From Planctomycetota bacterium (lineage in GTDB: Bacteria; Planctomycetota; UBA8108; SXIK01): a stretch of 64,000 nt of DNA. This document shows, one piece after another, positions 1 through 64,000 of this stretch. Numbering within the stretch: position 1 is the stretch's first letter; each line of letters starts with the position of its first letter. Below the pieces are notes generated by a model. That model was not told where the DNA came from. It was given only the letters and a program-made list of their open reading frames with translations, and did not search any database. The stretch spans positions 8,288,001 through 8,352,000 of the forward strand of contig OZ244999.1 in assembly GCA_965223265.1 (NCBI GenBank), written 5' to 3'. Both the position numbers and the translations under genes were made by a program.

Positions 1-740
1 GTCGCGCTGACCGGCGTCGCGGCCTCTTCGAGCTTCTGCGTCAGCTGGCGGCGGGCGCCGAGGTCCAGGAGACCACTCGCCGGGACGGGCTCCCCGCTTG
101 CGTCGTTCGTAGTCGTCGTCAGCGAGTTCACAAGCCCAGAGGCGTCGTCGTCAGACTTCTTGCCAAACCCCTTAAGGTTTTCTTCGTACATACGAGCGAG
201 CTCGTCACGGCCCGCTTGCGGGATCAACTTGGCCACGTTGTCGACCAGCCCAAGGCAAGCGTCCGAGAGAAACGGCACGAGACGACTGCCATCGACCCAG
301 CCCTGCGTCTTCTCCTTGACGACTTCGATTTTCGATCCGACCGCGCCTTCTTCGGTTTGCCACTCCCGCAGCCCGACCGCGAGGCCGCCCAAGAGAATAA
401 CGCCCACACCGAGCGACAGAAGGGCGCCGAGCCAGCGGTTCGACTGACTAAGTTCCTTGTGCTCCATGCGTCGCGTGATGAGCGACAGAACAAAACTCAA
501 TGCGGCGGCGGCAAGAAACAGAATGCCGACGAACGCCACGACGAGTGCGGTGTTCTCGTTTTTCGACCGCATCTCCTCCATGAATCCGAGCGAGGCCACA
601 TCGGGATGGAATTTCGTGGCGAGAAAGAAGGATGCCCCGACGGCGATGAGAAGAAGAATCTGGCGCGCAAAGCCTTTGAAGTAGCCGTAGAGCAGGAACG
701 CGACCAAGAGGCCAATCAAGACGTAGTCAAGAGCGTTCAC
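1..740 (-). CDS. CvpA (colicin V production)-family membrane protein, 3' end runs off the window
   Basis: Not in the ORF track. Manual translation from GTG at 740 gives MNALDYVLIGLLVAFLLYGYFKGFARQILLLIAVGASFFLA...NRWLGALLSLGVG, with the CvpA-type D...GxxxGF and RxLG motifs and several TM segments; the frame is open to base 1. Confidence 0.75.
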   Translation of the reverse strand, partial: MNALDYVLIGLLVAFLLYGYFKGFARQILLLIAVGASFFLATKFHPDVASLGFMEEMRSKNENTALVVAFVGILFLAAAALSFVLSLITRRMEHKELSQSNRWLGALLSLGVGVILLGGLAVGLREWQTEEGAVGSKIEVVKEKTQGWVDGSRLVPFLSDACLGLVDNVAKLIPQAGRDELARMYEENLKGFGKKSDDDASGLVNSLTTTTNDASGEPVPASGLLDLGARRQLTQKLEEAATPVSA

Positions 741-984
741 GTGGAACCCCCAATGGTTTCAGATGTTGCCGGGCCGCATCGAAGCGGCAAAAAAACAACT
801 GCGCCGGCCGTGACAGTGGGACATATTATCAGATCATGGGGCGGAGCAAAGCGGGAAGCCATCGGGGATTTCCTGAGAGGAAGAGCTGAGTTTCCGTTGG
901 TCAAACGGAGTTCACGCCCGACTTCGTCGCCAGCTGCGCCGCTTCTGGGCTTTCCGCACCGTGGCCAATTCGGAGGTGTTGAAG

Positions 985-1383
985 ATGTGCACACGAATCA
1001 TGGTCTCTTGCCTCATCCTCTTCTTCGCCGGTCACTTCGTTGGCTGCGCTGCGCAGCAGTCAACCAGTCACACCGACGCAGCCGCTCGCGGGGTGGCGCC
1101 ACCCGACGCGCTTCTTTCGCCTACCGACGGTGACGGCGCGTTCCACAGCACGGAGCGTGCGCCGGGTAATACACCGTTAGAGACCTATCCTGAGAGGGCA
1201 GAGGTGCGTCGTCTCCTCCATCGAGCCGCCGCGCTAGTCACGGACGGCAGTTACGAGTCGGCACTCGAGGTTGTCCACCAAGCCTTGCGATTCGATCCGC
1301 GCAGCCCCTCGGCACTTCACCTCAAGGCGGAGATCGAGGAACTGTTGCGGCGACTGGACGGTGGCATTCGATCAACCGTTTGA
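985..1383 (+). CDS. Putative lipoprotein with a C-terminal TPR-like helical repeat
   Basis: GGAGGT RBS at 972-977, ATG at 985, lipobox-like FVG-C, and C-terminal AAALVTDGSYESALEVVHQALRFDPRSPSA resembling one TPR. Confidence 0.6.
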   Translation: MCTRIMVSCLILFFAGHFVGCAAQQSTSHTDAAARGVAPPDALLSPTDGDGAFHSTERAPGNTPLETYPERAEVRRLLHRAAALVTDGSYESALEVVHQALRFDPRSPSALHLKAEIEELLRRLDGGIRSTV

Positions 1384-1424
1384 CAAACACCTTTCGTTGA
1401 ACGACTTTCAAGAGGAACGAGCAG

Positions 1425-2165
1425 ATGGCGAATTTGCAGAATCATCCGATCGCCTCCGGTGAAGAGTGGCTGCGGGCACGGAAGGAACTCCTAGCGAAAG
1501 AGAAAGAGTTCACGCGACTGCGCGACGAGCTCAGTCAGCTGCGTCGCGACTTGCCGTGGGAGAAGGTCGAGAAGGAGTATGTCTTCGAGGGACCTCACGG
1601 CCGCGAGACGCTCGCGGACCTTTTTGACGGCCGTAGTCAGTTGCTGGTGTACCACTTCATGTTCGGGCCCGACTGGGAGGAGGGCTGCAAGAGCTGTTCG
1701 CTCATCGCTGATCACTACGACCCGTCGGTCGTCCATCTCAACCACCGCGACGTGACGCTGGTGACCGTGTCGCGAGCGCCGCTGGCGAAGCTGCAAGCGT
1801 TTCAAGAGCGCATGGGTTGGAAGTTCAAGTGGGTGTCGTCACTCGAAAGCGACTTCAACCGCGATTTTCACGTCTCGTTCACACCTGACGAAGTGGAGAA
1901 AGGCGATCTCTACTACAACTACACGCGAAGCCGGTTTCCGGTCGAAGAGGGGCCCGGTCTGAGTGTCTTTGCCAAGGACGCTGAAGGAACGGTCTTCCAC
2001 ACCTATTCGACCTACGCCCGTGGCCTGGACATCTTCCTCGGCGTGTACAACCTCCTCGACGTCGTTCCGAAGGGGCGCGACGAGACGGAGCTTCCCTACG
2101 GCATGGCCTGGGTGCGCCATCACGATAAGTATGACGACGCGTCGTTCGTGGATCCTTACGTGTAG
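1425..2165 (+). CDS. DUF899 thioredoxin-like protein
   Basis: Characteristic EWLxARxxLLxKEKExTR, LxDLFDGRSQLxVYHFMF, CxSCS, HTYSTYARG and WVRHHD motifs; GAGG RBS. Confidence 0.9.
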   Translation: MANLQNHPIASGEEWLRARKELLAKEKEFTRLRDELSQLRRDLPWEKVEKEYVFEGPHGRETLADLFDGRSQLLVYHFMFGPDWEEGCKSCSLIADHYDPSVVHLNHRDVTLVTVSRAPLAKLQAFQERMGWKFKWVSSLESDFNRDFHVSFTPDEVEKGDLYYNYTRSRFPVEEGPGLSVFAKDAEGTVFHTYSTYARGLDIFLGVYNLLDVVPKGRDETELPYGMAWVRHHDKYDDASFVDPYV

Positions 2166-2369
2166 GTCCCGCAAAGTAGCAGGCACACTCCGTGTGCCGT
2201 CCGGTCTTGTCTTCCCGTCGCCGACCCCAACGTGTAGTTGAGCGTCCCGGAAAGTAGCAGGCACACTCTGTGTGCCGTCCGGTCTTGTCTTCCCGTCGCC
2301 GACCCCAACGTGTAGTTGAGCGTCCCGGAAAGTAGCAGGCACACTCTGTGTGCCGTCCGGTCTTGTCTT
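2166..2369 (+). repeat. Tandem array of about 2.6 copies of a 78-bp unit, each containing a GTAG-type REP palindrome
   Basis: GTAGCAGGCACACTC(C/T)GTGTGCCGTCCGGTCTTGTC starts at 2176, 2254 and 2332 (period 78). GTAG is followed by the GGCACAC...GTGTGCC palindrome. Confidence 0.9.
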
Positions 2370-2437
2370 TTCCGCGCTGATCTCTGGCGGCGGCATACAG
2401 GCGAGGGCTGTGAACTCTTAAAACGTGTCGTCGCTAC

Positions 2438-2491
2438 TCACGGTGCACGGTGCACGGTCCACGGCCGGACGGCACACGGCTTGTGCCTGCT
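2438..2491 (-). repeat. Inverted REP copy preceded by a short 7-mer (CACGGTG-like) tandem repeat
   Basis: CCGGACGGCACACGGCTTGTGCCTGCT at 2465-2491 is the reverse complement of the REP consensus; CACGGTG CACGGTG CACGGTC CACGG lies directly before it. Confidence 0.75.
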
Positions 2492-2723
2492 CTTTGGATG
2501 GTCGCCCTTCGTTGACGTAGTTTCCTGTCGTTCAACTTTTCTTCTGATCTCTCGAACAGAAACAAACGAAGGTCAGACAGAGAAGCGGCAGGCGCTCGAG
2601 GACGTCTCGCCTTTCCGCTGCGAGCTTGCGCTCTTGGGGCGAAGAAAAGGAATTCGCCCCAGGCACCCAAGGTCGCAAGGAGAAACGCTTGACGGGTGCA
2701 GATCGAACCAATGACAGAGCACA

Positions 2724-2749
2724 ACGGCACACAGGCGTGTACCTACTAC
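2724..2749 (-). repeat. Degenerate REP copy
   Basis: Reverse complement reads GTAGTAGGTACACGCCTGTGTGCCGT, matching the consensus GTAGCAGGCACACTCCGTGTGCCGT. Confidence 0.7.
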
Positions 2750-2796
2750 TGTTTCGAGTTGCAGGCGCGAAACGCCAAACGCCGGCCGCAGCGTCA

Positions 2797-3750
2797 TTAG
2801 CTGGACGTGCCGGGTCGTAGCACGCGACCAGGGATGCTCGCGAGCACCTGAGCAGCTGCTCGCCAACCGCGCCGCGGCGGTGCGTACGCCAACCTGCCCT
2901 CCGGCCAGCGACGCTCGTCGCTGCTCGCGGTCGGCGACGTGTGGCACTGGGCGCGATCGCGTTTGAGTGCGACGAGCGTGCAGCGGTTTTCGCCTTCTGC
3001 CCCGGCTCGACCGAATGTGTCATGCAGCGGCAGGAAGCATTCATAGACTGAGGAAAAGCCGGCGTCGCCGAGACAGTTGACGAGTGACGGCCGACTGAGC
3101 CAAAAGCTCACTTCATTGTCTGCCGATGCCCACAATTTTTTGAGACGCTGCTCGCGGCTCTCTGAGCTGTGGTGCTCCCGGTAGGTTTCGCCCCAATACG
3201 TGTGAGCTCCGTGCACCACGGACTCGGATGCTTTGAGACTAATACGTGTATCGACGATGAGCGCGTCGGTCGCCATCGCGTACATCGTCTCGATGAGGCG
3301 AAAGACGTCAGGCGCGGGGAGGTGGTAGAGGATGCCGCTGCACAGAATGACGTCGAACTCGCCGTGTCGTTCGCGAGAGACCGCGCGCACGTCGCCGAGC
3401 TCGAAGTGAAGCTTTTCGAGTCCAAGTGCCTCCTTGGCAAACACCGCTTTGGCGTAGTTCGCTTCGCGCACCTCGACGCCCAGGACAGTCGCACCCTGCA
3501 GCGCGAACTCGATCGAGAACATGCCGTCGAGGCAGCCGAGGTCGAGGACGCGGCACTCTGAGAGCGGGCGGCGGCTGACATCGGCGGCCATTTGCAGGAG
3601 ACGAAGAAGGCGAGTGTGCGGCACGCCCCGATTGCCGCGCGTCCAGACGCCGTGCGGTAGCGGAATGTCGAAGGTCCACTCGCCGTGCTCGCGCACCATC
3701 TCGGCGAGCTGCGCTTCGAGCGCTTCCCGGGTCTCGAGTTGCACGGTCAT
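2797..3750 (-). CDS. Class I SAM-dependent methyltransferase
   Basis: Motif I VLDLGCLDG, acidic VEVR after strand 2, FDVILCSGILYHL; ATG at 3750 preceded by GGAG. Confidence 0.85.
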   Translation of the reverse strand: MTVQLETREALEAQLAEMVREHGEWTFDIPLPHGVWTRGNRGVPHTRLLRLLQMAADVSRRPLSECRVLDLGCLDGMFSIEFALQGATVLGVEVREANYAKAVFAKEALGLEKLHFELGDVRAVSRERHGEFDVILCSGILYHLPAPDVFRLIETMYAMATDALIVDTRISLKASESVVHGAHTYWGETYREHHSSESREQRLKKLWASADNEVSFWLSRPSLVNCLGDAGFSSVYECFLPLHDTFGRAGAEGENRCTLVALKRDRAQCHTSPTASSDERRWPEGRLAYAPPRRGWRAAAQVLASIPGRVLRPGTSS

Positions 3751-3883
3751 ACTGAGCTTTTCTCCTGCCAGTTGCGACTCCGGCGTGTGTGCGTTCTCCG
3801 ACTTCACTCTATCGGATGCTGATCCCGCGAGCTGGAGCGCTACCCGAGACGTCCCCGATCTTCCTTTATCGCCGGGGGTGGTT

Positions 3884-3898
3884 TGTATACAGTATACA
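3884..3898. promoter_or_regulatory. Perfect AT-rich palindrome TGTATAC-A-GTATACA, candidate transcription-factor operator (GntR-like)
   Basis: Perfect 7-1-7 inverted repeat in the divergent intergenic region between the methyltransferase and the DUF1553 cluster. GntR-family operators commonly have GT...AC cores; the family assignment is inference. Confidence 0.55.
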
Positions 3899-4057
3899 GG
3901 TCTTGGCGAGGCAGCAGACTGCCGCGCGGCACTGGACGCCGCCTGGGCGCACTGTCAATGATGTGCCAGCCGGAAGCGCGTCGCCGCAGAACGGAATCCA
4001 TCAGATCTCGATTCAAAGTGTTGCTCCAACGGTTGCGATAGGAGACTCGAACGACTC

Positions 4058-7000
4058 GTGCACGCTCCGTCTCGCCTTTTCTTATCCCGTGTCCCTAGCT
4101 TTGTTCGTCGCGTGCGTTTGACGACGGTCAACGCCTTGTTGTTTGCATTCGCCTGGAGTTCTCTCAGCGCGGAAGAGCCACGTGAGGTTCAGTTCAGTCG
4201 CGATGTGCGACCGATCTTGGCATCGCGCTGCTTCGCGTGCCATGGCCCAGACGCGCAAGTGAGACAGGCTGGTCTGCGACTCGACCAGCGCCAGGAAGCG
4301 ACGCGCGAGCTCGCTTCAGGGCACCGAGCGATCGTTCCCGGCGACGTTGCTCAAAGCGAATTGTTGCGCCGGGTCACGGCGACCGATCCGGACGTCGTGA
4401 TGCCTCCGCGGGAAACGAAGCAGACTCTGACCGAGTCTGAGAAACGTACACTTGCCGCGTGGATTGAGCAGGGCGCTTCCTACGAGCTCCATTGGGCGTT
4501 TTCGTCGCCCCGGCGTCCATCGCTGCCAGCAACGACAGATCGTGAGTGGCCGCGCAATGAAATCGATGCGTTCATCTTGGCGCGTCTCGAGGCGGAGAAG
4601 ATGCGCCCATCTTCCGAAGCCGGTCGGACGACCCTCATCCGTCGCTTGTCGCTGGATCTCCGCGGTTTGCCGCCATCGGTGGAAGAAATTGACGCATTCG
4701 TCAATGACGCAGCCCCGGAGGCGTATGAGAAGCTCGTCGATCGCTTCCTGGCCTCAGCGCACCGCGGCGAGGCGCTCGCGCAGGAGTGGCTTGACCTCGC
4801 GCGCTACGGCGACACCAACGGCTATCACGCCGACAGTGACCGCGAGATGTGGCTGTATCGAAACTACGTCATTGAATCGCTCAGTGGCGACAAGCCTTTC
4901 GATCGTTTCGTCACTGAAAACATCGCCGGGGATCTGATCTCCGACGCCAACCGTGAAACTCAGATCGCCACCGGGTTCAATCGCTGCAACACGTTCAACG
5001 AGGAGGGCGGTGCGGATCCTGCGGAGTTCCGCGTCGCCTACGCCGTCGATCGCGCCAACACGACGGGCCAGGTGTTTCTCGGCATGACGTTCGGCTGCGC
5101 CCAGTGTCACGATCACAAATACGATCCTCTCACGCAGCGTGAGTACTATCAGTTCTACGCGTTTTTCAACAGTGTTGACGGTGAGGTCGGTGCGGGGGGA
5201 CCGTCGGGCCACCATGGCAAGCCACTGCCGCCGCTTCTGAAGGTGCCGACGCCGGATCAGCAGGTGGAGCTGGCACAGATCGCGGCGCGAACGACCGAGA
5301 TCGAAACGATCGTCGAGCGCGAATTGAGGCGCGCGGACGACGCGGAGTCGCAGCCGCAGTTCGCGGCCGATTTGGCGCGCTGGGCGCAGCACATCCGACC
5401 GGGCGCCACAGACGCGCAACCATTCGCCGCCGGGCTGAAGGTGTGGCTCGACGCTGGCGACCTCGACGGGGATAGAGAGGTTGACGATGGCCTGACGAGT
5501 CGAGCCGCCTCGTCGAAGGAGGTGGCAACGGTAGCACGGCCGGCGGCGCCAGAGGCGGTGGGTGCGGAAGCTGCGCAATCGTTGACGAACGCAGCAGACG
5601 TCGAGGGCGTGCAGCTGGCGAAGGCGACGACAACCGCAGAGCCGCTCAGCGCTTGGCGCGATCGTTCCGGCTCCGGACTCGAGTTCGTGGCGCGTGGTGA
5701 GCCGTTTCTCCGGACGCACAGCTTGTCGGGTCGTCCTGCCGTACGACTCGACGGCGACAAGGCGTCGTTCCGCTCGACGACCGGCGGTGCGGATCTCCAG
5801 GGTGACTTCACCATGTTCGCCGTCTTTCGACATCACCGCATCCTGGCGCACCAGTCGATCGTCAGCTGGGGCGGCACCGGTGCGGGAGAGCCGCGTGCTA
5901 TGTGGAAGTTCTCGGGTCGGCATCAATTCACCTTCCGCAGCCCCGGCGCTGAAGTCAAAGGTGACCGCGAACTCAAGTTGGGAGAAAAGCTTATCGGTGT
6001 TGTTGTTTATGACAGCGCCGCCAAATCGCTGCGGTTGGCAGTGAACGGCGACGCGGCGGGCCAAGGCTCTCCTGAGCTCAAGCCGTACAGCGACTATGGC
6101 ATCAACATCGGAGCGACGGCGCGTGGTAGCTCGGCAGCTGGAATCGATCTCGCCGAAGTACTGATCTACGACGCCGCCCTGTCGCCGGACGACGAGATCG
6201 TGGTGGGACGCTACTTGGCGGAGAAGTACGAAATTGACGCGGTCTACCGCGGCGCGCCGCGTGAGATCGTCGACATTGCTGCGATTCCCGAGGCTCAGCG
6301 TTCGGCCGCAGATGATCGGCAGCTGCGCGATCACTTTGTGCGTTACGTCTATCAGGGATCACGGGCGACCTTCGCCCCTCTGAACGCTGAACTGCAGAAA
6401 CTGCGGCGAGAGGCAGAGTCGCTGCGCAAGAGCTTTCTCACTACGATGGTGATGAAAGAGAAGGAGATGCGAAATCCCGCGTTCGTGCTCATGCGCGGCG
6501 ACTTTCAGAATCCAGGGGAACGTGTCGAGCCGGGGGTGCCGTCGATTTTTCCGCCGCTGCCTGAAAGAGAGCCGCGAAATCGTCTCGGGTTGGCGCGATG
6601 GCTTACGCGCGCGGATCATCCGCTCGTCGCCCGCGTCATGGTGAACCGAGTGTGGAAGCGTCTGTTCGGAACCGGGATTGTCAAAACGCTCGGGGACTTC
6701 GGCACCCAGGGAGAGTTTCCGAGTCATCCGGAATTGCTCGACTGGTTGGCGCGAGAGTTCGTCGACGGAGGCTGGCGGATCAAGGCTCTGGAGAAGCGGA
6801 TCGTCATGTCGGCGACGTACCGCCAGTCGTCGGTTGATCGCGGTCTCTACGGGGAATCTGATCCCTACAATCGACTTTACTCACGCGCGCCCCGATTTCG
6901 ACTCTCCGCGGAGGGCGTGCGCGACAACGCTCTCGCGATCAGCGGTCTCCTGACGCGTAAGATCGGAGGCGCGAGCGTCAAGCCATATCAACCTGCCGAT

Positions 7001-7513
7001 TACTACGCCGACAAGGTGGGGAGAAGGTGGGAGCAGAGCAAAGGCGAGGATCTTTTCCGGCGTGGCTTGTATACGTACTGGCGTCGCACAACGCTCTATC
7101 CGACCTTTCAGATCTTCGACGCGCCGAGTCGAGAGGTGTGCACCGTCAACCGCCCGCGCACCAATACGCCGCTGCAAGCGCTCGTCGGGTTGAACGATCC
7201 GACATTCGTCGAAGCGGCGCGCGCGTTCGCCGTGCGCATCCTGCGCGAGAGTGGCCCGAGCGTCGTCCAGCGACTGCGTTTCGCTTTTCGCACCGCTGTA
7301 GCGCGTCCGCCAACCGCAGCGGAGCTTGAAGTGTTGCAGCAGATCGTCGCCGAACAGAAGGCGACGTTCGACGACGACCCCGAGGCGGCGCGGCAGTTGA
7401 CCGCCGGTGGCGAGTCGGAGGTTCCTGCGGAGTTCGACAGCGCGGAGCTTGCCGCGTGGACCGCGTTCAGCAGTGTAGTGCTGAACCTTGACGAAGCGTT
7501 GACCCGGGAGTGA
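4058..7513 (+). CDS. Planctomycete cytochrome c + DUF1549 (PSCyt2) + DUF1553 (PSD1) protein with an inserted LamG/concanavalin-like domain
   Basis: FSRDVRPIL..CFACHG, WLDLARYGDTNG, CAQCHDHKYDP, ARVMVNRVW, PSHPELLDWLA, TNTPLQAL; the central insert (LKVWLDAGD...AEVLIYDAALS) is LamG-like. Start uncertain. Confidence 0.92.
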   Translation: MHAPSRLFLSRVPSFVRRVRLTTVNALLFAFAWSSLSAEEPREVQFSRDVRPILASRCFACHGPDAQVRQAGLRLDQRQEATRELASGHRAIVPGDVAQSELLRRVTATDPDVVMPPRETKQTLTESEKRTLAAWIEQGASYELHWAFSSPRRPSLPATTDREWPRNEIDAFILARLEAEKMRPSSEAGRTTLIRRLSLDLRGLPPSVEEIDAFVNDAAPEAYEKLVDRFLASAHRGEALAQEWLDLARYGDTNGYHADSDREMWLYRNYVIESLSGDKPFDRFVTENIAGDLISDANRETQIATGFNRCNTFNEEGGADPAEFRVAYAVDRANTTGQVFLGMTFGCAQCHDHKYDPLTQREYYQFYAFFNSVDGEVGAGGPSGHHGKPLPPLLKVPTPDQQVELAQIAARTTEIETIVERELRRADDAESQPQFAADLARWAQHIRPGATDAQPFAAGLKVWLDAGDLDGDREVDDGLTSRAASSKEVATVARPAAPEAVGAEAAQSLTNAADVEGVQLAKATTTAEPLSAWRDRSGSGLEFVARGEPFLRTHSLSGRPAVRLDGDKASFRSTTGGADLQGDFTMFAVFRHHRILAHQSIVSWGGTGAGEPRAMWKFSGRHQFTFRSPGAEVKGDRELKLGEKLIGVVVYDSAAKSLRLAVNGDAAGQGSPELKPYSDYGINIGATARGSSAAGIDLAEVLIYDAALSPDDEIVVGRYLAEKYEIDAVYRGAPREIVDIAAIPEAQRSAADDRQLRDHFVRYVYQGSRATFAPLNAELQKLRREAESLRKSFLTTMVMKEKEMRNPAFVLMRGDFQNPGERVEPGVPSIFPPLPEREPRNRLGLARWLTRADHPLVARVMVNRVWKRLFGTGIVKTLGDFGTQGEFPSHPELLDWLAREFVDGGWRIKALEKRIVMSATYRQSSVDRGLYGESDPYNRLYSRAPRFRLSAEGVRDNALAISGLLTRKIGGASVKPYQPADYYADKVGRRWEQSKGEDLFRRGLYTYWRRTTLYPTFQIFDAPSREVCTVNRPRTNTPLQALVGLNDPTFVEAARAFAVRILRESGPSVVQRLRFAFRTAVARPPTAAELEVLQQIVAEQKATFDDDPEAARQLTAGGESEVPAEFDSAELAAWTAFSSVVLNLDEALTRE

Positions 7514-7636
7514 CGCTTCGAGCTGTCGGTCTTGCGACGCCGCGAGCCGCAGTCTCACTGGTGATGGCGACAGAGAAATGTTTCCGAGAAGAACCTTGAT
7601 GACGTTGCAGGTATCAACAAGGGGGACATCGCGGCG

Positions 7637-9109
7637 ATGACTCGAGACGTTCACCTGATCGACTCTGGTGATCAGCTTCAGCAGGCGCATGTGGCGCGGC
7701 GTCACTTTCTCACGCGTGCTTCCTCTGGCTTGGGTGCGATCGCGTTGGCGTCTCTCTTGGAACAAGATGGCCTTCTCGCGCGAGCACCGTCGTCACGTCG
7801 TCGGGCCTCAGGCGATCCCGTAGCGCACTTCGCACCGCAGGCCCAGCGCGTCATCTATCTCCACATGTCGGGCGGACCATCGCAGCTGGACACGTTCGAT
7901 CCAAAGCTCCAGCTCCAGAAACTGCACGGAACGGAGCTCCCCAAGTCGGTGCGCGGGAAGCAGCGCGTCACTCTCATGACCCGCAATCAACTTTCCATGT
8001 CGGTGGCCGCTTCGCAGCACGAGTTCGGACGTTTCGGCGCTTCGGGTCAGGTGATGAACGTCCTCTTCAAGGAAATCTCAACGATCGCGGATGAACTTTG
8101 CATCGTCCGCAGTATGCAGACCGAGCCGATCAACCACGATCCCGCCGTGACGTTCCTTCAGACCGGCAGCCCAGTTGCGGGCCGCCCGTGCTTTGGCTCG
8201 TGGGTGAGCTACGGTCTCGGCAGTGACAACCGAGACCTGCCAGAGTTTGTTGTCCTGCTTTCGAATCCCGGCGGACAACCCGTGCCATCGCGCTACTGGC
8301 ACAACGGTTTTCTCCCGAGCCGCTACCAGGGCGTCCAGTTTCAATCGAAGGGAGACCCTGTTCTTTTCCTGTCGAATCCGGCGGGGATGACGCGGGCGAA
8401 CCGTGGCCGCATCGTCGAACGCATTAGCGAGCTCAATCGCCTGCGGCTGGCGCAGGTCGGCGACCCGGAGATCGATGCTCGCATCGACGCGTACCAGCTG
8501 GCCTTTCGCATGCAGCGATCCGTGCCACAGCTTACCGATTTATCGCATGAGAATCCGAAGACGCTCGAGATGTATGGCGTCGAACCGGGAAAACCATCCT
8601 TTGCCGCCAACTGCCTCTTGGCCCGACGTCTCGCCGAGGCGGGCGTCAGGTTCATTCAGCTCTACGATCGCGGCTGGGATCATCATGGGGGCGTCACCAA
8701 GAGCATCGCACGGAAGATCCGCGACGTCGACCGGCCGTGCGCCGCCCTCATCAAGGACCTCAAGCAGCGTGGACTTCTCGACGACACGCTCGTGATCTGG
8801 GGCGGTGAATTCGGCCGCACGACCTACAGCCAAGGTGACGTGCACAACAAGAACTTTGGTCGCGACCACCATCCGCGCTGTTTTTCGATCTGGCTTGCCG
8901 GCGGCGGCATCAAGGGTGGCGTCACGCACGGCGCCACAGATGATTTCGCCTACAACATCGCGCGCGACCGCGTCGAGGTGTTCGACCTCAACGCGACGCT
9001 GCTCCACTGTCTTGGCATGGAACACAAGCGATTGGTCTACAAATTCAAGGGGCGGGATTTCCGTCTCACGGATGTTCACGGTCGCGTTTTGACGGAACTT
9101 CTCGCCTAA
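7637..9109 (+). CDS. DUF1501 family protein (Tat-type signal)
   Basis: ARRHFL twin-arginine motif, [50 protein letters not shown]. Confidence 0.93.
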   Translation: MTRDVHLIDSGDQLQQAHVARRHFLTRASSGLGAIALASLLEQDGLLARAPSSRRRASGDPVAHFAPQAQRVIYLHMSGGPSQLDTFDPKLQLQKLHGTELPKSVRGKQRVTLMTRNQLSMSVAASQHEFGRFGASGQVMNVLFKEISTIADELCIVRSMQTEPINHDPAVTFLQTGSPVAGRPCFGSWVSYGLGSDNRDLPEFVVLLSNPGGQPVPSRYWHNGFLPSRYQGVQFQSKGDPVLFLSNPAGMTRANRGRIVERISELNRLRLAQVGDPEIDARIDAYQLAFRMQRSVPQLTDLSHENPKTLEMYGVEPGKPSFAANCLLARRLAEAGVRFIQLYDRGWDHHGGVTKSIARKIRDVDRPCAALIKDLKQRGLLDDTLVIWGGEFGRTTYSQGDVHNKNFGRDHHPRCFSIWLAGGGIKGGVTHGATDDFAYNIARDRVEVFDLNATLLHCLGMEHKRLVYKFKGRDFRLTDVHGRVLTELLA

Positions 9110-9131
9110 CACATCAGCTAAAGAAAGAACA

Positions 9132-9157
9132 GACGGTACACAGCGTGTGCCGGCGAC
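9132..9157 (-). repeat. Degenerate REP copy between DUF1501 and aroE
   Basis: Reverse complement GTCGCCGGCACACGCTGTGTACCGTC matches the REP consensus at 2176. Confidence 0.65.
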
Positions 9158-9178
9158 CTTGGAGCGTTTACGCACAAC

Positions 9179-10033
9179 ATGAGTCAGAATTTCCTGTCGC
9201 AGCTGACCGGGTCCTTCGCACAGCCGGCAGCCGAGAATCCGACGGTGGCGATGATCGAAGCGGCGTACCGTCACCACGACCTGCCGTGGCGTTATATCAA
9301 CTTCGAAGTCTCGCCGGAGAATCTCGCCGACGCCGTGCGCGGTGCGCGTGCCATGGGATTCGCTGGATTCAACTGCTCGCTGCCGCACAAGGTCGCCGTG
9401 ATCGAGCACCTGGACGGACTGGGGGAGTCCGCGTCGATCATGGGTGCTGTCAACTGCGTCGTGCGCCGGGACGGAAGATACATCGGCGAGAACACCGACG
9501 GGAAAGGATTCGTTCAGTCTCTGCGGGAAGCGATTGACCCCCAAGGTCGAAGTGTCGTCCTGTTCGGCGCGGGCGGTGCTGCGCGCGCCATCGGCGTCGA
9601 GGTGGCGCTCGCCGGTGCCAACAAGATCACCGTCGTCAATCGGAGCCGCGGCCGCGGCGAAGAGCTCGCGCAGCTGATCGAGGGGAAGACGCCAGCGACC
9701 GCCGACTTTGTTGAATGGCGCGGCGACTATGTTGTTCCGGCATCGACGGATATCGTCGTCAACTCGACATCGATCGGGCTCTTCCCCGATGTCGATGCGC
9801 ACCTGGCGCTCGATGTTGAAAGTTTGGCCGCGTCGATGGTCGTCGCGGACGTGATTCCGAATCCGCTGACGACGCATCTTATGCGAGACGCCGGATCTCG
9901 CGGTTGTACCGTGATCGACGGCCTGGGTATGCTGGTGAATCAAGGCGTCATCAGCATCAAGTATTGGACGGGCGTCGACGTCGAAGCGGCCGTCATGCGG
10001 GACGCCATTGTGAAGGTTTTCAGTTCGTCATGA
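9179..10033 (+). CDS. aroE: Shikimate dehydrogenase
   Basis: GFNCSLPHK (catalytic Lys), GAVNC, GENTDGKG, GAGGAARA, NRSxxR, NSTSIG, DGLGMLVNQG. Confidence 0.9.
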   Translation: MSQNFLSQLTGSFAQPAAENPTVAMIEAAYRHHDLPWRYINFEVSPENLADAVRGARAMGFAGFNCSLPHKVAVIEHLDGLGESASIMGAVNCVVRRDGRYIGENTDGKGFVQSLREAIDPQGRSVVLFGAGGAARAIGVEVALAGANKITVVNRSRGRGEELAQLIEGKTPATADFVEWRGDYVVPASTDIVVNSTSIGLFPDVDAHLALDVESLAASMVVADVIPNPLTTHLMRDAGSRGCTVIDGLGMLVNQGVISIKYWTGVDVEAAVMRDAIVKVFSSS

Positions 10034-13000
10034 CTCTTCCCCAACGCTACAACACAATGACGGCACACCAGCTACCGACCATCGTCGGCTGGCGAACTGT
10101 TCGCATATTCGTTTGCGTTCTCCTTGCCGCTGTCGCCGTCGCTGAATGTTCGCTCATGGCTGAAGATGGCGATGAGAGCGCAGAGCGGTTCTTCGAGAAT
10201 GAAGTCAGACCGCTTCTCTCCCGCGCCTGCTTCGAGTGCCACGGTCCGAAGAAGCAGGAGTCTGGCTTGCGCCTCGACGCGCGCGCTGCGCTTTTGCGCG
10301 GCGGTCAGAGTGGCATGCCTTCGATCGTCCCTGGGCGACCGAGCGAGAGTCTTCTGGTGCAGGCGGTCGAATACAGCGGCGACCTGCAAATGCCTCCCGA
10401 TGGTCAGCTGACCGCGAAAGAGATCGCGGTGCTGCGGCGCTGGGTTGAGATGGGATCACCGTGGGGTGCGGGCGAGACCGAGCAGCTTCGCATCCGCAGC
10501 GGTGAGATCACGGACGCCGAGCGGAGCTTCTGGTCTCTCCAGCCCATCGAGTCCCCCGCCGTGCCGTCGGTTCGCAGCGTCTCTTGGCCCCGCACAACCG
10601 TAGACCGCTTCGTGCTGCGGCGCTTGGAGGAAGCAGGCGTGAAGCCCGTGGCGGCGGCGGACAAACGGACGCTGATCCGTCGGGCCACCTTCGATCTAAC
10701 TGGACTGCCGCCGACCCCGAGCGAGGTCGAGGCGTTTCTTCGCGACTCTTCGGCAGAGGCCTTCGAGACCGTCGTCGAACGGCTGCTCGCCTCGAAAGCG
10801 TATGGCGAGCGCTGGGGGCGCCACTGGCTGGACGTCGTTCGCTATGCCGACACCGCGGGAGAAACGTCTGACTATCCTCTGCCGCAAGCCTTCCGCTACC
10901 GCAACTACGTGATCCACGCATTCAACATCGACAAGCCCTACGATGACTTCATTCGCGAGCAAGTTGCGGGGGACCTCCTGGCCGCGGAGATCGAACATGA
11001 CGTTGGCCGAAGCGAGGAGTACGCGGCACGCCGCACTGCGACCGGGTTTCTCGCGCTCTCGAAGCGATTCGGTTACGATTCCGAAAAATATCACTATCTG
11101 ACTCTTCAAGACACGATCGACACACTTGGTCAAGCCGTGCTCGGTCTGTCCCTCGGCTGCGCCCGCTGTCACGACCACAAGTTCGATCCCGTGTCGATGC
11201 GGGACTATTACGGGCTCTACGGCATCTTCGCGAGCAGCCGTTACTCGTTTGCCGGCTCAGAAGAGAAGAAGAACCGTCGCTCCTATCTGCCGCTCGTCCC
11301 TCCGGCTGCGGCGTTCAACAGACGTCAGGCGTTTGAGTCGCGGGTGGCGTTCCTTGAGAACGAGCTGAGGTCACTGGGGATTGCGAAACTTCGGCCCTTC
11401 GTTCTCGGGTCTCTTGACGACGCCGATGGTGACTTCGAACTTCAAGGCGAGGCGCGCGGTGGTAGCTACGGCGTCCTCGTCGATCCTTGGCGCTCGCTTG
11501 GCCGGCCGCAGATCGAACTTGGGTCACAGAGCCCGTTCACGAACGTCTATCGCTACGGGCGTATGGGGCTCAAGATGCCCGCTGGCGACGGCGGCGCTGA
11601 TGACGAGCACGCCGTCTGGCAGCGGCTTCGCATGGCGCCCGATGTGCAGCGTTCTTCGGAGCTGGTCATGAACCTTGACCTGCGCCTCACCCATGAGGAC
11701 GGCGACGCTCCGGGCGGTTTTCGCATCATGCTTGGAAGTCACGCATCGGGAGCGGCGGCGCTCGAGCTCTTTGTCGGTGGAGTGGATGGCGAGCATGGAC
11801 GCCTTGTGGCGCGCGCCGGCGACGACCCACGAGATGCGGGCGGAGCCGACGGCGCCGATCCGATCCGCGTCGATGTCGACCGGTGGTACAACTTGCAGCT
11901 GAAGCTTGACTTCAAAGCGCGCCGCGCTGACGTGATGGCTAGTGTGCTCGAGGAAGGGATCGTGGCGGGGCAGCGCCGGTCGTTCGAGGTTGATTGGGAA
12001 GGAGCGATCGACACGATTCGTGTCGACGCCGCTGCCGCGGTCGCAGGTGCGCGTCCAGCGCTGGAGCTCGACAACTTCGCCCTGCGCCGGCGCGAGCTCG
12101 CGCCGGCGTCGGAGAAGACAGTGTTCGTCGCACCAGCGGCGCCATCGGTTGGAGTCGGCGACGATCGAGCGGCGACCGAAAGTGAAACCGAAAAGAAGCG
12201 CCAAGAGAAGTTGATTCGGCAGCACAAAGACGAGCTTTATGCTTTGATCGAACGCGGTCCGTATGGCCAGGCCTACGGCATCGCCGAAGGGTTTCCGCAC
12301 GACGCGGCGATTCAGATGCGCGGCGAGCCTGATCGCCGTGGCCGAGTCGTCGGCCGTCGCTGGCTCGAGATCTTGGGGGGCGATGCGATCCGTTCACCTG
12401 CCGAGACGAGCGGCAGGGCGGACCTTGCGATCTGGTTGACGCGGCCGGAGAATCCACTCACCGCCCGCGTCATGGTCAACCGCATCTGGCAGCACCACTT
12501 CGGTGACGGACTCGTCGCGACGGAGAGTGACTTTGGTCAGCGAGGCGCGCCGCCGACGCACCCGCAGCTGCTTGACCACTTGGCGAGCGAGTTCATGCGA
12601 GTCGGCTGGTCGATCAAGGCGATGCATCGCCTGATCATGAACTCTCAGACCTATCAACTCGCGAGCACGCAGGTGGAGGCGAACGTCGCGAAGGATCCTG
12701 ACGTTCGCCTGCTGTGGCGTTTTCGTTCCCGTCGACTCGACGCCGAGTCGATCCGCGATTCGATGCTGGGTCTTAGCGGCCGTCTGGATCGGTCGACCGC
12801 TGGGCCCCACCCGTTTCCCATGATGGCGAAGAAGTTCTATTCGCAGCATGGGCCGTTTCGTGGCGACTACGAGACCCAGCGCCGTAGCGTCTATCTGATG
12901 ACGCAGCGTACGAAACGCCACCCGTTCTTGTCGCTCTTCGACGGCGCCGACCCTGGAGCTCCCACTCCCAAGCGCACAACGACCATTGTCCCGACGCAAT

Positions 13001-13287
13001 CGCTTTTCCTTCTCAACGACCCGTTCGTCCACGAGAGCGCCGCAGGGTTCGCGACTCGCGTGTTCGAAGCCGAGAGCGATTCGGGGCGGCGCGTTCAGCT
13101 GGCCTACGCGATGGCGCTTGGGCGACCCGCCAGCGCTGACGAAATCGAATCCGTACAGCGTTTTCTCGCTTCCTATCGCGGACAACTGGTGGCGTTCTCG
13201 CCCGACAGCCGCGATCATGATCGGGACGCGTTCGCTGCCTTCACGCGCACGCTCTTCTGTCGCAACGAGTTTCTTTTTGTCGAGTAG
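10030..13287 (+). CDS. Second planctomycete cytochrome c + DUF1549/DUF1553 protein
   Basis: FFENEVRPLL..CFECHG, WGRHWLDVVRYADT, CARCHDHKFDP, ARVMVNRIWQHHFG, PTHPQLLDHLA; the start probably overlaps the aroE stop (ATGA). Confidence 0.92.
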   Translation: MTLPQRYNTMTAHQLPTIVGWRTVRIFVCVLLAAVAVAECSLMAEDGDESAERFFENEVRPLLSRACFECHGPKKQESGLRLDARAALLRGGQSGMPSIVPGRPSESLLVQAVEYSGDLQMPPDGQLTAKEIAVLRRWVEMGSPWGAGETEQLRIRSGEITDAERSFWSLQPIESPAVPSVRSVSWPRTTVDRFVLRRLEEAGVKPVAAADKRTLIRRATFDLTGLPPTPSEVEAFLRDSSAEAFETVVERLLASKAYGERWGRHWLDVVRYADTAGETSDYPLPQAFRYRNYVIHAFNIDKPYDDFIREQVAGDLLAAEIEHDVGRSEEYAARRTATGFLALSKRFGYDSEKYHYLTLQDTIDTLGQAVLGLSLGCARCHDHKFDPVSMRDYYGLYGIFASSRYSFAGSEEKKNRRSYLPLVPPAAAFNRRQAFESRVAFLENELRSLGIAKLRPFVLGSLDDADGDFELQGEARGGSYGVLVDPWRSLGRPQIELGSQSPFTNVYRYGRMGLKMPAGDGGADDEHAVWQRLRMAPDVQRSSELVMNLDLRLTHEDGDAPGGFRIMLGSHASGAAALELFVGGVDGEHGRLVARAGDDPRDAGGADGADPIRVDVDRWYNLQLKLDFKARRADVMASVLEEGIVAGQRRSFEVDWEGAIDTIRVDAAAAVAGARPALELDNFALRRRELAPASEKTVFVAPAAPSVGVGDDRAATESETEKKRQEKLIRQHKDELYALIERGPYGQAYGIAEGFPHDAAIQMRGEPDRRGRVVGRRWLEILGGDAIRSPAETSGRADLAIWLTRPENPLTARVMVNRIWQHHFGDGLVATESDFGQRGAPPTHPQLLDHLASEFMRVGWSIKAMHRLIMNSQTYQLASTQVEANVAKDPDVRLLWRFRSRRLDAESIRDSMLGLSGRLDRSTAGPHPFPMMAKKFYSQHGPFRGDYETQRRSVYLMTQRTKRHPFLSLFDGADPGAPTPKRTTTIVPTQSLFLLNDPFVHESAAGFATRVFEAESDSGRRVQLAYAMALGRPASADEIESVQRFLASYRGQLVAFSPDSRDHDRDAFAAFTRTLFCRNEFLFVE

Positions 13288-13300
13288 TCCTTTAATAGCT

Positions 13301-14776
13301 ATGCCGCGATCAGAAACAAAAGACCGAACGCTTTCAGGTGCTGCGCAGCACCCGAACTTCGTTTACGCCAACCGTCGTCAAATGCTCCAGAGCTTTGCCG
13401 GTGGCGTCGGTGCTCTCGCCCTCCGGGGTATGCTCTCCGATCTCGACGCTGGAGAGACGCGAGCGAACGAAGGTGCAGACCGTGCGATCGATCCGTTGGC
13501 ACCGAAGACGACGCACCGAGTGGCGCGCGCGAAGCGTGTCATTTTCTTGTGGATGACCGGTGGCGTGTCGCACGTCGAGTCGTTTGACCCGAAGCCGAAA
13601 CTTGCGCGCGACCATGGTAAGCCAGTCCCGATCGATAACTGGCAGGGACGCCTTGGTACGTTCCGACCGTTTCTGAAGGGGCCTCACTTTGGCTTTCAGC
13701 GTGGCGGAGAGAGTGGCATTCCCGTCAGTGATCTCTTTCCACATGTGCGACGCGTCGTCGACGATCTGTGTGTGATTCGTTCGATGTCGACTGATCACAC
13801 CAATCACTTTGAGAGCACACTCGGGATGCATACCGGGTCGTTCTCATTTGCCAGGCCGAGCCTTGGTGCCTGGGTGAGCTACGGGCTCGGCACCGAGAAC
13901 CGAAACTTGCCTTCGTTTGTCGTCGTCGCACCGAAGGCGCCCTACGCGGGCAACCACGCTTGGGGTGCTGATTTTCTGCCCGGTTGCCATCAGGGCACGC
14001 GGGTTGTCCCAGGCGACGTGCCGATCGCCAACATTCAGCGCCGAACGGCCTCGAGGTTGCAGCAACTCGAGCTCGGGCTGTTGGGCCAGGCCAACGCACA
14101 GCATCGGAGTGAGCGCCCTGGCGAGGCAGCGCTCGAAGCGCAGATCCGCGCCTTTGAGACCGCGTTCGGCATGCAGATCGCCGCTCCCGAGGCGTTCGAT
14201 ATCTCGCGCGAGACCGACGCGACGCTGGGGCTCTACGGACTGGAGCGCGGGCAAACGAGCGGCTACGGCTGGCAGTGTCTCGTCGGCCGGCGGCTGATCG
14301 AGCGCGGTGTTCGTTTCGTCGAGCTCGTCGACTTTGGCAGCTCCGGCGGCAACTGGGATTCCCACGGAGATATGCAAGGTCACGTGCCGAAGGCGCGCTA
14401 CGTCGATCAAGCCATCGCCGGTCTCATCGCCGACCTCAAGGCACGGGGACTCCTGGACGAAACACTTGTGGTTTGGACGACTGAGTTTGGTCGCACACCG
14501 TACAACATGGTGAAGAACCACAAGGGCCGGGAGCATCATCACCAGTGCTTCTCCTCGTGGCTCGCCGGCGGCGGCGTCAAGCCAGGCATCACGTACGGCG
14601 CCACCGACGAGTACGGCATCGATGTCGCGGAGAAGAAGGTGCACGTGCACGATTTCCACGCGACGCTCCTTCACCTCCTCGGTCTCGACCATGAGAGGTT
14701 GACCTACCGCCACGCCGGGCGCGACTTCCGTCTGACCGACGTCTATGGCAAGGTCGTCAAGGACATCCTCGCCTGA
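13301..14776 (+). CDS. Second DUF1501 family protein (Tat-type signal)
   Basis: [52 protein letters not shown]; ATG at 13301 just after the upstream stop. Confidence 0.93.
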
Positions 14777-14787
14777 CCTCGAGTTCG

Positions 14788-15102
14788 GAGACAGAAGCAG
14801 AGACAGAAGCAGAGACAGAAGCAGAGACAGAAGCAGAGACAGAAGCAGAGACAGAAGCAGAGACAGAAGCAGAGACAGAAGCAGAGACAGAAGCAGAGAC
14901 AGAAGCAGAGACAGAAGCAGAGACAGAAGCAGAGACAGAAGCAGAGACAGAAGCAGAGACAGAAGCAGAGACAGAAGCAGAGACAGAAGCAGAGACAGAA
15001 GCAGAGACAGAAGCAGAGACAGAAGCAGAGACAGAAGCAGAGACAGAAGCAGAGACAGAAGCAGAGACAGAAGCAGAGACAGAAGCAGAGACAGAAGCAG
15101 AG
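14788..15102. repeat. Perfect 12-bp tandem repeat (GAGACAGAAGCA) x about 26
   Basis: Read directly from the sequence; begins 11 nt after the DUF1501 stop. Confidence 0.97.
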
Positions 15103-15137
15103 CAGCAGAGAAGAGGTGTGCCGCCAAGGGGCGTTTG

Positions 15138-15310
15138 CGGCGGCGGTATTGTCGAGCGTAACCGAAGCAGAGCCGGCCTCAAGGGTGCCCTCGCTGCGCT
15201 CGGCGCTTCGCGCCCTTGACCCCGACTCTGCTTCCGTTGGCGGGGGTGAAACGCCGCCGCGTCGGGCGTGCGGCGAGAGTTTCACTCAACCGGTTGACCG
15301 GAGTCTTCTC
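15138..15310. other. Conserved structured non-coding leader, copy 1
   Basis: Shares CGGCGGCGGT(A/C)TTGTCGAGCGTA, a 42-nt core (15179-15220; 41/42 identical) and a GGGTG...GCCGC...GCGGC...TTCACTC hairpin with 16436-16602 (reverse strand). Long stem GAAGCAGAG...TCAAGGG / CCCTTGA...CTCTGCTTC. Confidence 0.85.
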
Positions 15311-15634
15311 ATGGGCTTTCTCGCTTTGGATCACTCTGTTGGCATCGTTCGTCAGTTGCGTCCGCTTGTCTCGCGTGTGCGTCGTCACGACTCGAAGCTT
15401 GCCGCTCAGCTGCGCGACGCGGGGTCCTCCGTGGCGCTGAATTTGGGCGAGGGCAATCGGCGCTCTGGTCGTGACCGCGGGCATCTCTGGCGTGTTGCTT
15501 CAGGCAGTGCCGAAGAGGTGCGTACGGCGCTCCGTGTTGCTGAGGCTTGGGGCTACGTCGATGCGCAGGAGACAGCTCCGGTGCTTGCGGACATCGACGA
15601 GCTGCAGGCGATGCTTTGGAAGCTGACGCGCTGA
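15311..15634 (+). CDS. Four-helix-bundle protein (23S rRNA IVP / Avd-like family), 107 aa
   Basis: MGFLALD...QLRDAGSSVALNLGEG...HLWRVASGSAEEV...AWGY matches the family signature QxxRAxxSxxxNxxEG and AxGSxxE; GGAG RBS before ATG 15311. Confidence 0.88.
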   Translation: MGFLALDHSVGIVRQLRPLVSRVRRHDSKLAAQLRDAGSSVALNLGEGNRRSGRDRGHLWRVASGSAEEVRTALRVAEAWGYVDAQETAPVLADIDELQAMLWKLTR

Positions 15635-15641
15635 GGTTGCG

Positions 15642-15685
15642 GTCTTGGGCCCGCCGTGCCTTTTTTGGCGCGGCGGGTTTGAGGC
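15642..15685 (+). terminator. GC-rich hairpin directly downstream of four-helix gene 1
   Basis: CCCGCCGTGCC-TTTTTT-GGCGCGGCGGG stem-loop, extendable with G-U pairs; only a short T run follows, so function as an intrinsic terminator is uncertain. Confidence 0.55.
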
Positions 15686-15689
15686 GGGG

Positions 15690-16056
15690 GAGAGGCAGAA
15701 CCGGAGTCAGAGACAGACCCGACAGTTGCATAAGTTTTCGCAGGAAGGGCTCAGAAACCCTTTCCCTGAGGTTCGATCGGCAGTTGAGGGACGTCGTGGC
15801 GGACCTCACGTTTGGTGCCGTGTTCCCCTCGCCCACGCACACCCACACGCAGACGTACACGCAAACTCTCACTCAATCGCAATCGCGCACGGTCTTAAGG
15901 CGCGTCTCTTTTGCAACGTTGGGGACAGAGACGGAATCAGAGACGGATGACGGATAGAGATACAGAACCAGATGACAGAGTCAGCGACAGACACAGATAC
16001 AGATGCAGAGCCAGAGACGGACTCGGATGACGGAGACAGGGCCAGATACAGAAGTC
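15690..16056. repeat. Three degenerate hexamer-periodic tracts (about 15690-15720, 15829-15891, 15921-16056)
   Basis: AGAGGC AGAACC GGAGTC AGAGAC AGACCC; ACGCAC ACCCAC ACGCAG ACGTAC ACGCAA ACTCTC ACTCAA TCGCAA; AGAGAC GGAATC AGAGAC ... AGATAC AGAACC ... AGAGTC AGCGAC AGACAC AGATAC AGATGC AGAGCC AGAGAC GGACTC. Confidence 0.8.
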
Positions 16057-16058
16057 GC

Positions 16059-16108
16059 AGGCGCCGTGAGCAGCGCCCGCTACGAAAGTAGCGGGCGCTT
16101 GGGCGCCT
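16059..16108 (-). terminator. Strong hairpin directly downstream of four-helix gene 2
   Basis: Perfect AGCGCCCGCTAC-GAAA-GTAGCGGGCGCT (16072-16099) enclosed by AGGCGCC/GGCGCCT; no U tract. Confidence 0.55.
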
Positions 16109-16111
16109 CGC

Positions 16112-16435
16112 TCAGCGCGTGAGTCCGCTGAGAAGAGCTAGGAGTCGATCGAGGGTCTGGAGAGGCACTGAGACTTCTTCGGCCTTGAGATCGCCCCAGG
16201 CCACCGAGAGCTGCAGGGCAGTCTCGACTTCCCGGGCACTGCCGCGGGCAACGCGATAGAGGTGCAGCCGATCCTTTCCAGCGCGCTCGGCACCCTCCGA
16301 GAGATTGAGCGCGACGGAAGAAGCAGCCCGCCGAATCTGCCGATGGAGATCGGGATCAAGCCTCCGAAGCCGCAGCAATGGAGCCCGCAAGTCGCGAATC
16401 AAACCGAGACTGACATCAAGAGCGATGAAGCGCAT
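16112..16435 (-). CDS. Four-helix-bundle protein (23S rRNA IVP / Avd-like family), 107 aa, paralog of 15311-15634
   Basis: MRFIALD...QIRRAASSVALNLSEG...HLYRVARGSAREV...AWGD; GGAGG RBS; gapless alignment to copy 1 gives 57/107 identities by manual count. Confidence 0.88.
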   Translation of the reverse strand: MRFIALDVSLGLIRDLRAPLLRLRRLDPDLHRQIRRAASSVALNLSEGAERAGKDRLHLYRVARGSAREVETALQLSVAWGDLKAEEVSVPLQTLDRLLALLSGLTR

Positions 16436-16602
16436 GGGAGACCTCCGCAGAACGTAGAGTGAACAGCTCCGCCGCATCCGGGCGGCGGTACTCCACCCCC
16501 CGACGCGGAGCGGAGTGGGTGTCAAGGGCGCGCAGCGCCGAGCGCAGCGAGGGCACCCTTGACGCCCGCGAGCACCGCGTACGCTCGACAAGACCGCCGC
16601 CG
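16436..16602. other. Conserved structured non-coding leader, copy 2
   Basis: Reverse-complement homolog of 15138-15310; core GTCAAGGGCGCGCAGCGCCGAGCGCAGCGAGGGCACCCTTGA at 16521-16562. Confidence 0.85.
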
Positions 16603-16616
16603 TACGGTGACCCCAA

Positions 16617-16755
16617 CCCACACGGCCTCCCACACGGCCTCCCACACGGCCTCCCACACGGCCTCCCACACGGCCTCCCACACGGCCTCCCACACGGCCT
16701 CCCACACGGCCTCCCACACGGCCTCCCACACGGCCTCCCACACGGCCTCCCACAC
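16617..16755. repeat. Perfect 12-bp tandem repeat (CCCACACGGCCT) x about 11.5
   Basis: Read directly from the sequence. Confidence 0.97.
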
Positions 16756-16781
16756 CCACGGGAACGGCCGACGCGCACGCC

Positions 16782-16817
16782 GACAAGGCCGGACGGCACA
16801 CGGCGTGTGCCTGCCAC
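16782..16817 (-). repeat. REP copy embedded between the tandem arrays
   Basis: Reverse complement GTGGCAGGCACACGCCGTGTGCCGTCCGGCCTTGTC matches the REP at 2176, including its flank. Confidence 0.85.
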
Positions 16818-16831
16818 GTTGAAGAGGCGCG

Positions 16832-16992
16832 CACCCACTCCCACACGGACTCCCCCTCCCACGCCCACGCCCACTCCCCCTCCCACGCCCCCTCCCACTC
16901 CCCCTCCCACTCCCCCTCCCACTCCCCCTCCCACTCCCCCTCCCACTCCCCCTCCCACTCCCCCTCCCACTCCCACTCCCCCTCCCACTCCC
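16832..16992. repeat. C-rich 6/12-bp tandem repeat (CCCACTCCCCCT-like; G-quadruplex-prone on the minus strand)
   Basis: ACTCCC/CCTCCC/ACGCCC hexamers; the minus strand reads (GGGAGGGGGAGT)n. Confidence 0.93.
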
Positions 16993-17114
16993 ACGCAAAC
17001 GCAAACGCAAACGCAAACGCAAACGCAAACGCAAACGCAAACGCAAACGCAAACGCAAACGCAAACGCAAACGCAAACGCAAACGCAAACGCAAACGCAA
17101 ACGCAAACGCAAAC
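16993..17114. repeat. Perfect hexamer repeat (ACGCAA) x20
   Basis: Read directly; in register with the preceding C-rich array. Confidence 0.97.
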
Positions 17115-17239
17115 AGAGTGTTTGCCGCTTTGGCACGCCGAATGACGAAACTCCAGCTATCCCGGCCTCACCACCCCGTGAAGAGACCTAGTTCGGCTCA
17201 AACACTCAAGGATCTGTGTTGCGTTCGCCTGGCTGTGGA

Positions 17240-18703
17240 CTACAGCTCCCTCAGCTTGATGTTGCGCCATCGCACTTGATAGGGGCCCGTGCTTGCTGGA
17301 ATGCTGTGCACCTGAAGCCCGATGAAGCCGGCGGCAGTCATTGAGTCTTTGACGTCGGCGACCGGAACATCGTTGATCCACGTCTTCAGCGAGTCGCCTT
17401 GGCAGACGATGCGGTAGCGGTTCCACTCGTCCTTTTTGAACGCGGCTCGAGCCGCCGCGTCGGTGCGGTCGGTGCTCAGCCAGCCGCGGCGCGCTTCGTC
17501 GTAGATGAACCCTGCTTCGCCGTTTGTCGAGATCTCGACCTGATATCCGTGGACACGAAAATCTTTGTAGCCCTTGAAGCTGTTGCTGCGGATCTGGATG
17601 CCGGAGTTGAGTTCGCTATCCACCTTGACTTCGAGCTGCAGCTCGAAGTCACCATAGTGGTTTGTTGTGCATAGAAAGGAGTTCGGGCTGCGCTCGTTTG
17701 TCGTGCCAACGATCACGCCCTCTTCTACGGCATAGAACGCAGTGCCGTTGACTTGTCGCCAACCATCAAGGTTCTCACCGTTAAAGAGCGCGACCCACCC
17801 GTCATCGTCTGCTTTTGCCGGCAGCGCACGTCTCGTCGCCGTCAGTTCCGTCGGAAAATCTTGAGGGATGTCTGTCAGCGTCACCTTGCCTGTCGCCGCC
17901 CATTCGGCGCCGCGCTGCAGCGTCACGTGGAAGCCGACGCCCGAGAGCGCAGAGGTACCGTGCCCGAGGGCCGTATGGAAGGCACGCCCCTTACCGTAGT
18001 TGATCGTCATCAGCAGCGGCTCGTGTTCTTCCGTGCCGCTGCTTTCCTTAGACGAAAACGCCGTCGCCAGGACGGTGAGGTTTTTCGCGGGGCCGCGGAG
18101 GCTGTCATAGAGCTCGTCCTTGGCGTGTTTCCAGCGCGAGGGAAGGCCAGCGATAATGGGATGGTCTGGTGCGCGCATATCGAGAACGAATTCATGCTGC
18201 TGGCCGTGTCGCCCGCCGCGTCCAGGGGATTCGTCGCGGACGAATTTGCCGTCGCGAAACCGTATGTAAGGGCCGGAGGTCTCGTCGCGTTGTCCCCAAC
18301 CGCCGAGACCAATGATTTCGTTGTACTCCGGCCACTTTGAGAACGCGTTGTTCGCGGCGTGCACGGTAACGAACCCTCCGCCACCAGCGACATAGTCAAC
18401 GAAGTCCTTTTTTGTCTCTTCCGGCCACTCGGCGCCGTTGTAGTTCGACACGACGACGTCGTACTTCTTGAATTCAGGGCGAAAGCCTTCGAGGCTTCGC
18501 TTGCGTGGGGGGCTTGTCGCCACATCGACAGTAAAACGGCCGCTATGCTCGAGAATCTTTCGAAGGATCGGCGTGGTTACTTTCCACGCGTGGTTGTTTT
18601 GACCGTCGACGATCAGCGCAGACAGCTTGTCGGCAGCCTGACCTTCGTGGCAACAGGTGAAAACGAAGAGCAGCCCAATGAGTGAGAAGATCCTCTGAGT
18701 CAT
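17240..18703 (-). CDS. Secreted ThuA-like (trehalose utilisation/GATase-fold) + DUF1080 (3-keto-disaccharide hydrolase) protein
   Basis: Signal peptide, [40 protein letters not shown]; C-terminal [10 protein letters not shown]...NSGIQIRS...GFIGLQVH...WRNIKLREL. Confidence 0.88.
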
Positions 18704-18804
18704 TCCTCTGTCTACCTCAAAACGAGTTGCGGTTGTCTTTCGCTGAATCTGAGCGAGCCTCGGCCGTGACCTTGCTGGCAGCCCGATGCGATAGGCGCTC
18801 TGGA

Positions 18805-20277
18805 CTAAGGTTTCGCGGTGTTCGGTGCGTTCTCTTTCGAAGTCGCGATGCGTACGCTCGGGGGTTCCGCGAAATCCCGCCACAGGCGCTCCGAAGTGTG
18901 GCGCTCGAACGCGCCGTCGTGAACGTAGTAGCGATAGCGCGAAACGTACTTTTTGCCGGGGCGAATTCTCATCTCACCCTTTTGCATCGGCGCGAAGTTG
19001 AAGAAGGGCTCCGATGGGTGGATGCGCATGGGCTGTGGATGTCGAAAGTTGCTCGGGTGGCACATGATCGTCACGCCGGTTGGTCTTCCTTCGACCGTAC
19101 CGGATATGTCACACCAACGCGCCGTCGTCGCATGTCCATCCTGTCGCGTTTTTCCTTCGCTGGTGTTGAAGAGGCACTTGTCGCCTTCGCCTTCCCATTC
19201 CTCAGAGCCTCTGAATCCCATGCCGCCGTAGCGATACTTTTTGATGATCAGCGGGGCCGGGCCGGCGCACTCTTGAGTCGATATGAGGTCGAAGAGGTGA
19301 AAATCCTCGAAGGCGTACACGCGAACGTCCCAGTGCTCGATAATGGCGACTTTGGACCCCACCGGTGCGGTCATGTCGATGAACTTGTGTTTCGATTCAA
19401 AGTACGCCACCACAGAACCGCCGGTGTAAAAGTTCAGATCCGTGCAGAGGACACGCCCTTCCTTCTTGCCACTGTTCCAGAAATCGACCTCGCGTCCCTC
19501 GAAGATTGTCTTCGTCCACGGAAACCAGATGCCATGGTGGTGGCGATGGTTTTCCGGGAAGTCATTCGTGACGACATGCCCTGACGGGTTCCACACCGGG
19601 TGTATGTAGCCGTTGCGCTGAAACACCTGATCGTAGCCGTCCGGAGGTTGCTTTAGCGACACGTTGTAGCGCAGGATTGGGCGGCCGCCGTAGCGAAACC
19701 GCACATCACTGGCGCCGACAACGCACTGAATGGATGGCACCTTCAACTCGCTCTTGCCGGGCTCCAGCCGATAGCGCCTCGTCTTTCCCGCCGCCAGGTC
19801 GTCTCTCATGATCCAGACCAACTGATGCGGGGGGCCGCGAAAACGTTGCGTTCCAACTTCGACCTCTTGATCGCCGCCGAGTCTCAGCAGTCGAACGTCT
19901 CTGACATGGGCGATTTCCTTCGGCGGCGTCCAATAGATTGGTACGTCACGGCGGTTGTACTTTCCCGCCGAAACCTCGAGAATCACCGGCTCGAATGCCC
20001 GCAGAGCGTTAGGAGCGTTCATGCAGAAAGGGAGTGTGATCGCCCCGACGATGACCGTGAGCAAACGTCGGCCGCGATGCCGATAGGCGGTGCGACAATG
20101 TGGGGAGCCAGCCGACGACGGCGAGGAATCACCGCCATCTACGCCTGGCGCGTGCGAGCTGCCCCCCCGGCGACAGATCGTTTGAACGTGCCAGTTCTCC
20201 GCGTCACTTTCCCTATTAGTCTCGACGCCGAATGGAGGACTCTCTGGATTCATTTCTGGATTCATTTCTGGATTCAT
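18805..20277 (-). CDS. PmoA-like / DUF6807-type planctomycete protein; start uncertain
   Basis: [44 protein letters not shown] motifs; the true start may be nearer the hydrophobic stretch at about 20060. Confidence 0.7.
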
Positions 20278-20278
20278 T
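20243..20278. repeat. 12-bp tandem repeat (TCTGGATTCATT) x3
   Basis: Read directly; would encode MNPE x3 on the minus strand. Confidence 0.85.
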
Positions 20279-20516
20279 GACGAGCTTCCATGGAGGAGCG
20301 ATGCGATATCGTCAGTCCCTTGAGTATAACCATCATCCAGAATTCCGGCATTTGAATCAACGTGCGGCTGGCCTCTCGCGCGACGACTCCGGGTTCGTCG
20401 CGAGCGGAGCATCGATTTTCGCGACGCGGACGGTACCATGGTGGTCCTGTCAGCAACGCGACGCGATGCGACCGCGCGAGGTTCTGCCACTAAGAGAACG
20501 GGGGACTGACTGCACC

Positions 20517-21512
20517 ATGAAGATGAGTCGACGGGAGTTCGGCCGGCGAATGGCCGGGAGTGCACTCGCAGTTGGTACTGCGATCGGATGCAAATTGAAT
20601 TCGAGCCAAGCGACCAGTGACATTCCGATCATCGACACGCACCAGCATCTGTGGGACCTGGAGAAGTTTCGACCGCCGTGGATCGACGGCGAGCCGGAAG
20701 TGCTCAGGCGCAGCTACGTCACCAAGGACTTCATCGAAGCGACGGCCGGTCTCAACGTCGACAAGGCGGTTTACATGGAAGTCGACGTCGCTCCGGACGA
20801 CCAAATCGCTGAGGCGGAGCATGTGATCGCGCTCTCGGAGAGCTCTGCGCACCCCACGGTCGGCGCCGTGATCTCGGGGCGACCCAACTCCCCGGAGTTC
20901 GAAAGCTATATCCGCCGTATGGCGAAGTCGCCTCACATCAAAGGCGTACGGCAAGTTCTTCACGTTCCGAGCGCGCCGCGCGGACTTTGTCTGGAGCCGC
21001 AGTTCGTCAAGAGCATTCAACTCCTCGGCGAGCTTGGGCTCAGTTTCGATCTGTGCATGCGGCCGACAGAGCTAGCGGACGGCCTGCGCTTGGCACACCT
21101 CTGTCCGAAGACCCGATTCATTGTCGATCACTGCGGCAACGCGGATCCAAAGGCCTTTCTGCCTCCGGGGCGATATGAAGGCGAGAAGCCATGGCATCAG
21201 GTTGCGCAGTGGAAACGCGACATGGCGCAGCTCGCGCGGCAGGAGAACGTCCACTGTAAGATTTCTGGGATCGTTGTGCGCGCACCCAAGGACGACTGGA
21301 CGTCCAAAGACCTCGAGCCGATCGTCGACTTCTGTCTCGATGAGTTCGGCGAGGACAAAGTTTGCTTCGGTGGCGATTGGCCGGTCTGCAAGCTGGTAGC
21401 AACGTACCGCGAGTGGGTTGAAGCACTGCGCAGAATCATTTCAAAGCGAAGTCCCGAAACGCAGCGAAAGCTGCTCTACGACAACGCCGCGGAATTCTAT
21501 CGGCTCGGCTGA
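20517..21512 (+). CDS. Tat-exported amidohydrolase_2 family protein (L-fuconolactonase-like)
   Basis: SRREF twin-arginine motif, IIDTHQHLWD, VDHCG, CKISG, FGGDWPV, NAxxFY. Confidence 0.88.
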   Translation: MKMSRREFGRRMAGSALAVGTAIGCKLNSSQATSDIPIIDTHQHLWDLEKFRPPWIDGEPEVLRRSYVTKDFIEATAGLNVDKAVYMEVDVAPDDQIAEAEHVIALSESSAHPTVGAVISGRPNSPEFESYIRRMAKSPHIKGVRQVLHVPSAPRGLCLEPQFVKSIQLLGELGLSFDLCMRPTELADGLRLAHLCPKTRFIVDHCGNADPKAFLPPGRYEGEKPWHQVAQWKRDMAQLARQENVHCKISGIVVRAPKDDWTSKDLEPIVDFCLDEFGEDKVCFGGDWPVCKLVATYREWVEALRRIISKRSPETQRKLLYDNAAEFYRLG

Positions 21513-21551
21513 GAGCGGGCGAGAGGTGAAAGAACGCCGCCCTGAGGCAGG

Positions 21552-24500
21552 CTAACCTTTCGCATCGGCGCAGACGTGACCGCTGCTGCAGCCAAGGTCG
21601 TCCTCTGTCGCGTCTGCGCCGCAGCCTGGATAGGGTGCGATCGCCGGGCTGCCCTCAAGGAAGAGAAAGTTAAGAAGTGCGATGGGATCCTCGAGGTCCA
21701 GATGGCCCGAATCGTTGGCGTCGAGCGCGTCGTCACAGCGGGCGTCGAGCGGTGCCACGAACAGGTGGCGAAGAATGGCGATGACATCCGTGACGTTAAG
21801 GCTGCCGTCGCCATTGGCGTCGCCGCGTCGAAACGCTTCGCGCGCTATCCGCAGCGTACCCCGCGAGACCATGCGGCCGCGCTCCGGATCGTTGACTTCA
21901 ACGGCGGGCGATGCAGTCAAATCCGGAGTGGACGGGAGCATGACGCGTAGCGTGTTCGCATCGACGAACTCGACTCGCGGCGACGGGGTGCCATCGAAGG
22001 TGACGGACGTCGCTTCCGTGAAACCGAAGCCGAACAGCGTCAGTGCTTCACTATGCGGAAGTGTGACGACGTCCGGTTCGAATCTGAGGACACGCGGAAT
22101 GGTCAGGAACGTCGATCCCAGCACTTGCTCGCGATAGATCTCGGGCCTCTGACGCGCAAAGTCGCGCAGCTCTTCGATGGACTCTTCCCACTTGTCGACC
22201 GTGGCGTCAGGTACGAGGTCTGGGATGGTGACTTCCTCGGAGATGTCGGCACGAATGGTCGCTGCTGTACGATCGATCAACGAGACGACGTTCCCGGTCG
22301 AGAGGGTGGTTCGGAGCATCTCTTCGACCGCTTCGGCGAAGAACTGTTGGTACTCTAGGCTTTCGAGCAAGCTTGCGAACGGGAAGATGATCGGTCCGCC
22401 TTGCTCCATTGCGCCTCCGAAACGATCGCGCGTCGGATCGCGGCTGAAACCGAACTCCGCGTCCCAGATCACGTAGGTCCACCTGCCATCAGCGGCCGCC
22501 GATCGCGCGGCGAACCAGTTGTTGAGCGGCCAATCGCCGTTGTCAAGCCAGGTGTTGATGATGATGTAGGGCGTATAGCTGGCGACGTCGACTCGCGACA
22601 TCGCTTCGTCGAGGAGCGCGGGATCGCTGATGTCGTGATCGCGGAAGAAACGCAGTAGGTCGGACCAGGCTTCCTGCGTTTGCTCGCCGCCGTCCACGAT
22701 CTCGTTGTTGGTCTTGATCGCATACCACTGATTGCTCTCTGGAAAATGTGCGCTCAAGAATTCAGCGTCCAGGCGTTCAACGACATTGTAAACGCCTCGG
22801 TATTGGCCGTTGACGAAGAGGTTCCACCACGTGCCTCGTGAGATCGTGCTGCCGGTCTGGCCATGTAGGTCGCGAGCCAATTGGTCGCGGATCAGGGTGC
22901 CGCCGCCCACGCGCAGTCGGTCGTTGAAGTTGGCTCTCAAGACCAGCTTGTCGAAGTCGTCGACCCCGAGTTCGTCGTCGAAGACCGGGTAGGAGAGCTC
23001 GCGGTCGCCGTAGAGACCACGAAAGTACATGCGGTACGACTTCTTCGTGTCGAAGTCTCCGCCGCGTCCCCTGCCGCCGTGAAGACGAAGCCCCATACCC
23101 GTTGCCACCGCAAGTTCGCCGCTGTTGTCGAAAAGCTCCATATGCGCGGAGCGCTCAGAGGCACGGCCGCTGCCCAACTGATTCAGGTGCAACAGACGAA
23201 AGTTACCGGGGTCCATCGCCAGCGACAGGATCGGCAAGTCGTATTCCTCGGCGCCGATAAGGTACGTCCGGGTAGCGATGCGGCCAACGCGCTCGCCGCC
23301 TTCGATGACGGCGGCGCGGACGGCGGTCGTTGTTTCGACTTGGAAAGGACCGTCGTACAAACTGCTTTCACTCGTCGGCGCCGTACCGTCGACTGTGTAG
23401 TGGAGATCGAAGGGAAACGGCAGCGCTGCCTCGAGAGTGACGGTGACACTTCCGGAATACTCTCCGGCCGCGGGCGCGATCGACGGCGTCGCCGTGAGCC
23501 GGTCGAGGTTCGGCTCGCTGCCACCGACGTTCGGCAGGCCTGGAGTCGGCCGAGTGAAGTAGCTGTAGTCGGTCGCCATGCTCGTCACCCGACGCGACTG
23601 CAGGCGCGGCGCGAAAAGAAAATCTTGGCTGCCTGGAGAGTCGTTCATCGCCTGCACGGCGAGAACATTGCGTCCAGGTCGAAGAGTTCCCGGGGCGAGG
23701 CGAATTGGCACGTCCTCCGGCTCGAGCACAATTCGAGCCGCCCGCGGTGAGGTGGCAGTCGCATTGACACGGGTGCTGTCTGCATTGCGACGCGCGACTT
23801 CCACATCACCGAGGTATGCCACAAAGCCGCTGTCGTACTGAACACGGAGAACGAGCGTCGTGACGCTCGCGGGGTCGGCGACTTCGAATGGCAAACGTAA
23901 GAAAATCGACGCGTTCTTGGCCTGCATGAGGTCGCCAACATCCGTGGCAATTTCTTCCCTGAAGGTCGGCGTCGCTTTGCGGTCGTAACCAACGCCCGTT
24001 GACACATCGATCCAGGCGCTGTCGTCAAAGTCGAGCTCGCGCCATGCGTCAGCCAGATCGCTCGAGCGCTCTGTGACAAGCGCTTTCCCGGGTGCGCCTA
24101 GGGGCAGCAGGTCGCTGGCGGCGACTTCCATCGCACGTGCGAAGGAGACGTCGGAGATCTGCAGCGGATAGGGGGCGAAGCGCGAGGAGACGTTGCCCAA
24201 GGGGTCGACGAGCGAAAGGAACTCGCCCTCGCCACGCAGCTGAAAGTCAGTGTGGAGCTCGGCGCGCGGGTCTGCGCGGTCCTTCCCGGAAGCGAAGACG
24301 AGAAGGAACTCGCCGGGGGACATGATGATCGCCGGTAACGACCAATCGACGCTATCATCTTCGGAGTTGACGAGGCGCCAGCCGCTCAGATCGATGGACT
24401 CGGTGCCGGCGTGATAGAGTTCTACCCAGTCGGACGTGGCGCCGTCCTCGTCGGCGAGCGTATCGCCGTTTCTTGCCAAGAACTCACTGATCACAAGCTC

Positions 24501-24605
24501 CTGGGCGCGAACGACGGAGTTCATCGCTGCGACGGCGAGCGTTGCTGCCACGGACAACAAGAGTGAGACAGACAACGACTTGAGCATCGGATCATGGGGT
24601 TTCAT
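21552..24605 (-). CDS. Secreted lamin-tail + CotH kinase + IPT/TIG + C-terminal dockerin-like protein
   Basis: LVISEFLARN...DWVEL (LTD), PTPGxxN, YTVDGTAPT, KKSYRMYFR, GQYRGVYNVVE, DWPLNNW, WDAEFG (CotH), FRRGDANGDG...DANDSG (dockerin-like). Confidence 0.88.
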   Translation of the reverse strand: MKPHDPMLKSLSVSLLLSVAATLAVAAMNSVVRAQELVISEFLARNGDTLADEDGATSDWVELYHAGTESIDLSGWRLVNSEDDSVDWSLPAIIMSPGEFLLVFASGKDRADPRAELHTDFQLRGEGEFLSLVDPLGNVSSRFAPYPLQISDVSFARAMEVAASDLLPLGAPGKALVTERSSDLADAWRELDFDDSAWIDVSTGVGYDRKATPTFREEIATDVGDLMQAKNASIFLRLPFEVADPASVTTLVLRVQYDSGFVAYLGDVEVARRNADSTRVNATATSPRAARIVLEPEDVPIRLAPGTLRPGRNVLAVQAMNDSPGSQDFLFAPRLQSRRVTSMATDYSYFTRPTPGLPNVGGSEPNLDRLTATPSIAPAAGEYSGSVTVTLEAALPFPFDLHYTVDGTAPTSESSLYDGPFQVETTTAVRAAVIEGGERVGRIATRTYLIGAEEYDLPILSLAMDPGNFRLLHLNQLGSGRASERSAHMELFDNSGELAVATGMGLRLHGGRGRGGDFDTKKSYRMYFRGLYGDRELSYPVFDDELGVDDFDKLVLRANFNDRLRVGGGTLIRDQLARDLHGQTGSTISRGTWWNLFVNGQYRGVYNVVERLDAEFLSAHFPESNQWYAIKTNNEIVDGGEQTQEAWSDLLRFFRDHDISDPALLDEAMSRVDVASYTPYIIINTWLDNGDWPLNNWFAARSAAADGRWTYVIWDAEFGFSRDPTRDRFGGAMEQGGPIIFPFASLLESLEYQQFFAEAVEEMLRTTLSTGNVVSLIDRTAATIRADISEEVTIPDLVPDATVDKWEESIEELRDFARQRPEIYREQVLGSTFLTIPRVLRFEPDVVTLPHSEALTLFGFGFTEATSVTFDGTPSPRVEFVDANTLRVMLPSTPDLTASPAVEVNDPERGRMVSRGTLRIAREAFRRGDANGDGSLNVTDVIAILRHLFVAPLDARCDDALDANDSGHLDLEDPIALLNFLFLEGSPAIAPYPGCGADATEDDLGCSSGHVCADAKG

Positions 24606-24702
24606 GGCGAGCAGGAGAAGGTGCAGACGGGAGCGTTCAGTTTAGCATAGGTTCTACCTGCCGCGCGGCTTCGATGGCTCTTCAGCGACGATCCCGCGAG
24701 GA

Positions 24703-26277
24703 TCATCTGGAGTTTGCCGGTTCGAGAGCGGGGCGGCGCGACTGCGACTCTCGCTTCCACCAAAGCGGCAGCGGCGGTTTTGGGATTCGTTTCCAACCAC
24801 TCCAGTAGGGGCCTTCCACCTGAATGCTGCGCCAGAGCGCTTCCATGCGGCGGCTCAGCTGCGCCAGGCGGCCGCGCTTGAACGCCGCTAGGTCGTTTTT
24901 CTGCAGCGGGTCGTTCGCCGTATCGTAGAGCTCGAAGCGCTCAAGTCGTGCCGATTTGATCCAGTCCATTTCGCTCTGCCCGGCGTCGCGCTCACTGAAG
25001 TACGCGATCACGACTTCGTCACCGACCCGCAGAGCCATTTGTGGGATGTGTGCATACGAGATGAGCCAGCACAGCGGCACTTGACGCTGTAGAGGGCGCG
25101 CATCGAAGAGCGGAGTCAACGTCGTGCCATCGATGACGCGGTCTGTGGGCATTGGTGTGCGGGCGAGATCGCAGAACGTCGGCAGAATGTCGGTAGCACA
25201 AACGGGCGTGTCGATCACCTGCCCCGCTCGAGCGCGGCGAGGAAAGCGAAGGAGACCCGGGACGCGGATGCCTCCCTCATAGAGGTAGCGCTTCATGCCG
25301 CGAAGCGCGCCAGGCGTCCCAAAGCAGCGATCGCGCCGCGGGTCGTGTCGCGTTTCTCCCCCTGGGTGCTCCGGGCCATTGTCGCTCGTGAAAAGAACGA
25401 GTGTATTGTCGCGTAGACCGAGCTCGTCGAGAGCTCGGAGCAGCCGACCGATGGCAGCGTCGAGCTGCGTGATCGTGCCGTAGTAGTGCTTCTTCAGATG
25501 GGAAATGTCGACGCCTTTTGTCGGTCGATCGACGCCGCCGTAAGCGATGGACATCGCGGCCGCCTCAACGACCTCGGTTTCATACATCGCGGCGTATTCC
25601 CTCGGTGGGGTCACGGGAGTGTGCGGCTCGCTCGAACAGACATACGCAAAGAAAGGACGCTTCGCGTCGCGCTTCTGGAGCCATGCGATGGTCTCGTCGA
25701 CGATGAGGTCGCAGTAGTAGCCGTTCGACGGGCCAACGGCGTCGCCGTCCCGCACGAAATCGGCCGGGTTCAGCGTGCTATCGCTCGTGTTGGCGCGCGT
25801 TGCGAACCACCGGTCGAAGCCGTGGTCGCCCGGATTCGGTTGCGACCCATCGAGCGCGGAAAGGTGCCACTTGCCAGAGAAAAACGTCTGATAGCCGGAA
25901 CGTTTGAGCAGCGTCGAGATCGTTACCTCTTCCCGGCGTAGATGGCGATCGCCGCTGGCGAGCTTGTACATGCCAGCGCGAAATGGAGTACGACCCGTGA
26001 GCAGCGCGGCGCGCGAGGGGGAGCAGATCGAGCTGCCGGCGTAGCATGCTGAAAAGCGTATTCCCTCAGCTGCCAGACGGTCGAGGTTTGGTGTCCGTAT
26101 GAACGGGTGGCCATAGCAGCCGAGATCGCCGTAGCCAAGATCATCTGCAAGGAAGATGAGGAAGTTGGGACGGCTGTCTGCGCCTAGCTGCGGCAGCAAG
26201 AGAATCGCAGCGAGCGCCGCGCGGTAGAATCTTACGGCAGTCGTGCGAACGAGCCTGCGTGGAGAAGTGGGCCTCAT
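24703..26277 (-). CDS. Formylglycine-dependent (S1) sulfatase
   Basis: PNFLIFLADDLGYGD, CSPSRAALLTG, GKWHL, TSDNG, EGGIRVP. Confidence 0.95.
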   Translation of the reverse strand: MRPTSPRRLVRTTAVRFYRAALAAILLLPQLGADSRPNFLIFLADDLGYGDLGCYGHPFIRTPNLDRLAAEGIRFSACYAGSSICSPSRAALLTGRTPFRAGMYKLASGDRHLRREEVTISTLLKRSGYQTFFSGKWHLSALDGSQPNPGDHGFDRWFATRANTSDSTLNPADFVRDGDAVGPSNGYYCDLIVDETIAWLQKRDAKRPFFAYVCSSEPHTPVTPPREYAAMYETEVVEAAAMSIAYGGVDRPTKGVDISHLKKHYYGTITQLDAAIGRLLRALDELGLRDNTLVLFTSDNGPEHPGGETRHDPRRDRCFGTPGALRGMKRYLYEGGIRVPGLLRFPRRARAGQVIDTPVCATDILPTFCDLARTPMPTDRVIDGTTLTPLFDARPLQRQVPLCWLISYAHIPQMALRVGDEVVIAYFSERDAGQSEMDWIKSARLERFELYDTANDPLQKNDLAAFKRGRLAQLSRRMEALWRSIQVEGPYWSGWKRIPKPPLPLWWKRESQSRRPALEPANSR

Positions 26278-26468
26278 GTTGTCACTCTCGTGATCGCGAC
26301 TGGAGGAAGTTGCGAGGGAATGATAAGTTTGGAGTCTCGGCGCGGCGCACGACGCGCCGATGTGGTCGGCACGTTGCTGCACGTTTTGGTCGTCACGCTG
26401 CTAAGCGAGTTCGTGGCATACACAGACTGTGACATTCATAGAACGGCAGCTTGAAACGGAGCGCGAGC

Positions 26469-27935
26469 ATGGTAACACGTTTCCCTACGTCGCACCGATT
26501 CATGACTGCCGTTGCGGTTCTTGCCGCATGGGCCGGTGGTTGTCAATCGCCGCCGCCCGGGCGTGAAGCAGCGCACCCCATCGCAGCGCGCCCCATCGCA
26601 GAGATCCCCGTTGCGGGAGACGCGAAGAGCGAGCGCACTAGCGATTCCGACGTCGGGAAAACTCCTGCGGACTCGCAGGCGGCGACGGAGGTGCAAGCAG
26701 GCGCGGACACACCAGCGCAGCGCGCGGAGCCGAAGATCGCGGTGCCGGAGACTGCCCGTGATGCGGCCGCGTTGTGGGAGTCTCACGGACGCTCGGGACT
26801 GCCTCAACTCGCGATCTTCTTCGGTCGTGTCGAACTGAGCGCTGGTGAGCTTGAGCCGGCGTTTCGTCTTGTGCGGTCGATCGCGCTCGAGGTGAAGCCC
26901 GGCGATCGGGACGCGGCCGCCGCTGTTCAGTGCATCGTGGCTTTTCTTCGCCTTGGCGACGACGCAGAGCTCGGTCTTTCGGAGCTCGCGGCTCCGGTCT
27001 CGGACGTCGGCATCATCCAGCTCGCCGTTGGTCTGCGGCCGGCGAGCGAACTCACTCCCGTGCTCGTGGCGGCAATGCGCTCACAGTCATCGGGCTCTCA
27101 GGCAATGGGCCCGAACTTTCGCCGCTGCGCCGCGCTGGCTCTCGCGTTTCTTGGCGATCCTACGGCTCGTCCCGTTCTCGAGGGACTTCTCGACGAGTTC
27201 GTCGAGCACTACGAGGCGGGGAGGACGCATGTGCTCGACGCCGCGACTGCCGTCGAGATCGTTTGCCGCTTCGGAGACCCGGCGCTGGGACGTTTTCTCG
27301 TCGACATCCTCGAGCTTTCCGACGACCCGAGGGTGCGGAATCCGTGCGGTCGCTGCCTGGCGACGTTGTGGCGCGGCAAGGCGGAGGCGCCACTTGTGCG
27401 ACTGCTGAGAAGAAACGATGCCGGGAGCCAGCTCGCTGCCATCGCTGGTCTGCTTCGGATCGGGGAAGTGACGGCGCTCAATCGGATCATTCACGCGATG
27501 GATCGCTCGGAGCATGTGCGCGTGCACGACACCGTCAAGACGTACCTGCGGCGATACGCCGCCGCACTCGACATGACTTTGTATGACCTCGAAGCGTGGA
27601 TCCGGAGTCAACCGGCCAAGGCGCTCGTCGCGATCCGTCCGTACATGCTGCGACTGGAAGTGCTGAGCGCGAAGGATCGCCGCCTGAGCCGCGACGAACT
27701 GGTGAAGGTTCTAGAGCACTGGCGACAACACGGTACGATCCATACACCCGAGTGGAAGTGGGTGCGCGACCGACATGTTTTGGATGTCGCCGAGCTGGAA
27801 GACGTCGAGCAGCTGGAAATGGTGCGGCAGGCGGTCCTGCGGCAGCTAACAGAGACTGCGCTCGCCGAGGCGCGAACGCTGCAGCGGATTCAAACGGCGC
27901 TGCGGCGCCGGGCCGGCGCGCAGTTGAATGAGTGA
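26469..27935 (+). CDS. Putative lipoprotein with HEAT-like repeats
   Basis: Lipobox-like AGG-C, low-complexity linker, repeated helical AAxALxxLGD/VRxxxxxxL units. Confidence 0.6.
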   Translation: MVTRFPTSHRFMTAVAVLAAWAGGCQSPPPGREAAHPIAARPIAEIPVAGDAKSERTSDSDVGKTPADSQAATEVQAGADTPAQRAEPKIAVPETARDAAALWESHGRSGLPQLAIFFGRVELSAGELEPAFRLVRSIALEVKPGDRDAAAAVQCIVAFLRLGDDAELGLSELAAPVSDVGIIQLAVGLRPASELTPVLVAAMRSQSSGSQAMGPNFRRCAALALAFLGDPTARPVLEGLLDEFVEHYEAGRTHVLDAATAVEIVCRFGDPALGRFLVDILELSDDPRVRNPCGRCLATLWRGKAEAPLVRLLRRNDAGSQLAAIAGLLRIGEVTALNRIIHAMDRSEHVRVHDTVKTYLRRYAAALDMTLYDLEAWIRSQPAKALVAIRPYMLRLEVLSAKDRRLSRDELVKVLEHWRQHGTIHTPEWKWVRDRHVLDVAELEDVEQLEMVRQAVLRQLTETALAEARTLQRIQTALRRRAGAQLNE

Positions 27936-28057
27936 GACGATCGAGTCGCGGCTTCTTCGTCGCCAAGTCGGGGGTGTTCTTAGCGAGTTTCTACGGAAGA
28001 ATGCTCTGCTTCAAAAAACGACGGCAAAGCGACTCTTAGGGCGCGTCAGCAGGCACT

Positions 28058-31000
28058 TCAGAACGATCCGCGGAGCGACTTCAAATACGCGAGCAGGTGC
28101 CGCATCTCGTCGCGCTTCAATAATTGATCCAGGCCTTGCGGCATCAGCGAGGCGGACTGACGTTCCATGGCGGCGACTTCGTGGCGCTCGATCCTGACGC
28201 GGGACAAGTCGGCACCGCGCAGCGTCATCGACTCTGCATCCTCGGCGCTGACAACGCCGCTGATCACCTCGCCGTCCGTCGTCACAATGGCGTACGTTTC
28301 GTAGCCCTGAGCGAACGACGCCGACGGAAAGACGACCGCTTCGAGGAGGTCGCGCCCAGCACGAACGCGTCCGATCTCGGTGAGGTCCGGCCCGAGCGTG
28401 CCTCCCTCCTGGCCGACGCGATGGCACGCACTGCAGGCAGCGCGGCCGTAGAAGAGCTCGCGGCCACGGGCGGCGTCGCCGCCGTCGAGGAGCGGGCGGA
28501 GAGCGACCAAACGCGCCTCGTCGAGTGCCGCAGCCGTTGTGGAGCGCTGCGCGAGTGTCGATGCTGCGCGCTGCACGTCCTCCGGAAAGCGCGCGAACGC
28601 GCGGCGGATTTCGCTCGGTCGAAGGGCTGTGGCCGCTGGCGCGGTCCGTAGTGCCAGCAGCAGCGCGGAGCCGACTGCGGCATCGCTGGAAGACCCGAAC
28701 GCGTGGAGCAGTTGCGACGCGACGAGAGCGTCACCCTCTGTCACCGCGTCGGCGAGGCGCAGGAGCTGCGGTTTCGACAACACCCCCATCTGGCCGAGCG
28801 CGGCCGCCGCTTTCAACTTGACGAACGGATCGGCCTCGACGCCGACATGCGAGACGAGCAGATCGAAAAGTTCGTCGTCGAGCACTGCGAGGCGCGAAGC
28901 GCACGCGCGCAGTGCCGAGAAACGAACATCGAGGCGTTCACGGTTCCGCCGTGAGAGTTGAATGAGGGCAGCGTCGAAACCGTCGAGACGTTGCATGCGG
29001 ATCAGATCAATCGCCTGCAATCGCACCGCGATCGAGGAGTGTGTCAGAGCTCTGCTGATGCCTGTGCGCCAAGAGTCGGGAAGCGACGGCACGTGGGCGC
29101 TGGCCAGCGTCTCGAGAAGTGTGCCGAGGGCTTCCTCCGATGTGCCCTCCTCCATGAGTGCCGAACCGATGACATCGCGCACTTCGTCTTCGTTGGCAAA
29201 CGCTCTGAGTGCGCCGCGCAGCGCTGCCGACTCGACACCGGGTGCCAGCGACTGTGGTTTCTTCGTTGTTGCGTCGGACACGCCCAGCCACCCCTTCAGG
29301 TGTCTCGCCAGCTCCATTGACCACTCTGGGTGACGACCAACAACTTCGAGAGTTGCCGCACGGAGTGCGGAGTTGTCGGTGTCGAGGCATGCGAAGACAT
29401 CCTCTACCGCGAGCTGCGCCCCGGATTGATCGAGGGCGACGAGCGCCGCACGTCGCACACCCGCGTGCTCGTCACGCAGGTAGGGACTGAGGTGTTCACG
29501 GAGCTCGACGTGTCCGACGACCATCTGGATGAGGGTGTGGATCACCGTGTGTTCGACGAACGCATCCGTTTCGCCATGTAGGAGGTCGAGGAGTTGAGGA
29601 ATGATTGCCAGCGACTCTGAACGCGGTAGAGAGATGCGCCCCAGAGCCTCGGCGGCTTGCCGACGGACTCCGGGGTCGGCGTCACCGAGTGCGCCGGTGA
29701 CGGCGTCGGTTGCGCTGCTGCAGCGCAGTGTGGCGACCGCTCTGAGGGCCGCGAGGCGGACTTCCACCTCCGGATCCGCGATGCCGAGAGCAAGAGCGTC
29801 ACGCGCTGCGTCGCTCTCGATGCGCGCCAGCGCCCATAGGGCGCGCCGGCGGATCTCAGGGTCGGAGCCGTCGCGCAGCGCCGTCGTCAAAGCCGCGGCG
29901 CCGTGCTGCGTCAATGCATCTCTGGCTCGGTCTCGGACGACGGGGCGTGGGTCGCCGAGAAGAGCGACGAGGCGCGAAGGAGCGAGTGCCTGCCATGCGA
30001 TCTCCTTCCCACGCGGGTCTCGACCTGTCGTCGCGTCGCGACGGCGTACGCGCCAGACGCCACCTTTGACTTCGGGCTTGGCGACGCGCGAGAGAGGACA
30101 GGCGTGAATGTACCAGCCGCCCGTGTCGACGATCAGGAGCGACCCATCTGCATCCTCGAGGACGTCCGTGGGGTGAAAGTCTGGGTCGGCGGAGCTCAAG
30201 AAATCGTGATTGTCGATGAGGTAGGTCGAGCCGTGGCGACGAACGTCATGCCAAGTGACCTTGTGCGGGTTGAAGTGCGCGGTGAACAGGCGACCGCGAT
30301 ACTCCGCGCCGAACTGTTCGCCGCGGTAACGAACGACGCCCGCCGGTGCGACGCGCCCCCAAATCGTCATCGGCGGTAGCAGCCGGCCTGTCCACAGGAA
30401 CTCGGCTGTCGACGAGTGTAGCTTCGGATAGACTCCACCCTCGACGAGGTGAAGCATTGCGTCGCGCTCTCCATTGCGTGGATTGGTGATGTAAGTCATC
30501 GTCAGGAACATCTGTCCGGTACGAGAGAACGCGACTTCGACCGGGTTGTCGAAGCCACCGCCACCGACGCGTTCGAGCTCGGAGCCGTCCGGTTGCAGTC
30601 GGTAGATGCCCGAGGCCAGCCCTTTGACCCGGCGTCCGTCGCCGAAGTCGAGCTCATGGCCATGGCGACCGTGGGTCAAGTAGAGTCGGCCGCATGGCCC
30701 GAGAAAGGGACCGTGAAGACTCGCCGTGTTGCGAAGATTGAAGCCGGAGACGATGGCCTCACGGCGCTCCGCGTGGCCGTCGCGATCCTCATCGGTGAAG
30801 CGCCAGAGATCAGGAGCCGCAGCGACGTACAGTGCCTCTTGGTGCCACAGCACGCCCATGGGGAGGCTGAGCTTCGCAGCGAAGACAGAGCCGCGGTCGT
30901 AGCGCCCGTCTCCATCGTCGTCGTGGAGCAAGCGAACGAAATTGCGCGGCGCATCGATCGCTTCGGGTCCGTGCGCGTTCGTGCCATCGGACTCGGCGAG

Positions 31001-31696
31001 AAAGAGCCGACCGTCGTTCGTCAGATGAGCCAGCATCGGGTACTGGGTCAGCGGCGGTAGAGCCGCCGGCTCGATCTTGAATCCGGACGGCAGGTGAAAC
31101 CGAGGCTCGTTCGGGTCGCGAGGAGGCACGACCGCATCGGCAGCGACGGCATCAAGGCGCAGGGTGCCGACGGTGACGTCGCCGTCGGCGCCCGCGTTCG
31201 ACAGCTCGATCGAGCTACGCTCACCGCTGTTGAAATAGAAGACGCCAAGCTCGAAGCCAGGCTCAGGGCGTTTCGGAGTCGACCGTTGGTCGATGACCAA
31301 CGTGTCGAGGCTGAAGGCGTGGCGGATGGTCACGGCCGCATTGGAAGCGTTTGATTCGCTTGGAGTGTATGACAGGGAGACGCGGTAGAAGCTGGCGCGC
31401 GGAAGATCTGGTTGCCATCGGAGAGTGCTGACTTCAGCCACACGCCCCAGCGCGACGTGCTCGGTGCCCCGGACCATCCAGTCGCCTTTCATCGTGGCGT
31501 CGTCAGGGCGGAGGAGGATGGTCGTCTCCTGCGCGTTCCTCTCGGCAGGATCGTCGCCGCCGGGCGTTCTTTTGTCGTCAGCAGCGCATGGAGTCGACGT
31601 GGAGATGGAGATGATCAGAAGCGGTGTCAGCCAACTAAGAGCCGCGCAGGGCGAACTCCTTTTGCCAGTTCTTTCCGATTTTGAGAATCCAATCAT
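28058..31696 (-). CDS. PVC-type heme-binding CxxCH protein (beta-propeller + HEAT + cytochrome c) with an extra N-terminal CBM-like domain
   Basis: FHLPSGFKIE..., DDDGDGRYD, GFDNP, DFHPTDV.EDADGSL, HEAT repeats, GRELF...CSACH...GPDLT, SLMPQGL. Confidence 0.9.
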   Translation of the reverse strand: MIGFSKSERTGKRSSPCAALSWLTPLLIISISTSTPCAADDKRTPGGDDPAERNAQETTILLRPDDATMKGDWMVRGTEHVALGRVAEVSTLRWQPDLPRASFYRVSLSYTPSESNASNAAVTIRHAFSLDTLVIDQRSTPKRPEPGFELGVFYFNSGERSSIELSNAGADGDVTVGTLRLDAVAADAVVPPRDPNEPRFHLPSGFKIEPAALPPLTQYPMLAHLTNDGRLFLAESDGTNAHGPEAIDAPRNFVRLLHDDDGDGRYDRGSVFAAKLSLPMGVLWHQEALYVAAAPDLWRFTDEDRDGHAERREAIVSGFNLRNTASLHGPFLGPCGRLYLTHGRHGHELDFGDGRRVKGLASGIYRLQPDGSELERVGGGGFDNPVEVAFSRTGQMFLTMTYITNPRNGERDAMLHLVEGGVYPKLHSSTAEFLWTGRLLPPMTIWGRVAPAGVVRYRGEQFGAEYRGRLFTAHFNPHKVTWHDVRRHGSTYLIDNHDFLSSADPDFHPTDVLEDADGSLLIVDTGGWYIHACPLSRVAKPEVKGGVWRVRRRDATTGRDPRGKEIAWQALAPSRLVALLGDPRPVVRDRARDALTQHGAAALTTALRDGSDPEIRRRALWALARIESDAARDALALGIADPEVEVRLAALRAVATLRCSSATDAVTGALGDADPGVRRQAAEALGRISLPRSESLAIIPQLLDLLHGETDAFVEHTVIHTLIQMVVGHVELREHLSPYLRDEHAGVRRAALVALDQSGAQLAVEDVFACLDTDNSALRAATLEVVGRHPEWSMELARHLKGWLGVSDATTKKPQSLAPGVESAALRGALRAFANEDEVRDVIGSALMEEGTSEEALGTLLETLASAHVPSLPDSWRTGISRALTHSSIAVRLQAIDLIRMQRLDGFDAALIQLSRRNRERLDVRFSALRACASRLAVLDDELFDLLVSHVGVEADPFVKLKAAAALGQMGVLSKPQLLRLADAVTEGDALVASQLLHAFGSSSDAAVGSALLLALRTAPAATALRPSEIRRAFARFPEDVQRAASTLAQRSTTAAALDEARLVALRPLLDGGDAARGRELFYGRAACSACHRVGQEGGTLGPDLTEIGRVRAGRDLLEAVVFPSASFAQGYETYAIVTTDGEVISGVVSAEDAESMTLRGADLSRVRIERHEVAAMERQSASLMPQGLDQLLKRDEMRHLLAYLKSLRGSF

Positions 31697-31891
31697 CGTT
31701 GCCTTCTTGTGTCGGCCGGGAAAGCGGCGGTTCTGGCTCTGGTTGTCTTCTGTGCAGTTAGAGGAATTCGACGCGGCGTGAGAGGGACTCCGCTGTTGTT
31801 ACCTCTCAAGAAAAGCGTGGCGCACGGCCGAATCAGATTGTACTGGATTCTCTTTCCGAAGGAGAAAGTGATCGTGCACTGGAGTTGACGC

Positions 31892-34330
31892 GTGACGGAC
31901 TTGAAGAGTCGAGCTCGAGTCGTGGTGATCGGCAGTGGCATCTGCGGTTCGAGCATCGCCTACCATCTCACCCAGCTCGGTGAGCACGACGTCGTCGTCC
32001 TCGAGCGAGGGCCGTTGATCCAAGGCACGACGTCGCACGCGCCCGGTCTCGTCGGTCAGCTGCGTTCCGATCGGTCGCTGACCCAGATGTTAATGTACAG
32101 CGTTCAGCTCTACAGCGAGCTTGAACTCGACGGCGAAAAAGGCTATTGGGGCGTCGGATCGCTGCGCGCTGCGTCGACTCCCGAGCGCCTCGACGAACTC
32201 AAGTCGCAGCACGGGTTCGCGCAGGCGGTGGGACTCGAGGCGGAGCTCATTGGCGCGGACGAAGTTGCCAGGCGCTTTCCGCTCGTCGACGCGTCGCGGG
32301 TCGAGGGGGCGCTCTTCCTGCCGGGCGACGGCTCTGCAAATGCGATGACTCTCGTGCGCGCTCTGCAGGAGCGTGCGCGCCAAGGAGGCGTCGAGTTCTT
32401 CGATCACTGCGTGGTGGAGTCCATCGATACGAGCGCCGGTGCGGTCACCGCGATTGAGACTTCGAAGGGAAGGATCGAAACGGAGATTGTCGTCGTCGCT
32501 GCCGGGATCTGGTCACCACAGTTGGGGCGACTCGTCGGCGTCGGGATTCCGCTCGTACCGATGCAGCATCAATACGTCAGAACGGCACCCCTTGCAGAGC
32601 TCAGCGGACTTCGGCTGCCGAACCTTCGCGATCCCGATCATTCGACCTACCTGCGACAAGACGGCGAGTCGCTGGTCATCGGCGGCTACGAGAGCAATCC
32701 GGCGCCGTTCTCCGTCGACGCGATCCCTGACCGTGCTAACCCGACGGTGCAGGAATTCGATGTCGAGCGTTTCGAATCGCTGCGGCGTGGTAGCGCGGTG
32801 ATGACGCCGTGTATTGCGGGTGCTGACCTTGTCGATTGCGTCAACGGCCTCGAGTCGTTCACCGCTGATGGTGAGTTTATTCTCGGCGAAGCGCCGAACG
32901 TCAAAGGCTTCTGGGTCGCGTGCGGGTTTTGCGCCCATGGCGTCTCCGGTGCCGGCGGGGTCGGGCGTGTCATGGCCGAATGGATCGTCAGCGGCGAACC
33001 GAGTTGGGACCTCTGGCACATGGACGTGCGCCGCTTCAGTCGTCACGCCGCCGGCAGCGACTACGTCCGTCGGCGTGCGATGGAGATTTACGGCAACTAC
33101 TACGCCCTGGCGCACCCGCACCGTGAACGGGAGAGCGAACGTCCCTTGCGAACGAGTCCGGCGTACGATCGCGTTAAGCGCCTCGGTGCCGTTTTCGGTG
33201 AGAAAGCGGGATGGGAGCGAGCCAATTGGTTTCAGCCGAACGCCAGCGGCGACCGTCACACACCGACGCGGTGGCGGCCTCGATCTTTTGCCGCGGAACA
33301 CTGGTCCGAGGCGATCGCAACGGAGCACGCTGTGACCCGCGAGCGAGTGGCGCTCTTCGACGTCTCATCGTTCAGCAAATTCGAGCTCTCCGGCCCGCGA
33401 AGTCTTGAGTCGCTCGAACGGTTGTGTGCCAACCGCATCGACCAACCCGTCGGCTCGGTGATCTACACACAGATGTGCAACGCGAGCGGCGGCATAGAGT
33501 GTGACCTCACGGTGACGCGACTCGAGGCTGACCGTTTCCGTGTCGTGACTGGGACTGCATTCGGAGTTCATGACGGCGCTTGGATCCGTCGACATCTGCC
33601 GGCGGACGGGAGCGTGGTGCTGCGCGATGTCTCAGGCACCTATGCAGTCTACGGTGTCTGGGGGCCGCGCGCGCGCGACTTGATGGAGTCGCTCTCTGAC
33701 GACGATTTTTCCGACGCGGGATTCCCATATCTGACGGCGGCGTCGGTGACTCTCGACTCGGTGCCAGTCGAAGCTTCAAGGGTTACGTACGTCGGCGAGC
33801 TCGGCTGGGAGCTCTACTGCACGGCGGAGTTTGCGCTGCGGCTTTGGGACACGCTGTGGCGCAAGGGCCAAGAGTTCGACGCCGTGGCAGCAGGCTATCG
33901 CGCGATCGACTCGCTGCGTCTCGAGAAGGGCTATCGCTACTGGGGCGCCGACATCACGAGCAAGGACACACCGTACGAGGCGGGACTTGGGTTTGCCGTC
34001 AAACTTGACAAGGGCGACTTCATCGGCCGAGAGGCGCTACAGAGCGCGAAGGCACGCGGCCTTGAGCGTCGACTCCGCTGCCTGACGATTGACGATCCAC
34101 GCGCGACCGTGATCGGCGGGGAGCCTTGTTTTCAGGGGGGCGAAGTGATCGGCTACGTCACCAGTGGTGGCTACGGCTACACGGTCGAGAAGTCGATCGC
34201 GTTTGCTTATTTGCCCGCGGCCATCAAGCGTGGGGCACTGCTGGAGCTCGAGCTCTTCTCGGAGCGCTTTGAGGCTCGCGTTGAGCGTGAACCCTTGTTT
34301 GATCCCAAGGGCGAGAAGATTCGGGCCTAA
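31892..34330 (+). CDS. GcvT-domain FAD oxidoreductase (dimethylglycine/sarcosine dehydrogenase-like)
   Basis: GSGICG FAD motif, GTTSHAPG, NGLESFTADG, GWERANWF, YVGELGWEL, SLRLEKGY. Confidence 0.92.
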   Translation: MTDLKSRARVVVIGSGICGSSIAYHLTQLGEHDVVVLERGPLIQGTTSHAPGLVGQLRSDRSLTQMLMYSVQLYSELELDGEKGYWGVGSLRAASTPERLDELKSQHGFAQAVGLEAELIGADEVARRFPLVDASRVEGALFLPGDGSANAMTLVRALQERARQGGVEFFDHCVVESIDTSAGAVTAIETSKGRIETEIVVVAAGIWSPQLGRLVGVGIPLVPMQHQYVRTAPLAELSGLRLPNLRDPDHSTYLRQDGESLVIGGYESNPAPFSVDAIPDRANPTVQEFDVERFESLRRGSAVMTPCIAGADLVDCVNGLESFTADGEFILGEAPNVKGFWVACGFCAHGVSGAGGVGRVMAEWIVSGEPSWDLWHMDVRRFSRHAAGSDYVRRRAMEIYGNYYALAHPHRERESERPLRTSPAYDRVKRLGAVFGEKAGWERANWFQPNASGDRHTPTRWRPRSFAAEHWSEAIATEHAVTRERVALFDVSSFSKFELSGPRSLESLERLCANRIDQPVGSVIYTQMCNASGGIECDLTVTRLEADRFRVVTGTAFGVHDGAWIRRHLPADGSVVLRDVSGTYAVYGVWGPRARDLMESLSDDDFSDAGFPYLTAASVTLDSVPVEASRVTYVGELGWELYCTAEFALRLWDTLWRKGQEFDAVAAGYRAIDSLRLEKGYRYWGADITSKDTPYEAGLGFAVKLDKGDFIGREALQSAKARGLERRLRCLTIDDPRATVIGGEPCFQGGEVIGYVTSGGYGYTVEKSIAFAYLPAAIKRGALLELELFSERFEARVEREPLFDPKGEKIRA

Positions 34331-34489
34331 CAGCCCGTTGAAAAAGTCATTCGGCCGAGAAACTACCCTCTTCACGCCCAGCTCGACCGCGTCAATACTC
34401 AATAATCTCGGAGATTACCTGCGTTTGCCGCAGCCGATCTGGACGCGAAGAGACCAGTTTTCGGCTCGAAGCACTTTTTCACCGGGCTG
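34331..34489. mobile_element. 159-bp MITE (IS5/IS1182-type ends) with a 4-bp CTAA target duplication
   Basis: TIRs CAGCCCGTTGAAAAAGT and ACTTTTTCACCGGGCTG (16/17 match); CTAA at 34327-34330 and 34490-34493; further internal inverted repeat. Confidence 0.85.
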
Positions 34490-34685
34490 CTAAGGCGTTG
34501 GCGGTGATGTGGCAACCGCCTGATCCTTCTTTCGCAGCTCTGACGTTTGGCGTACGATGAGCTGATTCAGATCTCCATTGGTAGTCTGCGCCTGCCGGCC
34601 AGCGCTTTGCACACAGGGCGCACCGGGTGCGACTCGAGAGTTGCGTGATGAGATCACCTTGCGGCAAGGGATGACGGGGAGAGGT

Positions 34686-37600
34686 ATGGCAGCGCAAACG
34701 CAGAGACAAGTGTGGCCTTGGCGTGATTTGAGTTTCGCTTTGACTCTTTCCGTGCTCGTCTGCGCACCTGGTGACGCCGGCGATTGGCCGATGTTCCGGC
34801 ACGACGCGGCGCGCACCGGGCACACGCCCGAAGAACTTGCCGCGGAGCTCTTCCCGCAGTGGGTTTATCGTCACCCAGAGGCGCCGCGTCCCGCTTGGCC
34901 GCGGCGAGGTCGATTGAGCTTCGACCGAGCGTACGAGCCGGTCATCGCCCGCGACATCCTTTGCTTCGGTAGTTCCGCAGACGGTGCTCTGTACGCCCTC
35001 GACGCAGCAACCGGGCGTGTCCTCTGGACGTTTCAGACGGACGCGCCGATTCGTGTCGCGCCCGCAATCGCCGGTGACGTCGTCCTTGCCGGTAGCGACG
35101 ACGGGTTTTTCTATTGTCTCGAACTTCACAGCGGTGAGGAGCGCTGGCGTCTTCGCGCCGCACCCGAGCCGGATTTTCTCTTGGGCAACGAAGCGCTCAT
35201 ATCGCGATGGACTGTTCGAGGTGGTCCGGCGGTGGAGGGCGGTGTCGTATACTTCGCTGCGGGCATTTGGCCGTCGGAAGGGATCCATCTCTATGCCGTC
35301 GACATCGCGACCGGAAAAGTCATCTGGGCCAATCGCGATTCGGGCGGCATCCACATGCCGCAGCCGCACGGAGGCGCCGAGGCAACGAGCGGCGTTTCAG
35401 CGCAGGGGCATCTCGTGGTCACAGACACACAGATTTTCTTGCCAACCGGGCGCGCGGTACCGGCTGCCTTTGACCGTCGCGACGGGCGCTTTCAGTATTA
35501 TCACCTGCAGCGCAACGGTCACGTTGGCGGTGCCGCTGCTATGGCTGTCGACGGGTCTCTCTTCAATGGCGGGGTTCGCTTTGCCGCCACGAGCGGCGAA
35601 CTCGAGGAGAAGCTTGGCCCCGGTGCAACTGCGGCCTTGGCGTCTGGGAGCGGCGTCGTCCGGGCGGCGGGGGACGGGCTCGCTCTCTACCAGTGGGCGG
35701 AGCGCGAAAAGGTCGATCGCAAAGGGCGAGCGTTGATGTGGCGTGGACTCGAAGAGACCTGTCGCATCCCGAACGCCGGCGCCGTGTCGGCCGTCATTAC
35801 AGCCGGCTCGGGCATCGTTTCGGGCGGTGATGGCCGCGTTACTTTGAGCGATCAGATCGAGCAGCGTGTGCTCTGGTCCGCACCAGTAGAAGGTGTCGCG
35901 CGCGCCCTGGCGGTCGCTGGGGGAAGACTCTATGTCAGTACCGAAGAAGGCGTGATTCACTGCTTCGGGCGCGAGCGCGTGCCGTCTGCGCCCACGCCGG
36001 CATCCACGGCTGCTGCCACGCGCCCAGCGATTGCCGACGACTCGCAGAGCGAGTTTTTCGCAGGCCTCGCTACCGAGACCATCGACCGAACGGGCGTGAC
36101 GTCGGGCTTCTGCGTCGACCTCGGCGCCGGCGACGGTACGTTCGCCTTGGAGCTGGCACGACGCTCGAATCTGATCATCTACGGTGTCGAGTCGGATCGC
36201 GACTTAGTCGAGCGCGCGCGCTCGAAGCTGCGTCGGGCAGGTCTTTACGGGCAACGTGTCGTGATGCATCACCGACCGCTCGACGCGACACACTACCCGA
36301 ACTATTTCGCCGACCTGGTAGTTTCTTCGCATGCTGCAAGGTCCGCGCGGGAAGCCAAAGGGCGCAGTGAGCAAAGTGGCACGCCGCACGATCAGAAGAG
36401 CCTGCGGCGTGAGGCGGAGCGCCTGCAGCGGCCGTACGGCGGCGTCATCGCGCTCGGTCCGCCGGGTGCGATCGAGGTTCAGCGCCGCGGGCCGCTGGCT
36501 GGGGCGGGCTCGTGGACACATCAGTACGCCGACCCAGCCAACACGATCTGCTCGCAGGACGAGGTCAAAGGACGCTTGCGTCTCCTCTGGTTCCGCGAAG
36601 TCGATCAAGACCTAACGCAGCGTCATGGACGCGGTCCATCGCCACTGTTCGTTGACGGGATGATTCTTTCTGAAGGCCTTGATTCCCTCGTGGCGGTGAG
36701 CGCGTACAACGGGAGGCTGCTGTGGGAGTATGCACTCCCCGGCATCCTTCGCGCGTACGACGGCGATCATCTCATGGGTACGGCAGGCACGCACAGTAAC
36801 TACTGCGCCGGTGACGCCAGCGTGTTTGTCCGTCGCGCTGACGCGTGTCTCGAGATCGATCTTGCCACCGGCAAGCTCAAGCGTGAGATCAAGCTCCCAG
36901 AACATCGCGACACACGTGGCGAAAGAAATGCGACGAACCAAGTCGCGGCGACGCCACGGCGTTGGGGTTACATTGCGACGGCCGACGGGCTGCTCTTCGG
37001 TTCCGCCGCCGACCCTCAACACGTCGTCACGTACCGCTACAAGCCAGGGGGCGACCTCAGCGCTCAGTTGACCGAGTCGTCGAGCTTTTTTGCGATCGAT
37101 CTCGACACATCACGAATCCTATGGCATTACAAAGCCGAACATTCGATCCGGCACAACGCGATCGCTATCGGCGCTGGTCGGGTTTATCTCATCGATCGAC
37201 CGCAGGCAGCCTACGATCGCAAGCGTGGTCGGCGGCCAGAGCAGGCGCGGGACGAGACCGGCGCGCTGTTGGCGCTCGATGCGCGGAGTGGCGAGGTCCT
37301 CTGGCGCAATGATCGCGACATCTATGGCACCGTGCTGGCGCTCGACGTCGCGTCTCAGGCGCTCCTCATGAGCTATCAACCAACGGACTTTCGACTCGCC
37401 TCGGAGGTTGGTGGGCGCCTCACGGTGTTCGGGACGCCGAACGGCCACAGGCGCTGGGAGAAGAAGGCACAGTATCGCTCGCGCCCGTCGATCAACGGCG
37501 GCACGATCTACGCCCAGGGCGGCGCTTGGGATGTGGGCAGCGGCGAAGAGCGGCAGTTCCCACTCAACCGTTCGTACGGCTGCGGCATCCTCGCCAGCGG

Positions 37601-37817
37601 CCGACACCTCATGGTTTTTCGCTCCGCGACGCTCGGTTACGTCGAAATCGGCGGCTCGCGCGGCGTCGAGAATTTCGGCGGCATGCGACCGGGCTGCTGG
37701 ATCAACGCCATCCCTGCCGGCGGTCTCGTGCTGGTGCCCGATGGTTCTTCCGGGTGCGTCTGCAGCTACCAAAACAAAGCGTGGGTGGCACTCGAGGGCG
37801 TGGCGCGAGCGGATTGA
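34686..37817 (+). CDS. PQQ-like beta-propeller protein with an internal SAM-methyltransferase-like domain (planctomycete type)
   Basis: DWPMFRHDAARTG, repeated ALDAxTGxxxW blades, CVDLGAGDG, WTHQYADPANT, C-terminal GCG, RPGCWINAIPAGG and GCVCSY. Confidence 0.85.
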   Translation: MAAQTQRQVWPWRDLSFALTLSVLVCAPGDAGDWPMFRHDAARTGHTPEELAAELFPQWVYRHPEAPRPAWPRRGRLSFDRAYEPVIARDILCFGSSADGALYALDAATGRVLWTFQTDAPIRVAPAIAGDVVLAGSDDGFFYCLELHSGEERWRLRAAPEPDFLLGNEALISRWTVRGGPAVEGGVVYFAAGIWPSEGIHLYAVDIATGKVIWANRDSGGIHMPQPHGGAEATSGVSAQGHLVVTDTQIFLPTGRAVPAAFDRRDGRFQYYHLQRNGHVGGAAAMAVDGSLFNGGVRFAATSGELEEKLGPGATAALASGSGVVRAAGDGLALYQWAEREKVDRKGRALMWRGLEETCRIPNAGAVSAVITAGSGIVSGGDGRVTLSDQIEQRVLWSAPVEGVARALAVAGGRLYVSTEEGVIHCFGRERVPSAPTPASTAAATRPAIADDSQSEFFAGLATETIDRTGVTSGFCVDLGAGDGTFALELARRSNLIIYGVESDRDLVERARSKLRRAGLYGQRVVMHHRPLDATHYPNYFADLVVSSHAARSAREAKGRSEQSGTPHDQKSLRREAERLQRPYGGVIALGPPGAIEVQRRGPLAGAGSWTHQYADPANTICSQDEVKGRLRLLWFREVDQDLTQRHGRGPSPLFVDGMILSEGLDSLVAVSAYNGRLLWEYALPGILRAYDGDHLMGTAGTHSNYCAGDASVFVRRADACLEIDLATGKLKREIKLPEHRDTRGERNATNQVAATPRRWGYIATADGLLFGSAADPQHVVTYRYKPGGDLSAQLTESSSFFAIDLDTSRILWHYKAEHSIRHNAIAIGAGRVYLIDRPQAAYDRKRGRRPEQARDETGALLALDARSGEVLWRNDRDIYGTVLALDVASQALLMSYQPTDFRLASEVGGRLTVFGTPNGHRRWEKKAQYRSRPSINGGTIYAQGGAWDVGSGEERQFPLNRSYGCGILASGRHLMVFRSATLGYVEIGGSRGVENFGGMRPGCWINAIPAGGLVLVPDGSSGCVCSYQNKAWVALEGVARAD

Positions 37818-37890
37818 GAGTCGACTTCCATGACCGTGACCATGACCGAGGCCGTGAGTTTCGACGCACGACTCCATCGGCGCCTGAGCA

Positions 37891-40416
37891 TCAAAGAGCC
37901 GCGAGGATGATCGCCACGTAAAGCGCCGTCGGTGCCCAGCGGCAGGTGACGTCGGGAGCTCGGCGCGGCATGACGACCGCGATAGCGAACGCCGCGGCAA
38001 GGAGCCACCACGAGACGCGGGTGAGCTCGGCGGTTCCGGTTGCCAGGGGTGCCAGCAGCGCTGCCAACGCCGCCGCGGTCAAGAGTCGGCGTGACCACAC
38101 GAGGAAAAGCGCCAGGGCTTGACTCTCTTGACCGCTTTCGATGCGGCGTTCGATCCATGCGGAGATCAACACGCAGAGGCTCGGCAGCGTCGCCAGCCAC
38201 AACATCGGCTCGCTGGTTGTGGTGAGAAGAAGCAGAGCGGACGCACCGAGGAATGTGGATTTGGCGAAACGCCAACGTCGATCGGCGAACCCCAGATCCT
38301 CACGAAAGCGCCGGTTTTTGAGGTGAGCGAAGAGCGCGAAGGGGGCGAGAAGACTTAGGGGAAGACTTGCGCATGCAAGGTCGCGCCAGGAACTGAGTTG
38401 GTTTGGGCTGCTGAGCGGCCAGAAAAGATGGTGCGAGATGTTTCCACCAAGTCTGGGTGCTAGCGCGTGGGTGACGGTGAGGTGCCAAAGAAGAGTGACG
38501 CCGATGGCAACGAGCACGGCGATCACGGTGCCGCGGCGCAGGAGGTGATGGAGTGACTTTTCCCCGGCATGGAACGTCGCGATGCCGACTGCTGGGAGTA
38601 TCCAGCCTCCGACGCCGCCGAGGAGGAAAGCGCCGAGCGCCATCATCAGAGAGAGCGGTGCTGCACCGCGACGCGCTTGAGCGTTGACAGCCTGGCCTTT
38701 CAGATAGAAGAAGAAACTCGATTGGACCAGGGCGACGAAGGTGAGTGCCGCGGCCGGCTGTGCTGCGGCGTTCAAGAACAGCAGCGTCGTTGTCAGCAGC
38801 GAAGCACTCAGAATACCCGCCGCCTGACTTCCCGTTCTGCGTGCAAACAGATACGTCAGGAGCGACGTCAAGACGCCCGACACGACCGCTAGTATCGATG
38901 CTATAGCGGACGCCAGGCGTGGCGTCGCGTCAACAAGACCGCGTGCGAGCGCCGCGACTCCGGCAAATCCATCGCCCGCGAATTGAGCGATATCGGGAGC
39001 GCTCTGCGCCGTTGCGATGGCGCGCAGGCGGACCGCCGTCAAGATCAGCGCAGTAGCGATGAGAAGGTCACGAGTCTGCAGCACGGCAGCAAGCGATAGC
39101 CGCTTCGAGGCCGGTGCCGGCGGTGCGTTTGTTTCGAGTGCCCCTTGCCTACGTGAAGCGTCGTGATGCGCCTCAGCCGGAATCGCGACGCCCGTACCGG
39201 CACCGTCGGTCTGACGAGCGTCTGAAGGTTTTCCGAGGCCACCGATCGCAGTGGACTTCGGTCTTTCGTCGAGCTTCGTCGCGCTACGTACTGCAGTGCT
39301 GAGTTCTGTCGCCACCTCGTCGACCGCGATGGACTTCATGCAGTAGCTCCACGTCGAGTGGTCGCACTCGCGCCGGCTGCACGGGATGCAGCTCGCCACC
39401 TCCGGGTGGTATGCGACGGTCACGTGCTCGCCGATGGGAGCGGTGCGGTCGGGGTCCTGCGGTCCAAACAGGGCGACGCAGCGCAGGCCCGTGGCGGCTG
39501 CGATGTGGAGGCAGCCTGAGTCGCCACCGACAAACGCGTGACCGGGTGCCGGCGACTGCGCCAGGAGCTGAAGAACGGCGCTGATCTCGGCAAGCGAGAG
39601 CGTGCCGACTTCGAAGCGCAATCGATCGTGGGCGCTCGGCAGGTGCTTTCGGACTTCCTCGCCGCTGGTGATTTCGTCGGGTCCGCCGCAGACAAGGACG
39701 CGCGCGCCAGCATTGAGCAAACGAACGGCAAGCGCTCCGAACCGCTCCGCAGGCCAGCCGCGGACGTCCTCGAGTCGACTCAGCTGTAGAACGACGACAC
39801 GCTCGGTCTCGAGGTCGATCCCGCGTAGTGCCTCGCCCGCACGCTCTCGTTCGGCTGCCCTAGCGTTTAACCCAAAGCGGGGTGTCGTATCTGGCAGCCC
39901 GAGCCAGTCGGCAAATTCGATGGCGCGACGGGTTTTGTTCCCAGAAGAGAGTTTAGGAAGCTTGTAGTTCGTGAAGAGTGGGTTCCAGTGTTCACGGCAA
40001 TCGCCGCGATGGAATCCGAGTCGGATCCGCGCGCCGCACAGCACGTCGACGACGCCGCTCTTGAGATTGCCATGTAGGTCGACGACTGCGTCGACATTGT
40101 GCTGGCGAAGAATACGCTTCCACGTTGGCACTGCCTTGAAGAGCGAACCTCTCGGCAGTGCGATGACCGAATCGAGAGCTCCAACGTCCTCGAGCAGCGG
40201 TGTGGAGCCGCCATGTGCGATCCAGCTTAGCCGCACATCGTCGCCGACGAGGTCGCGGAGAAACCAAGCAATCGGCAACGTTGCGACCACATCGCCGATG
40301 CTGCCGAGTCGAACGATCGCGACGTGCTGTGCGCTTCGCAGCAGCTGGGCAACTTCTTCGGCCGGGCGAGCCTTGGCGTTCGCTGCTCTGAGATCCATCC
40401 GCTGATGCTGGTTCAC
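37891..40416 (-). CDS. Glycosyltransferase family 9 (heptosyltransferase-like) fused to a C-terminal multi-pass GT-C/ArnT-like membrane domain
   Basis: RLGSIGDVV, VDLHG, FVGGDSGCLHIAAA, LFGP, CIPCxxxEC...CM; linker followed by about 10 hydrophobic segments. Confidence 0.8.
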   Translation of the reverse strand: MNQHQRMDLRAANAKARPAEEVAQLLRSAQHVAIVRLGSIGDVVATLPIAWFLRDLVGDDVRLSWIAHGGSTPLLEDVGALDSVIALPRGSLFKAVPTWKRILRQHNVDAVVDLHGNLKSGVVDVLCGARIRLGFHRGDCREHWNPLFTNYKLPKLSSGNKTRRAIEFADWLGLPDTTPRFGLNARAAERERAGEALRGIDLETERVVVLQLSRLEDVRGWPAERFGALAVRLLNAGARVLVCGGPDEITSGEEVRKHLPSAHDRLRFEVGTLSLAEISAVLQLLAQSPAPGHAFVGGDSGCLHIAAATGLRCVALFGPQDPDRTAPIGEHVTVAYHPEVASCIPCSRRECDHSTWSYCMKSIAVDEVATELSTAVRSATKLDERPKSTAIGGLGKPSDARQTDGAGTGVAIPAEAHHDASRRQGALETNAPPAPASKRLSLAAVLQTRDLLIATALILTAVRLRAIATAQSAPDIAQFAGDGFAGVAALARGLVDATPRLASAIASILAVVSGVLTSLLTYLFARRTGSQAAGILSASLLTTTLLFLNAAAQPAAALTFVALVQSSFFFYLKGQAVNAQARRGAAPLSLMMALGAFLLGGVGGWILPAVGIATFHAGEKSLHHLLRRGTVIAVLVAIGVTLLWHLTVTHALAPRLGGNISHHLFWPLSSPNQLSSWRDLACASLPLSLLAPFALFAHLKNRRFREDLGFADRRWRFAKSTFLGASALLLLTTTSEPMLWLATLPSLCVLISAWIERRIESGQESQALALFLVWSRRLLTAAALAALLAPLATGTAELTRVSWWLLAAAFAIAVVMPRRAPDVTCRWAPTALYVAIILAAL

Positions 40417-40470
40417 CGTGGTGTGTTGTCGTGCGGCATTGCCTCGCGAAGAGCTTCGCAGCCGGAAGGC

Positions 40471-40944
40471 TTACTCCACCTCGGCGAATACACTGAGCTG
40501 CACCGCCGCATCAAGCGGCATTTCGTTGATCCCAAGGGCTGTCCGCGTGTGTCTTCCACGCTCGCCGAAGATTTCGTTCATGAGCTCGGAGGCGCCATTG
40601 AGAACTTGAGGATGGCCACGGAACCCTGGCGCTGAGTGGACGTTGCCCTCGAGGCGCACGATTTGGCGGACGCGGCTCAAGTCACCAGTGGCTGCCCGCA
40701 ACTGGGCGATGGCGTTGATCGCACAGAGGCGCGCCGCCTGATAACCTTCGTCGACCGACAGCTCGCCGCCCAGTTTGCCGGCGTAGGCCATCTCGCCGCC
40801 GCGCCAGGGCAACTGACCCGAGGTCATGACCAGGTTGCCCGTGCGAATCCAGGGCAGGTACGCGGCGACCGCGGCCGGCGCTTCCGGGAGCTCGATCCCC
40901 AACGCTTGAAGACGATCCTCCGGTGTCTGATTCTGTGCCGTCAT
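40471..40944 (-). CDS. RidA/YjgF family protein
   Basis: RLxxLGIELP, AxYxP, SGQLP, NGASEL, GRHTRTALG, LDAAVQ. Confidence 0.9.
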   Translation of the reverse strand: MTAQNQTPEDRLQALGIELPEAPAAVAAYLPWIRTGNLVMTSGQLPWRGGEMAYAGKLGGELSVDEGYQAARLCAINAIAQLRAATGDLSRVRQIVRLEGNVHSAPGFRGHPQVLNGASELMNEIFGERGRHTRTALGINEMPLDAAVQLSVFAEVE

Positions 40945-40972
40945 GGCTGATTCTTCCTCAATGGCCCTTGGA

Positions 40973-41371
40973 TCATGCCGTTCCGACGTGCAGGTCTCCG
41001 ACCTCGATCACGTATCCATCCAGATCACGAAAAAAGAAGCGTTCGAACGGTGTGTCCCGCTGCGGGTCGATCAGTCGACCGCCATGCTCCACGATGCGTT
41101 TCTTGAGTTCAGCGAAACCGCTCTGAGGATAGGCGAATGCCACGTGGCGTCCGAACTCGGCCTCATAGCGGCTGATTTCGAAGTCACTCACTTCGAGGAG
41201 ATGCAGCTCCGTACCCGCAGCGATCGACAGCCATGCCGCCGGCCGCTCGATGTTTTGCGGCCGCTCGATCGGCTGCCACCCGAACGCTTTCGTGTAGAAA
41301 CTCGCGGCGCGCTGAACGTCGCGTGTTGCCAGAGTTAGATGCGCGAAGATGGGAGACGTCGGCTGAGCCAT
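40973..41371 (-). CDS. VOC/glyoxalase family protein
   Basis: HLTLATRDVQRAASFY, HVAF, FFRDLDGYVIE. Confidence 0.88.
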   Translation of the reverse strand: MAQPTSPIFAHLTLATRDVQRAASFYTKAFGWQPIERPQNIERPAAWLSIAAGTELHLLEVSDFEISRYEAEFGRHVAFAYPQSGFAELKKRIVEHGGRLIDPQRDTPFERFFFRDLDGYVIEVGDLHVGTA

Positions 41372-41652
41372 GGTAGGTTCCGTATGCTTCAACGGTCGAC
41401 CCAATCATCGACCGCGGATAGGGTACAAGTTTCTCGTCATGAAAGCACTGCTCGCGCATCCCGAGCCGCGAAATTCGATCGTGGAGCGTCGCGATGGCCG
41501 CTCTGCAAGAGGCTGTTTCGGCGCCCTTCCGGCGGTTCCCGACTGCGCGTCGGCGCGGTGGATTTCGTCGCCAACTCTGGTAAGCTACGCCAGGTGTACG
41601 GATGGCGACGTGGCTCTTTTCTCTTGGTCTTCTCTCCTCTCCACGCAGACGC

Positions 41653-42447
41653 ATGCAACAATACCTCCAACTGATGCAGCACATTCTCGACCATGGAGTC
41701 GAGAAAGCGGACCGTACCGGCACTGGGACGCGCAGCGTGTTCGGTTACCAGATGCGTTTTGACCTCAGCGCCGGGTTTCCTCTCGTGACGACGAAGAAGC
41801 TGCATTTGAAGAGCATCATTTACGAACTGCTCTGGTTCATCCGCGGCGACACGAACACCAAGTACCTCAACGACCATGGTGTCAGCATTTGGGACGAGTG
41901 GGCCGACGCCAACGGCGACTTGGGTCCGGTCTACGGTGCGCAGTGGCGATCCTGGCGCAGCGCGGATGGTGGCGTGGTGGATCAGTTGTCCCAAGTGATC
42001 GAAACGCTGCGCGTGAAACCCGATTCTCGCCGCATGATCGTGTCAGCGTGGAATGTCGGCGAACTCGACCGTATGGCGCTGCCGCCTTGCCATCTCCTTT
42101 TTCAGTTCTACGTCGCTGGCGGCGCTCTCTCTTGCCAGCTCTACCAGCGCAGCGCGGACGTCTTTCTCGGCGTGCCTTTCAATATTGCGTCGTACGCACT
42201 GCTCGCCATGATGGTAGCGCAGGTTGTGAACCTTCGTCCCGGCGAGTTCGTCCACACGCTTGGAGATGCGCATCTCTATCTCAACCACCTCGATCAGGCG
42301 AAGCTCCAGCTTAGCCGCGATCCGCGGGCGCTTCCGACCATGGAAATCAATCCAGACGTCACGGACCTTGAGGCGTTTGATTTCGACGATTTCTCCCTGA
42401 ACGGGTACGACCCGCACCCGCACATCAAGGCGCCGGTGGCGGTGTGA
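41653..42447 (+). CDS. thyA: Thymidylate synthase
   Basis: [44 protein letters not shown]. Confidence 0.98.
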
Positions 42448-42451
42448 TGCT

Positions 42452-42985
42452 GTGATGGTTTCCTGCATCGTCGCCATGTCGGAGAATCAAGTCATCGGCC
42501 GTAGCGGCGACTTGCCATGGCATCTGCCGGCAGACCTAAAGCGCTTCAAGCGTTTGACGATGGGCCACCACATCATCATGGGGCGAAAGACGTGGGACTC
42601 GATCGGTCGGCCGCTGCCTGGCCGCACCAGCGTCGTGGTCTCGCGTGACGGCGCGTTTGCCGCGCCTGGCGCCAGTGTCGTCACGTCCATCGATGGGGCG
42701 ATTGAGTTTGCCGCTGCTGCTGGTGACGACGAGCCGTTCGTCATCGGTGGCGCGGCGATCTACGACTTGGCGCTGCCTCGCATCGGACGTCTCCACTTGA
42801 CGTGGGTCCATGCCATTGTCGAGGGCGACGTCTTTTTTCCTGAGTTGGATCTTGCGGCGTGGGAGTTGGTGACGGCGGAGCGTCACGAGGCGGACGCGCG
42901 CCATGCGTACGCGTACAGCTGGTGCGTCTACGAGCGGCGATCGGCAGCCGTCCCATCACCCAGCGCGAAGCGAACGACTTCGTAG
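42452..42985 (+). CDS. folA: Dihydrofolate reductase
   Basis: LPWHLPADLKRFK, MGRKTWDSI, LPGR, IGGAAIY, GDVFFP; follows thyA. Confidence 0.96.
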   Translation: MMVSCIVAMSENQVIGRSGDLPWHLPADLKRFKRLTMGHHIIMGRKTWDSIGRPLPGRTSVVVSRDGAFAAPGASVVTSIDGAIEFAAAAGDDEPFVIGGAAIYDLALPRIGRLHLTWVHAIVEGDVFFPELDLAAWELVTAERHEADARHAYAYSWCVYERRSAAVPSPSAKRTTS

Positions 42986-43728
42986 GTGAACTTCTCCGGC
43001 GCTTCGACGTGGGGATTGTGACCTGAGCCATCGATCACGATGACTTCGGCGGTCGGAAAGTGGTGGCGGATCAAAGTCTCGTCTGCAGGTTCGACGAAGC
43101 TCGACTGCTCACCGATCAGAGCGAGCACGCGACCGTCGAACACCTCCGTACTTTGAAGCGGCGCCGCGCGAATGTCGCTCAGTCCCGCTGCCAGCCCCGA
43201 GAGATTGAGCCGCCAGCGAAACCCTCCGTCTGGGTCACGGCGAAGATTAGTGAGGAGAAACTGACGTGTTGGACGGTCACCAAGGTGCTTTGCGAGCTCA
43301 ACGTCTGCCTCGCGGCGCGATCTGAGGACGCTCAGGTCGAGGGCGCGAAGCGCATCGAGCTCGCGCGAACCGACGGCATAGTCTTTCGGTGCGATGTCGA
43401 CGAAGGTCAGGGAGCGAACCAGCGACGGCGCATCGATTGCGAGGCGCATTGCGACCTTGCCACCCATGCTGTGGCCGAGAAGGTGCACGGGGCCAACGCC
43501 GAGGCTGTCGATGAACTTCGCCACGTCTGCGGCCAGATTCGGATAATCCATCCCCGCTGCATGCGGCGAGGCACCGTGATTGCGTAGATCCGGCGCCCGG
43601 ACGTGGAAGGCATGCGCCAAGGACTTTCCGGCGACGCTCCAGTTGTTGGATGAACCGAAGAGCCCATGGAGAATCACCAGCGGCTCCCCGTCGCCGCCGA
43701 AGTTCTGAGAATGTAGCGCCACGCACAC
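42928..43728 (-). CDS. Alpha/beta hydrolase (YbfF-like esterase)
   Basis: LHGLFGSSNNW, DLRNHG, GHSMGGK nucleophile elbow, DIAP, GHNPH. Confidence 0.92.
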   Translation of the reverse strand: MCVALHSQNFGGDGEPLVILHGLFGSSNNWSVAGKSLAHAFHVRAPDLRNHGASPHAAGMDYPNLAADVAKFIDSLGVGPVHLLGHSMGGKVAMRLAIDAPSLVRSLTFVDIAPKDYAVGSRELDALRALDLSVLRSRREADVELAKHLGDRPTRQFLLTNLRRDPDGGFRWRLNLSGLAAGLSDIRAAPLQSTEVFDGRVLALIGEQSSFVEPADETLIRHHFPTAEVIVIDGSGHNPHVEAPEKFTYEVVRFALGDGTAADRRS

Positions 43729-43984
43729 AGCTGAAGGGCCTCCGGTTGAAACAGCTCGAATTCTTGCCTTTGCGATCCCCTTTTATCGGAAGTGCCGGGA
43801 AAAATGTCGAAGCTCTTTATGGGACGAGGTCGATAACAACGACAACGTTCAGTTCGTCTCTCGCACCTTCGAGGTGGCGCGATCTCCAAAGGCATGCGTT
43901 TGAGGCTCGCGGCACAGCGACGCGGAGGCGAACTGAGGATCTGATCGATTCTTTTACGTCCGACGGTTTTTCGGGGAGGTCATC

Positions 43985-44269
43985 ATGATCAGGAGACTTT
44001 TCTCACTGATCGTCAGCGTGGCAATCCGGCTTGTTGGCCTACCGGCCAGGATCCGGACCGTGCTCCGCGCTGCTCGGCGTATTCGGCGCCCGACGGCCGA
44101 AACGCGTGTCCCCGCGTTCAGGAGTCACTCTTCGAACGCGAACAAGGCATCGATTGCTTCGGTGCCGTCAGGAGTAGAGGTCAGAACTTCTTTGACAGTG
44201 TGGGGCGACCGGATCTTTATGCTCAGCGGTCCGGGGCCACCGCTGGCGACGGCGGTGACGGCTGCCTGA
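43985..44269 (+). CDS. Small basic hypothetical protein (94 aa)
   Basis: Perfect GGAGGT RBS just upstream and an intrinsic terminator just downstream; no recognisable motif. Confidence 0.45.
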   Translation: MIRRLFSLIVSVAIRLVGLPARIRTVLRAARRIRRPTAETRVPAFRSHSSNANKASIASVPSGVEVRTSLTVWGDRIFMLSGPGPPLATAVTAA

Positions 44270-44301
44270 ACGCGTGGCCGTCTAACATTTCAGAGTACGC
44301 G

Positions 44302-44349
44302 GCGCCTCGGAGTTGTCAGGGCGAAAACTCCGGGGCGTTTTTCTTTTCA
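44302..44349 (+). terminator. Rho-independent terminator
   Basis: GCGCCTCGGAGTT / AACTCCGGGGCGT 13-bp stem followed by TTTTCTTTT. Confidence 0.7.
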
Positions 44350-44364
44350 CCTGTTCACGCGCAC

Positions 44365-46347
44365 TCAGAGAATCAGCTCGACGCGGGCTGGCCGTCCGGG
44401 GATGAGGCGTCCCGCTGCGATTGCTTCTGGCGAAAGCTTGATTTCGCCCTCTTGCATAGCCTGGTCGACAGCTGCCGTGCAGTGAAGCGATCGCAGCCCC
44501 CCCAGCCACCAGCGCCGATCCGTCACGAACAGCAGGTCGCCGCTTTCGGCGCCGAGGTGTTGCAGGTCGCGCGGGTGCAGAGCGACCACCGCCGTCTCTC
44601 CCCGTGCGTCACGTGAGGGTGCGCCACGCGTCGTCTTCGACGTCGTCGTCGCTGACGCGGTCTGCGCGCTCTCTGGCGCTGCGCCCTCGTCCGTCTTTGA
44701 TGCGGCGCCGGTCGCATCACCCGTGGCGCCGACCGCGAGCGTCACTTCGATGTGTCGTCCTGTACTCTCCTTGAGCCGATCAGCGCCCTTGAAGCGCCGC
44801 ATGGCGGCTTTGAGGCTCCAGATCGTCAGGCCGTTCGTGCTCGCGGTGTTTGGCATCAACATCGTGCAAATGACTGCCAGCACCCCGCAGACGAGGATGC
44901 CGTAGAACGCACGCATGAACTTGAAGCCACTGCCGCCGCTCATGCCGTGTGCGATCGGCTGAATCAGCGCCTCTGGAAACGCGAACGAGAAAAAGATCGC
45001 AACGCTGCCGCAGAGGATCGTGGTCAGTGCCGCCCGACCACCGAAGCGGGGCCACACACTGCCGAAAAGAATCACGATGACCAGCGGCGGCGTGATCGCT
45101 GCAGTGAACGTGGCGTGCGCCACGTAGAGCGACTTGAAACTCATGAAGAGTGGTACGAGGACGACACCGAAACCTGCCGTTGCGAGTGAGATGACACGCG
45201 CGACGCGCAGGTAGTGGCGTTCGCTCGCTCGAGACCGCGTCAGCGGCCGGTAGATGTCGTTGACACAGACGGCGCTGACGGCGTTGATCAAAGTGTCGAT
45301 CGTTGACATCAGTGCGGCGGTGAGCGCAGCGAGCACGAGACCGAAGACGCCGGGGCGAGTCAGAAGCTTAGAGACGGTGACGAAGACGTCTTTCGACTCG
45401 TTGACGTCGATCTCACCACGCGCGGCGAGTGCAGCGCCGATCCAGCCGGCACTCGAAACGGCGATCGCCGTCAGCGGCATCATGACGAGCGCTATCCAAA
45501 CGACCGCTTTGCGGCTCTCCGCTGGGCTCTTAGTCGACAAGAATCGCAGCAGAATGCCCTGGTTCATGAAGTAAAAGGCAAAGCTGTTGGCGATACCGTC
45601 CTGCCAAAAAAGGCCGACCGCATTGAAGCCGTCCGGCGTGTTGAAGTCGGCCATGCCGTACTTGTGCGATGTGGGTAGTGCACCCCAAAATTCGCTCCAA
45701 CCGCCCAGGTGCTGCATACCGAGAAAGAGCACGCCAAAGCCGACTGCGAGAAGCAGAACACCCTGGAGGAGATCCGTCATGATGACCGACGTCTGGCCAC
45801 CTGCGGTGACGTAGATACCGCAAAATATGGCCGTCACCCAAACGATCTGCATCTCCGTGAGGCCGACGATCGGCCGCAGCGCCACCGCAATCGTGAAGAG
45901 GTTGTAGCCGATGTAGCCGAGCATGTAGAGCAAGATGATCACGGTGCCAGCGGCGCGAGTCGCGCGGCCAAAGCGGCGCTCGAAGTACTCCGGCACCGAA
46001 AGAATGCGATTGAAGTAGACAATCGGCAGCCACGCGAACATGAAGAGAGGCAGGATGAACCAATCGTTCAAATAGGTGCTGGTCGACGACAGGCCGTAGT
46101 TGTAGGCGGCCTCGGAATACTTCAGGAAGCTGTAGGAGCCAACGAGCGTCGCGATGTAGCTCGCTGTCACCAGCCACGCGCTGAACCGCTGCCCGGACGT
46201 GAAGAAATCTCGCGTCGAGCGTGTATGGAGTCCAAAAAAGGCTCCGAAGGCAAGGATCGCAATCAAGTAAATCGCGATCACGGCCAGGTCCAGAGACGTG
46301 CCCGCTGCCTGCGCGAACCACACTTCAAAGCCGACGAGCGGCGTCAT
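44365..46347 (-). CDS. Sodium:solute symporter (SSS) family transporter with a C-terminal soluble extension
   Basis: DFFTSG, SVPEYFERRFG, GGQTSVIMTDLLQ, AALMSTIDT, many TM helices. Confidence 0.92.
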   Translation of the reverse strand: MTPLVGFEVWFAQAAGTSLDLAVIAIYLIAILAFGAFFGLHTRSTRDFFTSGQRFSAWLVTASYIATLVGSYSFLKYSEAAYNYGLSSTSTYLNDWFILPLFMFAWLPIVYFNRILSVPEYFERRFGRATRAAGTVIILLYMLGYIGYNLFTIAVALRPIVGLTEMQIVWVTAIFCGIYVTAGGQTSVIMTDLLQGVLLLAVGFGVLFLGMQHLGGWSEFWGALPTSHKYGMADFNTPDGFNAVGLFWQDGIANSFAFYFMNQGILLRFLSTKSPAESRKAVVWIALVMMPLTAIAVSSAGWIGAALAARGEIDVNESKDVFVTVSKLLTRPGVFGLVLAALTAALMSTIDTLINAVSAVCVNDIYRPLTRSRASERHYLRVARVISLATAGFGVVLVPLFMSFKSLYVAHATFTAAITPPLVIVILFGSVWPRFGGRAALTTILCGSVAIFFSFAFPEALIQPIAHGMSGGSGFKFMRAFYGILVCGVLAVICTMLMPNTASTNGLTIWSLKAAMRRFKGADRLKESTGRHIEVTLAVGATGDATGAASKTDEGAAPESAQTASATTTSKTTRGAPSRDARGETAVVALHPRDLQHLGAESGDLLFVTDRRWWLGGLRSLHCTAAVDQAMQEGEIKLSPEAIAAGRLIPGRPARVELIL

Positions 46348-46541
46348 GCTTTGGGTACCAGGAAAACGCTGGCGGCATGCACGAGCGCGTAGAGGGTGAA
46401 GCCGCCGATCATGAGCGCCAAGCTGCGCCGGCCGCTACGACTGCTGAGGTCAATGGAACCGGATCGTACGGAAAGATATGTGCCGACGCCGAAGATGATC
46501 CCGCCGATTCCGTACTGATACAGAAATGACCAATGGTGCAT
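46344..46541 (-). CDS. Small two-TM protein translationally coupled to the SSS transporter
   Basis: MHHWSFLYQYGIGGIIFGVG...LMIGGFTLYALVHAASVFLVPKA (65 aa); GAAGGA RBS; stop overlaps the SSS start (ATGA). Confidence 0.7.
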   Translation of the reverse strand: MHHWSFLYQYGIGGIIFGVGTYLSVRSGSIDLSSRSGRRSLALMIGGFTLYALVHAASVFLVPKA

Positions 46542-46996
46542 GGTGGTGGCGTGTCCTTCGTGCGAGCCCCTCCGACTCTGCGGCGGCAACACGTTAACAC
46601 CGCTCGGGAGCGAAAGAAACGGCCGTGCGGTCATTCCTGGCGAAACGCGCCGTCGCCCAACGGGTGCGCGGCATTTTCCGCGCGTCTCAGAGTCCACTTT
46701 CCCGCCGGCCGCTCGGGTCATCGTCGCCTGAGCGAACCATTCGGTTAGGGCAAGGTGCGTGCCGAACGCGGCGCAAATGCCCGGCCCGTCCGCTGGGCCT
46801 CTCGAGCGCTGTGAGGGTGTTTTCTGGTCTCGAATCGTCCGCGCCTCGGATACAATGGGTGCAATTGAATTCCCATGCTCATCCGGTCTTTCGTGTGTCC
46901 ACCTCGAACGCGTCCTGCCGCCGAGGATTGTTGAGCCATGCGGGGAACTGGTCGCAACACGGTTGAACTGAGCGAAGATCATTGGAGAACTGTGGT

Positions 46997-47986
46997 ATGA
47001 AATGCACCATCGCGCTCGCGATTCTTTTGTCGGCGGCTCCTGCTCTTGCGGACGAACTCAAGGGACTGGAAGGCAGCAGCAGCTGGGTCACGGCGCTCGC
47101 CTACTCACCGGACGGCAAGCTTCTGGCGACCGTGGGTGGTCAAACTCTTTTGTATCGTCCCGGCACCGTGGAGGTTTGGGACGTTGCCCAGGGCGAAGTC
47201 ATCGCGAAACTTGAGGGCCATCAGACTGCGGTCTGGTCGGTCGCATTTTCGCCCGACGGCAAGCAAATAGCGACCACTGGCTATGACAGCTCAGTGAAGA
47301 TTTGGTCTTTGGAGAGCAGCAAGGAAGTCGCCTCACTCGAGGGACACAAGAATTGGGTGCTCGACGTAGCGTTTTCACCGGATGGCAAATTGATCGCAAC
47401 GGCGAGCGAAGATACGACGATCAAACTGTGGGAAGTCGCCAGCGGCAAGGAAGCGGCAACGCTCTCTGGTCACGAGGCGACGGTGCGTGCGGTCGTCTTT
47501 TCTCCAGACGGTAAGTCTTTGGTGTCGTCGAGCCATGACAAGACAGCCAAGGTGTGGGACGTCGCGGCGCGCAAAGAGATCGCGACGCTCGGCGGTCACG
47601 AGGGTTGGGTCATGTCTTGTGCGTTCGCCCCCAGCGGCAAACGCCTTGCCACGACCGGCGCTGACAACGTCATTCAAGTGTGGGACGGCGGCGGCGGCGA
47701 ATGGAAGAGCGTTGCAACGCTCAAAGGCCACAAGAACTGGGTGACGTCGGTGAGTTTCTCACCGGACGGCTCGATCATTGCCACAGGCGGTCTGGATCGC
47801 CAAGTGAAGCTTTGGGACGTGGCGACGGCCGCCGACTACGTCAGCACTGATTCCCTCGACGGTACGGTTTGGTCAGTGGCGTTTGCGCCCGATGGCAAGA
47901 ACGTCGCCGTTGGCCTCCAGTCGCGAGAGAACGAAGCCATCAAGCTGCTGCCGGTAGGCGCTTTGCCGCAGCTCGAAGCGTTCTAG
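46997..47986 (+). CDS. Secreted WD40-repeat protein
   Basis: Signal peptide followed by seven GH...V.SVAFSPDG...WD repeats. Confidence 0.93.
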   Translation: MKCTIALAILLSAAPALADELKGLEGSSSWVTALAYSPDGKLLATVGGQTLLYRPGTVEVWDVAQGEVIAKLEGHQTAVWSVAFSPDGKQIATTGYDSSVKIWSLESSKEVASLEGHKNWVLDVAFSPDGKLIATASEDTTIKLWEVASGKEAATLSGHEATVRAVVFSPDGKSLVSSSHDKTAKVWDVAARKEIATLGGHEGWVMSCAFAPSGKRLATTGADNVIQVWDGGGGEWKSVATLKGHKNWVTSVSFSPDGSIIATGGLDRQVKLWDVATAADYVSTDSLDGTVWSVAFAPDGKNVAVGLQSRENEAIKLLPVGALPQLEAF

Positions 47987-48137
47987 AGTTTCGGCGCTGC
48001 GCTCGAGCGTGTGACGGCGGGACGTGTGGGATTCGTGACGCCGTAGGTTCGCTCGTGTGAGGATATTGACCCGCGTTGAGGGTCGTCTCGTGGTTGGTGT
48101 GTGGCGGACGCGCGGGTCCGCCGGAGCGGAGAGCGTC

Positions 48138-48959
48138 ATGCCGGAGCTTCCCGAGGTCGAGACGGTGCGGCGGAGTCTCGTGCCAGCTTTGGTCGGACGG
48201 CGGATCGAATCGGTCGACGTCTTCGAGCGGCGGCTACGATACCCCGTGCGTCCGGCGCGGCTGCGGCGGGCGTGTGACCAGACGATCGAACGTCTCGGGC
48301 GCCGTGCCAAATACTTGCTGATGCACCTCGAGGACGCGACAACGATCGTGGTTCACCTCGGCATGAGCGGCCGGTTGCTGACCGCGCCGCGCGGGGCGCC
48401 GCGGCCGTCTCACGTTCATGTCACGTTTGGGCTCAGCGGCGGTTTGGAGCTGCGGTTTCGTGACCCGAGGCGGTTCGGGCTTGTCGATGCCGTCACGACC
48501 CCCGAGTTGGAACGCGATCGGCGCTTCGCCCACCTGGGCGTCGAGCCGCTCTCGGAGGCGTTCGACGGGCGCTCTTTTCATGAGCGCTGCCGGGGCGTCC
48601 GTCGTCCGATCAAGAACTACCTCATGGACGCCAGACAGGTGGTGGGGGTCGGGAACATTTACGCCAGCGAGGCTCTCTTCTTGGCCGGAATTCACCCGCG
48701 CCGCGCGGCGGGCAGCCTCAGCCGCAAACGGTGGGAGCGTCTCGTTGCCAGCGTCAAAGAGGTGCTTGACGCCGCCATCGAGGCGGGTGGCACGACCCTC
48801 AACGACTTTCAAAGCGGCACCGGCGATGCCGGTTACTTTCAGGTGCAGCTACGCGTCTATGGGCGCGAGGGCGAAGCTTGTCTGCAGTGCCGGAGCAAGG
48901 TGAGACGACTCGTGCTGGCGGGGCGTTCGACGTACCTTTGTGGCCGCTGTCAGCGGTGA
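48138..48959 (+). CDS. mutM: Formamidopyrimidine-DNA glycosylase
   Basis: MPELPEVET, RRAKYL, HLGMSG, DPRRFG, GVGNIYASE, C-terminal CxxC...CxxCQ zinc finger. Confidence 0.97.
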   Translation: MPELPEVETVRRSLVPALVGRRIESVDVFERRLRYPVRPARLRRACDQTIERLGRRAKYLLMHLEDATTIVVHLGMSGRLLTAPRGAPRPSHVHVTFGLSGGLELRFRDPRRFGLVDAVTTPELERDRRFAHLGVEPLSEAFDGRSFHERCRGVRRPIKNYLMDARQVVGVGNIYASEALFLAGIHPRRAAGSLSRKRWERLVASVKEVLDAAIEAGGTTLNDFQSGTGDAGYFQVQLRVYGREGEACLQCRSKVRRLVLAGRSTYLCGRCQR

Positions 48960-48993
48960 GCCGCGCGGCGCCGGATCCTCGGCGCCACTATCT

Positions 48994-49806
48994 TCAAAAC
49001 ACGAAGAGCATGTTCTCGTCGCGTCGCAGCGTGATGCAGTGAGCCGCGCGGCGGCGAAATGCGTCCTTGGACGCCTGTGGGCAACATAGGCTGGTCTGAT
49101 AGTCCCGCCACTCCTTGGTCTTCGGTTCGTCTCCCAGGTAGCCGTAAATCGCTTCCAACCGCGCCGAGAACGCGGCCTGGTTGAAGAGCCACTTGGCGCT
49201 GTGGATGGCGAGCTCGGCGGCGTCGAGATAGTGGGTGCGCTGCTGCGCGTCATCGAGGTTGTTGGCACAGCATGCCAAACAGATGTACGTCGCCAGGTGT
49301 TGATCCGGTCGCGCTGAGGCGTCGTCTGCTAGCTCGAGAAAGTACTCGCGCGCCTCGGCAGGATGGCCGACGTGCAGATGGTAGAGCCCCTGGATGCGCT
49401 TGCGCAAATTGAGCGCCATGCGGACCTCGGGAAACTCGTCCAGGACTTCGTCCGGAAGCTGCGGGAGGAACGGTTGGACGCCGATTTCGCCGCGCTCGGC
49501 GTCTTCGAACAGGAGCACGTTTTCGAACTTGAAGACTTGCAGGAGGAACGTGCGCACTAAATTCGGAATCGTCGGGTCGGCAGACTCGGCGAGCCTGTCA
49601 GCCTTGTCGAACCACTCGCACGCTTCATCGGGCCGACTCTGTAGAGAGCGAATTCGGCCTCGCTGCGAGTAGCCGTGAAAATGACGACACTCCCGGAGCT
49701 CTGCGAAAGAAGCTTCCAGATCTACGCCATCGAGTAAACGGTCGCCCCAACCTTTCGGTAGAGGGCTGTCTGGGATCGCCACGGCCAACTCCTTTCCAGT
49801 TGACAT
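48994..49806 (-). CDS. Hypothetical all-helical (TPR-like) protein
   Basis: Long ORF with plausible codon usage and repeated GxxxxAxxxF/Y helical patterns. Confidence 0.6.
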   Translation of the reverse strand: MSTGKELAVAIPDSPLPKGWGDRLLDGVDLEASFAELRECRHFHGYSQRGRIRSLQSRPDEACEWFDKADRLAESADPTIPNLVRTFLLQVFKFENVLLFEDAERGEIGVQPFLPQLPDEVLDEFPEVRMALNLRKRIQGLYHLHVGHPAEAREYFLELADDASARPDQHLATYICLACCANNLDDAQQRTHYLDAAELAIHSAKWLFNQAAFSARLEAIYGYLGDEPKTKEWRDYQTSLCCPQASKDAFRRRAAHCITLRRDENMLFVF

Positions 49807-49860
49807 TGTAACGGGAGTCGGCCGTGGGATCACCTTTGAAAAACATCCTCACTATTTAGC

Positions 49861-50235
49861 TCACGGACACTGATAGTCTTCGCAGCCAGGGTTCGGACTG
49901 GTCGTGTCCGGGTCGCAGTTCGGATTATAGGGCCCTGGCGCCGGTGGTGCCGGCGCGCCACTATCGTAGAGCCAGTTACTCAAATAGATGACGTCGGAGT
50001 TGTCGATATCGCCGTCATCGTTGACGTCGGCCTGGTTCAAGCAGGGCGGTTCGTCGCCGTTGCTGAAGAGAAAATTCGACAGGAAGATGATGTCGCTGTG
50101 ATCGACATCCTGGTCGTTGTTGGTGTCCCCGCGTTTTCCGATAAGGAAATCATCGCCGGGAAGGCCCGCCCAAGTCACACTCGAAACTCCACACACCAGC
50201 CCGAGAACCAACCCAAACCCAAACCATCGGGACAT
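49861..50235 (-). CDS. Secreted stand-alone dockerin-like protein (124 aa)
   Basis: GGAGG RBS, signal peptide, two EF-like loops (RGDTNNDQDVDHSD, ADVNDDGDIDNSD) and a Cys pattern shared with the C-terminus of 21552-24605. Confidence 0.8.
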   Translation of the reverse strand: MSRWFGFGLVLGLVCGVSSVTWAGLPGDDFLIGKRGDTNNDQDVDHSDIIFLSNFLFSNGDEPPCLNQADVNDDGDIDNSDVIYLSNWLYDSGAPAPPAPGPYNPNCDPDTTSPNPGCEDYQCP

Positions 50236-50562
50236 AACAACCTCCTTGAAAAAGGCACTTCGTGAGACACTTCGAGGTGGAGGGATGCCCGATCAGCTCC
50301 GCCGGTCGTCAGGTGGCCAGGCTGACGACACCTTGCGGGGGTCGATGTTTGTCGTCCGAGATGCGTAGACCCAACTCATTCAAACTGATTAAGCACTCGT
50401 GAGCGGACGACCACGGGGCATCTCGGGAGCTTGAATGTGCAACGTTGGTTCCACGGTTTTTCTTATGGAGACCGCCTTCTCGGCCGATGTAGTATGGCTG
50501 CGAGTTGTCTGTGAACCGTTGGTCTAACGTCGGGCTGTTTCGGCCTTTGGAGAGGTGTTGTT

Positions 50563-50967
50563 ATGGCGTCCAAGCGCAGTCAAGAAGCTGGACGGAAAGC
50601 TCCGAACTTGAACGAAGTTCACACTCGTTTGGTAGAGCTTCTCGAGGAATTGCTCAACTGCGTTGACGAGGAAATCGGGCTCGATTCGGCGGCGTTTGCG
50701 TCACAGTCGGTGAACGTTTTGGCGTACGCAGTTCGCAATCATCAGTCGTATGCACTCGTCCAGATGCCGATCGAGGAGAAAGTTCCTCTCACCGAACGCC
50801 AGCGCGAAATCGCCGTGCTCGCCAGCTACGGCATGAAAAACAAGACCATCGCTTTTCGTCTTGGCATCTCGTCCGCGACGGTGGCGGCACATCTCCGACA
50901 CATCTACCGCAAGCTCGAGATCAGCAGCCGCACAGAGCTCGCGCACCGCACCAAGCTGCTCAGCTAA
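50563..50967 (+). CDS. LuxR-family HTH regulator lacking a receiver domain
   Basis: LTERQREIAVL.S.G..NKTIA..LGIS..TV..HLRHIYRKL; GGAGAGG RBS. Confidence 0.9.
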   Translation: MASKRSQEAGRKAPNLNEVHTRLVELLEELLNCVDEEIGLDSAAFASQSVNVLAYAVRNHQSYALVQMPIEEKVPLTERQREIAVLASYGMKNKTIAFRLGISSATVAAHLRHIYRKLEISSRTELAHRTKLLS

Positions 50968-50999
50968 CGACGCCGTCGGTGCATGGATCCGCGCCCGCT

Positions 51000-51806
51000 C
51001 TATGATCCGCGCGGCGGCTCCGTCGCGGCCCTTAGTCCGCGGAGGAATGCAGCGTAGCCCTTTCGGCCTTCCTTCTCCCACGCCTCGAGGCATGCGGTGC
51101 CGACGATGGCGATTTCGGCTCGACCGTGCAGGGCTTCGACGTCGGCAGCTGTCTTGATGCCGAAACCGAGCGCCAGGGGCAGATCGGTTGCCGCGCGGCA
51201 GCGCTCGAGAAAACGGCCGACGTCGTCTCCGAGCTGTGTCTTTTTGCCGGTGACGCCCTTGCGTGCCACACAATAGACGAACCCTGAGGCGCGTTCGGCG
51301 ATGGCCCGAAGGCGTGGTTCAGAGTTTGTTGGTGTCATCAGGAGAACGGGGTCCAGGCCTCGCGCACGCCCTTGGCGATGCAGTTCGTCAGCTTCCTCCG
51401 GCGGCAAATCGGCAACGATGTAACCCTTGGCGCCGGCGTCGTGGAGGCGCTTGCAGAACTCGGCTGTGCCCATGCGAAAGATGCTGTTGTAGTAGCCCAT
51501 GAAGAGGATTGGGAACGTCACCGCCGCGGCAGCCCGCTCCAAGAAGTCGAAGTAATCCTGCCAGGCGAGGTGGTGGTCGATTGCCACTTGGTTGGCTTTG
51601 ATGAACCATGGGCCGTCAGCGATTGGTTCACTGAACGGGAGCTGCAGCTCGACGACGTCGACGCCCGCATCGCTCATGCACTCGAGCATCTCCCAGTTGG
51701 CCTCAAGCGAAGGATAGCCGACGACGGCGTGCGCCATGAGCAGAATGGGGCGCTCAGCGAGGCGTGAGTCGAGGTGCTCGCGCAGGGAGCTGTGGCACGG
51801 GGTCAT
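51000..51806 (-). CDS. trpA: Tryptophan synthase alpha subunit
   Basis: GYPS, ELQLPFSEPIADGP, MGYYN, DLPPEE, GFVYCV...GVTG, GFGI. Confidence 0.95.
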   Translation of the reverse strand: MTPCHSSLREHLDSRLAERPILLMAHAVVGYPSLEANWEMLECMSDAGVDVVELQLPFSEPIADGPWFIKANQVAIDHHLAWQDYFDFLERAAAAVTFPILFMGYYNSIFRMGTAEFCKRLHDAGAKGYIVADLPPEEADELHRQGRARGLDPVLLMTPTNSEPRLRAIAERASGFVYCVARKGVTGKKTQLGDDVGRFLERCRAATDLPLALGFGIKTAADVEALHGRAEIAIVGTACLEAWEKEGRKGYAAFLRGLRAATEPPRGS

Positions 51807-53077
51807 TCGGAACCCTCATACTCAGCGGCCTTCGCGCGCAGGAAGTCGCGCCACCTTTCGTCGCCAAGGGCATCGGCGATGGTGAAGATGTCTTTGTCGC
51901 CCCGTCCGGAGATGTTGACGAGCACGATGTCATCCGAGCTGAGCTCCTTCGCTTCCCGCAAAGCGCCGACAATCGCGTGAGTGCTCTCAAGGGCTGGAAT
52001 GATGCCTTCGTTGCGCACCGTCAAGCGGAACGCCTCGACGACTTCACGATCGGTGGCGCTTTCGAATCGAACACGTCCGACATCATGAAGGTGAGCAAGA
52101 ATCGGCCCGATGCCGATGTAATCGAGCCCTGCTGACACGGAGTGGGTGTCGTTCATGAGTCCTTCGTTGTTCTGAAGGAAGTAGGTCTTGTAACCCTGGG
52201 CCACGCCTGGCGTTCCTTGGCCGCCCGCGATGCGTGCCGCATGCTGACCCGTCTCCAGGCCGAGACCGCCGGCCTCGACTCCCACGAGTTCGATGTCTGG
52301 GTCATCAAGGAAACCCGCAAAAATTCCGGAAGCGTTCGAGCCGCCGCCGACGCACGCGTAGACCCGGCTTGGGAGCTCGCCCACCGCATCGAGCATCTGC
52401 TGACGCGCTTCGCGACCGATGATCGACTGGAAGTACATGACCATTTGTGGAAACGGATGCGGCCCGCAGACGGTGCCCATGACGTAGTGTGTGTTGGCCA
52501 TCGATTCGACCCAGTCGCGTAGGCAGGCGTTGATTGCATCCTTGAGTGTCTTGGTCCCGTCGTCGACCGAGATGACTTCGGCGCCCAGCTGTTCCATCCA
52601 AAAGACGTTCGGCCGTTGCCGCGCGACGTCTTCAGCACCCATATAAATCGTGCACTCCAGCCCAAAGCGTGCTGCCATCGTCGCGGTCGCGACGCCATGC
52701 TGCCCCGCGCCCGTCTCTGCAATGACTCGCGTCTTTCCCATGCGCTTCACGAGCAGGCCTTGGCCGATGACGTTGTTCGCCTTGTGGGCACCTGTCTGGT
52801 TGAGATCTTCACGCTTCGCGTAGATGCGTCCGCCAGATGCGATCCGACTGAGGTTTTCACAAAAAGTGATGGGTGTCGGGCGACAGGAATAGGTCGACAT
52901 GACCGACTCGTACTCGCCCCAGAACTGGGAATCACTCTGCGCTGAAGCGAACGCTTGGCGCAGCTCCGCGATGGTCTCGTGCAGAATCTCGGGCACGAAG
53001 GAGCCACCAAACTCGCCGTAATACCCTTCGCGTTCAGGTTTGAATTCAAACAGTTCTCTAAGCATCTCAGCTGTCAC
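51803..53077 (-). CDS. trpB: Tryptophan synthase beta subunit
   Basis: GYYGEFGG, KREDLNQTGAHK, AETGAGQHG, CVGGGSN, HSVSAGLDY, SGRGDKD. Confidence 0.97.
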   Translation of the reverse strand: MTAEMLRELFEFKPEREGYYGEFGGSFVPEILHETIAELRQAFASAQSDSQFWGEYESVMSTYSCRPTPITFCENLSRIASGGRIYAKREDLNQTGAHKANNVIGQGLLVKRMGKTRVIAETGAGQHGVATATMAARFGLECTIYMGAEDVARQRPNVFWMEQLGAEVISVDDGTKTLKDAINACLRDWVESMANTHYVMGTVCGPHPFPQMVMYFQSIIGREARQQMLDAVGELPSRVYACVGGGSNASGIFAGFLDDPDIELVGVEAGGLGLETGQHAARIAGGQGTPGVAQGYKTYFLQNNEGLMNDTHSVSAGLDYIGIGPILAHLHDVGRVRFESATDREVVEAFRLTVRNEGIIPALESTHAIVGALREAKELSSDDIVLVNISGRGDKDIFTIADALGDERWRDFLRAKAAEYEGSE

Positions 53078-53176
53078 TCGTAGCGCTCGGGAGAGCGTGA
53101 GTCGAGGTTCCGATCAAGACAGGAGCTGTAGGTCGTACGAACCTCGTCGCTACTTGGTTCGTTCGTTTCGACCATC

Positions 53177-54157
53177 TTACTCGCTACCGTCGGTTGCAGC
53201 GTCGTCGTTCTTGCGTGAGCGGAGAATGTTCAGGCCGGGAACGCCCGTCAGGTCGAGTCGGTAGAGTGCTCCAGGCTTTCCGCCCGTCACATAGAGCTGG
53301 TCGAAGTTGGGGCCACCAAAGGCAACGTTGCTGGTGGTCACGTTGCCGCCGGGGTAGCTGCGTTTGATTCGGCCGTGACGGTCTATGACGTGCACGCTCT
53401 GCATCCCCCAGTGCGCTACGTAAAGGTTACGAAAGAGGTCGAGACAGATGCCGTCAGGCTGGTTGCGCATCGGGTCGCCACTGGGGTGTTCAGGTAAGGT
53501 CACGAAGACGCGGCGATTGGTCACCTTTCCAGGCGAAACGACGTCGTACGCGAGAATGTGGTTTCTCTGACTTTCAGCGACGAAGAGGACGGTGCCGGGG
53601 GCGGTGATGACGATCCCATTGGGAAACGCAAGGCCCTCATCCACCAGGTGCGTCGTGCCTTCGCTATCGACGTAGTGAATCGTGCCGATGGGTGCGTCAG
53701 CGCTCGATCCGCCGGGGTCGGTGAAGTAGAAACCGCCGTGGCGATCGAGCGTCAAATCGTTGGGACCGCGAAGCGGTTTGCCTTCGCACTCCGACGCTGC
53801 TTTGCCGACAACGTCGCCGCTTGCGTCGAGGTGGAGGACGGCATGATGGCTCGCGTCGCACACGAGATGTGTCCCATCCGGGAGGATCTTGTGTCCGTTA
53901 GGCTCGCCGGTTTCGGCCCACTGGCGATGCGTTCCGTCGGGTGCAACCACCGTGATGATCTTGCCGTGGGAAAAATAGATATTGCCGTCGTAGTCGACGA
54001 CGACGCCTTCCGAGTAGTCGTTAGTGCGCACAACTTCCACAGGCGTCACGGCCCCGGCCGAGGGGAAGCTCTGCTGCGGAAACTTCATGCACGACGTGGC
54101 GAGAGAGCTTGCGATGAATGCGGTGATCGCCCGCACTGCGACTCCGTGTCGAGTCAT
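53177..54157 (-). CDS. SMP-30/gluconolactonase family protein (probable lipoprotein)
   Basis: SEG, PNG, PNDL, YFTDP, FPNGI, PDGI, NVAFGG; lipobox-like ATS-C. Confidence 0.9.
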   Translation of the reverse strand: MTRHGVAVRAITAFIASSLATSCMKFPQQSFPSAGAVTPVEVVRTNDYSEGVVVDYDGNIYFSHGKIITVVAPDGTHRQWAETGEPNGHKILPDGTHLVCDASHHAVLHLDASGDVVGKAASECEGKPLRGPNDLTLDRHGGFYFTDPGGSSADAPIGTIHYVDSEGTTHLVDEGLAFPNGIVITAPGTVLFVAESQRNHILAYDVVSPGKVTNRRVFVTLPEHPSGDPMRNQPDGICLDLFRNLYVAHWGMQSVHVIDRHGRIKRSYPGGNVTTSNVAFGGPNFDQLYVTGGKPGALYRLDLTGVPGLNILRSRKNDDAATDGSE

Positions 54158-54299
54158 ATCGAACCTCGTTGCTTGGGTCGTTCCATGGGTCCAAGACATT
54201 GAATGATTGAGCGCAGCCTGGGATCATAGCACGGCGAGTCGCGCGGATTGAACCGCCGAATCGACTGTGCCGGCAACGCCAACGGAGGACGAGAAGAAA

Positions 54300-55265
54300 A
54301 TGACTGACACGGAGAGTGTCGGCGCGGACGCTCAGGCCACGTTTGCGGATCTGCCACGCCTCGACTTCGCCACTCTGCACCGTCGCCGTCAGCGCCTGCT
54401 TCTCCTTTTCGCCGGTATCTTCCTTGGCGCCATGGCGATGCTGAATATCCTCGGCATCACGAAGTTCCTTCAGATTGGCGCGCTAGCCGTCGCGGTGGGC
54501 GTTCTACCGTATCCTCTGACCTTTTTGTGCACGGACTTCATCAGCGAATTCTACGGCCGGCGCACGGCGAATTTCGTTGTCTTCGTGGGGCTGCTCGTCA
54601 ATCTCGTCGTCTTGGCATTCATCGGCCTCGGCGATTTGCTGCCGGTTGCCGGCGGCAAGCCGGCGCCATTTCAGGTCGTTCTTGAGCTCGAAACAGGCAC
54701 CATCGAAGCGTATCGTGCCGATGGTCAAATGGTCACCATCGAGCCCCGCGGGCCGCAGCACGACCCAGCGCAAGAAACCCTCGTACCGCGTCTCGGCCCG
54801 GACGGTCAGCCACTCCTCGGGCGGCGCGACGGATTTCCCATCCTCGACGAAGCCGGTGACGGGCGCCTGCTCTTTCGTCAAGTCGGTCTCTTTGATCGCA
54901 TCGCAACGACGACGCGCATGGCGATTCTGGCCAGCATGATCGCGTACTTGTTTGCTCAGTTCATCGACGTCTACCTCTTTCACTTTTGGCGCAAAGTGAC
55001 GCGCGGGCGCCACCTGTGGCTACGTAACAACGGCTCGACGCTCGTCAGTCAGCTGGCCGACACCGTAGCCGTCGTCCTCATAACCTTTTGGGGGCCGATC
55101 GTCGCCGGCGACATGGGGAGCGCGGAAGTCCTGAGATACATCTGGGGTGGCTACACCTTCAAGCTTCTCGTCGCTCTCGCGGACACCGTGCCATTCTACC
55201 TGGGCGTGCGGTACATCGGTCGTTACCTGCGGATCGACTCGGTGGGGTCGGCGTCGGGAGCCTGA
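54300..55265 (+). CDS. Queuosine precursor transporter (YhhQ/Vut_1 family) with a large loop insertion
   Basis: YPLTFLCTDFISEFYGR, ASMIAYLFAQFIDV, LWLRNNGSTLVSQLADT, K..VALADT. Confidence 0.9.
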   Translation: MTDTESVGADAQATFADLPRLDFATLHRRRQRLLLLFAGIFLGAMAMLNILGITKFLQIGALAVAVGVLPYPLTFLCTDFISEFYGRRTANFVVFVGLLVNLVVLAFIGLGDLLPVAGGKPAPFQVVLELETGTIEAYRADGQMVTIEPRGPQHDPAQETLVPRLGPDGQPLLGRRDGFPILDEAGDGRLLFRQVGLFDRIATTTRMAILASMIAYLFAQFIDVYLFHFWRKVTRGRHLWLRNNGSTLVSQLADTVAVVLITFWGPIVAGDMGSAEVLRYIWGGYTFKLLVALADTVPFYLGVRYIGRYLRIDSVGSASGA

Positions 55266-55543
55266 ACTCGCCAGCGCCGCAAACGTGACGGCAAGAACCG
55301 TCTTCGCCTTACCACTCTTTGGGGGCTGAGGGCTGCCGAATGCGTCGACCGGCGGACCACGTAGCGCTGCGTCGAGTGGCGCCCGGCGCAGCAAGTTCCT
55401 GCGTTTTTATCTCCCTTGAAGGATTTCGGGGCCGGTGGCCGATACGATGAGACTATGGCCCCGGTGGGGACGGCCTCGACTGCGGTCGTGGCTCCTTTGC
55501 CAGCGACCTTCTCAAGACTTCGCACCAGCGAGCTCGCAGACCC

Positions 55544-56017
55544 ATGAGCGACGACACCCTGAGCCTTTCGAACTCCATCCTGCGGCCTCTTGACGTCGAG
55601 GACGAGGCGCTGTACGAGGCTGCCTGCGAAGTGATCCGACGCCGTTTTGAGGTTGGGAGGCACCACGTTGGCGCCGCCGTGCGGACTCGGTCTAGGAAGA
55701 TCTACGCGGCAGTGCACCTGCAGGGAGTGATTGGTGAGCCTGCCGTCTGCGCCGAGAAGATCGCCATCGGACGTGCCATGACCGTGGCCGCAGATCCGAT
55801 CGCGCGTTCAGTGGCAGTTCGCCATCCGAAGGCGCACGAAAGAGATGGGCAGCTCTTTGTTCTGCCACCGTGCGGAAGTTGCCGAGAGTTGATCGGAGAC
55901 TACGGCGGGCCAGAGTGCTGGGTGATCCTCGATGTCGACGGGCGTCTTGCCAAGGCACGAATCGCCGACCTGCTACCGTTTCGGCGCTGGTCGCGCGGCG
56001 CGTCACCGCCGCGCTAG
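55544..56017 (+). CDS. Cytidine-deaminase-family protein, blasticidin-S deaminase (Bsr)-like
   Basis: HHVGAAVRT, AVH, VCAExIAIG, VAVRHP, PCGxCRELIxDY; zinc ligands CAE...PCxxC. Confidence 0.82.
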   Translation: MSDDTLSLSNSILRPLDVEDEALYEAACEVIRRRFEVGRHHVGAAVRTRSRKIYAAVHLQGVIGEPAVCAEKIAIGRAMTVAADPIARSVAVRHPKAHERDGQLFVLPPCGSCRELIGDYGGPECWVILDVDGRLAKARIADLLPFRRWSRGASPPR

Positions 56018-56079
56018 CCGACGAGCGTATCCCGACCGTCGCGCACAGCGCTGCGCGGCGGGAGCGTGACGTACCGCCG

Positions 56080-59000
56080 TCAGCTGAACAGGACTTCCAG
56101 GTCGTCCTTGGTCAGATCGCGCATGATGTTCTCATCAGCTGTGACGATCGCATCGGCGAGCTTTCGTTTCGACTCCTGGAGATCGGCAATGCGCTCTTCG
56201 ATCGTACTCTCCGAAACGAAGCGGTAGGCGAACACTTTTTTGTCCTGACCAATTCGGTGGGCGCGATCGATCGCCTGGGCTTCCACAGCGGGATTCCACC
56301 AAGGGTCGAGGATAAACACATAGTCGGCAGCCGTCAGGTTGAGTCCGACTCCACCGGCTTTCAGGCTGATGAGGAAGAATCTGCAGTCCTCATCCTCTTG
56401 GAAGCGGTCGACACGCTCCGCGCGATTGCGAGTCTGCCCATCGAGGTATTCGTAGTTCTTTCCAAGCCCATCCATCGTCTCACGCACGATCGAAAGCAAA
56501 GACGTGAACTGGGAAAAGATGAGTGCTTTGTGGCCTTCGTCCTCGACTTGCTCGAGCATGTCGATGAGAGCGTTGAATTTGCCCGATTGGCTCTCTGCGT
56601 ACTCGTCGTCGATTAGGCGTGGGTGACACGCCGCCTGCCGCAATCGCAGCAGCGCTTCCAGGATATGTAACTTGGAGCGCGCCAGTCCCTTCGATTTGAC
56701 TTGAGCCAGCACCGAGTTGCGACAGCGCTCCTTGAGCTCGTTGTAGATCTTGCGCTGCTCTGTTTCCATCTGACAGAGGATCGTTTCCTCGGTTCGCGGT
56801 GGAAGATCTGGCGCGACCTCTTCTTTCTTGCGACGCAGAATGAATGGCCGCAACGTTCGACGCAAGAATGACAGGCCGCCCGCGTCCGAGAGTTCGCCGC
56901 CAAACCGTTTCTTAAAGGCATTGTAAGTGCCAAGCATGCCGGGATTGAGAAAATCGAAGAGCGACCAGAGCTCACCGAGATGGTTCTCAACCGGCGTACC
57001 ACTCAGAATCAGACGGCGCTGGCCGTTGAGGACGCGTACAGCGCGAGCGTTTTGTGAGTCGATGTTTTTGATCGCCTGCGCTTCGTCGAGGATCACGTAA
57101 AGAAACGGAATACTGGCAAGCTGCTCGACGTCTCTTCGCACCGTACCGTAGGTGCTGAAGATCACATCGTACTCATCGAGTTTCTCCAGGATCTTGGCAC
57201 GCTTGGGCCCCAAATAGCTGGCGCACTTGAGGTTTGGCGTGAAGCGCTGGGCTTCTCGTTGCCAGTTGAACACCAGAGACTTCGGCGTGACGATCAGCGT
57301 CGTGCCGGTGCGGCCTTCTTCCTTCAGTAGCTGCAGGTGCGCCAGCGCTTGGATCGTTTTGCCAAGACCCATATCGTCAGCTAGGCAACCACCCCACTCC
57401 ATGCTGTCGAGAAAACGAAGCCAGCCAACACCGAACTCCTGATAGGGGCGGAGCGTACCGTTGAAGTTCTCGGACGCCTCGTGCTCTTCGACGCCTTGGA
57501 AACTGTCGAGACGATCTTTTTCGGTGCGGAAACTCTGATCCAATCGAGCCTTGATGTTCTCTTCCACCAGGGCGTCGACCATAGACGACTGGTTGCGGCG
57601 CAGTCTAAGTTTTCCGTCATGGACATGTCCCAGCTCCATCCACGCGGCGTTTTTTTCGATCCAGTCCGATGGAAGCACGCCAACGACACCCTGCTTCAGG
57701 ACAATCATGCGATTTCCTTGCTGCATCGCTTCCATGAGCTCAGGCACCTTGATGCTTTGGTCGCCGAAATGTACGCGGACGTCGACATCGATATAGTCGG
57801 TCCCGGTTTCGACCTCGACCTGCATGTCCGTGGGAGGACGGAAAGGCATCCGCTTGCCGTGGAGCGTCCAGCCGAGCTCGAAGAGCTCCGGTGCAGCGAC
57901 GACGAGGCGATCAGCTGAGAGGCTAAAAGAGTGCTTGCTCTCATTGTAGAGGAAGCCCAGCTGAAGAAGTTCTACCGCGCGAGCGCCCTCGGACTCCAGA
58001 TTGCGAACGATGAGGCGTCGATTCTTGAGTGAGAAGAACCGTTTGCCAGGACGCGCAGCACGCACCAAGTTGTCGCCGTAACGGAACGTCACTTCGGCGT
58101 CGACCTCCTGAGGGCCGCTCTCCAGCTTGAGCTCAGGGCGTGGTTCGATGCCGGTGACATTTTTGATCTTGAGCGCGCTGGGGAAATGCGCTTCCGGCAG
58201 CGTGGTTGAACGCTCAAAAATTTTCAGCAGAGACGAAATCTTGCGCTTCGGGACATGTCGAAAACGGCCTCGACGCAAGGCCTTGAGCCAGGCGACTGAA
58301 CCAGAGAACTCGACATCGCTGAGCTTGCCTGAGCGACGCAGGAGTTGTCCTTTTTCGCCGTCTGTGATCAACAAGACCTGGGATTTGTACAGGAGCGTCT
58401 TGTGGCCTCGAACGAAGCGGCACGTCAGGTGGAAGTCACCGCGTTTCTTGATGCGTTCGAGCAAGAGGTGAAAGTCGAGAGGTGGGCGATCTTCCCGCAC
58501 GATCGGTACCACCCGAGTGGTGCCGGAGTGGAGCAAATAGACGCGTCCGCTTTCGATCAGCAGGGGCAAGAGTGTCCGCCAAGCCTTTTCTGTGACCGTC
58601 ACCGCGGACGTGTTGGGTGCCGAGGAGCGGACTTTTCCGCGTTTACGCTTGGACTTCTTACGCTGAAGCGCAGCTTTCGACTGGCGCGGCAGACGGAGGA
58701 GGATCGACGTGAGCGCCTCGTCTTCTTCGTGCTTGGAGAACCTCGGTAGATGGCGGTCAATGGCCACTGGGAGGATCGCGGAACCGTGCTGGCCCTGCGG
58801 GCCTGGTTGTCGAAAGAAGACTCGTACGACTCCGGTCGCGCCGATCGGCGCGTTGGCTTCGACAACATAGATCAGCCCGGCTGGCCCCGGCGGCACTTGG
58901 GGTAGCCGTGAACGACCAGAACCCTTTGAACGACGTTTGCCATGGCGGCCACCGGAACGTTGTCCTTTTGATGGACCTCGCTGTCCGTGACGCCGACGGT

Positions 59001-59685
59001 TGCGATCTTGTGAGCGTCCACCGTGACGGCCTCGATCCGTCGTTGTCGCCATGCCGCCGTTGTTTCTGTTGGTCGCGGATGCGTCGCTCTCGTTCTGTCG
59101 CTCGCCACGCGGTGGCGCAGTGCCATTCTTCCCTTCGCCGCCGGCGTCCTCTCGGCCGCTGGTTCTACGCGGAAAAGGGCGACGCCCTCTTCGCGACTCG
59201 GTTTTGGCCCGGCTCGCGGGAGGAGCAAGAGTTGCGGTTTCGCCTTTCTTTCCCGTCGTCTTTGTCTCTAGCTGCGCGCCCCGCGAGGCGGCGTCTGCCG
59301 CGGCAGTACCTGTCGACCTCTGCACACGATCAGGCGCTGCGACCGCTGCTGTTTGGTCAGGTGCTGCGCTGGCACGCTTCTTTGGCTTCGACTTTTCTGT
59401 CGAAGTCTTGCGAACGGTCTTCGCGTTCGATTTCGCCGTCGGTGTTGTCTTGCTGCGACGAGTCGACGCCCCGGACTTCTTCGCCGTCGAGCTAGCCTGA
59501 GTTTTTTTCGCCGTGGTTTTCTTCGTTTTCTTCGACGCCGTTTTTTTGGCTGTACCTTGGGAAGCCGAGGCGGTCGAGTTAGAAGACGCCTTCTTACTTG
59601 CTTTCGAAGTCTTCTTGCTTGCCGTCTTTTTCTTCGGTTTGGACGGCTTTCTTGTCGGCTGGCTAGGCACGCTGTTCCTCAACAA
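56080..59685 (-). CDS. SNF2-family helicase with a long Lys/Arg-rich N-terminal extension
   Basis: LRPYQ, LADDMGLGKT, DEAQ, SGTPVEN, IFSQF, LKAGGVGLNLT, DPWWNPAVE.QA.DRAHRIGQ. Confidence 0.95.
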   Translation of the reverse strand: MLRNSVPSQPTRKPSKPKKKTASKKTSKASKKASSNSTASASQGTAKKTASKKTKKTTAKKTQASSTAKKSGASTRRSKTTPTAKSNAKTVRKTSTEKSKPKKRASAAPDQTAAVAAPDRVQRSTGTAAADAASRGAQLETKTTGKKGETATLAPPASRAKTESRRGRRPFPRRTSGREDAGGEGKNGTAPPRGERQNESDASATNRNNGGMATTTDRGRHGGRSQDRNRRRHGQRGPSKGQRSGGRHGKRRSKGSGRSRLPQVPPGPAGLIYVVEANAPIGATGVVRVFFRQPGPQGQHGSAILPVAIDRHLPRFSKHEEDEALTSILLRLPRQSKAALQRKKSKRKRGKVRSSAPNTSAVTVTEKAWRTLLPLLIESGRVYLLHSGTTRVVPIVREDRPPLDFHLLLERIKKRGDFHLTCRFVRGHKTLLYKSQVLLITDGEKGQLLRRSGKLSDVEFSGSVAWLKALRRGRFRHVPKRKISSLLKIFERSTTLPEAHFPSALKIKNVTGIEPRPELKLESGPQEVDAEVTFRYGDNLVRAARPGKRFFSLKNRRLIVRNLESEGARAVELLQLGFLYNESKHSFSLSADRLVVAAPELFELGWTLHGKRMPFRPPTDMQVEVETGTDYIDVDVRVHFGDQSIKVPELMEAMQQGNRMIVLKQGVVGVLPSDWIEKNAAWMELGHVHDGKLRLRRNQSSMVDALVEENIKARLDQSFRTEKDRLDSFQGVEEHEASENFNGTLRPYQEFGVGWLRFLDSMEWGGCLADDMGLGKTIQALAHLQLLKEEGRTGTTLIVTPKSLVFNWQREAQRFTPNLKCASYLGPKRAKILEKLDEYDVIFSTYGTVRRDVEQLASIPFLYVILDEAQAIKNIDSQNARAVRVLNGQRRLILSGTPVENHLGELWSLFDFLNPGMLGTYNAFKKRFGGELSDAGGLSFLRRTLRPFILRRKKEEVAPDLPPRTEETILCQMETEQRKIYNELKERCRNSVLAQVKSKGLARSKLHILEALLRLRQAACHPRLIDDEYAESQSGKFNALIDMLEQVEDEGHKALIFSQFTSLLSIVRETMDGLGKNYEYLDGQTRNRAERVDRFQEDEDCRFFLISLKAGGVGLNLTAADYVFILDPWWNPAVEAQAIDRAHRIGQDKKVFAYRFVSESTIEERIADLQESKRKLADAIVTADENIMRDLTKDDLEVLFS

Positions 59686-60674
59686 ACTCTCTGAGATGCA
59701 ATGATTCTGCGGTCATGCGAAGTCGCTTCGCGGCACGAAAGCACGAAACAAGCATCCCTTCGTTACATGTCATTCTACGCTGGCGGGTCATCCCTCTTCT
59801 TGACCTCGAAGGCTGTGCTCTCGCCTTATGACGTCGGGTCCATAGAGACCCCGTACCGAGAGCTGTTCACTTCTCCGGTTTTACCGGCTGCTACCCGTGA
59901 CCCACCTCGATCCCCCATGATCTCCGCCCCAATCCCCGCGAACCGCCCTTGAATCTGAGCCTGATTCGGCGACGCTCGAGCAGAGTGTCGACCGATTCAC
60001 GTCAGTCGAAGTACCTGAGTCTATGAACGCCTCTCGACTCTACGGATGTGCTTCTGAGCGGTGTCCGTCACCGCAAGTCGTGCACTCACAACCGAAGCGG
60101 TTTGGAGACTCAACCCGAGCTGCCAGCGGGCGGGGCTCGCACACGCAGGAGCGGGTGCTGAGTCGTTGAGCCTGCTATCATCCTCGGATTTGCGCCGTCC
60201 GCACATGAGGAAATGTTGGGTGTTCTTGCTCCGAATGACCTTTTCTGACCGACACCAAATCGCTGCAGCACGACTGTGCCGTTGGTGACATGCGTCATGC
60301 GCTGCAATTTGGCTAGCGCTGGCGCCATTCATTACGGAATCAAACCAAAGACCTACGAAGAGGCCGGTAAATCCTACTGTTGCCGCCGTCCTCGCTGGCA
60401 CCGCGGCAGACTAAACTCCCCGTGCTTCCCAAGCATGTCAGCGGAAGGCTGCGTTGCTGCGTGCTGCACCTTCCGATCTCCAGCGACGCTGCGCTCAGGG
60501 CGCAGGCGGTTGGAGCGGGGTTTCGTGCGTAGGCTCTTCAACCTGTAGCCTACGCCCTAGAAAGGATAGACGTTTCTGCTGACGCCGTCAAGGCCCGAAG
60601 CAGATTTTCCGCGTTGACTTGCAGCGGACCGTCGCCTCACGATGGTTCGGGGCGCTCGAAGGACAAACGGAAGA

Positions 60675-61124
60675 ATGGCGAAAGACCGCAAGCGAAGCGT
60701 GCTGTTTTTGTGCACAGGCAACTCGTGCCGGAGCCACATGGCGGAGGCATGGCTTCGCGCCCTGGCTCCTGAAGCGTACGAGAGTCTCTCAGCCGGCGCG
60801 CGACCGAGTGGTTCTATTCATCCCGTCGCCGCAGAGGTCATGCTCGAGGTCGGGATTTCTCTCGCGGGTCACAGCTCCAAAGACATCCGCGACTTCCTGC
60901 CGCCAGTTGGAACGCCTCCGGACGTCGTCGTCAGCGTGTGCGATCGCGCTGCGGCAGATTGTCCCGTTTTTCCCGGGCAGGTTTCTCGACTTCATTGGCC
61001 TTTCGAAGATCCGGCAGCGATCGTCGCGGCTGACGAACGCCTTCGGGTTGCTCGGTGCGTCCGCGATGAGATTCGAGGCCGCATCGAGGTTGCCCTAGAG
61101 AGCGGCGAGTTCGACGGCTCGTGA
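60675..61124 (+). CDS. arsC: Arsenate reductase ArsC, LMW-PTP (thioredoxin-coupled) type
   Basis: LFLCTGNSCRSHMAE, SAG, VC...CP, HWPFEDP, VRDEI. Confidence 0.88.
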   Translation: MAKDRKRSVLFLCTGNSCRSHMAEAWLRALAPEAYESLSAGARPSGSIHPVAAEVMLEVGISLAGHSSKDIRDFLPPVGTPPDVVVSVCDRAAADCPVFPGQVSRLHWPFEDPAAIVAADERLRVARCVRDEIRGRIEVALESGEFDGS

Positions 61125-61219
61125 GATCTGGCCGCTTGGCGGCGTAGAGCGGCGCGTTTCACTACAGACATTGACGACTGCGTCGTCGAAGTGCAGAGCA
61201 CGAACCTCTTCGACAAGCG

Positions 61220-61897
61220 TTACGCGACCGCGGGCGGAACCACGTAGTAAAAAATCGCGAGGTAATGGCAGCCGCTGCCGCAGAGGACGAAGAGGTGCCA
61301 AATGGCATGGAAGTACCGGTTGACGTCGCGCATGTAGAAATAGACGCCGGCCGTGTAGAAGAGACCTCCTGCCAGCAGCAGGTACAGAGCACCGGCTGGG
61401 ACACTCTCAAGCATCGGTTTGATCGCCACGAGGCAGATCCAGCCCATGAAGAAATACGTCGCCACCGAGACAAACTCGGCGCACCGATGGCGTAGGCGAA
61501 GTTTGAATACCGTACCGCTCGCTGCGAAGATCCAGATGGCCACGAGCAGAAGCCAGCCCCAGTTTTGCCGCAGGTGAACCAGCGTGAACGGCGTGTAGGT
61601 TCCAGCGATGAACAGGTAGATGCAGATGTGGTCAGCAGTCCGTAGCGTGCTCTTCATCGGCTGCTTCTTGGAGCCGTGGTAGAGCGTCGACACCGCATAC
61701 ATTGATAGCAGCGTCGCGGCGTAAACTGAGCAGCCAGAGATTTGCCAGACGTTGCCTCGACTTCCCACCTCGGTGAGCAAAAGCGCGACCCCGGCGACGC
61801 TGAGAAGGAGGCCAACACCGTGAGTGACGATGTTGGCGAATTCCTCGCCCTGCAGGCCGTAAAGTGCGCGCGGAGCTGTCACGGGGTGGTGATCCAT
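61220..61897 (-). CDS. Hemolysin III / PAQR family membrane protein
   Basis: EExANxxTHG, STLYH, DHxxIYLFIAGTYTPF, HAIWHLFV. Confidence 0.93.
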   Translation of the reverse strand: MDHHPVTAPRALYGLQGEEFANIVTHGVGLLLSVAGVALLLTEVGSRGNVWQISGCSVYAATLLSMYAVSTLYHGSKKQPMKSTLRTADHICIYLFIAGTYTPFTLVHLRQNWGWLLLVAIWIFAASGTVFKLRLRHRCAEFVSVATYFFMGWICLVAIKPMLESVPAGALYLLLAGGLFYTAGVYFYMRDVNRYFHAIWHLFVLCGSGCHYLAIFYYVVPPAVA

Positions 61898-62201
61898 GGA
61901 AAGCGAAGGCTCGCGATCGTGTGTGTGGAGGGGTGGATATCTCTATTGTAGGGCGTGCGTCACGATCGCGCGCGGGGGCACGTTGGCGGCTCACCTTGAG
62001 CACGGTTTCTAACCCTTTCAAGGCACCCGCGTTGTGATCGCTCGTTCGACGAAGGCGAGAGAACGTTGGCACGGGATTTGATTCGGTAGATGTGCAGCCC
62101 CAAATCCGCTGCGTCTTCGTCTCTCGTCATGCACCGAAGGGTTGCCGCGTGCTCGGCGTCCGGAGGTTTCGCGTCATGGGGATGAGGCGGACGCTCTGGT
62201 C

Positions 62202-63836
62202 TCAAACGACGCGGGCGACTCCACCGCGTCGAGAGTCTCCGGCTCCCTCGAGGTGCCCGGACGCGCTGCGCCGCGCGACGTGGACTCCACCAAAGTAGAG
62301 CGTGGGGGCATCGAAACGTTGTTCGCCGAGGGCCAAGCGTCGCGCAGCAGCGAGGACTGTGTCACCCTGCGCACCGACGAAAAGAAAGTTCTCAGAGCTC
62401 AGTACGCCATCCTCGTAGTGGAGGCGCGGCTGCTGTAGGGACTCCTGCAGCGACAAGCCGTCATCAACGAGCCACGAGATGAATTGCGGCACGACGGTTC
62501 GAATGCGATTTGCACCTCCAGAACCGAGAGCTGTCATCGCGGTGTGACCGTTCCCTTGTCCGCTCTCGACATCGCCGCCGAGGAGAATGCATGGAGCCAT
62601 CATCGTTCGGAGGCGTTCGCCGGGAGTGAACCTAAGAAGCCCTTCCGGAAACAGATCTTCTTCGCCGAGGAGGTTGTTCATGAAGATTCCCGTGCCCGGA
62701 ATCTCGTAGCCATTTCCCTCACCGTGGCTGAGCGTCATGGTTGCAACGTTGCCGTCGTCATCAATGGTACTGATATGCGTCGTGTTGCCGACTCCGTCCC
62801 CACTGCCGCGGCATGCGGACGGAGGACCCGGATCTTTCAAGATGGACGCCACGCGATTGGTGATTCTTTGCAGCGCGTCCTTCTCGGTAGCGATGGCAGG
62901 AGACGCGCGGCGTGCTTCCGCGATGGCTCGCAGAATCGCGGTGAGGAGCTGATACCTCTCTTCGCTACCCAAGCAAGTGGACGCGAGACAGTGGGCGCGA
63001 AAAGTCGCCAGCGTGAGGGCTACCAGCGGGCCGCCGAACGACGGTGGTCCCAGAGTGTAAACACGCGTCGAGCCGTAGTCGACGACAAGCGGTCGCTCGA
63101 ACCGTGGGGTGTAAGCGTCAAGATCGGTCGAGGTCAGATACCCTCCCGCCTCGTAGCTGAAGGCGCTAAGGATTGCTGGACGTAGAGTCGAACGATCGAA
63201 TTCGTCGTAGCCTCTTGCACCGAGGCTCTTGAGTGTGTTCGCGAGCCGTGTGTTCGTGAACAGCGCGCCGGGACGAAGTCGCTGCGCCTCCGCGTCATAG
63301 AAGAGCGCACGTCCCAGTTCCGACGCACGTAAGATAGGCTCAAGCGTCGCGTGGCAGCGGGCTTGGTATTCGGTGACGACGCTCCCACGTTCGAGAAAGT
63401 CTATGGCCGGATTGAGGATCGTCGTCAGCGGTAGCGTGCCCCAACGATCGCGGGCGGCGCACAGTCCGCGGATCATCCCAGGTACTGCGGCAGCGCCGCG
63501 TCCGATGTGAAACGGCTGCGCGTGCCCGCCGGATTGAAAGTCAACGTTGACGCTGCGGAAGTCGCGCGGCGGAGCGGTAGCTGAGGTGTCGACTGCCCGT
63601 TGACCCAGACCTGGTGCCGCCGCGAAGAAGTCGCACACCGTGACTTCTCCACTCTCTCCGTTGCGCCAAAGGAGAACGCCGCCACCTGCAAGACTGCAGA
63701 TGCTTGGGTCGCCGGCGGCCGTTGCGAATGCCGCTGCGACCGCCGCATCCATCGCATTGCCGCCGCGCTCAAACATCTCTGCGGCTGCGGCTGCGCTCTC
63801 CTCCGAGCCTGCGGCGACGACGCCATGCTTGATCAT
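62202..63836 (-). CDS. ggt: Gamma-glutamyltransferase family protein
   Basis: GGNAMDAAVAA, AVPG, nucleophile TTHISTID, MNNLLGE, GSGG, PRLH, GAGDSRRGG. Confidence 0.9.
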   Translation of the reverse strand: MIKHGVVAAGSEESAAAAAEMFERGGNAMDAAVAAAFATAAGDPSICSLAGGGVLLWRNGESGEVTVCDFFAAAPGLGQRAVDTSATAPPRDFRSVNVDFQSGGHAQPFHIGRGAAAVPGMIRGLCAARDRWGTLPLTTILNPAIDFLERGSVVTEYQARCHATLEPILRASELGRALFYDAEAQRLRPGALFTNTRLANTLKSLGARGYDEFDRSTLRPAILSAFSYEAGGYLTSTDLDAYTPRFERPLVVDYGSTRVYTLGPPSFGGPLVALTLATFRAHCLASTCLGSEERYQLLTAILRAIAEARRASPAIATEKDALQRITNRVASILKDPGPPSACRGSGDGVGNTTHISTIDDDGNVATMTLSHGEGNGYEIPGTGIFMNNLLGEEDLFPEGLLRFTPGERLRTMMAPCILLGGDVESGQGNGHTAMTALGSGGANRIRTVVPQFISWLVDDGLSLQESLQQPRLHYEDGVLSSENFLFVGAQGDTVLAAARRLALGEQRFDAPTLYFGGVHVARRSASGHLEGAGDSRRGGVARVV

Positions 63837-64000
63837 GCTGGGATTCTACCGAATCGACCCTATCAACGCAGCGGGGTAGTGTGTCGGAGTTGGTCTACCG
63901 TCCGCGGCGCGCCAAAGAGAAGCAGAGCGCGTCGGGCAGCGATCGGTAGACGTTCCCTAACGCGGTGATTCGGTGGCGGAAAGCACGAGCGGAGGTTGGC

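Follow-up and report, generated by a model that had tools for sequence, protein, structure and literature searches.

The closest described counterparts of the locus reported here are the intervening sequences (IVS) of 23S rRNA that carry an S23p ORF, as in Coxiella burnetii and Leptospira; as in the cassette described below, a PF05635 gene is the element's only gene and is accompanied by long stem-loops. In the consulted part of a report on the Coxiella element, the IVS is regarded as selfish and as having no known enzyme for its mobility, reductive evolution is described for Coxiella, and the motif GACAGAT stands in two to three copies just upstream of the S23p ORF, the copy number varying from strain to strain (PMC4990558). 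These purine-rich upstream repeats resemble the R-type repeat unit of the cassette, and the same source, in the part consulted, gives a homopentameric ring for the Xanthomonas homologue (PMC4990558). A second point of reference is Avd (PDB 4DWL, 8UBE), which has the same four-helix-bundle fold as the IVS-type protein (IVP) and is described in the consulted portion of a preprint as a pentamer of positive charge whose gene lies beside that of the structured non-coding RNA to which it binds (bioRxiv 10.1101/2023.10.23.563531).

The window, by which we mean the whole 64,000-nucleotide stretch of DNA that was analysed, contains at positions 14788-17114 two convergent 107-aa PF05635 genes together with leaders, hairpins and 6/12-bp arrays (Table 1), flanked by a DUF1501 gene on one side and a ThuA/3-keto-disaccharide-hydrolase gene on the other. 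The initial annotation had described two modules, each made of arrays, a leader, a 107-aa gene, a GC hairpin and hexamer tracts, and every one of these parts is present where it had been placed. The locus is one of 34 in a 9.18-Mb planctomycete genome (G000), and we are highly confident that it is a convergent A/B pair belonging to a family of intergenic cassettes present in many copies. The order within a cassette is a purine-rich hexamer tract, a leader of about 150 nt, the 107-aa gene, a GC hairpin and co-directional hexamer tracts. The first array begins 11 nt past the stop codon of the DUF1501 gene and is purine-rich on the strand that is sense for gene A; the degenerate tract at 15681-15725 runs in the same direction. 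In leader A the nested hairpin is followed by a small CCGCCGC/GCGGCGG hairpin and then by a ribosome-binding site; the matches of covariance model R1 place leaders A and B at G000 8303126-8303279 and 8304463-8304614, respectively.

Table 1. Features of the convergent cassette pair, in window coordinates
Feature	Position	Strand	Basis
R-type array, 12-mer GAGACAGAAGCA x26.2, 100% matches	14788..15102	+	TRF
Leader A, nested hairpin P1 to P5, invariant apical loop	15126..15279	+	Covariance model R1, 156 bits
Gene A, 107-aa four-helix-bundle protein (PF05635 / TIGR02436), clade A	15311..15634	+	Profile scores
GC-rich hairpin, 11-bp stem, T6 loop, then TTT; 16 nt past gene A stop	15650..15677	+	Read from sequence
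Degenerate R-type hexamer tract, directly 3' of gene A hairpin	15681..15725	+	Read from sequence
Degenerate Y-type (CACGCA-like) tract, spacer between genes A and B	15826..15890	+	TRF 15834-15863 + sequence
Degenerate R-type tract (GAGACG/GATACA-like), downstream of gene B	15920..16049	+	TRF 15953-16009 + sequence
GC-rich hairpin past gene B stop, 12-bp stem, tetraloop	16072..16099	-	Read from sequence
Gene B, 107-aa four-helix-bundle protein (PF05635 / TIGR02436), clade B	16112..16435	-	Profile scores
Leader B, homologous to leader A	16463..16614	-	Covariance model R1, 139 bits; alignment
Array, 12-mer CCCACACGGCCT x11.6, 100%; G-rich on gene B sense strand	16617..16755	+	TRF
Degenerate copy of the genome's REP hairpin (GGCACAC..GTGTGCC)	16786..16815	.	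Regex match at 16795
Y-type array, 12-mer CCCACTCCCCCT x13.4, 88%	16834..16994	+	TRF
Y-type array, ACGCAA x20.3, 100%	16993..17114	+	TRF

The position and geometry of the cassettes set them apart from the IVS. The latter sit in a helix of the 23S rRNA, whereas the cassettes lie between protein-coding genes, and the single 23S gene of the genome (G000 2007925-2010917) holds no cassette and is away from all 41 gene loci. The complementary termini of an IVS enclose its ORF; the cassette, in contrast, has direct array flanks and a hairpin that lies wholly upstream of the gene. IVP genes in draft MAGs are often found at contig ends, as would be expected if perfect arrays were misassembled low-complexity sequence, but this explanation deserves almost no weight: the genome is a single 9.18-Mb contig with no N, the same architecture and junctions occur at seven pair loci of this assembly, and the layout is also found in separate assemblies, in some cases on contigs of about 1-2 Mb.

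Both proteins belong to the S23p family, with PF05635 scores of 53.8 bits (gene A) and 51.0 bits (gene B) against a cut-off of 33.8 and TIGR02436 scores of 56.6 and 52.1 bits against a cut-off of 24, and they are 53% identical to each other. An AlphaFold2 model of gene A (pLDDT 97.3) has four helices, and Foldseek matched it to 2GSC, 2RLD and 4DWL; the TM scores of 0.86-0.89 to 2GSC and 2RLD point to the up-and-down four-helix bundle of solved members, which in this family form homopentameric rings. Avd is matched with a TM of about 0.8 at a sequence identity of about 11-12%, and the structural kinship to Avd proposed earlier is thus borne out by Foldseek as a fold shared with S23p/IVP structures and, more distantly, with the DGR protein. 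An identity as a DGR accessory protein was considered and rejected: Avd is encoded beside the DGR reverse transcriptase, whereas the cassette genes are multicopy and stand-alone with no reverse transcriptase in the window, and the reverse transcriptases of the genome are of the group II intron type. Repeats were encountered in the form of tandem arrays and of paralogous cassettes.

The 41 gene loci comprise 36 intact genes (17 of clade A, 19 of clade B) and five fragments, and include seven convergent A/B pairs; the loci are dispersed singly or as such pairs, without tandem rows of cassettes. Copies of one clade are 80-100% identical, copies with 95-100% identity that extends into the non-coding flanks are scattered over 9 Mb, and the 1.8-kb composite of the window has two counterparts elsewhere, with 95.7% and 91.7% identity. 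Convergent-gene spacers hold 14 of the 29 clusters as against 22% of all gene pairs, a background that rests on crude gene calls. The cassette encodes neither a recombinase nor a polymerase and its near-identical copies are dispersed, so that the term 'non-autonomous' used in the initial annotation fits; its mobility we infer only from the similarity of the copies. Judged by the dN/dS among paralogues (0.14 in clade A, 0.13 in clade B), the IVP protein is under purifying selection, and with about 40 copies per genome and intact genes the cassettes differ in this from the Coxiella IVS.

The cassette looks like undescribed selfish DNA. Our preferred reading, to which we assign a probability of roughly 40%, is that of a transposase-less selfish cassette akin to the ORF-bearing rRNA IVS, which would spread by homology between arrays and whose ring-forming protein would bind the leader and/or the repeats. 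The selfish reading is weakened because 36 intact copies and purifying selection are unusual for a purely selfish, trans-complemented family; they fit a host function. Also counting against it are the strong arrays remote from any IVP gene, the R-type arrays of G214, the hairpins that occur without gene or arrays and the lack of replication polarity in solitary B genes, all of which are described below.

The leader, about 150 nt in length, folds into a nested hairpin with 31 predicted pairs, 13 of which are compensatory. In the alignment 96.6% of cells are paired, compared to 37-55% when the partners are slid, and the covariation score is 0.302 versus 0.127 in shuffles, none of 500 shuffles reaching 0.302. 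Invariant U.G pairs and A-U/G-U exchanges render the fold strand-specific and show that it is the sense strand of the gene which folds. The CCGCCGC segment has two possible partners, one upstream and one downstream. When leaders A and B are aligned the core is far better conserved than the coding sequence, and in an A/B pair the two leaders form inverted ends of about 110 nt. Of the 41 leaders that covariance model R1 detects genome-wide, 37 adjoin IVP genes. Rfam 15 returned no leader match at E up to 1 (window 14000-18000), and group II intron models were the sole Rfam matches of 14 metagenome loci that contain the hairpin. The core hairpin also occurs alone, without gene or arrays, in many metagenome contigs; an IVP gene is found at only 2 of the 62 hairpin-bearing metagenome loci with enough room, and the hairpin is therefore a separable module.

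Several site-specific elements recognise this hairpin, since all six copies of a 2.63-kb large-serine-recombinase element, at six other loci, sit at exactly the same position in leader B, stand-alone metagenome hairpins directly adjoin IS110-family transposase genes at three loci (a scan of 20 flanking ORFs gave 3), and a group II intron adjoins one such hairpin at one locus. Two described kinds of palindrome invite comparison. REP/REPIN sequences are dispersed intergenic palindromes that favour the 3' ends of genes, are targets of site-specific elements and have RAYT, a Y1 HUH transposase. They share with the cassettes a dispersed, intergenic and palindromic nature, a bias towards 3' gene ends and use as targets by site-specific elements, and the replication polarity described below would be in keeping with a single-strand biology linked to the fork; the leader hairpin, however, is of another sequence family and carries a protein gene, and Y1_Tnp does not co-occur with the cassettes in other genomes. 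Integron cassettes join a small promoter-poor ORF to attC, an imperfect palindrome that folds as one strand and is a target of IS110-family elements and group II introns. The likeness lies in a small ORF joined to a folding palindrome targeted by these elements, but integron cassettes stand in tandem beside an integrase, whereas the cassettes here are dispersed and their hairpin is upstream, not downstream, of the ORF. A REP-, attC- or att-type site moved together with the gene by a recombinase encoded elsewhere, with the arrays being secondary, would account for the shared insertion position, the neighbours of the lone hairpins and the inverted leaders of the A/B pairs. We nevertheless consider it very doubtful: the serine-recombinase, IS110 and intron elements interrupt the hairpin and carry no IVP gene, Y1_Tnp shows no co-occurrence, integron-like arrays are absent among the singly dispersed copies, no common target sequence or duplication was seen at the outer flanks, and covarying stems around an invariant loop are the opposite of the conservation pattern of attC.

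Tandem arrays, defined by at least three copies and a period of up to 36, lie within 600 nt upstream of 27 and downstream of 17 of the 36 intact genes of the whole genome, as against 46 of 2000 random 600-nt windows (2.3%); the enrichment for which the initial annotation had proposed a check thus exceeds chance. Between positions -450 and -150 relative to the gene, array coverage is 40-46%, and arrays peak exactly at the cassette edges, about 30-fold above background. The claim that the repeat units are unrelated between modules is correct for A versus B but does not extend to copies of the same module, which have the same unit and the same array-leader junction. The 12-mer GAGACAGAAGCA precedes all six young A copies, which are identical at the array-leader junction and unique in their outer flanks, one of them being almost without an array; a solo array with the same 12-mer also exists. 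Conservation among A copies stops about 60 nt past the gene stop. R-type units follow the pattern G-A-N-N-C-R, in which a 2-nt spacer separates CRGA cores, and an R array is followed by a co-oriented Y array 16 times, by an anti-oriented one never, and never preceded by a Y array. Between the flanks, direct 7-mers outnumber inverted ones in 32 of 36 cassettes (two reverse, two ties), and direct flanks are also found at 3/3 Sandaracinaceae loci.

Other planctomycete families and one Myxococcota genome have cassettes of the same layout. In genome G007, array, homologous leader, gene and hairpin are present at all five loci that have 400 nt of upstream sequence; arrays occupy 58 of 95 flanks in ten other genomes versus 7 of 32 control windows, and 13 of 14 flanks versus 2 of 14 controls in the Sandaracinaceae genome. 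Neither paralogous copies nor related genomes can be counted as independent events. (GAGACA)4-like arrays were found in 3 of 41 relatives, the three with the most IVP matches of the 41. The sister genome G001, which lacks IVP, has two arrays scoring at least 100 in 400 kb, neither of them a 6/12-bp microsatellite, and the same sampling of G000 yields 21; G214, a MAG of 970 contigs, has 27 R-type matches and one sub-threshold PF05635 match. Across relatives, gene and arrays are present or absent together. This recurrence across families and in a second phylum, the covariation of the leader and purifying selection uphold the view of an old, selected unit as opposed to a recent duplicate or random microsatellites.

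Several of these observations could be accommodated by a family of host paralogues, in which IVP-A and IVP-B would be nucleic-acid-binding proteins such as RNA chaperones or nucleoid proteins, the leader a cis-regulatory 5' UTR and perhaps an autoregulatory site, and the arrays separate genome-wide microsatellites in long dispensable spacers. The 36 intact copies and their low dN/dS would follow, sense-strand-specific G.U pairs fit an RNA leader, and a CCGCCGC segment with alternative partners is like those of regulatory switches; 196 of the 243 strong arrays, moreover, are not near an IVP gene, and the arrays therefore need no gene in cis. We consider this reading rather unlikely, however, given near-identity that includes non-coding flanks over 9 Mb, the uniform array-leader junction of the copies, a 12-mer that travels with the unit, the array peak at the cassette edges, the joint presence or absence of gene and arrays, and the preference for convergent intergenic sites.

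The initial annotation had further suggested a reverse transcriptase or HUH enzyme acting in trans, for which no co-occurrence was found. There is no reverse transcriptase in the window, and the only RVT_1 matches of the genome are four identical RVT_1+GIIM proteins, the reverse transcriptases of group II introns, outside the window. RVT_1 was not found in two of five IVP-rich genomes, G007 and G017 (MAGs 89% and 80% complete), although cassettes and arrays are numerous in both. A search of four IVP-rich genomes for Y1_Tnp gave no match in three (G007, G017, G303), and Y1_Tnp is present in G001, the relative without an IVP gene. These results bear on the idea of a repeat-writing module, whereby the IVP ring and leader RNA would recruit a polymerase or reverse transcriptase in trans and a short template would be reiteratively copied into DNA, giving hexamer arrays beside the cassette and elsewhere. 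Such a module would be in keeping with the kinship to Avd, which the DGR reverse transcriptase needs and which binds structured RNA, with the long arrays of perfect repeats (up to 26 x 12 nt at this locus) that accompany cassettes genome-wide and are absent in the sister genome, with the 9 nt that the array unit and the 5' strand of leader stem P2 have in common in young A copies, and with a replication-strand polarity suggestive of a single-strand intermediate. It is distinctly unlikely all the same: besides the want of a candidate enzyme, the P2/array likeness is absent in G007, and the units drift and differ from locus to locus, as slippage predicts, with older variants at the outer array edges and homogeneous inner parts.

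Array orientation follows the direction of replication. With origin and terminus placed by GC skew alone, the R purine strand lies on the leading strand in 55 of the 68 R arrays, as does the Y strand in 73 of the 88 Y arrays, and 16 of 17 A genes are co-oriented with replication, compared to 50.8% of all genes; solitary B genes have no replication polarity.

For the preferred reading of a selfish, transposase-less cassette, we infer the mode of spread, the binding target of the protein and the action of the leader as RNA or single-stranded DNA. Residing inside co-directional microsatellite arrays, the cassette would spread via homology between arrays, either by gene conversion or by excision and re-integration across direct repeats, probably at replication forks, and the many R-to-Y arrays that lack a gene could be explained as landing pads or footprints. 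Array growth would take place in situ through slippage, starting from a seed at the cassette's 5' edge. As Avd does with structured DGR RNA, the ring-shaped protein may bind the leader hairpin and/or the periodic CRGA repeats, and such binding could control its own expression or promote repeat and recombination dynamics. In a bolder version, which strikes us as rather improbable, IVP ring, hairpin and CRGA-NN repeats would constitute a fork-coupled single-strand system that writes or expands arrays and moves its own gene without a transposase. If true, this would be a new class of mobile element and would explain the ORF-bearing rRNA IVS, the stand-alone four-helix-bundle genes of many phyla and the origin of abundant bacterial hexamer and heptamer microsatellites.

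Apart from the cassettes, the genome contains a true REP family, made of GTAG plus a hairpin, with 237 GTAG-bearing copies, and a weak Y1_Tnp gene adjoins a REP array.

The locus is made up of two convergent cassettes, each comprising tandem arrays, a leader hairpin of ~150 nt, a gene for a four-helix-bundle protein of the PF05635 family (23S-rRNA-IVP/Avd-like, hereafter IVP), a GC hairpin 3' of the stop codon and more hexamer tracts. This layout of arrays, leaders, 107-aa genes, post-stop hairpins and degenerate tracts, first described in the initial annotation, is indeed present according to TRF, the profile matches and the leader alignment (see table). The proteins encoded by the convergent genes A and B are 53% identical, and the 150-200 nt upstream of the two genes align, with a core whose conservation is far above that of the coding sequence; degenerate repeat tracts (TRF) occur in the spacer between the genes. 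On the left a DUF1501 gene ends 11 nt before the first array, and the other neighbour is a convergent ThuA/3-keto-disaccharide-hydrolase gene. Arrays of this kind could invite the suspicion of an assembly artefact, a scarcely credible reading; the stretch was found as contigs in four sequencing runs, all from one study and with no RNA run among them. Scans of the region returned no sigma-70 promoter site and one terminator-like match, which is not at the gene ends; PADLOC defence models gave no match in the region, nor did a tblastn search of the plasmid collection with protein A. The reading that we favour, at a probability of roughly 40%, is that of a selfish cassette which has no transposase and lies embedded in co-directional arrays.

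Features of the two-cassette locus (window coordinates)
Feature	Position	Strand	Basis
Perfect 12-mer array, x26.2	14788-15102		TRF
Gene A, 107-aa ORF	15311-15634	+	PF05635 and TIGR02436 above curated cut-offs
Gene B, 107-aa ORF	16112-16435	-	PF05635 and TIGR02436 above curated cut-offs
Perfect 12-mer array, x11.6	16617-16755		TRF
Degenerate REP copy within the locus	16795		
88% array	16834-16994		TRF
Perfect hexamer array, x20.3	16993-17114		TRF

The proposed membership of PF05635 and kinship with Avd, the accessory protein of diversity-generating retroelements (DGRs), are both confirmed by the family-model scores, an AlphaFold2 model (20 homologues) that is a four-helix bundle with a pLDDT of 97.3, and Foldseek, which ranks S23p-family structures (2GSC, 2RLD; TM 0.86-0.89) first and DGR Avd structures (4DWL, 8UBE; TM about 0.8, identity 11-12%) next. 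S23p-family proteins are described as pentameric (PMC4990558), as is Avd, which is also described as binding structured RNA (bioRxiv 10.1101/2023.10.23.563531); PF05635 is equated with Avd-like proteins in PMC10053308, and a figure legend in PMC10910872 names the 23S rRNA IVP among proteins tied to CRISPR adaptation modules. PF05635 is a common family, the closest relative of DGR Avd, with structures solved since 2006 (release dates), and its stand-alone members, together with the rRNA intervening sequences, are presented in PMC4990558 as still without known function or mobility mechanism. Full-text searches, which covered the main articles, returned no published description of stand-alone repeat-flanked PF05635 cassettes.

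The source genome (G000), a single 9.18-Mb contig of 60.8% GC, contains 41 IVP loci by tblastn, namely 36 full-length intact genes (17 of clade A and 19 of clade B, with within-clade identities of 80-100%) and five fragments; the Pfam model matches 39 times, with 36 scores above the cut-off. Convergent A/B pairs occur seven times, and the 1.8-kb composite of the window recurs with 95.7% identity at G000 7189138-7190923 and with 91.7% identity at G000 9141161-9142969, the similarity ending at the outer edges of the arrays. Fourteen of 29 clusters sit between convergent genes, compared with 22% of all adjacent gene pairs (crude gene calls), and the single 23S rRNA gene contains none of the cassettes. 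Paralogs have a dN/dS of 0.14 in clade A and 0.13 in clade B, and dS reaches about 0.6; the proteins are under purifying selection and the family is not young. That the full-length copies are all intact and constrained speaks against a purely selfish reading. A family of ordinary cellular paralogs whose leader is regulatory would sit well with such constraint; given the arrays that accompany the genes we consider it unlikely.

Conservation of the leader was assessed in an alignment of 30 sequences (15 A, 10 B and five from G007, a relative in another family of the order), from which five insertion-interrupted B copies, one internally deleted A copy and five further copies were excluded. RNAalifold predicts 31 pairs, 13 of which show compensatory changes; 96.6% of the alignment cells pair on the predicted structure, versus 37-55% when the partners are slid by 1-3 columns, and the covariation score of 0.302 (0.127 in shuffles) was reached by none of 500 shuffles. 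At its apex the hairpin has an invariant loop. Strand specificity follows from conserved U.G pairs and A-U/G-U exchange, which are workable on the sense strand of the gene only; the fold is therefore that of an mRNA-sense RNA or of the DNA strand of the same sense. For CCGCCGC there are two possible partners, one GCGGCGG upstream and one downstream, an arrangement that may constitute a switch. The covariance model of the leader (R1; E-values rough) finds 41 leaders in the source genome, 37 of which adjoin IVP genes while four are solo or weak; among the 21 genomes of the order, leaders occur only in G000 and G007 (14 in the latter), and Rfam has no family for the leader in the region. We also considered the hairpin as an attC site and rejected this, for it lies upstream of the ORF and combines covarying stems with an invariant loop. 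An intact A gene at G000 5176239 has a leader from which an internal deletion has removed the central hairpin, and in the A leaders at G000 7190071, 7738813 and 8370826 an insertion of 12-13 nt interrupts the 3' strand of stem P4; such natural variants could reveal whether expression needs the hairpin.

Tandem repeats are strongly enriched in the flanks of the IVP genes, as the initial annotation had led us to expect: 600-nt flanks contain an array in 27/36 cases upstream and 17/36 downstream, against 46/2000 random windows. Array coverage around the 36 intact genes amounts to 40-46% at -450 to -150 and 17-24% just 3' of the gene, compared with a crude non-coding baseline of 1.3%. The genome has 243 arrays with a TRF score of at least 100, of which 47 lie within 1.2 kb of the 41 IVP loci (1.05% of the genome) and 196 elsewhere; arrays far from genes are a second point against a purely selfish reading. 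Two types are prevalent: purine-rich R arrays of the hexamer G-A-N-N-C-R (85 arrays; G1 98% and A2 94%, both positions being the selection criterion, C5 76%, R6 84%) and C/A-rich Y arrays (CGCCCA, ACGCAA and similar). The former are reminiscent of the GACAGAT heptamers, variable in copy number, that precede the S23p ORF in the Coxiella intervening sequence, itself described as a selfish element (PMC4990558). Gene-less bipartite modules, in which a G-rich start is followed by an R array (GANNCR) and a Y array (CGCCCA/ACGCAA), are widespread in G000 (for example 467572-467877, 544016-544366, 4010016-4010390 and 8678847-8679098) and strongly polarised with replication; R precedes Y co-oriented in 16 of them, with no anti-oriented and no reverse-order case, and the module at 8954295-8954641 has a truncated leader A 3' of it.

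All six young A copies share one common 12-mer upstream and an identical array-leader junction, their outer flanks are mutually unrelated, and the copy at G000 8978541 has barely one 12-mer unit; on this comparison the array seed would therefore be part of the cassette, with the arrays expanding in place. A site-specific recombination cassette we regard as improbable. Cassette flanks are direct in 32/36 cases (two inverted, two ties), and the idea of inverted hairpin arms was dropped. Neither do the arrays qualify as coding sequence: one frame of the R unit gives (D/E)(S/T/A/P) but has no start and meets a stop in the leader, and A/G occupies the third codon position in 84% of units and C in 12%, in a genome of 61% GC. 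Repeats acting as a CsrA sponge or TRAP-like array were likewise dismissed, the young 12-mer being without GGA, and serve as an analogy for periodic binding only.

The arrays and genes are oriented with respect to replication, with the origin (about 7.95 Mb) and terminus (about 3.52 Mb) placed crudely by cumulative GC skew. The purine strand of R arrays is the leading strand in 55/68 and the C/A strand of Y arrays in 73/88; A genes are co-oriented with replication in 16/17 cases and B genes anti-oriented in 15/19, compared with 50.8% co-orientation for the long ORFs of the genome overall. Replication polarity would point to a single-strand or fork-linked step; alternatively, the G-rich complement of Y arrays, which is prone to form quadruplexes, may be selected against on the lagging-strand template.

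Arrays and genes tend to be present or absent together among genomes, although paralogs and related genomes are not independent observations and most relatives are incomplete MAGs. Protein A has matches (E up to 1e-5) in six of 41 relatives (G000 41, G007 15, G017 five, G014 three, G005 and G016 one each), and (GAGACA)4 with up to three mismatches occurs in three of the 41 (G000 351, G007 83, G017 137), the very genomes with most IVP matches, from three different families. Within these 41, the members of G000's own family have neither; one of them, the sister genome G001 (a single 7.87-Mb contig), has no IVP, and a 20 x 20 kb sample contained two arrays with a score of at least 100, neither a 6/12-bp microsatellite, versus 21 in G000 when sampled alike. 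Across 401 genomes drawn evenly from the phylum, at least ten hits to the pattern were found in G000 and G214 only, the latter an exceptional 970-contig MAG with a single sub-threshold PF05635 match at a contig end, and protein A (E up to 1e-10) matched in eight, with at most 12 candidates scored per genome. All five G007 loci with 400 nt of upstream sequence (protein identity 62-68%) run from a Y-like array through a GAGACA-type array, a homologous leader with compensatory changes, the gene and a hairpin to further repeats; the remaining five end at contig ends. Distant copies in G005, G014 and G017 have different long hairpins before the start codon and different arrays, and in four genomes of the phylum sample (G303, G345, G141, G359) other 6-, 7- or 13-nt arrays flank most PF05635 genes. 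Further afield, a Sandaracinaceae MAG with megabase contigs encodes copies 46-49% identical to A in the order (CGGATT/CGGACA)n, ~170-nt nested hairpin, gene, hairpin, (CGGACA/CGGATT)n, with units that fit G-A-N-N-C-R. Arrays are found in 58/95 flanks in 10 other genomes versus 7/32 control windows 900-1500 nt away, and in 13/14 Sandaracinaceae flanks versus 2/14 controls, some control windows being near a second gene copy. Near some Sandaracinaceae cassettes (L162-L166) the post-gene hairpin GGAAAAAGGGGAACGTCCCCTTTTTC is tandemly repeated with 34-46-nt periods, paralleling the planctomycete combination of REP and hexamers. Many PF05635 genes in draft MAGs (G007, G017, G345, G359, G141) lie no more than a few hundred bases from a contig end, often at the array start; such cassettes repeatedly break assemblies, and counts of them in MAGs are probably too low. 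The case ties this protein family to bacterial microsatellite arrays that break MAG assemblies.

The initial annotation further invoked a reverse transcriptase (RT) or HUH enzyme acting in trans, which we have dropped as neither class co-occurs with the cassettes, bearing in mind that absence from incomplete MAGs is no proof. RVT_1 matches in G000 are limited to four identical group II intron RTs; the family is present in G303, G345 and G141, and searches of G007 (89% complete) and G017 (80% complete) did not find it. Y1_Tnp gives one weak match in G000, beside an array of an unrelated REP family, was not found in G007, G017 or G303, and is present in the IVP-less G001. Repeat-writing by a polymerase in trans would suit arrays that grow next to the genes; in the light of these searches it is rather improbable. 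The RT copies (RVT_1 + GIIM; L061-L064, G000 1895554, 3424405, 3516453, 5913461), none of which is near a cassette, are identical, which suggests an active intron. The REP family (GTAG motif plus GGCACAC..GTGTGCC hairpin) has 237 copies in G000, often in tandem with Y-type hexamers (e.g. 59-nt x19), and is also found at window positions 2166-2369; the weak Y1_Tnp (RAYT-like) gene directly adjoins a 59-nt x7.6 REP array (L169, G000:C1:4205000-4208000).

Under the favoured selfish-cassette reading, a unit with direct repeats on either side could be deleted, converted or re-inserted at any similar array by RecA-type recombination. Such array-to-array recombination would explain why the inner junction is constant and the outer edge variable, why a target duplication is lacking, why many arrays have no gene, and why arrays and genes are jointly present or absent across genomes; the orientation of cassettes relative to replication would be preserved because the arrays themselves are polarised. 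The protein may bind structured nucleic acid, by analogy with Avd, and both the invariant loop and the repeats, with their 4+2-nt period, have the look of sites to which an oligomeric ring would bind. Against a purely selfish reading, no movement has been seen. With 36 intact copies of two types, a covarying non-Rfam hairpin, travelling arrays and strong replication polarity, G000 amounts to a natural experiment that renders two hypotheses testable, array-guided spread and binding of the protein to the hairpin or CRGA repeats.

The hairpin also occurs alone, a further point against a purely selfish reading. An exact search of metagenome contigs with the 21-nt loop pattern retrieved 116 stretches; among the 80 loci listed, an IVP ORF lies downstream in only 2/62 with at least 520 nt of room, and arrays are rare (5/68 upstream, 7/55 downstream, mostly weak). 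R1 gives 32 matches of at least 45 bits in 30 of these 80, many of them to the central hairpin only (model positions 36-111) with a different outer stem; the core hairpin is a module separable from gene and arrays. Rfam found no family in these loci other than group II introns. Within G000, a 2.63-kb element is present in six copies, 99.9% identical (e.g. L168:1-3001, G000:C1:7186300-7189300, and five more loci); it encodes a large serine recombinase of 702 aa with Resolvase, Recombinase and Zn ribbon domains, and all six copies are inserted at one and the same site in leader B, immediately 5' of the conserved hairpin. Among 20 ORFs flanking metagenome hairpins, three directly adjacent ones encode IS110-family transposases, one a TrwC relaxase and one a PIN protein, and a group II intron adjoins the hairpin in one locus. 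On the evidence of the same-position insertions and these neighbours, the widespread lone hairpin is a DNA or RNA module recognised as a target by several site-specific elements, of serine-recombinase, IS110-family and group II intron type. Most copies are without an IS110 gene nearby, and we discarded the possibility of an IS110 bridge RNA. The stand-alone form is a nested hairpin of ~80-150 nt with the invariant loop of the IVP leader and the outer stem CCATCGCC/GGCGATGG (L170-L249; e.g. L172, L173, L246, L188, L183, L204, L184), and toxin-antitoxin genes are also found among its neighbours.

Follow-up and report, generated by a model that had tools for sequence, protein, structure and literature searches.

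A 41-nt element that occurs twice in the 64,000-nt window, the whole stretch of Planctomycetota DNA analysed here, is the tip of a branched hairpin of about 125 nt. The hairpin has a fixed position and orientation before genes for four-helix-bundle proteins of the PF05635/Avd-like family, its secondary structure is backed by compensatory changes in this genome and in other Planctomycetota, and in relatives it pairs with the Shine-Dalgarno (SD) sequence. It looks more like a folded mRNA leader than like a single-stranded DNA (ssDNA) device, and we give about an even chance to its being a sense-strand 5′-UTR RNA that controls translation.

Two copies of a branched hairpin

The two core copies (TCAAGGG...CCCTTGA), located on opposite strands (Table 1), differ at one base, and two such matches were reached in 0 of 100 shuffles. 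The 42 nt assigned to the core in a preliminary description of this DNA comprise the core and one further shared base. The same description took the leader for a non-coding sequence that has diverged far less than the gene, and both points were borne out. The copies are identical at 40/41 positions of the core, 100/126 of the whole hairpin and 27/49 of the remaining leader, compared with 176/324 nt of the coding sequence and 57 of the 107 residues (53%) of proteins A and B. The distances of 90 and 85 nt from the core to the start codons at 15311 (+) and 16435 (-) are correct, and since the core stands in a different frame relative to genes A and B, it is non-coding.

The hairpin consists of a closing helix (P0), an internal loop, an irregular stem (M) that contains a bulge and fixed mismatches, and a helix (P1) that leads into a three-way junction at the tip, from which two short, variable arms extend. 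The sequences of P1, the junction and the M motif are conserved across phyla, including a fixed U.C mismatch, a bulged U and a position with U.G or U.U. As first described, the outer stem differs in sequence between the copies and keeps its pairing in both. The C.A mismatches reported from this stem are real but copy-specific: at the copy-1 position the paralogues have C-G or C.T, and in copy-2-type leaders the Watson-Crick partner is present in displaced 5′ halves. The three-way junction, also proposed from the two copies, is backed by compensatory changes in relatives but is not the nearest-neighbour minimum-energy fold on either strand; it is a purely comparative result, and minimum-energy folding of the window core fails to return it. 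A second hairpin (H2) uses nucleotides 15254-15260, which also form the 3′ strand of P0, so that P0 and H2 are mutually exclusive.

Table 1. Positions of the hairpin parts, genes and flanking repeats in the window
Feature	Position	Strand	Partner, evidence or remark
P0, 5′ strand, copy 1 (GGCGGCG)	15140-15146	+	Partner 15254-15260; 25-30 of 31 sequences paired per column
M stem, 5′ arm, copy 1	15160-15178	+	Partner 15220-15238; both-side changes in 15/26 M+P1 helix pairs
Core, copy 1	15179-15219	+	P1 is 15179-15185 with 15213-15219
Core, copy 1, sub-parts	junction 15186-15188; arm P2 15189-15203; arm P3 15204-15212	+	Arms backed by compensatory changes in relatives
M stem, 3′ arm, copy 1	15220-15238	+	
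Second hairpin, H2	15246-15285	+	GTGAAAC...GTTTCAC around CGCCGC.../GCGGCG; single-sequence fold and consensus folds per lineage
Small hairpin at the ribosome-binding site (RBS), CCGG-TTGA-CCGG	15290-15303	+	Overlaps SD GGAG 15300-15303; sequence and fold
Hairpin, copy 2 (P0-M-P1-junction)	16478-16604	-	Core 16522-16562; covariance-model match 115.9 bits
Gene A, 107-aa four-helix-bundle protein	15311-15634	+	PF05635 E=2.5e-14; TIGR02436 E=2.6e-15
Gene B, 107-aa four-helix-bundle protein, convergent with A	16112-16435	-	PF05635 E=1.9e-13; 53% identical to A
GC-rich inverted repeat with T-run loop, 3′ of gene A	15650-15677	+	Possible terminator, by eye; not flagged by the consensus scan
Left-flank tandem array of 12-mers, (GAGACAGAAGCA)n	14788-15102	.	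TRF; genome 8302788-8303102; within duplicated pair module
Right-flank tandem arrays	16617-17114	.	TRF; (CCCACACGGCCT)n at 16617-16755; 12-mer/6-mer arrays at 16849-17114

Compensatory changes and pairing of the Shine-Dalgarno sequence

In an alignment of 31 distinct leaders from this genome (A2), 83.9% of the cells are paired, compared with 75.0% after shuffling, and 16 pairs change on both sides. The corresponding values for 29 leaders from another order (A6) are 93.5% and 78.5%, with both-side changes in 20 pairs (127 cells); for each alignment the observed score was reached by 0 of 500 shuffles. The P0 helix shows no covariation among the 31 sequences of this genome, and its homolog covaries in one clade (f18); in A6, five of the six pairs in the P0 flanks covary. 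In the f18 clade, columns 16-18 of P0 pair with columns 142-144 as CCU with AGG, that is, an anti-SD stretch with the SD, and the RBS lies within this conserved helix. In the genome of the window, the RBS takes part only in the small hairpin next to it and, in B-type leaders, in a predicted pairing of the SD with an arm of M. An SD-like motif is placed at most 16 nt from the start in 28 of the 31 ORF-bearing matches.

Strand preference of the structure

Several signals point to the gene-sense strand. The only wobble conserved in the stem, at one M position, reads U.G on this strand in 27/29 sequences and is replaced by U.U in other lineages, C-G pairs of P0 have changed to U.G in 7/29, and in the best alignment (A6) cells with G.U outnumber those with A.C by 53 to 19. 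In A2 the two counts are 29 and 23, which we tallied against wobbles favouring the transcribed strand, and the sporadic A.C pairs are found in more distinct contexts than the G.U pairs (26 versus 12). RNAalifold gave -32.7 kcal/mol and 31 pairs when run on the sense strand, compared with -27.0 kcal/mol and 25 pairs on the antisense strand. Across 50 sequences folded with RNA parameters, the advantage of the sense strand averaged 7.7 kcal/mol; the antisense RNA had the more stable fold in three low-GC copies. DNA parameters gave no overall strand preference, and copy 1 taken singly favoured the antisense strand by 3.4 kcal/mol.

The suggestion that the second hairpin, near the RBS, may be a structure of the sense mRNA was supported, with G.U to A.C ratios of 10:2, 7:0 and 43:2 in three lineages. 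The consensus of the copy-1 subfamily for H2 folds at -19.05 kcal/mol on the sense strand versus -15.8 on the antisense strand and contains seven G.U and no A.C cells. The consensus folding of H2 was done lineage by lineage.

The features first taken as signatures of antisense ssDNA are not conserved. Both arms in this genome have R-N-A loops when read on the antisense strand, and all variants but one have GNA triloops. However, in the same reading the loops of arm 2 in genome G007 are ACA, GCA, GTA, AAA and GAA, and those of the f18 clade are CCT, ACC, CCC, CGC and CTC, together with loops of four to five nucleotides. A common variant of P2 has a tandem U.C/C.U mismatch on the sense strand, which would be a stable tandem G.A on the opposite strand, but many copies have Watson-Crick pairs at this site instead (CCGTGC/GCACGG and others), and in others it is deleted. 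With neither the GNA loops nor the G.A pairs conserved, and with the conserved wobble on the sense side, the proposal of an antisense ssDNA element has lost most of its basis. Most mismatches in the alignments join two pyrimidines on the sense strand (99 versus 14 cells, and 93 versus 30 in a second count), and therefore two purines on the antisense strand. Together with the contexts of the A.C pairs and the missing strand preference under DNA parameters, they are compatible with a role at the DNA level.

Genes and cassettes

The closest solved chain to the protein of gene A is 2gsc_A (E=3.6e-5). Of the 40 hairpin loci in this genome, 35 have a full-length PF05635 ORF on the same strand no more than 260 nt downstream, two have a fragment there and three have neither; in other Planctomycetota, 32 of the 33 ORFs downstream of the hairpin belong to PF05635. 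The cassettes occur as scattered singles or convergent pairs at unrelated intergenic sites, also inside arrays, and modules of array, leader and genes have been duplicated whole with 90-97% identity. A relationship of PF05635 to HEPN was considered and set aside, the terms being absent from the accessible portion of the HEPN survey.

A promoter and terminator consensus scan predicted no sigma-70-like promoter upstream of the hairpin and one terminator-like site, which lies outside the element. In B-type leaders, conservation begins only about 12 nt upstream of P0. The TTGAC in the 3′ strand of P1 was rejected as a -35 box, as lineages inspected by eye have no suitably spaced -10-like hexamer, and the hairpin was rejected as an intrinsic terminator, as no U-tract follows it. 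DNA contigs from two runs at 15105-16598 are short, repeat-fragmented pieces without joints and are uninformative on expression, excision and inversion.

Distribution and mobile elements

The hairpin was identified in 2/21 genomes of its own order, 4/151 genomes of the phylum sample, 19/48 genomes of another Planctomycetota order and 4/61 genomes of an alphaproteobacterial order. Three genomes of the same family (G001-G003) contain neither the hairpin nor the gene family, and synteny with a same-family genome yielded no empty site, the neighbouring gene being a different one. A Terriglobia genome carries the hairpin inside a 317-bp miniature inverted-repeat transposable element (MITE), which is present in at least 150 copies. 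This MITE shows 8-bp duplications of its target and ends in ISL3-type repeats that are separate from the hairpin, which was therefore rejected as its terminal repeat. A Caulobacteraceae genome has 17 matches in composite repeats, and on Bradyrhizobium plasmids the hairpin lies downstream of IS110-family transposases. The hairpins of these three groups have no adjacent four-helix-bundle gene, and the hairpin is therefore not simply a gene-specific leader. In the genome of the window, it is the landing site of a large-serine-recombinase element in five leaders.

The inconsistent presence of enzymes that could partner an ssDNA element speaks for the sense-RNA reading. The Y1 transposase family (PF01797) is present in three of five carrier genomes and was not found in G007 and G021 (assemblies 89-93% complete). 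Reverse transcriptase (PF00078) is present in two of the five and was not found in G007, G021 and G159 (83-93% complete); none was seen adjoining a hairpin in the five carriers, and the four matches in G000 lie elsewhere. The window module contains no DEDD gene, and no PF01548 match was obtained in G007 or G229.

The pattern scan of the genome collection used a loose pattern, and most of its loci are chance matches in GC-rich genomes; a covariance model identified three credible loci among the 80 scored of 120. No Rfam 15 family matched the hairpin, with E-value limits of 10 for the window and 1 for 14 related loci, and the weak, unrelated matches (SBRMV1_UPD-PKd, sR53, RT-15, and plant and insect miRNA models) are far below gathering scores.

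Possible functions of the leader

We infer that transcripts of the four-helix-bundle gene include a structured leader of about 125 nt, which would form their 5′ UTR and act as sense RNA, the hairpin capped by the three-way junction being followed by H2 and then by the RBS. The structure of the leader would regulate translation by setting the accessibility of the SD: P0 itself pairs the anti-SD stretch with the SD in the f18 clade, P0 would compete with H2 in this genome, and the SD could pair with CUCC motifs of the 3′ arm of M in B-type leaders. A trans factor may dock at the near-invariant P1, junction and M motif. The simplest candidate for this factor is the product of the adjoining downstream gene, a basic, oligomeric Avd-like protein, which would thus be autoregulatory.

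A somewhat unlikely explanation is a repeat at the DNA level, of the REP/REPIN type or carried as a passenger by MITEs, that is, an imperfect palindrome acting as ssDNA of either strand or as a cruciform. The palindrome would be conserved through recognition by recombination, replication or mobility machinery, its place before the Planctomycetota genes would be a by-product of the spread of cassettes, and the SD would merely overlap its base. The patchy, multi-copy presence across phyla, the same-family genomes that lack hairpin and genes alike, the duplication of whole modules, the landing of serine recombinases and the IS110-family neighbours all agree with such a repeat, as do the purine-purine mismatches on one strand and the strand-neutral DNA parameters. 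However, no candidate enzyme co-occurs with the hairpin, judging from the carriers in which Y1 or reverse transcriptase was not found, and in Terriglobia it is the MITE, through its ends and target duplications, that accounts for the spread, and not the hairpin. The covariation of SD with anti-SD and the conserved sense-strand G.U are also unexpected for a pure DNA signal. A more far-reaching and decidedly improbable idea is that the hairpin, the Avd-like gene or genes and the flanking arrays form an unrecognised selfish cassette. The hairpin, as RNA or ssDNA, would be the cis site of the encoded oligomer, the binding of which would drive the spread or maintenance of copies, and hairpin-only derivatives would hitch-hike on MITEs and serve serine-recombinase and IS110-type elements as landing pads across phyla.

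The position, orientation and sense-strand signals that speak for a regulated leader would be the same for a sense-RNA element without a specific regulator, which we consider unlikely. It would be a 5′ stem that stabilises the mRNA, or would insulate the gene from read-through: a transcript that enters from outside could fold so that its RBS is masked, a mechanism described for some insertion sequences. Cassettes in unrelated intergenic sites and arrays, where read-through is likely, would fit this, and variable arms and loops are expected if only overall stability mattered, but the sequence conservation of P1, the junction and the M motif across phyla exceeds the needs of stability. The preliminary description favoured an antisense ssDNA or cruciform three-way junction in which C(GNA)G triloops and sheared G.A pairs in tandem give stability. 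Such an element would be msDNA-like or telomere-like. The loops of this genome, the G.A reading of the P2 mismatch, the predominance of purine-purine mismatches on the antisense strand and the stability of copy 1 as antisense DNA are in line with it. It is nevertheless very improbable, considering the varied loops of G007 and the f18 clade, the replacement or loss of the tandem mismatch, the sense-strand wobble, the copy-specific nature of the C.A mismatches in the window, and the reverse transcriptase, which is beside no copy and was not found in three of five carriers.

The PF05635/Avd-like four-helix-bundle proteins are common and often multi-copy, and we know of no function for them outside diversity-generating retroelements. 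A strongly conserved, covarying structure that precedes some 40 PF05635 genes of a single genome, and many others elsewhere in the Planctomycetota, offers a concrete handle on the family, and binding of the hairpin by the protein, if true, would give the family a first activity. The hairpin is common to MITEs and repeats of Acidobacteriota and Alphaproteobacteria, is used as an integration site and is absent from Rfam, which makes it a candidate for a new widespread structured motif. The link of PF05635 genes to the flanking microsatellite-like arrays may bear on the origin of such arrays in bacteria.

Comparison with known systems

As in 5′-UTR leaders that sequester the SD, for example those autoregulated by RNA-binding proteins, the hairpin lies upstream of one gene family on the same strand, with a covarying anti-SD/SD helix in relatives and exclusive helices (P0 versus H2) here. 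It differs from them in occurring also away from such genes and in having no Rfam family. It resembles the REP/REPIN-RAYT systems in being a multi-copy, imperfect, GC-rich intergenic palindrome of patchy occurrence that is targeted by site-specific mobile elements. However, it is much longer (about 125 nt) and branched, the RAYT/Y1 family was not found in two of five carriers, and the hairpin is tied to one gene family in Planctomycetota and rides an ISL3-type MITE in Terriglobia.

Similar to integron attC sites, the hairpin is an imperfect palindrome that accompanies small genes seemingly without promoters, and the gene-antisense strand is the one that would fold. Unlike attC sites, it is located 5′ and not 3′ of the gene, its cassettes are scattered singles or convergent pairs and not arrays, and no AAC/GTT core pair is shared across lineages, AAC/GTT being present at the base of the stem in some subfamilies only. 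It differs from the bridge or seek RNAs of IS110 in that adjacency to DEDD genes is seen only on the Bradyrhizobium plasmids, and from retrons and msDNA in that no reverse transcriptase adjoins the hairpins of the five carriers.

Hairpins of ssDNA with GNA loops and sheared G.A pairs, such as mini-hairpins and the T- or Y-shaped termini of parvoviruses and linear replicons, were compared by their general properties. The T-shaped tip with two short, C-G-closed arms resembles them, as do the antisense GNA loops and potential tandem G.A of this genome, but these features are not conserved in relatives. The hairpin also differs from them in its internal position in a circular-type chromosome context, with no linked replication or nicking protein. 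The intervening sequences of 23S rRNA are similar in that the PF05635 family is associated with a long RNA helix. The hairpin here precedes the gene and does not enclose it, its locus is not an rRNA locus, and its tip is a three-way junction. The association of a PF05635 ORF with a long RNA helix in 23S rRNA intervening sequences is given in the Pfam family description and in the accessible portion of PMC10053308.

The accessible portions of the literature on the protein family, on tandem repeats of Planctomycetes and on their RNA motifs (including PMC3936711, PMC10053308, PMC2864571 and PMC3710099) contain no description of the leader. The accessible portion of Weinberg et al. 2010 (PMC2864571) presents in a table the uncharacterised "Rhodopirellula-1" motif of Proteobacteria and Planctomycetes as probably cis-regulatory and of uncertain RNA status, without an Rfam accession. 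By this table description, which was the sole basis of the comparison, its taxa and context match those of the hairpin, and the hairpin may be the "Rhodopirellula-1" motif.

A conserved leader hairpin upstream of two convergent genes

The window contains a convergent gene pair, A and B, whose products match the 23S rRNA intervening-sequence protein (PF05635) and four-helix-bundle protein (TIGR02436) models, the family to which Avd of diversity-generating retroelements belongs. The two proteins are identical at 57 of 107 residues. Each gene is preceded by a core sequence that differs by a single base between the copies, as the preliminary description had reported, and two such matches were found in 0 of 100 shuffles. 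Identity between the copies is 40/41 in the core, 100/126 over the whole hairpin, 27/49 in the remaining leader and 176/324 in the coding sequence. The core is located 90 nt from the ATG of gene A and 85 nt from that of gene B, and its frame relative to the two genes differs, which indicates that the stretch is non-coding. The claim that the leader is non-coding and far more conserved than the protein is thus upheld, and the original observation is both confirmed and extended here.

Positions of the genes, hairpin elements, tandem arrays and insertions (window coordinates unless stated otherwise)
Feature	Position	Strand	Remarks
Gene A, 107 codons	15311-15634	+	PF05635 and TIGR02436 matches
Gene B, 107 codons	16112-16435	-	PF05635 and TIGR02436 matches; convergent with A
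Core copy 1	15179-15219	+	upstream of gene A
Core copy 2	16522-16562	-	upstream of gene B
P0, closing helix	15140-15146 with 15254-15260	+	outermost
Large internal loop			between P0 and M
M, irregular stem	15160-15178 with 15220-15238	+	
P1 helix			TCAAGGG/CCCTTGA, inside M
Junction, 2-3 nt			inside P1, bearing two short arms, P2 and P3
H2, second hairpin	15246-15285		3' of main hairpin; shares CCGCCGC with P0
Small hairpin			3' of main hairpin; overlaps Shine-Dalgarno
Tandem arrays	14788-15102; 15690-16050 (degenerate); 16617-16755; 16849-17114		
Tandem arrays, other loci	L083 1-120 and 1085-1175; L066/L068 upstream flanks		
Serine-recombinase element insertions	genome contig, upstream of genes at 2584047, 6781924, 7189266, 8597726(-), 8979464(-)		between M 5' arm and TCAAGGG

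Structure and covariation

The core caps a larger hairpin. Minimum-energy folding of the window copies, on both strands and with DNA as well as RNA parameters, does not yield the three-way junction, a predicted structure that is established by variation among relatives. In an alignment of 31 different leaders, of which six come from the relative G007 and the other 25 from this genome, 83.9% of the cells in paired positions can pair, as compared to 75.0% after shuffling. Changes on both sides occurred at 16 pairs, and the observed covariation was matched by 0 of 500 shuffles. Among the relatives, the final P1 pair is G-C, A-T or C-G, P2 occurs as CCTCGC/GCTCGG, CCTCAC/GTTCGG, CCGTGC/GCACGG, CCGCGC/GCGCGG, CCGGGC/GCCCGG or CCGCCC/GGGCGG, and P3 varies in length from 3 to 6 pairs.

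No matching family was identified in Rfam 15, and our literature search found no description of the hairpin. Weinberg et al. 2010 (PMC2864571) tabulate an uncharacterised “Rhodopirellula-1” motif from Proteobacteria and Planctomycetes, without an Rfam number, as probably cis-regulatory. The hairpin may be the same element. We class it as a structured cis-acting leader motif, the cross-phylum and mobile-element-linked distribution of which is unusual.

Copy number and distribution

The 9.18-Mb genome, a single contig, contains 41 loci for A- or B-type proteins (TBLASTN), 39 PF05635 matches (36 above the cut-off) and 40 distinct hairpin loci. A full-length gene is located on the same strand within 260 nt downstream at 35 of these hairpins, a fragment at two and none at three. 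The genes fall into two subfamilies, A and B, and form seven convergent A/B pairs with the leaders outermost. Duplication has copied the pair modules together with their left tandem array, as units of 1.8-2.1 kb that share 80-97% identity.

Searches with a covariance model built from the hairpin (R1) gave matches in two of the 21 genomes of its own order, this one and G007; three genomes of the same family lacked both an R1 match and the gene family. Matches were found in 4 of 151 genomes sampled across the phylum, and in 19 of 48 in the order of G137, where a single genome has as many as 28 copies. In the latter order, 32 of the 33 ORFs downstream of the hairpin are PF05635 genes, and array-flanked convergent pairs recur. 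Convergent pairs with outer leaders are conserved across distant Planctomycetota (window 15311-16435; L083 274-931 in genome G224). In G224 the 3' ends of the pair overlap over 29 nt, which from the sequence would make the two mRNAs antisense to each other there.

Outside the Planctomycetota, a Terriglobia chromosome (G227; L230, L233, L236-L252) contains at least 150 near-identical hairpins, each within a 317-bp MITE that ends in ISL3-like terminal repeats and is flanked by AT-rich target duplications of 8 bp, and none adjacent to a four-helix-bundle gene. A 1.5-kb ISL3 element in this genome has ends resembling those of the MITE but no hairpin; the hairpin is a passenger of the MITE. A Caulobacteraceae genome has 17 R1 matches within composite repeats, and 4 of 61 sampled genomes of its order contain the hairpin. 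On Bradyrhizobium plasmids (L259 2482-2611, L260 2484-2614) it is co-oriented with IS110-family transposase genes and located 57-75 nt 3' of them, either as an insertion target or as part of the non-coding RNA of the IS110-family element, with neither preferred. The PF05635 genes in these non-planctomycete genomes have no hairpin.

Strand preference and function

The preliminary description proposed an antisense single-stranded DNA or cruciform element with GNA triloops and tandem G.A pairs. The antisense loops in this genome are indeed R-N-A throughout, with a single variant departing from GNA, but this does not extend to relatives. On the antisense strand the arm-2 loops of G007 are ACA, GCA, GTA, AAA and GAA, and the f18 clade, 29 aligned leaders from another Planctomycetota order, has sense loops UGC, UUC, UGU, AGG, GGU, GGG, GCG, GAG and CAG and the longer AUUC, CGGG, CGAA and CGGAG. 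The tandem mismatch is one variant beside many Watson-Crick versions, and the C.A mismatches cited as strand evidence are specific to the window's copies. The comparative data hence do not support the antisense single-stranded DNA interpretation.

Several features point to the sense strand. At one M position 27 of 29 f18 leaders have U.G, where other lineages have U.U; P0 in f18 shows C-G to U.G changes, and the alignment contains 53 G.U against 19 A.C. RNAalifold gave -32.7 kcal/mol for the sense and -27.0 kcal/mol for the antisense strand of this alignment, and folding of 50 sequences with RNA parameters gave the sense strand a mean stability advantage of 7.7 kcal/mol. For H2, each of the three lineages favours the sense strand (G.U:A.C 10:2, 7:0 and 43:2). 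Against it, the sense-strand mismatches are mainly pyrimidine-pyrimidine (99 versus 14 cells, and 93 versus 30), sporadic A.C contexts outnumber those of G.U (26 versus 12 distinct contexts), and in three low-GC copies the antisense RNA has the better fold. DNA parameters gave no overall strand preference. The balance favours the sense strand, though not decisively.

The best explanation, which we consider about as likely to be right as wrong, is that the hairpin is a translational-control leader acting as sense RNA, its 5'-UTR structure gating translation. It is favoured by the following features. In the f18 clade a single hairpin makes up the entire leader and closes 0-8 nt ahead of the start codon. 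Its P0 helix joins an anti-SD stretch, such as CTCCTTGT, TTTCCTT or GTCCTTTC, to the SD, with covariation at five of six pairs, and 28 of 31 ORF-bearing matches have an SD-like motif no more than 16 nt from the start. In the genome of the window, formation of P0 precludes H2 and vice versa, and the SD of B-type leaders has predicted pairing partners in CUCC motifs of the M 3' arm. P1, the junction and the M motif, which are invariant, may serve as a docking site, for which the encoded basic oligomeric protein would be the simplest candidate binder. Promoter prediction upstream found none.

A DNA-level or dual role is a live rival. Outside its gene context the hairpin rides on a MITE, lies in alphaproteobacterial repeats and serves as an integration site, which shows it to be a self-contained module rather than a mere leader. 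In the genome of the window, five B-type leaders are interrupted precisely at the M/P1 boundary by a ~2.7-kb element that encodes a large serine recombinase of 725 aa, and the junctions of this element share GT plus an AAG-like core, which identifies the hairpin as its attachment site. Candidate enzymes acting on single-stranded DNA are inconsistently present, with the Y1 transposase family in three of five carriers and reverse transcriptase in two of five.

Tandem arrays and neighbouring elements

Of the 41 genes, 29 have a hexamer-based tandem array in the 600 nt upstream, as compared to an average of 0.7 for random windows (maximum 7, 200 draws), and a gene of this kind is no more than 1.5 kb away from 58 of the 273 tandem arrays in the genome. 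The array unit (hexamer-, heptamer- or 12-mer-based) varies between cassette copies. Similar arrays border the cassettes in G007, G021 and G224, and a Terriglobia PF05635 gene without the hairpin is bordered by inverted heptamer arrays. IS110-family (DEDD) transposase genes are located at the edge of hexamer arrays beside leaders at 488-496, 905.6-906.1, 402.2 and 5605-5608 kb of the contig, the first site with five tandem copies ~1.75 kb apart; the apparent target of these elements is the arrays, not the hairpin. Four reverse-transcriptase (RVT_1) ORFs, 449-455 aa long and scoring almost identically (1895554, 3424405, 3516453 and 5913461), none near a hairpin, are probably copies of one retroelement.
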